Assembly: GCA_001192655.1 (NCBI GenBank)
Contig: BBVC01000079.1
Location: forward strand, 1 to 22,997
Source: Caedimonas varicaedens
GTDB lineage: Bacteria > Pseudomonadota > Alphaproteobacteria > Caedimonadales > Caedimonadaceae
Reading direction: 5' to 3'
DNA: 22,997 nt
Below are positions 1-22,997 of this stretch, in pieces; the stretch's first letter is position 1; each line of letters begins with the position of its first letter. The notes beneath the pieces are model-generated. The model saw nothing but the letters and a program-made list of their open reading frames with translations, was not told the DNA's origin and searched no databases. The position numbers and the translations under genes are program-made.

Positions 1-1
1 T

Positions 2-172
2 AAGGGAAAAGCGATGCAAAAAGCAATTGCTGAGGCAGGGCATATCGTGCTGTATCTGCCTCCTTATTCTCCAGACTTTAATCCCATCGAGCATAAATGG
101 GCACAAGCAAAAGCAATTAGACGCAAAAAAAGGTGTTCTATCGAGCAATTATTTCAGGATAATAAAATATGA
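2..172 (+). mobile_element. IS630-family (Tc1/mariner-like) DDE transposase, C-terminal fragment cut by the window edge
   Basis: The frame starting at nt 2 reads ...GHIVLYLPPYSPDFNPIEHKWAQAKAIRRKKRCSIEQLFQDNKI*, with TGA at 170-172. PPYSPDxNPIE-x-W is the hallmark C-terminal motif of IS630-family transposases and includes the last catalytic acidic residue. This ORF is absent from the supplied track because it has no start in the window. Confidence 0.8.
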
Positions 173-187
173 CCGTTTTATATGTTG

Positions 188-823
188 TTAGCTATAAGTC
201 TTTAATTTTTGGGAAGAAGGAAGATTAGGTCCCCACCATACCATATTGAGCGCCTGGGGATTTACCTGATAGTGACGCTCAAAATACCTTTTCAAAGCAT
301 CGATTTCCGTATCCCAATCAATGCCTTGAGCATCCATAAGACGTATGAAATGGGGGAAATGATTTTTGAGATAGATCTCACGCACCTTACCATCTTTGGA
401 AGGCGCTAGAATCAGCCCTTCACCCTTTTCAAAAACCTTCAATCGACCCAGCTCGCCTTCCAGCATGCCGCAGGTTATCCTATCCATAGAAAAAGAAAGG
501 ATAGGCGCTGGATTGATTTTTAATGCTAAATAGCGATCAGCAGAAAGCCAATAATAAGACAACCATTTCGCTGTTTTAAAATGACTTGTTAGCGCTTGAT
601 ACAAGAAAGGCTTACGATCAAGCAATTTAAGTTTTGGCGCCTTATCAATATGAAAATCTCTGGATAAGGTATCAAAAAACAGGGTTCCCTTTTGAGATGA
701 CAATAAAGTAAGCGGTAGAGGTTCTTTTGAATGGAATCGACCAAAACGAAAACGATAGCGACAGGCTGATTTCTCGCCAACTATGATGATCTGCTTTGTG
801 GGGAAAATCCAGCCTATCCGCAT
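188..823 (-). CDS. Hypothetical soluble protein (211 aa), third gene of the GspE/GspF-like operon; its C-terminus may be altered by the adjacent IS630 end
   Basis: Its ATG overlaps the upstream gene's stop by 1 nt (TAATG at 823-825), which implies translational coupling. It has no signal peptide, no TM segment and no pilin-like N-terminus. I recognise no family for it. Its stop at 188 lies only 16 nt from the convergent IS630 transposase stop at 172. Confidence 0.6.
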   Translation of the reverse strand: MRIGWIFPTKQIIIVGEKSACRYRFRFGRFHSKEPLPLTLLSSQKGTLFFDTLSRDFHIDKAPKLKLLDRKPFLYQALTSHFKTAKWLSYYWLSADRYLALKINPAPILSFSMDRITCGMLEGELGRLKVFEKGEGLILAPSKDGKVREIYLKNHFPHFIRLMDAQGIDWDTEIDALKRYFERHYQVNPQALNMVWWGPNLPSSQKLKTYS

Positions 824-2028
824 TATTCAAGAACCATCATCTGATCATAAAGAGGCAGAAAGATTGAGCTTGCAATCCAGATCATGACTCCCCCCAGAAA
901 AAGGATAAGTGTTGGCTCTAAAATGGAAACGAGCCTTTGAGAAAGATATTCTATATCACGCCTTAAAAAAATAATGCCATGGCCAAGGCTTGAGCTAAAT
1001 TGTCCCGAACTTTCTCCTGTTCGGGCAAGCCTGCCAATCAGTCGCTCTTTCAAGGGAAGCGTCTCCCAAGCTTGGGAAAAGGAAACACCTTTCAGAATTT
1101 CACTCTGTAACCTGATCATGTTTTCACGAACAAACAGATTTTGAATATTTTCAGTCGCCATCTTCAAGGAATCAGGAAGAGAGATTTCCCGCTTGACAAG
1201 AGAAACAAGAATTTGGAGAAATCTTTGCAAATCCATTTTTTTTAAAATTTCTCCTACAAGAGGAACGGAAAGAAGCCAGCGATCAAAAACAATCATGCCT
1301 CGATAAGATAATCTTCGCATTCCCATAATGGTCAAAAAGCCAACTCCCAGACATCCCGAAAAAATTTCAAAAAAGAACAGAGCATGTTGTGAAACAAACA
1401 TCAGGGCTTGTGTTGAGGTTGGTAATTCTTGCTGTAAACTTTTCAGAAAATCTTCCATTTGAGGGACGACCCATGTCATCAGCAAAACGATCAGTCCTGT
1501 CACCATGACCGTTAATACGATGGGGTAACGCAAGGATTTCCAGAGATGATTTTTAAGTTCATGTCGCCACCTGAAAAGTTGAGAAAGTTGATCAAATACA
1601 GGCGCCAGTGTTCCCATTTTTCCAGTCGAAGCCACCATAGAACAAAAAACAGCATCAAAGAAATAAGGTTCTGATTGAAAGGAATCTGCTAAAGAAGTGC
1701 CTTTTTTGAAAGTTGCAATCACTCTGGACAAGGCAGCCCTGAAATTTTTTTCCTCGGTCATTCCTCTCAGAGATTCCAGGATCTCAAGGGCTGTAACTCC
1801 GGCGCGATCCAACGCAGCGACATGAAGGCAAAATTCTTCGAGCCCTTGATCCGAAATCTTTGCTCTGTTCCTCAAAGAGCTAAAATGGAAAACTTTATTC
1901 GTTAGCTTGATAAGGTAAAGTTGTTGTTCATGCAATCGTTCGCTCAGATCATCCACATGCAGGCTGTTCATGGCTCCTTTATGGACAATCCCTTCTTCAT
2001 CAATGGCCTTGTAATAATAAAGAGGCAT
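823..2028 (-). CDS. Type II secretion / type IV pilus platform protein, GspF/PilC family (401 aa)
   Basis: The N-terminus MPLYYYKAIDEEGIVHKGAM is typical of GspF/PilC. The protein shows the duplicated T2SSF architecture, with hydrophobic segments around IVLTVMVTGLIVLLMTWVV, FFFEIFSGCLGVGFLTIMG and LILFLGGVMIWIASSIFLPLY. Its size is about 400 aa. It starts 4 nt downstream of the ATPase gene. Confidence 0.9.
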   Translation of the reverse strand: MPLYYYKAIDEEGIVHKGAMNSLHVDDLSERLHEQQLYLIKLTNKVFHFSSLRNRAKISDQGLEEFCLHVAALDRAGVTALEILESLRGMTEEKNFRAALSRVIATFKKGTSLADSFQSEPYFFDAVFCSMVASTGKMGTLAPVFDQLSQLFRWRHELKNHLWKSLRYPIVLTVMVTGLIVLLMTWVVPQMEDFLKSLQQELPTSTQALMFVSQHALFFFEIFSGCLGVGFLTIMGMRRLSYRGMIVFDRWLLSVPLVGEILKKMDLQRFLQILVSLVKREISLPDSLKMATENIQNLFVRENMIRLQSEILKGVSFSQAWETLPLKERLIGRLARTGESSGQFSSSLGHGIIFLRRDIEYLSQRLVSILEPTLILFLGGVMIWIASSIFLPLYDQMMVLE

Positions 2029-2032
2029 CGAG

Positions 2033-3694
2033 TTACGCTCTTCCTATCACGCGGTGCATTTCTTCAAGAGACGTTTCGCCAGCATATACTTTTGCAAGTG
2101 CCTCTTGCACAAGAGTTTGGAATCCCTGGGTTTGAACGTATCTTTTTAATTCAAGCGTTGTGGACTGACGTCCAATCAATTCCTCAATATCTTCCGTGAT
2201 GGGAAGAATTTCAGCCACAGAGGTACGCCCCCAATAACCCGTATATGAGCAAGTCTCGCACCCTTTAGCCATAAAAATCATACGATTATCTGAAATCGTC
2301 CGCTTCTTGCATTCTGGACATAACTTCCTTAAAAGGCGTTGGGATAGAATTCCCTTAAGATTTCCTTCCAAAAAACGCGGTGTAAGTCCCAAATCAAAAA
2401 GACGAGGAAAAACACCAAAAACATCTTGCGTATGGAGAGTTGTAAAAACAAGATGCCCCGTCATAGATGCCCTGATAGCCATTTTAGCTGTAGCCTCATC
2501 CCGAATTTCTCCAATGAAAATAATATCTGGATCCTGTCTGAGAATGGCACGAACACCTTCTGCAAAGGTAATACCTCCAGGATCCTGGATTTCAACTTGT
2601 CGAATATGGGGAAGCGCATATTCAATCGGATCTTCCAGCGTCATAATATTTACAGAAGCAGCCGAAAGGTAATGCAGCATCGAATAGAGAGTAGTTGTTT
2701 TTCCTGAGCCTGTAGGTCCTGTGATAATAAAAACGCCATCAGGTGTTTGAAGAAGATTTTTAATTTTCTCGGTTTGCAGGGCAGTCAATCCCAATTCTTC
2801 CAGTGGTTGCAGCGAAGAGCGTTTATCCAGGATGCGAATAACGATATTTTCTCCATGTTGAGTGGGCAGTGAAGAGGCACGAAAATCTACGTCTCTCCCG
2901 CAGACATTGAGGCTGAAACGGCCATCTTGAGGAAGACGCGATTCTGCAATATTAAGTCCTGAAATAATTTTCAGACGCACACAAAGCATCGACCAATATT
3001 GCTGATGAAAAGCGCAGATCTGCCTGAGCACGCCATCAATGCGATATCGGATACAAACGAATTTATCTTCTGGCTCAAAATGAATATCAGAAGCGCGATG
3101 TTTAACAGCGTCCACAAAAAGCGCCTGTAAAAAAGGGACTCCTGCTGTTTCATAGCTCTGCAAATCTGAAGACGTACGATCATTGCAGGCCTGTAAAAGC
3201 CCACCGAGAGAGCGCTTGTACCCATAATATTGATCGATGGCCTTAAATAATTCAGCAGGCGTCGCAATATAAACGGTAAAATGAGAGATTCCCTTGTATA
3301 ATGCTCTTAAGCGATCAAAAATCCGTAGATCTTCCGGGTCACAAACGGCCACATGAAAATCATACTCTGCATGATAAAGAGGAAGAATTCTCAATGTTTC
3401 CGCATCATGGCGCGGAAGTATTCTTAAAAGTTTGCGATCGATAAGGGTTTTTTGCATATCAAATTTCAAATAGCCCGCAAGACTTGATTTGGTTTCAATG
3501 AGGAGCTGATCACTGAGGAATCCAAGATCAACCAGAAGTGTATCAAGGGGCTTCCCTGATTTTAAATGCTCAACTTTTGCAATATGGAGTTGGTCAGAAG
3601 TAATCATACCTGAATCAAGAAGCGTATCAATAAATGAGATGCCCTGATCTTTCAAATAAGCATCATTCTTCCTGATTTGCAGAACTTTTTCCAT
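2033..3694 (-). CDS. Type II secretion / type IV pilus assembly ATPase, GspE/PilB family (553 aa)
   Basis: Walker A is GPTGSGKTTT. The Walker B/Asp box region is DPDIIFIGEIRD and the His box is GHLVFTTLHT. A tetracysteine Zn motif is present (CPECKK...CETC). The N-terminal T2SSE_N/MshEN-type tandem repeats are DTLLDSGMITSDQL and DTLLVDLGFLSDQL. Confidence 0.93.
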   Translation of the reverse strand: MEKVLQIRKNDAYLKDQGISFIDTLLDSGMITSDQLHIAKVEHLKSGKPLDTLLVDLGFLSDQLLIETKSSLAGYLKFDMQKTLIDRKLLRILPRHDAETLRILPLYHAEYDFHVAVCDPEDLRIFDRLRALYKGISHFTVYIATPAELFKAIDQYYGYKRSLGGLLQACNDRTSSDLQSYETAGVPFLQALFVDAVKHRASDIHFEPEDKFVCIRYRIDGVLRQICAFHQQYWSMLCVRLKIISGLNIAESRLPQDGRFSLNVCGRDVDFRASSLPTQHGENIVIRILDKRSSLQPLEELGLTALQTEKIKNLLQTPDGVFIITGPTGSGKTTTLYSMLHYLSAASVNIMTLEDPIEYALPHIRQVEIQDPGGITFAEGVRAILRQDPDIIFIGEIRDEATAKMAIRASMTGHLVFTTLHTQDVFGVFPRLFDLGLTPRFLEGNLKGILSQRLLRKLCPECKKRTISDNRMIFMAKGCETCSYTGYWGRTSVAEILPITEDIEELIGRQSTTLELKRYVQTQGFQTLVQEALAKVYAGETSLEEMHRVIGRA

Positions 3695-3921
3695 ATAAAA
3701 CTTATGTCATTTAATGAATTTTCAAGACCTTACCAGAAACAACAAAAATAGCTAGATTAAATATATATGATTGCCATGTTAATTTAATATTTCCAGAAAG
3801 GGGCTGAAATTTGAGCATGACTATATGTGCTCCATAACTTTCTACTTCAACAGAGAATCATTGATATTAATCAGGAATATCTTTAAACTCATTTTCAGAT
3901 TAAATATGAAAGGGCTGACCC

Positions 3922-4404
3922 ATGAATTTTCTACAGCGCATATCGCTTTCTGGCGTACTTCTTTTAATGTCATTTCCAGCTTTTGCCCAAACTTCATCCC
4001 AGGAAGAGCCATCACAAAAAGAGATTCAGGATACGGTTCGTGCAGAGCAGTATTTTGCGGACGAAATAAATTTCACAATAAACCCTCATGGCGTCAAATC
4101 TGTTCTGGAAGGTAAAAATCAAAATATTACCCTTGTGGATGTTCGTGCTGCCAAGAATTATGCGGAAGGACATGTTCCGAGTGCTATTAATTTGCCTTTT
4201 GACAAGTTTTCACGGTTTGAAGGAACAGAAAAAGAATTCCCAGAGCTGCGAAAAGATGGTTTTAATTATGTTTATTGCTATGAGTTAGGGTGCAACCTGG
4301 CGACCAAAGCCGCTAGAAAACTCGCCTCTTTGGGATATCCCGTCAAGGAAATGAAAGGTGGTTTTAATGCTTGGAAAGACCATAACTATCCCATTGAAAA
4401 ATAA
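3922..4404 (+). CDS. Secreted/periplasmic single-domain rhodanese-like sulfurtransferase (160 aa)
   Basis: The signal peptide is MNFLQRISLSGVLLLMSFPAFA|QT. The rhodanese core is LVDVRAAKNYAEGHVPSAINLP, and the active-site loop YVYCYELGCNLATKAARKLASLGY resembles the GlpE/PspE VYC... loops. An AAAGGG RBS sits 7 nt upstream. Confidence 0.85.
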   Translation: MNFLQRISLSGVLLLMSFPAFAQTSSQEEPSQKEIQDTVRAEQYFADEINFTINPHGVKSVLEGKNQNITLVDVRAAKNYAEGHVPSAINLPFDKFSRFEGTEKEFPELRKDGFNYVYCYELGCNLATKAARKLASLGYPVKEMKGGFNAWKDHNYPIEK

Positions 4405-4743
4405 AATTTATGAAATGTCGATATAAGCGTGGGGAATTGCTCTCCAGGATTGCCTTTCCCTTGGATTTTTCAAGCTGTGGAGGCATTGATGTTATGGAAT
4501 TCCTTTTGCCTGTACCCTTTTTGTACCCATTGCAAAATCCATACCCAAATTTTTAATAACGTGATAATCTTGGCTTTTTAGCGCCCAGGCAGTACAATAT
4601 GTAGGGCTTTATTGGAACGTTAAAGAGACATACATTTATCTCTTAATAAATTTAAAACGGGTTTCCTTTTGGAGCGTTATTATAGGAAAAAAAGACCCCC
4701 CGGTTTATAAAGCCTCAATAATTTGATTAATCAGGACATATAA

Positions 4744-5061
4744 ATGAATTCTTTTTATCTCGCGATTGCTATTTTAGCCGAGGTCGTAGCAACCTCAAGC
4801 CTGAAGGCTGCAGAAGGTTTTACAAAGCTTTGGCCTTCCCTTGTAGTGATCAGCGGCTATCTCATCGCCTTTTATTGCTTGTCTCTCACGTTGCGAACAA
4901 TTCCTGTTGGCGTCGCTTATGCCATATGGTCAGGAGCTGGCATCGTTCTGATCTCACTTGCAGGGCTTATTTTTTACAAACAATATCTTAATATACCATC
5001 TTTGATTGGCATGGGTTTAATCTTGGTGGGTGTTGTCCTGCTTAACCTCTTTTCTAATTAA
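4744..5061 (+). CDS. SMR-family multidrug/quaternary-cation efflux protein, EmrE/Qac-like (105 aa)
   Basis: It has four TM helices. The membrane-embedded Glu lies in [13 protein letters not shown]. The motifs EGFTKLWPS and [16 protein letters not shown] align closely with my recollection of E. coli EmrE (AILAEVIGTTLMK, EGFTRLWPS, IAYAIWSGVGIVLISL). An AGGA RBS sits 7 nt upstream. Confidence 0.92.
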
Positions 5062-5175
5062 ATGTCTACTTTGTAGTTTAATATTTGAGTAGGAAGTATT
5101 TGACTTGAGGCAGGCATGTTTTTACACTGGCTCATTCTTGTAAGATAATTTTTTAAGCCCATTGAAATCAGGAAA

Positions 5176-6324
5176 ATGCCCGACTCTTTTCGTGTTAAAG
5201 ATAAAAATTCTTTAAAAAAACCCTTGTGTAAACCTCAAAATCCCTGCTTTGGATCAGGGCCCTGTGCAAAGCTGCCTGATTGGAACCTGATGGCGCTTAA
5301 AGAAGCTGTTTTAGGACGCTCACATCGCTCTTTGTCGGGGATAAAAAAAATTCAGGTGACCCTTGGTTATATAAGAGAAGTCCTGGAAATACCTTCCTCT
5401 CACCATATTGCACTTCTATCTGGATCTGCAACAGCAGCCGTAGAGTGCCTTCTATGGAATCTTCTGGGAGTGCGACCGATTGGGATTGTGATGGGAGAAT
5501 TTTTCAGCCAGCGATGGGCCAGTGATATCATCAACGAATTGGGTCTCCCACAAACGCACTTGTATAAAGATAATACAGATCTTGCCAACATAGATTTTTC
5601 TCAGGATGTCGTTTTTGTATGGAATGGTAGCACTTCGGGGCAGTGTGTTCCTCAGGAATCATGGATCGATCCTCATCGGCAGGGGTTGACCCTTTGTGAT
5701 GCAACATCAGCCGCGTTTGCCATGCCTCTGCCCTGGACAGAGCTTGATGCGACAGCGTTCTCATGGCAAAAAGGCCTCGGAGGAGAAGCAGGAATTGGCC
5801 TCATTGTTCTAGGTCCTCGTGCTATAGAAAGGCTGGAAACCTACACACCTACCTGGCCTATTCCTTATTTGTATAAATTGATTCATGATCGCAAATTAAA
5901 GAAGGAGATTTTTGAAGGACTGACCTTAAATACACCTTCCTTTTTGGTGCTTGAAGATGCTCTCTATGCCTTAAAGTGGGCTAAGCAATTAGGAGGCATT
6001 CAAGGGATGTATAATCGTACCCTTCTTAATTTTTCTAAAATTCAGGCATGGGTGGAAAGAACACCCTGGATTGATTTTCTGATTTCTGTCCCTTCGTTAC
6101 GCTCACCCACAACAGTATGTTTGAAATTTGTGGAGAACTCAGATTGGGCGTGGGTACAGAGCTTTTGTCAATTACTCGAAAAAGAAGGTGTGGGTTTTGA
6201 TATCAAGAATCACGCTGCGACTCCTCCCAGCATCAGAGTTTGGGCAGGACCCACAATGGAAGCGGATAACCTTGAAGCTTTATTCCCCTGGCTGGACTGG
6301 TGTTATGCAACATTGAAACAATAA
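5176..6324 (+). CDS. serC: Phosphoserine aminotransferase, short alphaproteobacterial/archaeal type (382 aa)
   Basis: The N-terminal motif KPQNPCFGSGPCAKLPDW and GRSHRS are characteristic of the short SerC class. The length and aminotransferase class-V layout fit. WQKGLGGE probably holds the PLP-binding Lys. Confidence 0.85.
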   Translation: MPDSFRVKDKNSLKKPLCKPQNPCFGSGPCAKLPDWNLMALKEAVLGRSHRSLSGIKKIQVTLGYIREVLEIPSSHHIALLSGSATAAVECLLWNLLGVRPIGIVMGEFFSQRWASDIINELGLPQTHLYKDNTDLANIDFSQDVVFVWNGSTSGQCVPQESWIDPHRQGLTLCDATSAAFAMPLPWTELDATAFSWQKGLGGEAGIGLIVLGPRAIERLETYTPTWPIPYLYKLIHDRKLKKEIFEGLTLNTPSFLVLEDALYALKWAKQLGGIQGMYNRTLLNFSKIQAWVERTPWIDFLISVPSLRSPTTVCLKFVENSDWAWVQSFCQLLEKEGVGFDIKNHAATPPSIRVWAGPTMEADNLEALFPWLDWCYATLKQ

Positions 6325-6334
6325 CGAAACGATA

Positions 6335-7609
6335 TCAATGATGATTTTTGCGATTCCTTCTATATCCAATAATCACAATTAAAAACAATAAAGAAACCAT
6401 AGCAATAACACCGCTTACGGAAAAAGCTGTCGCTTCTCCGTATTTTTCAGAAACAAAACCAGCAACACAGTCAGCAATATAAGCCGAAATAGCGCATATA
6501 ATATAATAACACCCAAACCCTGTGCCGCGGAGATCAGAGGGAACAGTTTCGACAATCAAGGAAAGAAAAATGTTTTGTGTCACTCCATATTGGACACCCC
6601 AGAAAAAACAGCCAATATATACCCAAAATAGTGATGTGGCGCTGGCAAGAAAGTGATCAGCCAGAATCAAAAAAACAATTCCCATTGCCAAAAATAGGTA
6701 ACGGTTCATCCGATCAGCCAAAACGCCTACAGGATAAGAAGAAAGACACCACCCTGCATTAAAAACAAGCATAATTGTAGGAGCATATTTTATATCCAGT
6801 TTAAAATTTGTATAGGCATGAAGCGTTAGAAATGTCTCTCCAAAACGAGATAACATAAAGATAGAGGCTAAAATCATCAGCAACCAGAAAGATATACCAA
6901 GGTCACCCAAATTAGACCAGCGCATATACGTTCTCTTTTTTTCTTGAGGTAAGGGAATTTCTGAAGACAGAGCGGAATGTGCAAATTTTTTAGGTTCCTG
7001 AATCAGGAAAATCAAAATCAAAAAAGCGATAAACGCAGGGATAGCTGCAATCTGGAAAATCTTTTGATAGTCACCTTCTGCCCATATCATGGCGCCAATT
7101 CCACATATGGCTCCCACTAAAGACCCCGCCTGCGCCAATGTTCTTTTTAAACCATAGGCTGCGCCGATTCGGCTGGATGGCGCAACGTCTGCAACCATGG
7201 TATCTCTGGGTGTGGATTGAATGCCATTTCCAATTCTTTCGACCAGTCGTGCCGCAAAAAGAGGGTAAAAACTGACGGCAAGAGAGAAAATAAGACGGGA
7301 AATCACAATCATGCTATATCCCACAAGCATCACAGGTTTGCGACGCCTTAGATAATCGCTGAATATTCCTGAAAAAAGCTTCATCAGATAGGAACAGCCC
7401 TCGGCAACTCCTTCAACTACACCAATCCATCCCATGGTTACCCCAAGAGATTTCATATAAATTCCTACATAGCTATAAACCATAATGAAAGAGAGATTGA
7501 CCAAAAACATCATACATCCCAACACCCAGACAAGAATTGGAATATGAAGCAAAGGTTTTGAAAGGTAATGGTGGCGCGAAATCAGATCTTTTTCGCTTAA
7601 TTGAGGCAT
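6335..7609 (-). CDS. MFS transporter (424 aa), substrate unknown
   Basis: It has about 12 hydrophobic segments. The MFS motif-A-like loop GIFSDYLRRRKPVMLVG lies between TM2 and TM3. A central hydrophilic loop, QEPKKFAHSALSSEIPLPQEKKRTYMRW, separates the two halves. Confidence 0.85.
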   Translation of the reverse strand: MPQLSEKDLISRHHYLSKPLLHIPILVWVLGCMMFLVNLSFIMVYSYVGIYMKSLGVTMGWIGVVEGVAEGCSYLMKLFSGIFSDYLRRRKPVMLVGYSMIVISRLIFSLAVSFYPLFAARLVERIGNGIQSTPRDTMVADVAPSSRIGAAYGLKRTLAQAGSLVGAICGIGAMIWAEGDYQKIFQIAAIPAFIAFLILIFLIQEPKKFAHSALSSEIPLPQEKKRTYMRWSNLGDLGISFWLLMILASIFMLSRFGETFLTLHAYTNFKLDIKYAPTIMLVFNAGWCLSSYPVGVLADRMNRYLFLAMGIVFLILADHFLASATSLFWVYIGCFFWGVQYGVTQNIFLSLIVETVPSDLRGTGFGCYYIICAISAYIADCVAGFVSEKYGEATAFSVSGVIAMVSLLFLIVIIGYRRNRKNHH

Positions 7610-7891
7610 ATATCAAAATCTCGTTTTTGAAACATTGTGACCAGCATTTGTAAGTCAAAATATATGTACACGAAGATTTATCTTTCTCTCTTTAGAAATG
7701 AAAAATATAATTTCTCTTAGCATCTCTGAGTATAAACTACCAGTATTTTATGAAAATTCTTCGAAATTGTATGTTTTCAAAAGTTTTGCCAATGATGAAC
7801 GTGAAAGCACTATAAAATAAACTCAACCACTACCCACTAGAAGTTGGTGGGTTGATTCGTAGACTGTAGGTCGGTATCAGTTGTTTTTTTT

Positions 7892-8441
7892 CGTCGTTTA
7901 ACAGGAGTGAAACGGCCTACTTTTGACCAGATGGTTGAAATTTTACACAGGACTCTGATGAAGAGTCCATTATGATTGATGCGACCATTATCCGTGCTCA
8001 TCCCTGTGTTGCAGGGTATGAAAAAGATCAGGGCGCTTGGGAAGACGAAGCAAGGCTGAGGTTACCACTAAAATCCATGTTGGCGTTGATGTTTTAGGAC
8101 AAGTGTTAAGATTTTCACTCGCACCTGGTCAAAGGCACGATATCATTCAGGCACCGGCTCTTCTTCAAGGTTTTGAAAATACCAATATCATTGCGGATAA
8201 AAAGTACGATTCAAATACTCTTATGGCTCAGATTCAACAACAAAAAGGTGTCCTTGTTATTTCTTCTCGTTCTAACCGAAAAATACCACGAGGGTATGAT
8301 GAGCATTTGTATAAAGAGCACCATCTCGTGGAATGTTGCTTCAATAAAATCACACACTTTAGGACAATCTTCTCACGTTTTGATAAAAAGTATCTTCCTT
8401 TACTGGATTGTTCGCTTATGCACCTTTTATCCTCTGGTTGA
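7892..8441 (+). pseudogene. Decayed IS5-family transposase remnants: a short HTH-like piece plus a frameshifted DDE C-terminal half
   Basis: 7892-7972 reads RRLTGVKRPTFDQMVEILHRTLMKSPL*, a helix-turn-helix segment typical of IS5/Harbinger-type transposases. 7975-8037 reads IDATIIRAHPCVAGYEKDQGA in one frame. It continues only after a 1-nt frame change as LGRRSKAEVTTKIHVGVDVLGQVLRFSLAPGQRHDIIQAPALL...ADKKYDSN...YKEHHLVECCFNKITHFRTIFSRFDKK. That matches the IS5-family pattern IDSTIVRAHQHAAG...GGxSTKIH...GQxHD...ADKGYDS...YKxRxxIExxFxKLKxFRRIATRYDK. Most of the N-terminal half is missing. Confidence 0.75.
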
Positions 8442-8493
8442 GGTAAGGAAACATAACCTAATTAATAACAGATTGTTATTTTGTTAGAGCAGG

Positions 8494-8821
8494 TTGAATG
8501 TCTTGCAGAGTGTAGATTTACGTCAACGGGTTGTTGATTTTATGAGAGGCGGCGGATTGAAGTCCGCGAACTCTCGTCGGTTTAAGGTCAGGACTTTGGT
8601 GTGTTTTGATTGGGTGAAGTGATGTGATTTGAGCCCTCGTAAAGTCACGTGTCATCAGCGCAAGCTGGGTTGAGAAGCCATGTTCATTCCTTTCCTGGTA
8701 CTCTTTTAAGGGAGCGGGCTCAGCATTTTCAGGTCACATTCATACCATTTGGTATGCTTTGCGCTGCATGAAACTAACCCATAAAAAACCACTCAAATAC
8801 GCGGAAAGAAACCACTGTTAA
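8494..8821 (+). pseudogene. IS630-family transposase N-terminal (HTH) remnant, multiply frameshifted and truncated
   Basis: 8494-8622 reads LNVLQSVDLRQRVVDFMRGGGLKSANSRRFKV...*. Further frames give ERAQHFQV and HTIWYALRCMKLTHKKPLKYAERNHC*. These match the conserved IS630 N-terminus (YSxDLRxRVV..., LxELAxxFxVSxxTIWxALKRxGxTxKKKTLxYxER). No DDE domain follows. Confidence 0.7.
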
Positions 8822-9033
8822 AAAGAGTACTATTAGAGACCCACCAACGCTTGAAACGGCATCTCTATAACTTGTAAAGGCTTATATTTTGCCAAGCGGC
8901 AAAGGATTAACCTCTGACAAATACGTCATAAAAGTCTGGAAAAAGGAACGGTTCATTATCAATCCTACTCATCAAACCATGGGACTATATAGCTAGGTAG
9001 CTTTTTGAAGAAGTTATATTTTGGCTGTTTTCT

Positions 9034-9108
9034 TGGTGGGCGCTACAGGGATTGAACCTGTGACCCCTACCATGTCAAGGTAGTGCTCTCCCGCTGAGCT
9101 AAGCGCCC
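9034..9108 (-). tRNA. tRNA-Val (anticodon GAC), encoded CCA end
   Basis: The reverse complement folds as a canonical cloverleaf: GGGCGCT TA GCTC AGCGGGA GAGC A CTACC TTGACAT GGTAG GGGTC ACAGG TTCAATC CCTGT AGCGCCC A CCA. All four stems are fully paired, the T-loop is TTCAATC, and the 7-nt anticodon loop has GAC at positions 34-36. Confidence 0.93.
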
Positions 9109-9202
9109 CACTTTCAGAATATGACGGAGATATACACTGGAACAATATAAAATTCAATAAGAAATAAGGAGTATCCTTTGCTTTTTTCAGGTTCTTAATC
9201 TG

Positions 9203-9802
9203 TTAAATCACCAGGTTTCGTCGCGCACGCAAGGCGGCACTGAGAGTGCCATCATCCAGATAATCAAGTTCGCCCCCAATAGGAACACCATGCGCAAGAG
9301 CTGTCACTTTAACTCCCGCCTCTTCCAAACGATCCACTAAATAGTGAGCGGTGGTTTGTCCATCAACAGTCGCGTTGAGAGCGAGAATAACTTCCTGGGC
9401 GCCTGTTTGTTGAAGACGTTCCAGCAACTGAGGGATTTTCAAATCTTCTGGTTGAGTTCCCTCAAGCGCAGAAAGGGTTCCTCCCAAAACATGATAACGC
9501 CCCCTGAAGCAGGCCGCTCGCTCAAGAGCCCAAAGATCCGCAACACTTTCAACCACACAAACAAGATGATGATCTCGCGACGGATCTGTACAAAGTTGAC
9601 AGGGATCGATCGTATCGTAATTTCCACATACGCGACAGGATCGGATGTGCTCTTCCACCAGTCCAAGAGCCTTGATAAGAGGACGCATCAACGTTTCCCG
9701 GTTCTTGAGCAAATGCAAGGCAGCACGCCTTCCTGAACGTGGACCCAATCCGGGCAGTTTTGCAAGGTGTTGAATGAGGATTTGAAGATCTTTACCGTAC
9801 AT
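9203..9802 (-). CDS. recR: Recombination mediator protein RecR (199 aa from the internal start)
   Basis: Recognisable elements are the HhH motif [20 protein letters not shown], the C4 zinc finger [16 protein letters not shown], the Toprim region [14 protein letters not shown] and the C-terminal [12 protein letters not shown]. The track ORF starts at 9901 and would overlap ybaB by about 100 nt. I chose the ATG at 9800-9802 ([18 protein letters not shown]), which lies 1 nt after the ybaB stop. Confidence 0.92.
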
Positions 9803-9803
9803 C

Positions 9804-10127
9804 TTAAAAAGGTAACTGCATTCCACCAGGAAGCTTGAGACCCCCTGTAATTTTTGCCATCTCTTCGGAAACGCGAGCTTCTGCTTTTGCTTTGGCATCA
9901 TTGCAGGCCGCCATTATCAAGTCCTCAAGAATGTCAATTTCTTCAAGGTTCACAAGGTTGGGATCGATTTTAATTTTCCGCATTTCGCCTTTGCAATTCA
10001 TCGTCACCGTGATCATGGAACCACCAGAATGACCCTCTACCGTCAGATTTGCTAACTCTTCTTGCATTGTGGCCATTTTAGCCTGCATTTCTTGCGCCTG
10101 TTTCATCAGTTGCCCAATATTTTTCAT
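9804..10127 (-). CDS. ybaB: Nucleoid-associated protein YbaB/EbfC (107 aa)
   Basis: The N-terminus [25 protein letters not shown]...V.G.SGGG-like...VTMNCKGE...IKIDP is the conserved YbaB signature. The gene sits in the canonical position between dnaX and recR. Confidence 0.92.
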
Positions 10128-10141
10128 TTTGTCTTCTCTCC

Positions 10142-11809
10142 TTAGGGATGATCTTCAATATAGTCTATCTCTGCGCCCGGGAAGGCCGTCAGAGCCGTTT
10201 GTATTAAAGGGTCTTCAAGCAATTGATTGTGAATCTCCCGGCGTTCTTTATCTACTTTTTCCCGTATAGTTGGCGCGCCCTGCTCATCACTGATTCTGAC
10301 ATTCCAGGATATGCCTGTCCATAGCGTCAGGAGATCCCGCAAACGTTTTGCCGTATCCTTGGGCACAGAAGAACGAAATCTCATATGGATTTCCCCTTGT
10401 TTATAGGAAATCAAATGTGCCTCATTTTCAAGATAACCCTTGAGAAGCATTTCACGTTTCTCATCGCATAAGGCCAGCAAAGCCTCAAAACTGTTGAGAA
10501 CAACTATTTTTTTTTCCTGGACTGGCAAAGGAGCTGAAGGTATTTCCCGAGATACTTGTGAAGGTAAAGACAATGAAGCAGGTGTCACCTTGATATTTTC
10601 TTTTAAACTTTGAATCACTTTATCTGGCGTAGGAAGATCTGCCAGATGGCAAAGTCTCAGAAGAGTAATTTCAACAGCCTGCTTGGCAGAAGGGGCAAGC
10701 GCAGCTTCTGTTAAGCCCTTGAGCAATACTTGCCAACACCTTGAAAGTATGGGAAAGGAAAGAGAGGAAACAACAGAAAGCGCTTCGGATCTTTGTTCTT
10801 CATTTAATCCAGGATAATCTCCGGTGATCACCTGGCTTTTTTTCAGCATGATCCAATGAGTAAAATCCAGCAAATCCTGAAGAATCATAAGTGGGTCTGA
10901 TCCTGCCAGATAGACTTTATGAAAATGAGACAGTGCCTCTTCAGGAATGCCTTGGATGCAAGCCTTAAACAACTTGAAAACAAAAGTACGATCACTCAAT
11001 CCTAACATATCCAGAACAGTGATTTCTTGGATTTTTCCTTCACACAAGGTCATCGCCTGATCAAGCAAAGAAAGCCCGTCACGCACCGAACCTTCTGCGG
11101 CGCGCGCAATCAGCGCCAAAGCTGCCGGCTCAATAAACATTCCCTCTTTTACCGTAATATCAGCAAAATAGGATATTAATATCTCAGGATCAATGCGTTG
11201 CAATTGAAGGCGCATACAGCGAGAAAGAACTGTTTCAGGAACTTTTCGCGGCTCAGTCGTCGCAAAAATAAACTTCACATGAGGGGGTGGCTCTTCCAGT
11301 GTCTTTAAAAATGCGTTAAAAGCATTTTTGGAAAGCATGTGGACTTCATCCACAATATAGACCTTGAAACGTGCAGAAACCGCCTTGTAACGAGTCCCTT
11401 CGATGATATCTCTCACATCATCAACACCGGTTCGGCTGGCAGCATCCATTTCAATAACGTCAATGTGCCGATCTTCGGCAATAGCCATGCAATGCTCGCA
11501 AACGCCACAAGGCGAAGGGGTGGGATCTCCCTGACCATCTGGTCCGATACAGTTTAAGGCTCGAGCAATAATACGCGCTGTGGTGGTTTTCCCCACGCCC
11601 CGAATGCCTGTCAAAATAAAGGCATGAGGCAATCGTCCCATGTGAATGCCGTTTGTCAGAACCTGTACCATCCCGTCCTGACCAATCATATCCTGAAAAG
11701 TTGAAGGACGATACTTCCGTGCCAGCACGCGATGAGGAGATTTTTGCAGGGAAGAAGAAACCATAAAAGGGCACAACACATTTTGGGGACTGATTCTGTT
11801 TGCTACCAT
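10142..11809 (-). CDS. dnaX: DNA polymerase III subunit tau (gamma/tau), DnaX (555 aa)
   Basis: Recognisable elements are VLARKYRPSTFQDMIGQ, Walker A GIRGVGKTTTARI, the Zn module CGVCEHCMAI, Walker B VYIVDEVHMLS and sensor motifs TLEEPP/FIFATTE/SRC. The start is ambiguous between 11809 and the in-frame ATG at 11764. Neither has an obvious Shine-Dalgarno sequence. Confidence 0.93.
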   Translation of the reverse strand: MVANRISPQNVLCPFMVSSSLQKSPHRVLARKYRPSTFQDMIGQDGMVQVLTNGIHMGRLPHAFILTGIRGVGKTTTARIIARALNCIGPDGQGDPTPSPCGVCEHCMAIAEDRHIDVIEMDAASRTGVDDVRDIIEGTRYKAVSARFKVYIVDEVHMLSKNAFNAFLKTLEEPPPHVKFIFATTEPRKVPETVLSRCMRLQLQRIDPEILISYFADITVKEGMFIEPAALALIARAAEGSVRDGLSLLDQAMTLCEGKIQEITVLDMLGLSDRTFVFKLFKACIQGIPEEALSHFHKVYLAGSDPLMILQDLLDFTHWIMLKKSQVITGDYPGLNEEQRSEALSVVSSLSFPILSRCWQVLLKGLTEAALAPSAKQAVEITLLRLCHLADLPTPDKVIQSLKENIKVTPASLSLPSQVSREIPSAPLPVQEKKIVVLNSFEALLALCDEKREMLLKGYLENEAHLISYKQGEIHMRFRSSVPKDTAKRLRDLLTLWTGISWNVRISDEQGAPTIREKVDKERREIHNQLLEDPLIQTALTAFPGAEIDYIEDHP

Positions 11810-11885
11810 AATTTCATCATGAGAACAAGGGAAGGACGAGAAACTTTTAAGCTAAAGATTTTTATTTTTTTACTTCCTTAAATGC

Positions 11886-11926
11886 TTAAAAAGTTGCCTG
11901 ACCTTCGCATAAGAAAGTCAGGCAAC
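11886..11926 (-). terminator. Rho-independent terminator downstream of the 262-aa secreted-protein gene
   Basis: A perfect 10-bp stem pairs GTTGCCTGAC (11893-11902) with GTCAGGCAAC (11917-11926) around a 14-nt loop. On the minus strand it is followed directly by TTTTT (11888-11892). It lies 46 nt below the stop at 11972 and upstream of the dnaX start. Confidence 0.6.
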
Positions 11927-11971
11927 ATAGAGAAAAAAGAGATTTTTTACATCCCTTTATAGCTCACTCCT

Positions 11972-12760
11972 TTATTTATGGAGCTTAGTACCCACGCAAT
12001 GAGCATTCGTTCCACTTTCAACAAACTCTTTAATATTAGCCTGTATCACAGTGCTTTCTTTTTCTTGTTCATTAGAGCCATCCATGTTTCTCATGAGGGT
12101 AATACTTAATAAATTATAAAAATTGGAAGTCACAGTGTGGTGACGATCTTTATAACTAGTATTAAGCCCGCGGACACACAATTCCTTCGTCACCGACGTA
12201 CACTCTGTCGCTTTTTTCACAAAGCGTCTTACATTTTCAGTTTTTGTCTGATAAAGAGCACTTTCTCTTTTTTTACAAATAGACTTATCAGGACGTTCAT
12301 ATTGAGCGTATTTAAAAACCGTTCCCCAAGACGTTAAAGGAACATTTTCACGTTCTTCTACTCCAGCAAGTTCCACATATGGATTTTTTTGCTCTCTACG
12401 ATAAGAACCAAGGGGTACAATATTATCTCCCAATATAACCTTGCATTGTACATCCTGCCAAGAAAAGAGGTCCTCATCCTGATGCTTCCAGGTCCTTGCG
12501 GCCACAATGACGTCAGATATTAATTTTCGTTTATCATCTCCCTGTGCACCACCGATCAGAACTTTAACGACCGAGTCGTCTTCAAAAATCTTGAAGCTCT
12601 TCTCTACGGTTGGCTGGGCAAGAAACTCTTCATCACTTAAAAGCGAAACCCTTGAAAGAACTGTAGAACCTTTGAATTCTTCCTGTTCAGAATTCGTCGC
12701 CAACACATTGGTTGTCCCTATAAACATTCCTATCAAAAATAAATACTTCATTTTAATCAT
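11972..12760 (-). CDS. Hypothetical secreted protein (262 aa), no recognisable family
   Basis: The signal peptide is MIKMKYLFLIGMFIGTTNVLA|TN. The mature part is charged and hydrophilic with six Cys residues. AT-rich intergenic regions flank the gene on both sides (216 nt upstream, 162 nt downstream) and it has its own terminator, so it is a monocistronic unit. Confidence 0.7.
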   Translation of the reverse strand: MIKMKYLFLIGMFIGTTNVLATNSEQEEFKGSTVLSRVSLLSDEEFLAQPTVEKSFKIFEDDSVVKVLIGGAQGDDKRKLISDVIVAARTWKHQDEDLFSWQDVQCKVILGDNIVPLGSYRREQKNPYVELAGVEERENVPLTSWGTVFKYAQYERPDKSICKKRESALYQTKTENVRRFVKKATECTSVTKELCVRGLNTSYKDRHHTVTSNFYNLLSITLMRNMDGSNEQEKESTVIQANIKEFVESGTNAHCVGTKLHK

Positions 12761-12976
12761 TGCACTCTATCCTCTATTAATAAGTTGCAAAAAAATATTT
12801 GACTAGATTCTCATAAAGTTTAAACAAAATTCAATATAAAAACAAGAATGAAATCTAATTAAGTTTATGAAAAATAATAATAACATTTCCTGCTTGCAGG
12901 CAAGTTCAGACTATGGAGAGAACAAATGACAATCTCTGTTAAAAAACGTTTGCACAAAAGTCTTTATCAATATCTC

Positions 12977-14758
12977 CTAGTGTTCCACGGTTATCGCAGA
13001 AGTGGATAATAAGTGTTTGTTTGGGTCGCTTATATTGAGTTGAATTTGCTTAAGCATTCCCCCCCACGAATCATTCAGAATTTGACTAAACACCTGGCTC
13101 AAGGCAAGCTCTCCCCCCAGCATAAGAGACAGCTGGTGAAAAAGGGACGTTGGTTTAGGAAGGTAAAGAATCTGGACAGTTTTCTTTTCCCAATCGGAAA
13201 GACCTGCCTCGGTTTTTGCCAACTCAATCGCGGTATTCAGGTCTCCCAACACATCCACCAGTCCCCATTGAAGAGCTTGCTCGCCCGTCCACACACGTCC
13301 CTTGGCAATTTGTTGCACATGTTCGGGCAAAAGATGCCGTCCCTGACAAACTTTCTGAATAAATGTTTGATAGATATGATCAATCATTCCTGTTATCCAT
13401 TTTTTTTCTTCAAGCGTATAGGGATGAATCATGCTCCATATAGTTGCGTTGGGAGAAGTTTGAACAGTATCCCATTGAACGCCTATATTCTCCCAAAACT
13501 TCTCTGAGGCGATTTTACCGAGAATAACGCCGATTGACCCTGTCATCGTTCCTGGATTTGCCACAATTTTGTTTGCTGGCGTCGCGATCCAATACCCCCC
13601 TGATGCCGCGACATCCCCCATAGATACAATAAGAGTTTTTTTGGCTTCCCGCACTTTTTTCAAGGCATACCAAAGTTTATCAGAAGCGAGCGGCGATCCA
13701 CCCGGACAATCAATGCGAAAAACGATCGCTTTTATGGTCGGATCTTTAATGGCTTGATTCAGAGACTCTGTAATCTCTTCTGTATCCATGCTTGCACCTG
13801 AAAAAAGAAAATTGGATTTTTGAGCTTCTCTCAAAATCATGCCATTGGCAAAAATGACCGCAATTTTAGCATCAGATGATGAACTGGTTTGTTGTTTCAA
13901 TGGATATTGATGAAAGGCAATTAAATTTATATCTTTGCCTAATTTTTGTTCCAAATGATGATAAACGCCATCCTTATAAGAAACTTTATCGATCAGTCCA
14001 TCCTGAACAGCACTTTCCAGGTTAAAAATAGGCGCCTGGTTTATGGCGTCCAAAACAGCCGTTTCACTGAGATCCCGTTCTTGTGCAATTCCAGTGACCA
14101 TTTGCTTGAGAAAAGAATTTAGCATCTCCTGGGTTGCCTGCTGATTGGCTGGTGTCAAACCAGGTTCCCTGGCAAAATCATAGGCTGTCTTATATTCTTC
14201 ACGGGTTTCAATCTCAGGAGAAATTCCCAGATGATCCAGCAGCTTTCGTCCAAAAGGCTGAATAACCGCTAAACCCGTAATATTCAATAATCCCAGAGGC
14301 TGCATCCAGATTTCATCAAAAACAGAAGCAAAATAATAAGCACCCATGCCGGATGAAAGCTCGCCAAACGTGTCATTATAGACAATCGCATACTTTCCTG
14401 CCTTGCGAAAAGCGCGGATTGAGTTTCGAAGCTCCTGGATTTGCGCGATACCTGTAAAAGAAGCCTTTTCCATATGAACAAGCAGCCCCTTGATATTAGG
14501 GTCTTGGCGCGCAGACTGTAAAATATCTATAAAATCCCTCAACGACGCTGTTGATGTTTTTTGGAAGGGAAATCCCCGCGAAAGAGGTCGTTCCTGTAAA
14601 TTGTGCTCCAGTTTTAGTTCCAGAACAGTGTTGGGCTTAATTTCAGCAAAATTCGGCCGCATTAATTGATAAACAGAAAAGGACAGAAAGAGAAGTAAAA
14701 GAAGAAAAGAGAACCCTAATGAACATAAGATGCCAACAATAAATTTTTTGACCATCAC
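12977..14758 (-). CDS. sppA: Signal peptide peptidase SppA, 67K (two-domain) type (593 aa)
   Basis: It has an N-terminal membrane anchor, IVGILCSLGFSFLLLLLFLSFSVY, followed by tandem ClpP/crotonase-like S49 domains. The C-terminal domain carries the nucleophile motif MGDVAASGGYWIA. Confidence 0.9.
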   Translation of the reverse strand: MMVKKFIVGILCSLGFSFLLLLLFLSFSVYQLMRPNFAEIKPNTVLELKLEHNLQERPLSRGFPFQKTSTASLRDFIDILQSARQDPNIKGLLVHMEKASFTGIAQIQELRNSIRAFRKAGKYAIVYNDTFGELSSGMGAYYFASVFDEIWMQPLGLLNITGLAVIQPFGRKLLDHLGISPEIETREEYKTAYDFAREPGLTPANQQATQEMLNSFLKQMVTGIAQERDLSETAVLDAINQAPIFNLESAVQDGLIDKVSYKDGVYHHLEQKLGKDINLIAFHQYPLKQQTSSSSDAKIAVIFANGMILREAQKSNFLFSGASMDTEEITESLNQAIKDPTIKAIVFRIDCPGGSPLASDKLWYALKKVREAKKTLIVSMGDVAASGGYWIATPANKIVANPGTMTGSIGVILGKIASEKFWENIGVQWDTVQTSPNATIWSMIHPYTLEEKKWITGMIDHIYQTFIQKVCQGRHLLPEHVQQIAKGRVWTGEQALQWGLVDVLGDLNTAIELAKTEAGLSDWEKKTVQILYLPKPTSLFHQLSLMLGGELALSQVFSQILNDSWGGMLKQIQLNISDPNKHLLSTSAITVEH

Positions 14759-14778
14759 AAGAGCCCTCCTGATATGTT

Positions 14779-15600
14779 TTATGCGGGAGCAATTTCTTCT
14801 TTTATAACTGTAATATCAGGCGCATCAATAGACTTCATCCCAACAACATGATATCCATTATCCACATGCAGCACCTCTCCCGTAACGCCTGAAGAAAGTT
14901 CGCTCAATAAATAAAGCGCTGATCGCCCAACATCGTCCAAAGTAATATTGCGATGCAGCGGAGCATTATATTGGTTCCACTTTAAAATATAACGAAAGTC
15001 GCCAATTCCTGATGCTGCCAGTGTTTTTACAGGACCCGCTGACAACGCATTGACGCGAAGATTATGAACGCCAAGATCTGCCGCCAGATATCTAACACTT
15101 GCTTCAAGAGCAGCCTTTGCCACACCCATAACGTTATAATGGGGCATAACTTTCTCTGCTCCATAATAGGTAAGCGTCAAAAAGCTTCCCCCTGCGTTCA
15201 TAAGAGGTGCACTGTGACGACACACCGACGTAAAGGAATAACAGGAAATATCCAGTGATGTCAGAAAATTGCGACGTGATGTATCAATATATTTCCCTTT
15301 TAACTCTTCACGATCAGAAAAAGCAATGGCATGGACGACAAAATCCAGCGTTCCCCATTCTTTTTTTAAATTTTTAAAAACTTCTTCAACTTGTTCCTCT
15401 TCACCAACATCACACGGCAAGACAAGAGAAGAGCCAACAGATTGCGCCAGCGGCTCAACGCGTCGTTTTAAGGTGTCTCCTTGATAAGTAAAAGCAAGAG
15501 AGGCGCCGTGAGAAGCGAGCGTCTTGGCAATTCCCCATCCCAATGAATGGTCATTTGCCACGCCCATAATCAATCCCTTTTTCCCTGTCATCAATGACAT
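14779..15600 (-). CDS. fabI: Enoyl-[acyl-carrier-protein] reductase (NADH) FabI (273 aa), canonical copy
   Basis: The dinucleotide-binding N-terminus is [21 protein letters not shown]. The catalytic segment [24 protein letters not shown] has Tyr...Tyr-x6-Lys as in E. coli FabI ([23 protein letters not shown]). [16 protein letters not shown] is also present. A GAGGAG RBS sits 9 nt upstream. Confidence 0.92.
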   Translation of the reverse strand: [273 protein letters not shown]

Positions 15601-15714
15601 TCACTCATTCTCCTCACATCACGGGGTTAAAGAAAGCTTTCCATCATGAATGATCTTGAAGCAGAATCCAAGAAAGAATTCAAGAGATTTGCTTTAATGC
15701 TTCTTTGTAAAAGC

Positions 15715-18267
15715 TCAACTCCTGTTATTAACAGCATTGAGAGAAAAACTGGATTTATAAAACCATCTCTTGCATATTTCTGCCAACAATAAATAACAAA
15801 AAACAATGACAAAAATGATGGCAAGAAAATCAAGAGGAAGCTCGGTAAAATCAAAATTCTTTCCAAGAAAGGTGAAAGGAATAATCGTGCCGATAATGAC
15901 AAGAGACAGGGTTGTGATCGTTAACAGAGGATGTGGTTTGCTTTGAAACGGAGACAATCGGGTTCTGATAATAAAAATAACCAGAGTCTGGGTTGCAAGA
16001 GATTCAATAAACCAACCTGTTTGGAACAGTTCCTTGGGAGCATGGTAGATCACAAGCATGATGTAAAAAGTGAGAAAATCAAAAATCGAGCTGACAGGTC
16101 CGAAAACGATCATAAAATTACGGATAAACTTCATGTCCCATTTACGAGGGGTCTTTACAGATTCAATATCGACATTATCCAGAGGGATGGGGATCTGGGA
16201 AAAATCATAGAGCAAATTATTAAGAAGGATTTGAGGAGGCATCATGGGAATAAAGGGCAAAAAGAGAGTAGCTCCCGCCATACTGAGCATATTACCCAAG
16301 TTTGAGCTTGTCATCATCATGATGTATTTCATAATGTTTTCAAATGTATACCTTCCCTCCACAACAGCATCATGAACAACTTCCAGATTTTCTTCCAAAA
16401 GAATAAAATCCGCTGCTTCCCTGGCCACATCAACGGCCGTATCGACAGAGATCCCCACATCCGCCATATGAAGAGAAGGAGCGTCATTAATACCGTCTCC
16501 CATAAAGCCTACGGTATGGCCATTTTGTTTTAAAAGTCCAATAATTCGATTTTTCTGGGCAGGAGTGACACGACAAAAAAGATGGTTTTTTTCAACTTGT
16601 ACCCGAAGTGCCTGATCATCCATTGCAAGAATTTGTGAACCTGTCAGGACGCCCGGCATTTCAAGTCCAAGCAGGGAGCAAAGATGCTGGGTTACATCTT
16701 CATTATCGCCAGTGATGATTTTTATATGGATCCCCTTATTCTTTAAATGTGCAAGAGCTCTTGCAGCGCTTTTCTTTGGCGGATCATAAAATGTGATAAA
16801 ACCTACAAAAGTCAGTCCTTGTTTTTCTTCCATGGCAGCTTTGATCTCTGTTGAAGAAACATGGGATTGAGCAAGAGCCAGGACACGTAAACCGTTTTGA
16901 CTCATTTCCTTGAACATTAAATGAAGTTTTTTTTCAGTTTTTTGGTCAAGATGCTGTATTTGTTGATCTTTATCTCTATAGGTTTTACTGAGTTTCAAGA
17001 TATTTTCTGGCGCACCCTTCACAATCATGCTCCGCTCTCGATCCTTTTCAAGCAGAACGGAAACACAGCGACTTTCAAAATCAAACGGGATTTCATCTAT
17101 TTTTTTCCAATAATCCGTATCAAATGTGCGGAATCCCAAAATAGATTTATCTAAAGGATTTTTAACGCCTGTCTGAAAATAGCTGTTGAGGTAGGCTAAA
17201 TTTAAAATTTCTGAATTTTTATTACCCTCACAATCAACATATCGCTCAATTTGAATATGAGCCTGTGTAAGTGTTCCTGTTTTGTCTGTACAAAGAATAT
17301 CCATGCTTCCCAGGTCGTGAATTGCAGAAAGCCTTTTGACAATGACCTTTTTTTTTGCCATACGCATAGCTCCCCGTGCTAAGGAGATAGAGACTTCCAT
17401 GGGCAGGAATTCAGGTGTCATTCCAACTGCAAGCGCAAGGGCAAATAACACGCTTTCAAGCCAAGGACGATGAAAAAAAAGATTGGCCACAAGAACGAAA
17501 AAGACTAGAAGGATTGTCAGTCTCATAATAAAAAACCCGAAATTTTTTATCCCCAGGGTAAAAGCCGTCGGGGGAGCCTGACGCTGTAAAAGGTCGGAAA
17601 TACCGCCCAGAAAAGTTGACCGTCCCGTGCGACAGATCAGGATTTGTCCATATCCGCTGACAACAGAAGTGCCCATAAAAACAGCATTACGGGCATTCCC
17701 AATATCTTCATCGGGGGCAGTAATATCGCCCTGGTATTTTTCAACAGGGAAGGTTTCTCCGGTCAGAAGCGCTTGATTAACAAATAAATCATGCGCAGAA
17801 ATAATGCGGCTATCTGCGGGGATTAAATCGCCGGCTTCTAGAAAAACAATATCTCCTGGTACAATTTGAGTGGCAGGAATCTCTTGCTTTTTTCCATCCC
17901 GAAGGACACAAACATGCAGGGCAATAGAGTGTCGTAATTTTTCAGCGGCTTTTCCGGCTCTGTATTCTTGTGTAAAATCCAGGACAACACTGATCATGAC
18001 CATACTGATGATGAGGATACAACTGCGCGATTCTCCAACAATGGCTGATAAAATAGCGGCGCTGATGAGAAGAATCACAAGCGGGTTCTTGAAACGTCCC
18101 AGAAATTGCATCAGCAATAATGCTTCTTGCCGGCTCGCAATCGTATTTAACCCGTATTTTTTTAATCGTCCGGAAATGCTGTGAGTTCTCAACCCTTCTG
18201 CACTACTTTGAAATTTTTCAAAAAGTTTTTCAAGAGGTTGTAGCCAAAACACTTTTTCTTTGGACAT
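15715..18267 (-). CDS. mgtA: Magnesium-importing P-type ATPase, MgtA/MgtB family (850 aa)
   Basis: P-type motifs are the phosphorylation site CTDKTGTLTQ, the TGE actuator LTGETFP, the hinge MGDGINDAPSL and TGDN. The MgtA-type N-terminus is GLRTHSISGRLKKYGLNTI, and the C-terminal TM layout and size fit the Mg2+ subgroup. An AGGAAA RBS is present. Confidence 0.9.
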   Translation of the reverse strand: MSKEKVFWLQPLEKLFEKFQSSAEGLRTHSISGRLKKYGLNTIASRQEALLLMQFLGRFKNPLVILLISAAILSAIVGESRSCILIISMVMISVVLDFTQEYRAGKAAEKLRHSIALHVCVLRDGKKQEIPATQIVPGDIVFLEAGDLIPADSRIISAHDLFVNQALLTGETFPVEKYQGDITAPDEDIGNARNAVFMGTSVVSGYGQILICRTGRSTFLGGISDLLQRQAPPTAFTLGIKNFGFFIMRLTILLVFFVLVANLFFHRPWLESVLFALALAVGMTPEFLPMEVSISLARGAMRMAKKKVIVKRLSAIHDLGSMDILCTDKTGTLTQAHIQIERYVDCEGNKNSEILNLAYLNSYFQTGVKNPLDKSILGFRTFDTDYWKKIDEIPFDFESRCVSVLLEKDRERSMIVKGAPENILKLSKTYRDKDQQIQHLDQKTEKKLHLMFKEMSQNGLRVLALAQSHVSSTEIKAAMEEKQGLTFVGFITFYDPPKKSAARALAHLKNKGIHIKIITGDNEDVTQHLCSLLGLEMPGVLTGSQILAMDDQALRVQVEKNHLFCRVTPAQKNRIIGLLKQNGHTVGFMGDGINDAPSLHMADVGISVDTAVDVAREAADFILLEENLEVVHDAVVEGRYTFENIMKYIMMMTSSNLGNMLSMAGATLFLPFIPMMPPQILLNNLLYDFSQIPIPLDNVDIESVKTPRKWDMKFIRNFMIVFGPVSSIFDFLTFYIMLVIYHAPKELFQTGWFIESLATQTLVIFIIRTRLSPFQSKPHPLLTITTLSLVIIGTIIPFTFLGKNFDFTELPLDFLAIIFVIVFCYLLLAEICKRWFYKSSFSLNAVNNRS

Positions 18268-18465
18268 TTATTTTTCCTGAAATTAAAAAAAGATTCTAAT
18301 GATTCTTAGTCGCATTTATCTTAAAACTTTATTAAATTTTGAAGATATTGTCTTTTAGTTTATTTCATGTTGAACTGCTTAATAGAGTACTTCAGAAAAA
18401 GATAGACTATGCTATCTTGATGTGTCGGGGAGAGATACTTCCCGGATGTAAAAACAGGGAAAAAT

Positions 18466-19608
18466 ATGAGGATCAATCATTTGTCACCTTCTTCTCACAA
18501 ACCAGATTATTCTCATCGTCGATATGGCTGTATCCCGGCACTCTGGCCAGTTTGTCTTGGTTTTGAAGCGGAAGAAAATGCTCGTCAAAACTGGGAACAT
18601 ACGCTTAATTTTATCGGCGAGGCTTATCGTATCAATCATGAGCTTTCTCCTGTCTGGACAACACAAAATCAAATTATGCTTGATCTGGACACTATGTATC
18701 TTCGGGATTTTTCAACAGGTTCACAGGGTCTTCCTGTTCTGCTGGATGCTCCTTATGCAGGGCACTCTGCAACGATTGTTGATTTTGCGCCAGGACAAAG
18801 TCTCGTTAAGGCTTTCCTTGACAATGGTCATCCACAGGTTTTTGTCACAGATTGGAAATCTGCCACAGAAGAAATGAAAGATTTTACCATTGATACTTAT
18901 CTTGAAGCATTAAATCTTGCAATTGATGAACTGGGGGGTGAGGTCGTTCTCGTAGGTCTTTGTCAGGGGGGGTGGCTATCGGCTGCTCTGGCTGCGCGCT
19001 TGCCAAAAAAAGTGAAGGCATTGGTCCTGGCAGGTGCTCCTATAGATACGCAAGCAGGAAATGGAGTCATCAAAAAACTGACCCGTGACCTTTCCATGAG
19101 TAATTATAAGGCGCTTGTCAAAAGGGGAAATGGGCGTCTTCTGGGTCAATTCATGCTTCAGGCATGGAAGGGAATGCACCCCGATCAACAATATATTGAA
19201 AAGTACATTGATCTTTTTTCGCACCTGGACGATCCGCACTATGTGAAACGGACAGAGACTTTCGCGCGCTGGTATGAATATCCCCTTGATCTTCCAGGAG
19301 CTTTTTACCTGCAGGTCGTTCAGCAATTGTTCAAGGAAAATCTGCTCGCGCGGGGAGAGTTCATAGCGCTGGGTAAAAAGATCAATCTTAAAGCAATTAC
19401 TGTCCCTACTTATTTACTTGCCGGAAAGTCCGATGATATTACGCCCCCGGAACAAGTATTGGCAGCAACACATTTGATTGGCACACCCCCTTCTCACATT
19501 GCCCAAAAAATTGTTCCAGGCGGACATATAGGACTCTTTATGGGACGCAAAAATATCCATGAAGTATGGCCAGAGATTGCAAAATGGCTTTCTGGGATGA
19601 CAGACTGA
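18466..19608 (+). CDS. PhaC/PhaZ-superfamily alpha/beta-hydrolase with a Cys nucleophile (class III PHA synthase-like / intracellular PHB depolymerase-like, 380 aa)
   Basis: The lipase-box variant VLVGLCQGGW (Cys166) matches the GxCxGG box of PHA synthases (A. vinosum PhaC: LLGICQGG). AGKSDDITPP (Asp323/324) and VPGGHIGLF (His354) lie where the PhaC/PhaZ Asp and His lie. The segment FYLQVVQQLFKENLLARGEF resembles the PHB-depolymerase C-terminal family as I recall it. No PhaE-like partner is adjacent. Confidence 0.8.
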   Translation: MRINHLSPSSHKPDYSHRRYGCIPALWPVCLGFEAEENARQNWEHTLNFIGEAYRINHELSPVWTTQNQIMLDLDTMYLRDFSTGSQGLPVLLDAPYAGHSATIVDFAPGQSLVKAFLDNGHPQVFVTDWKSATEEMKDFTIDTYLEALNLAIDELGGEVVLVGLCQGGWLSAALAARLPKKVKALVLAGAPIDTQAGNGVIKKLTRDLSMSNYKALVKRGNGRLLGQFMLQAWKGMHPDQQYIEKYIDLFSHLDDPHYVKRTETFARWYEYPLDLPGAFYLQVVQQLFKENLLARGEFIALGKKINLKAITVPTYLLAGKSDDITPPEQVLAATHLIGTPPSHIAQKIVPGGHIGLFMGRKNIHEVWPEIAKWLSGMTD

Positions 19609-19643
19609 ATTGTTCTTTATTTGAGAAAGGAGCTTTCTTATAA

Positions 19644-21068
19644 ATGGCTCAACTACAAGAGAGTATTCTCGAAAATCGTACTTTTGACGAAATTTGTGTT
19701 GGTGAAACGGCCAGCCTTTCCCGTGTTTTAACCCGTGCTGATATTGATCTTTTTGCCACTGTTTCCGGCGATATCAATCCAGCACATATTGATGCAGCCT
19801 TTGCCGAGCATGATATTTTTGGGCGAGTCATTGCTCATGGCATGTGGGGTGGTGGTTTGATTTCAGTCGTGTTGGGAACGATTCTGCCAGGTCCGGGAAC
19901 CATTTATTTATCTCAGACATTGCATTTTCATCGGCCTGTTTCCATTGGCGATATCATTACAGCAACCGTCACAGCCCGTGAAAAAAGGGAACAGCGTGCA
20001 ATCATTGTCTTTGATTGTACGTGTACAAACCAGAAAGGGGATAAAGTCATTAGCGGTACTGCAGAAGTGATTGCACCGAAGGAAAAGGCAAGTTGCCTCC
20101 GTACAGAACTTCCTGATATTCTCATTCGTCGACATGATCGATATCACGCTATTCTGGAAGCTGCCCAAAAATTGCCCAAACTGACAATGGCCATTGTTCA
20201 TCCCTGTGACGACCATGTGATCGTTGCTGCCATTGAAGCCGCAGAAGCAGGGCTGATTGACCCTATCTTTGTCGGTCCAGAAAAAGAGATTCGCGCGGCA
20301 GCAAAGGCCGCCAAACTTTCTGTTGATCCTTTTCGTCTTGAAACAACGTCTGATGCTCAGGCTTCTGCTATGCGAGCTGTTGAACTGATACAAGCAGGAA
20401 CAGCACAAGCGCTTATGAAAGGAAGCCTGCATACAGATCAGTTGATGCACGCTGTCCTCAGAGATGAGGCAGGACTTAAAACAGATCGGCGCATCAGTCA
20501 CGTTTACGCTATGGATGTACCCACTTATCCAAAACCTCTTTTAGTAACGGATGCAGCCATTAATATTGCACCAACACTTGCAGAAAAGCGTGATATTTGT
20601 CAGAACGCTATCGATCTTTTTCATTTGCTCGGCAATCTGAAGCCAAAAGTTGCTATTTTATCGGCTGTTGAGACCGTTGATCCTCATATCCCCTCTACCA
20701 TTGATGCAGCTGCATTGACGATGATGGCGAAACGGGGGCAAATTACGGGAGCTATTGTTGAAGGGCCCCTTGCCTTTGATAATGCCATTGATCCCCAGGC
20801 TGTTCGATTGAAGGGGATAAACTCAATCATTGGAGGAGAGGCTGATATCCTTGTCGTACCTAATCTTGAAGCGGGAAATATATTGGTCAAGCAGTTTCTG
20901 CACTTATCAGATGCAGATGCAGCTGGCCTGGTTCTTGGAACGAAAGTGCCGATCATTTTAACAAGCCGCTCTGATACTGTTCGGGTGCGTCTTGCCTCTG
21001 TTGCGCTAGCTGTTATTACGGCTGCCCGAAGTGGCTTCAGATTAAAATCTCCCAAACAAAAAAAATGA
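19644..21068 (+). CDS. Bifunctional MaoC-like (R)-specific enoyl-CoA hydratase / phosphate acetyl-butyryl-transferase fusion (474 aa)
   Basis: The N-terminal hotdog domain of about 150 aa carries the hydratase motif SGDINPAHIDAAFAEHDIFGRVIAHGMWG. The C-terminal PTA_PTB domain of about 300 aa contains MAIVHPCDDHVIVAAIEAAEAGLIDPIFVG, MKGSLHT, VTDAAIN, AILSAVE and PNLEAGNILVK. Confidence 0.9.
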   Translation: MAQLQESILENRTFDEICVGETASLSRVLTRADIDLFATVSGDINPAHIDAAFAEHDIFGRVIAHGMWGGGLISVVLGTILPGPGTIYLSQTLHFHRPVSIGDIITATVTAREKREQRAIIVFDCTCTNQKGDKVISGTAEVIAPKEKASCLRTELPDILIRRHDRYHAILEAAQKLPKLTMAIVHPCDDHVIVAAIEAAEAGLIDPIFVGPEKEIRAAAKAAKLSVDPFRLETTSDAQASAMRAVELIQAGTAQALMKGSLHTDQLMHAVLRDEAGLKTDRRISHVYAMDVPTYPKPLLVTDAAINIAPTLAEKRDICQNAIDLFHLLGNLKPKVAILSAVETVDPHIPSTIDAAALTMMAKRGQITGAIVEGPLAFDNAIDPQAVRLKGINSIIGGEADILVVPNLEAGNILVKQFLHLSDADAAGLVLGTKVPIILTSRSDTVRVRLASVALAVITAARSGFRLKSPKQKK

Positions 21069-22252
21069 CCAGAAACAGGATACTTACGGTTAATGTCGGC
21101 TCTTCAAGTTTAAAACTTGGACTTTATGAACCAGAAAACACGACTAACCTTCAATGTTTATCTCATGCTTCTGTTGATCTTGCAAAGTCGCCTCCAAGCT
21201 TGACTATAGATGGCAACAGAGTGCCTCTGAACGAAATTCTTTTATCATTTTCGACAACAAAATCTTCTTTAGCCTCATTGGAACAGATGGCATTGTGGAT
21301 TCTTGATCGTTTTGAGCGTTCTCAAATTGCCGCTGTTGGACATCGTATCGTTCATGGGGGAACTGATTTTAAAAGCCCCATCAGAATCACAACAGAAGTC
21401 ATCCATCATCTTGAGAAACTTATTCCTCTTGCTCCCCTGCATGAGCCAGCAAGTCTTGATTTGATCAAAACGCTAAGAGCCGCCTTACCCGATTTACCCC
21501 ATGTAGCCTGTTTCGATACGACCTTTCATACCTGTCAACCTGTCGTTGCGTCGAGGTTTGCGTTGCCGCGGGAATTTGAGCGTCAGGGTATTCGCCGCTA
21601 TGGGTTTCATGGGCTTTCTTATGAATCAATTATGAATACATTACGCAAAATAGCGCCAGAGTTGGCTGAAAAAAGACTCATTGTGGCTCACCTTGGAAGC
21701 GGCGCCAGCTTGAGCGCTATTTTCCAGGGAAAGAGCATGGATACAACCATGGGCTTTTCTGCACTAGACGGATTGCCCATGGCAACCCGATGCGGCTCTC
21801 TTGATGCCGGCGTTATTCTCTATTTGCTTCAGCAGGAAAAGATGTCTTTTTCTGAGCTTCAGGATCTGCTCTACCATCGCTCAGGATTATTGGGCGTATC
21901 CGGCATCAGTGGCGATGTCCGAACCCTTCTTGCCAGCGATACAAAAGAAGCCAAAGAAGCACTTGACCTGTTTGTTTATCGCACCGCACGCGAGATGGGC
22001 GGTCTTATAACGGCGCTTGGGGGGCTTGACGGGCTTGTTTTTACGGCAGGCATTGGCGAGCATTCTGATTGGATACGTCAGCAGGTTTGTTCTCGTTTGG
22101 CTTGGTTGGGGATTGATTTGGATATAACTTTGAATCAGTCTGATCAGCCTGGATGTATTACCATAGGGAAAAGCACTGTTCAGGTATGGGTGATCCCCAC
22201 AGATGAAGAAGGCATGATTGCTCATCATACCTATAAAATAATTTTCCTGTAA
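21065..22252 (+). CDS. Acetate/propionate/butyrate kinase family protein (ASKHA fold, 395 aa)
   Basis: Recognisable elements are the N-terminal phosphate-1 motif ILTVNVGSSSLKLGLYE, then VGHRIVHGG, ACFDTTFH, RRYGFHGLSYE, VAHLGSGASL and FTAGIGEHS. Its start overlaps the upstream stop by 4 nt (ATGA at 21065-21068). Short-chain acid specificity cannot be read from the sequence alone. Confidence 0.9.
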   Translation: MTRNRILTVNVGSSSLKLGLYEPENTTNLQCLSHASVDLAKSPPSLTIDGNRVPLNEILLSFSTTKSSLASLEQMALWILDRFERSQIAAVGHRIVHGGTDFKSPIRITTEVIHHLEKLIPLAPLHEPASLDLIKTLRAALPDLPHVACFDTTFHTCQPVVASRFALPREFERQGIRRYGFHGLSYESIMNTLRKIAPELAEKRLIVAHLGSGASLSAIFQGKSMDTTMGFSALDGLPMATRCGSLDAGVILYLLQQEKMSFSELQDLLYHRSGLLGVSGISGDVRTLLASDTKEAKEALDLFVYRTAREMGGLITALGGLDGLVFTAGIGEHSDWIRQQVCSRLAWLGIDLDITLNQSDQPGCITIGKSTVQVWVIPTDEEGMIAHHTYKIIFL

Positions 22253-22268
22253 TTAAGGAAGAAATATC

Positions 22269-22997
22269 ATGACACATCTTTGTGATCTCCGTGGAAAAAA
22301 AGGACTTATTGTGGGAGTCGCTAACAAGCAATCTATTGCTTATGGCTGCGCTAAAGTCTTGCATGCTGCCGGGGCAGAGCTTGCTATTACTTATGTCAAC
22401 ACCAAGGCGGAACCCTATGTAAGTCCACTGGCTGTAAAACTTGGTGCTCCTCTGATTCTGCCTTGCGATGTACGAGAGACAGGGCAGCTTAAAGCTGTCT
22501 TTGAAGCAATCCAGAACCATTGGGGAAAATTGGATTTTCTGGTTCATTCCATTGCCTATGCGCCTCGCGAGGATCTGCACGCGCGCGTCGTGGATTGCTC
22601 GCCCGAAGGCTTTAAAATGGCTATGGATATTACCTGTCATTCCTTTATCAGGATGGCGCGCCTTTCTGAACCGCTGATGGTTAAAGGGGGGTGTCTGATA
22701 ACAGTGACTTTCTATGGCTCTGAACGAGTGGTCAAACACTACAATTTGATGGGGCCGGTGAAGGCAGCGCTTGAAAGTTCAGTAAGGTACCTGGCTGCAG
22801 AACTTGGAGCGCAGGGTATTCGCATCCATGCCATTTCTCCCGGTCCTATCAGAACGCGCGCCGCCACAGGCATAGACCGTTTTGATGAGTTGATGGAAAA
22901 TGCTGCAGCAGAAGCTCCTCAAAAACATCTGGTAACTACAGAAGATGTTGGCAATTTATGTGCTTTCCTTGTTTCTGACAGCGCCTGTCAACATCGG
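22269..22997 (+). CDS. Second enoyl-ACP/enoyl-CoA reductase paralog, FabI-like (partial, 243 codons, runs off the window end)
   Basis: It is not in the ORF track because there is no stop in the window. The ATG at 22269 has an AAGGAAG RBS and lies 16 nt after the kinase stop. My translation is MTHLCDLRGKKGLIVGVANKQSIAYGCAKVLHAAGAELAITY...LDFLVHSIAYAP...VTFYGSERVVKHYNLMGPVKAALESSVRYLAAELG...IHAISPGPIRTRAATGI...TTEDVGNLCAFLVSDSA. It is collinear with FabI. The 193-aa antisense ORF at 22158-22739 is therefore spurious. Confidence 0.88.
   Translation, partial: MTHLCDLRGKKGLIVGVANKQSIAYGCAKVLHAAGAELAITYVNTKAEPYVSPLAVKLGAPLILPCDVRETGQLKAVFEAIQNHWGKLDFLVHSIAYAPREDLHARVVDCSPEGFKMAMDITCHSFIRMARLSEPLMVKGGCLITVTFYGSERVVKHYNLMGPVKAALESSVRYLAAELGAQGIRIHAISPGPIRTRAATGIDRFDELMENAAAEAPQKHLVTTEDVGNLCAFLVSDSACQHR

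Follow-up and report, generated by a model that had tools for sequence, protein, structure and literature searches.

Operons of this general kind have been described at least twice. In S. meliloti, orfA(DUF3141)-pta-ackA-fabI was reported in 1999 to be co-transcribed and PhoB-induced and was read by its authors in terms of acetate and acetyl-phosphate metabolism. A 2021 Burkholderia review gives the arrangement phaC-(phaJ::pta)-ackA-fabI and proposes that acetate feeds PHA synthesis (PMC8231600). Neither the 1999 S. meliloti nor the 2021 Burkholderia description assigns a tested pathway to the operon type. With these two precedents, the novelty implied by an earlier note on the DNA studied here, made from the sequence alone, was overstated. 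The phosphate-starvation induction in S. meliloti lies outside what the pathway proposed below explains.

Single steps and related loci are also known. PhaZa1 thiolyses PHB to 3HB-CoA, and Ptb-Buk accept 3HB-CoA, yielding 3HB (reviewed in PMC7147478). Mutation of phaR in B. diazoefficiens derepresses pta-ackA under microoxia (PMC10888616), and the low-oxygen lxa locus of B. cenocepacia, with ackA, ptb, phaB, phaC and a cation ATPase (PMC3721108), is related to the present operon.

A four-gene cluster in Caedimonas varicaedens

The window is one entire contig of 22,997 nucleotides from Caedimonas varicaedens, a Paramecium endosymbiont. Four close-packed open reading frames, all on the plus strand, fill positions 18466-22997. 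They and the features discussed with them are:

14779..15600, minus strand: FabI1, the housekeeping FabI (273 aa), used for comparison with gene 4
15715..18267, minus strand: Mg2+-type P-type ATPase (MgtA family)
18268..18465, no strand: intergenic control region from which the MgtA-type ATPase gene and gene 1 diverge
18317-18347: near-perfect palindrome of 31 bp, TATCTTAAAACTTTA-T-TAAATTTTGAAGATA
18399-18418: second inverted repeat, AAGATAG-N6-CTATCTT
18466..19608, plus strand: gene 1, 380-aa alpha/beta hydrolase of the PhaC/PhaZ superfamily
19644..21068, plus strand: gene 2, 474-aa MaoC + PTA_PTB fusion
19659-20093, plus strand: MaoC/PhaJ-type (R)-specific enoyl-CoA hydratase half of gene 2 (residues ~6-150)
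20127-21029, plus strand: Ptb-like phosphate acyltransferase half of gene 2 (residues ~162-462)
21065..22252, plus strand: gene 3, 395-aa kinase of the acetate/propionate kinase family
22269..22997, plus strand: gene 4 (FabI2), a FabI paralog cut by the contig end at residue 243 of ~257

Genes 1 and 2 are 35 nt apart, the stop of gene 2 overlaps the start of gene 3 by 4 nt (ATGA, 21065-21068) and 16 nt separate genes 3 and 4, exactly as the earlier note gave them. Good Shine-Dalgarno matches precede gene 2 (GAAAGGAG) and gene 4 (AAGGAAG), and terminator-like sites inside the cluster show no excess over chance (1 vs 5.4 expected). From junctions and terminator counts, the co-transcription of all four genes as one operon, claimed before, is very likely. 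Likewise, phaA, phaB, phasin and phaE genes are indeed absent from the window. The G+C content of the cluster is 45-47%, compared with mostly 38-43% in the other 1-kb stretches.

Relatives carry the four genes in identical order at 76-97% identity, with differing flanking genes. Gene 4 has its full length of 257 aa in a close relative, and in one relative FabI2 is intact, with a convergent gene behind it. Purifying selection acts on genes 1-3, with dN/dS values against a relative of 0.11, 0.09 and 0.17, respectively, similar to the neighbouring ATPase gene (0.11). Outside Holosporales the nearest homologs are only 55-62% identical. Genes 2-4 have orthologs across alpha-, beta- and gammaproteobacteria (42-64% identity) and the operon also occurs in many free-living bacteria.

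A search of 18268..18465 for consensus sigma-70 sites gave none. The 31-bp palindrome there, a candidate operator, is almost identical in a relative of 82-85% overall DNA identity, whose flanks have diverged. The divergent arrangement of the MgtA-type ATPase gene (TIGR01524, 912 bits, cutoff 611) and gene 1 is kept in relatives; we treat this ATPase as genomic context and do not claim it for the pathway. In other bacteria it is a proton-efflux P-type ATPase that follows the gene-1 family, in contrast to the MgtA type here.

Families of the four gene products

Profile matches bear out the gene identifications made earlier from the sequence. Gene 1, labelled ‘poly-beta-hydroxybutyrate polymerase’ in GenBank (GAO98696.1), has the Cys-Asp-His set pointed out previously, namely the nucleophile Cys166 (GLCQGG), Asp324 (SDD, D323/D324) and His354 (GGH). 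All three motifs are invariant across a family alignment of 24 sequences, and in an alignment with C. necator PhaC, C166 and D324 fall on its catalytic Cys and Asp. A profile search against PhaC class III, PhaZ and related families, suggested in the earlier note, placed gene 1 in the superfamily (Pfam DUF3141, 81.9 bits, partial; PHB_depo_C, 67.1 bits, full length) but in neither subfamily, its NCBIfam scores for PhaC class III (139 bits) and PhaZ (112 bits) being far under the respective cutoffs. The nearest solved proteins by sequence and fold are PhaC synthases (TMq 0.58-0.71), followed in fold by gastric and lysosomal lipases. Gene 1 resembles class III PhaC in size but has no PhaE partner. 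It lies equally far from synthases and from depolymerases, and its direction, PHA thiolysis or PHA synthesis, may be read either way.

Gene 2 matches PRK08190 (NCBIfam) over its full length with 704.8 bits (cutoff 282), which establishes the fusion of a hydratase to a phosphate acyltransferase that had been proposed. It has SGDINPAH, the hydratase-2 motif that holds the catalytic Asp and His, as do its orthologs, and its transferase half scores 290 bits with phosphate butyryltransferase (TIGR02706) vs 73 bits with Pta (TIGR00651). Gene 3, described earlier as an acetate/butyrate-type kinase, falls in the acetate/propionate family (Pfam Acetate_kinase, 347 bits; NCBIfam PRK07058, 486.3 vs a cutoff of 486) and not among the butyrate kinases, whose NCBIfam models score far under cutoff. 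In M. thermophila ACK, four residues form the acetate pocket, Val93, Leu122, Phe179 and Pro232. Gene 3 keeps the first three (M. thermophila ACK numbering) and has Ala at the fourth (GFSALDG), a swap common among cluster-linked kinases. C4 substrates for the Ptb half and the kinase are a supposition of the route proposed below: the Ptb-like score of the transferase half and the Ala in the kinase pocket speak for that route, the kinase family and the three unchanged pocket residues against it.

Gene 4 is the divergent FabI that it was taken for (PRK07533, NCBIfam, 407 bits, cutoff 337), with 46% identity to FabI1 and 57-64% to the FabIs of other clusters. It retains the catalytic Tyr, Tyr and Lys. 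The ACP-docking patch of E. coli FabI, Lys201, Arg204 and Lys205 (PMC6916556), is Asp, Asp and Glu in FabI2, and each of the 14 cluster-linked FabIs has Asp at the Arg204 position, where E. coli FabI and FabI1 have Arg. Judged from these residues, the loss of the docking Arg in cluster FabIs would fit CoA substrates.

Gene linkage in other bacteria

Among 12 MaoC::Ptb loci surveyed, this window included, the fusion gene adjoins a kinase in every case, a PhaC-superfamily hydrolase in eight and a FabI in eight, and all three partners are adjacent in 7/12. This neighbourhood survey, also proposed in the earlier note, supports a functional link between a gene 1-type hydrolase, (MaoC::)Ptb, the kinase and a FabI paralog. 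Of the eight full clusters, three have a different gene order but the same partners. Moreover, the hydrolase slot is filled by three PhaC-superfamily subfamilies with only 22-26% mutual identity, in many clusters by a class-I-like PhaC (TIGR01838, 505-556 bits); this is non-orthologous displacement at a single functional slot. The fusion stands with the kinase alone, beside glycolytic or phosphoketolase genes, in 4/12 loci, and phbB is adjacent in two (Legionella anisa and Sphingobium). In the Sphingobium cluster a phospholipase A gene follows fabI.

About three quarters of the surveyed gene-1 family loci have no neighbouring ptb or ack. The commonest neighbour is the proton-efflux P-type ATPase (27/59 loci), and PPK2, universal stress protein and phosphoketolase genes occur at individual loci. 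FNR/FixK-type boxes (TTGA-N6-TCAA) lie upstream of 4/26 modules (background 1.3%, P = 3e-4), two of them with a perfect TTGAT-N4-ATCAA. Together with the H+-ATPase, PPK2 and universal stress protein neighbours, these boxes fit a role under oxygen or energy limitation.

A possible route from polyester to ATP and its alternatives

Our tentative reading, which could well be right though we would not yet call it probable, is that the operon is a conserved module joining the PHA/(R)-3-hydroxyacyl-CoA pool to substrate-level phosphorylation. Gene 1 would swap 3-hydroxyacyl units between polymer and CoA, in the catabolic case thiolysing PHA to (R)-3-hydroxyacyl-CoA, which the MaoC half would dehydrate to enoyl-CoA. 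FabI2 would convert this with NADH to acyl-CoA, the Ptb half would turn acyl-CoA into acyl-phosphate, and the kinase would release free acid and ATP. FabI chemistry is reductive, and because the FabI2 step would be effectively irreversible, it would set the direction of flow. The commoner ptb-ack-gene1 core could act directly on 3-hydroxybutyryl-CoA or acetyl-CoA, to which MaoC and FabI would add an NADH sink. Since the majority of ptb-ack-gene1 clusters have neither MaoC nor FabI, a closed route to butyrate would be an add-on to this simpler core. If the reading is true, stored polyester or CoA-bound monomers would become short fatty acids and ATP at low oxygen. The module probably helps cells to survive a failure of respiration where oxygen or energy is limiting.

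The polymer-to-butyrate route with ATP gain put forward in the earlier note is thus plausible and partly supported, given the functional link suggested by the survey. In a relative of 97% identity, however, a frameshift has truncated FabI2. This loss, the strictly aerobic life described for Holosporales (PMC11724238), the many gene-1 family loci away from ptb and ack and the rarity of MaoC and FabI in ptb-ack-gene1 clusters count against the proposed pathway. PHA capacity of the host is likely, its genome being reported with the PHA-related COG3243, COG4553, COG0183 and COG5490 (PMC11724238 supplement), yet the PHA synthase or the depolymerase in this list may be none other than gene 1, and the list therefore falls short of proof.

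The same enzymes might run in the synthetic direction, much as in the 2021 Burkholderia review, where acetate is proposed to feed PHA synthesis (PMC8231600). Kinase and Ptb would activate external acids (acetate, butyrate, 3-hydroxybutyrate) to acyl-CoA, MaoC would supply (R)-3-hydroxyacyl-CoA and gene 1 would be a PHA synthase serving storage, an arrangement that we consider unlikely. The class-I-like PhaCs that replace gene 1 in many clusters look like synthases and so favour it, as do the synthase folds closest to gene 1 and phbB at two loci. Buk-Ptb was reportedly used in this acid-activating direction for PHA synthesis by Liu and Steinbuchel in 2000. PMC7147478 covers just the converse, from 3HB-CoA to 3HB by Ptb-Buk. 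However, FabI, taking enoyl to acyl thioesters, leads away from 3-hydroxyacyl-CoA, and a conserved FabI devoid of the ACP-docking Arg would have no role; gene 1 has no PhaE and scores far under the class III cutoff, while H+-ATPase, PPK2, universal stress protein and FNR boxes point to making rather than spending ATP.

An ordinary Pta-AckA node, acting in acetate overflow, ATP formation from acetyl-CoA or acetyl-phosphate signalling, with co-regulated stress genes outside its pathway (gene 1, FabI2 and the MaoC domain), likewise seems rather improbable. The S. meliloti operon genes are said to account for the acetate kinase and phosphotransacetylase activities measured there (Summers, 1999), and their induction is PhoB-dependent. 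The kinase family with 3/4 pocket residues kept, and the four loci with fusion and kinase alone by glycolytic/phosphoketolase genes, agree with such a node, and in published work on Holosporales genomes the pair is taken for an acetate-acetyl-CoA interconversion. It leaves unexplained, however, why hydratase and transferase form one polypeptide, why the pair has a PhaC-superfamily gene and a FabI paralog for company in 7-8/12 fusion loci from three proteobacterial classes, with constant partners despite order changes in 3/8 full clusters, why three PhaC-like subfamilies were recruited into one slot, and why cluster FabIs uniformly lost the docking Arg.

Lipid or fatty-acid remodelling under phosphate or other stress, with gene 1 as lipase/acyltransferase, an extra FabI and acyl-phosphate chemistry, is very unlikely. 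S. meliloti remodels its membrane lipids under phosphate limitation, and PhoB control there, the Sphingobium phospholipase A gene and the lipases ranking next to PhaC in fold would all suit this idea; but gene 1 has Cys rather than Ser as its nucleophile, its top sequence, profile and fold matches are PHA enzymes, the kinase family uses short acids, and fatty-acid synthesis would need the ACP-docking Arg that FabI2 does not have. Finally, a relic of horizontal transfer that is decaying and no longer has a role in this obligate endosymbiont, as the broken FabI2 of the 97%-identical relative, the raised G+C content and the distant non-Holosporales homologs (55-62% identical at best) might suggest, is hardly credible against four frames intact within the window, dN/dS of 0.09-0.17, equal to that of a neighbouring housekeeping-type gene, and retention of the cluster in relatives at 76-97% identity.

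Gene content and conservation of the cluster

The window spans the complete 22,997-bp contig of Caedimonas varicaedens, a ‘killer’ endosymbiont of Paramecium belonging to the Holosporales. It ends in four same-strand genes whose junctions of 35, -4 and 16 nt came out of the ORF check exactly as the earlier note had them. Genes 1 to 3 are deposited as GAO98696.1 to GAO98698.1 and labelled poly-beta-hydroxybutyrate polymerase, phosphate acetyltransferase and acetate kinase. The genes at issue are the following:

14779-15600, - strand: FabI1, the housekeeping FabI
15715-18267, - strand: MgtA-type P-type ATPase, divergent from gene 1
18466-19608, + strand: gene 1, Cys hydrolase of the PhaC/PhaZ superfamily, 380 aa
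19644-21068, + strand: gene 2, MaoC::Ptb fusion
21065-22252, + strand: gene 3, acyl kinase
22269-22997, + strand: gene 4, FabI2, cut by the contig end

Within the cluster one terminator-like site was observed, with 5.4 expected by chance. In a close relative, FabI2 extends to 257 aa and the next gene is convergent, which leaves the operon with four genes.

This operon type is already known from Sinorhizobium meliloti (1999) and from a review on Burkholderia (2021). The orfA-pta-ackA-fabI genes of S. meliloti were described by Summers, Denton and McDermott (1999, J Bacteriol 181:2217) and, as cited in PMC8231600 and PMC5789663, are reportedly co-transcribed and induced by phosphate starvation through PhoB. 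One S. meliloti megaplasmid reads DUF3141-pta-ack-fabI, with orthologs of genes 2-4, and like the window it arranges a PhaC-superfamily alpha/beta hydrolase, a Ptb-like transferase, a kinase and a FabI in the same tight same-strand order. Its transferase, kinase and FabI are 59%, 45% and 59% identical to genes 2, 3 and 4, whereas the transferase lacks a MaoC domain and OrfA, a 738-aa DUF3141 protein, is just 26% identical to gene 1 over 263 residues. The ‘group D1’ cluster of Burkholderia sensu lato, phaC-(phaJ::pta fusion)-ackA-fabI, was itself likened to the S. meliloti operon (PMC8231600, 2021). It shares with the window the MaoC/PhaJ::Pta fusion, the kinase and the FabI beside a PhaC-like gene, but its PhaC is a long class-I-like protein where the window has the 380-aa family. 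New here are this 380-aa subfamily in the hydrolase slot and an obligate endosymbiont as carrier of the module, as well as the signature in the ACP-docking patch of FabI, the link to an H+-ATPase and the enrichment of FNR boxes described below.

The association of the fusion with the three other genes, on which the earlier note had built, recurs widely. In 12 loci, comprising the window and a spread selection of plasmids and chromids that carry the MaoC::Ptb fusion, the kinase was a neighbour in 12/12, a PhaC-superfamily hydrolase in 8/12, FabI in 8/12 and all three in 7/12. The seven complete clusters belong to Caedimonas, Sphingobium, Rhizorhabdus, Paracoccus, Aestuarium, Legionella anisa and Caballeronia; phbB (acetoacetyl-CoA reductase) adjoins the cluster in L. 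anisa and Sphingobium, and fabI leads it in Aestuarium, Caballeronia and one further genome locus (L066) with the partners unchanged. Transferase, kinase and FabI are orthologous across the surveyed organisms (42-64% identity). Three subfamilies with a mutual identity of just 22-26% occupy the hydrolase slot: the window's 380-aa family, class-I-like PhaC (~590 aa; 505-556 bits, under the TIGR01838 cutoff) and DUF3141 proteins (~740 aa). That different PhaC-like enzymes were repeatedly recruited to one slot is the best reason to think that the module acts on PHA or its CoA-bound monomers.

The earlier note had proposed a route from polymer via (R)-3HB-CoA, crotonyl-CoA, butyryl-CoA and butyryl-phosphate to butyrate and ATP; its gene set, layout and motifs stand, while this PHA-to-ATP interpretation is supported in part. 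In a more general form, the module may let the PHA/(R)-3-hydroxyacyl-CoA pool feed the formation of ATP via acyl-phosphate, and MaoC and FabI2 would add a branch that consumes NADH, a reading that we hold tentatively and place slightly short of an even chance. A Cys-type PhaC/PhaZ-like enzyme would thiolyse the polymer to (R)-3-hydroxyacyl-CoA, and a Ptb-like transferase and an Ack-like kinase would convert the thioester into ATP, at about one ATP per monomer. An optional branch of MaoC and a CoA-specific FabI would turn the polymer into an internal electron acceptor with butyrate as product, and the ATP would power a co-encoded proton-pumping P-type ATPase, by which respiratory bacteria might stay energised through anoxia. 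That the cluster exemplifies a widespread and so far unrecognised way of mobilising PHA with energy conservation, comprising all of these steps together, from thiolysis through the H+-ATPase, seems rather unlikely.

Enzymes encoded by the cluster

Gene 1 carries all three motifs named in the earlier note (GLCQGG, SDD and GGH), and its C166, D323/D324 and H354 are invariant among 24 family members of 53-76% identity; the catalytic Cys and Asp of Cupriavidus necator PhaC align with C166 and D324. Membership in the Cys-Asp-His superfamily was borne out by profile searches, while the cutoffs of both proposed subfamilies were missed widely: class III PhaC (TIGR01836) scored 139 bits, below 365.3, and PhaZa-type depolymerase (TIGR01849) 112 bits, below 300.75. 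Pfam PHB_depo_C reached 67.1 bits (gathering score 27) over profile positions 1-199 of 203, and DUF3141 (PF11339) 81.9 bits (gathering score 29.7) in a partial match to positions 67-319 of 582. For the AlphaFold model (mean pLDDT 77, first ~60 residues disordered), the 13 best solved-structure matches are all PHA synthases (TMq 0.58-0.71). The intermediate sub-cutoff scores, the PHB_depo_C match and the synthase-like fold together place gene 1 in the PhaC/PhaZ Cys-hydrolase superfamily, outside the characterised families. Its own family counts >4,800 proteins at E <= 0.001, the best 120 being 53-97% identical. One database protein, P0090, was listed with Acetate_kinase and PHB_depo_C as an ack::gene-1 fusion and thus as a Rosetta-stone candidate; it was rejected because its N-terminal half is out-of-frame and low-complexity, as in a frameshifted merge or gene-calling artefact of adjacent ack and gene-1 homologs.

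By its sequence, gene 1 would fit a polymer builder and a polymer cleaver alike. The 2021 review interprets the Burkholderia cluster as supplying PHA synthesis (PMC8231600), and in the same direction the module might assimilate acids into PHA. We regard this alternative as improbable; against it stand the lack of a phaE (or class IV phaR) partner gene in the window and in the relatives' clusters, and the direction of the FabI reaction, to which we return with gene 4.

In gene 2, MaoC and PTA_PTB share one chain, as had been claimed, with both Pfam domains found and PRK08190 matched at 704.8 bits (cutoff 282) over profile positions 3-460 of 467. The hydratase-2 motif SGDINPAH with the catalytic Asp and His lies at residues 41-48 and is kept in most orthologs, and the transferase half scores 290 bits on phosphate butyryltransferase (TIGR02706) versus 73 bits on Pta. 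The description of gene 3 as an acetate/butyrate-type kinase held for the acetate/propionate family (346 on TIGR00016 against a cutoff of 293, and a marginal 486.3 on PRK07058 against 486) and failed for the butyrate kinase model TIGR02707 (65.5 bits, below the cutoff of 289.1), so that family membership lends no support to butyrate use. Out of four residues, Val93 and Pro232 included, that we take to form the acetate pocket of Methanosarcina thermophila ACK, gene 3 keeps three and has Ala for Pro232. Kinases encoded in such clusters often show the same replacement, and some replace Val93 by Ala as well; Ala at the Pro232 position might weakly hint at a roomier pocket. A plain Pta-Ack node accompanied by unrelated co-regulated genes would suit the acetate/propionate-type kinase and is less easily matched to the recurrent PhaC-like and FabI partners; it appears to us as improbable as acid assimilation.

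A link from the PHA/(R)-3-hydroxyacyl-CoA pool to ATP would draw its reductive branch from gene 4, a divergent FabI as claimed (PRK07533, 407 bits versus 337; 46% identical to FabI1). It keeps the catalytic Tyr-x6-Lys, the equivalents of Y146, Y156 and K163 being conserved. FabI chemistry is reductive and practically irreversible, and its conservation in the module therefore argues for a flow from 3-hydroxyacyl-CoA through enoyl-CoA to acyl-CoA. As cited in PMC6916556, Lys201, Arg204 and Lys205 in the substrate-binding loop of Escherichia coli FabI dock the acidic ACP. In FabI2 of the window the corresponding residues are Asp, Asp and Glu (residues about 201-208, GIDRFDEL); the Arg204 position is Asp in 14/14 readable cluster-linked FabIs, while both E. 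coli FabI and FabI1 of the window retain Arg. Such a charge reversal in the docking patch fits a preference for CoA over ACP substrates. After the catalytic Tyr, most cluster-linked FabIs read ‘MGPVKAAL’ in place of ‘MG(L/V)AKA’, and together with Asp204 this could provide a signature for a CoA-type FabI subfamily (PRK07533) as opposed to housekeeping FabI. Lipid remodelling, against which the altered docking patch would speak, is very unlikely. The cluster labels ‘FabI’, ‘phosphate acetyltransferase’ and ‘acetate kinase’ may all name the wrong substrate.

FabI2 is lost or rearranged in a close strain, represented by the metagenomic locus L096 (97% identical). A one-base deletion brings a stop after 49 codons, and homology (L096 9804-10010, corresponding to window 22269-22476) ends at window position 22476, ~207 nt into FabI2, beyond which L096 continues with unrelated MauE, metal-sensing repressor and gltX genes. 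The reductase branch is thus dispensable there. A cluster decaying as a whole would be in line with this disruption and at odds with the dN/dS values of 0.11, 0.09 and 0.17 for genes 1-3 (neighbouring ATPase gene 0.11; relative with 82% nucleotide identity over the cluster), which indicate that the genes are maintained, and such a remnant is the least credible of the alternatives. The module persists under purifying selection in the reduced genome of an obligate endosymbiont, so it may contribute to survival outside the host or within a hypoxic one.

Genomic context, regulation and related pathways

The neighbours of the gene-1 family were surveyed by tblastn with defined queries in 80 genome loci (L001-L080), 59 of them with at least 3.5 kb on either side. 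Among these 59, ptb or ack adjoins gene 1 in 14, mostly as ptb-ack-gene1 and without a MaoC domain or FabI, which makes the four-gene form of the window an elaboration of a simpler ptb-ack-hydrolase core. The commonest neighbour, ahead of ptb or ack, is a proton-efflux (type IIIA) P-type ATPase (27/59), always on the same strand as gene 1 and usually <400 nt downstream (e.g. 9167-11560 in L017 and 9079-11550 in L037). Eight of the 59 loci have both ptb/ack and this ATPase, and 26 have neither. PPK2 occurs in 5/80 and class-I-like PhaC in 4/80 gene-1 loci, and the gene-1 homolog on Burkholderia plasmids is part of a stress island with LemA, TPM, FtsH, an MFS transporter, UbiB, a P-type ATPase and PPK2. 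The gene-1 family is associated with energy-maintenance genes. PPK2 and a universal stress protein were also seen to recur close to the module, and their combination with the proton-efflux ATPase suggests a maintenance module that might convert ATP into proton motive force.

The ATPase of the window was considered as the same proton pump and ruled out: it is an MgtA-type Mg2+ ATPase (TIGR01524, 912 bits), just 30% identical to the pumps, which leaves the parallel with the proton-efflux linkage weak. The two longest contigs of relatives were compared by gene tables, and the divergent pairing of this type IIIB (Mg2+) ATPase with gene 1 is kept in Caedimonas relatives.

FNR/FixK-type boxes (TTGA-N6-TCAA) lie at most 350 nt upstream in 4/26 modules versus a background of 1.3% (P = 3e-4). 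The boxes, perfect or near-perfect, lie 66 nt ahead of the PhaC-like gene in L087, 101 nt upstream in L093, and also in L090 and L013; the genera are Paracoccus, Aestuarium, Shinella and Roseovarius, with a perfect TTGAT-N4-ATCAA in Paracoccus and Aestuarium. The closest approach to an FNR box in the window, a site with two mismatches that lies in the coding region of the ATPase 259 nt upstream, was discounted as evidence. Elsewhere, pta-ackA is derepressed in a phaR mutant of Bradyrhizobium diazoefficiens under microoxia (PMC10888616), and the four genes of Burkholderia phymatum and Rhizobium mesoamericanum show a joint response to root exudates (PMC5789663).

A published COG table credits the Caedimonas genome with PHA synthase, PHB depolymerase, thiolase and COG5490, and gene 1 may supply the synthase and depolymerase entries. 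COG5490, which we take to be a phasin family, is labelled ‘Uncharacterized protein’ in that table. The Holosporales are described as strictly aerobic by the same authors.

The proposed steps can be measured against three known systems. Clostridial butyrate fermentation proceeds through crotonase, Bcd-Etf, Ptb and Buk, and NADH-dependent trans-2-enoyl-CoA reductases also exist. The logic from crotonyl-CoA to butyrate and ATP is the same, and the transferase half of the window is Ptb-like; in contrast to clostridia, the window has an (R)-specific MaoC for crotonase, a FabI-type enzyme for Bcd-Etf or Ter and an acetate/propionate-family kinase for Buk, and the hosts are respiratory Proteobacteria. 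The first two proposed steps are shared with C. necator, where a Cys-type PhaC-like enzyme yields (R)-3HB-CoA and an (R)-hydratase yields crotonyl-CoA; Eggers and Steinbuchel reportedly found in 2013 that PHB mobilisation there includes PhaJ-type dehydration to crotonyl-CoA. Unlike the proposed route, C. necator rehydrates crotonyl-CoA to (S)-3HB-CoA and oxidises it, with no reductase, phosphotransacylase or kinase involved and with the genes unclustered. PhaZa1 of C. necator thiolyses PHB to 3HB-CoA (Uchino 2007, as summarised in the review PMC7147478), and Ptb-Buk act on 3HB-CoA (review PMC7147478). The lxa locus of Burkholderia cenocepacia contains ackA, ptb, phaB, phaC and a cation P-type ATPase among universal stress proteins (Sass 2013, PMC3721108), is strongly induced by low oxygen and is required for anoxic persistence (PMC3721108). 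It differs from the window as a 50-gene island with a class I PhaC, for which a MaoC fusion or FabI is unreported and in which the role of the ackA-ptb-pha genes was conjectured.

The literature, covered largely outside subscription journals, yielded neither an experimental pathway assignment nor a PHA-to-ATP reading for this operon type. The PHA-to-ATP hypothesis, which so far we infer, is attractive and directly testable. It bears on whether cells break down intracellular PHB in vivo hydrolytically or through thiolysis, which saves energy, and on how obligate aerobes might obtain PHB-derived maintenance energy without oxygen. A module that spreads over alpha-, beta- and gammaproteobacteria and combines a PHA-type Cys enzyme, acyl-phosphate ATP formation and an NADH-consuming reductase offers a concrete, genetically tractable hypothesis for both.

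Putative control region and surrounding contig

The spacer that separates gene 1 from the divergent ATPase gene contains, at window positions 18317-18347, a nearly perfect palindrome of 31 bp, TATCTTAAAACTTTA-T-TAAATTTTGAAGATA, and at 18399-18418 a second inverted repeat with the same AAGATA/TATCTT half-site. The palindrome is nearly identical in a relative with 82-85% DNA identity in which the flanks have diverged, and it is probably an operator. Rfam elements, riboswitches included, were absent near the cluster. The G+C content is 45-47% in the cluster (window 19000-22000) versus 38-43% in most other 1-kb stretches of the contig, and the nearest homologs outside the Holosporales, among the matches listed, are 55-62% identical (Rhodobacterales, Sphingomonadales); both would be compatible with an old horizontal acquisition.

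Besides the housekeeping fabI and the MgtA-type ATPase gene, the window contains gspE and gspF (type II secretion or pilus), serC, an MFS transporter, a transposase remnant, recR, ybaB, dnaX and sppA, and its sole RNA gene found is a tRNA-Val (9034-9108). The ~1.4 kb at 7610-9033 have no long intact gene (ORFs 8037-8441 and 8173-8487) and include a 134-aa DDE transposase fragment with a partial Pfam match, and are probably a decayed insertion sequence beside tRNA-Val. Two ORFs lack a Pfam match, one of 211 aa at 188-823 (- strand) and one of 262 aa at 11972-12760 (- strand). The latter starts with a hydrophobic, signal-like stretch and has a conserved counterpart, likewise lacking a Pfam match, on the contig of a relative; possibly it is secreted and specific to the endosymbiont's lineage. 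Finally, the recR ORF at 9203-9901 (- strand) encodes 232 aa from its first ATG, 33 codons more than the 199-aa RecR of a close relative, and its true start is probably an internal ATG.
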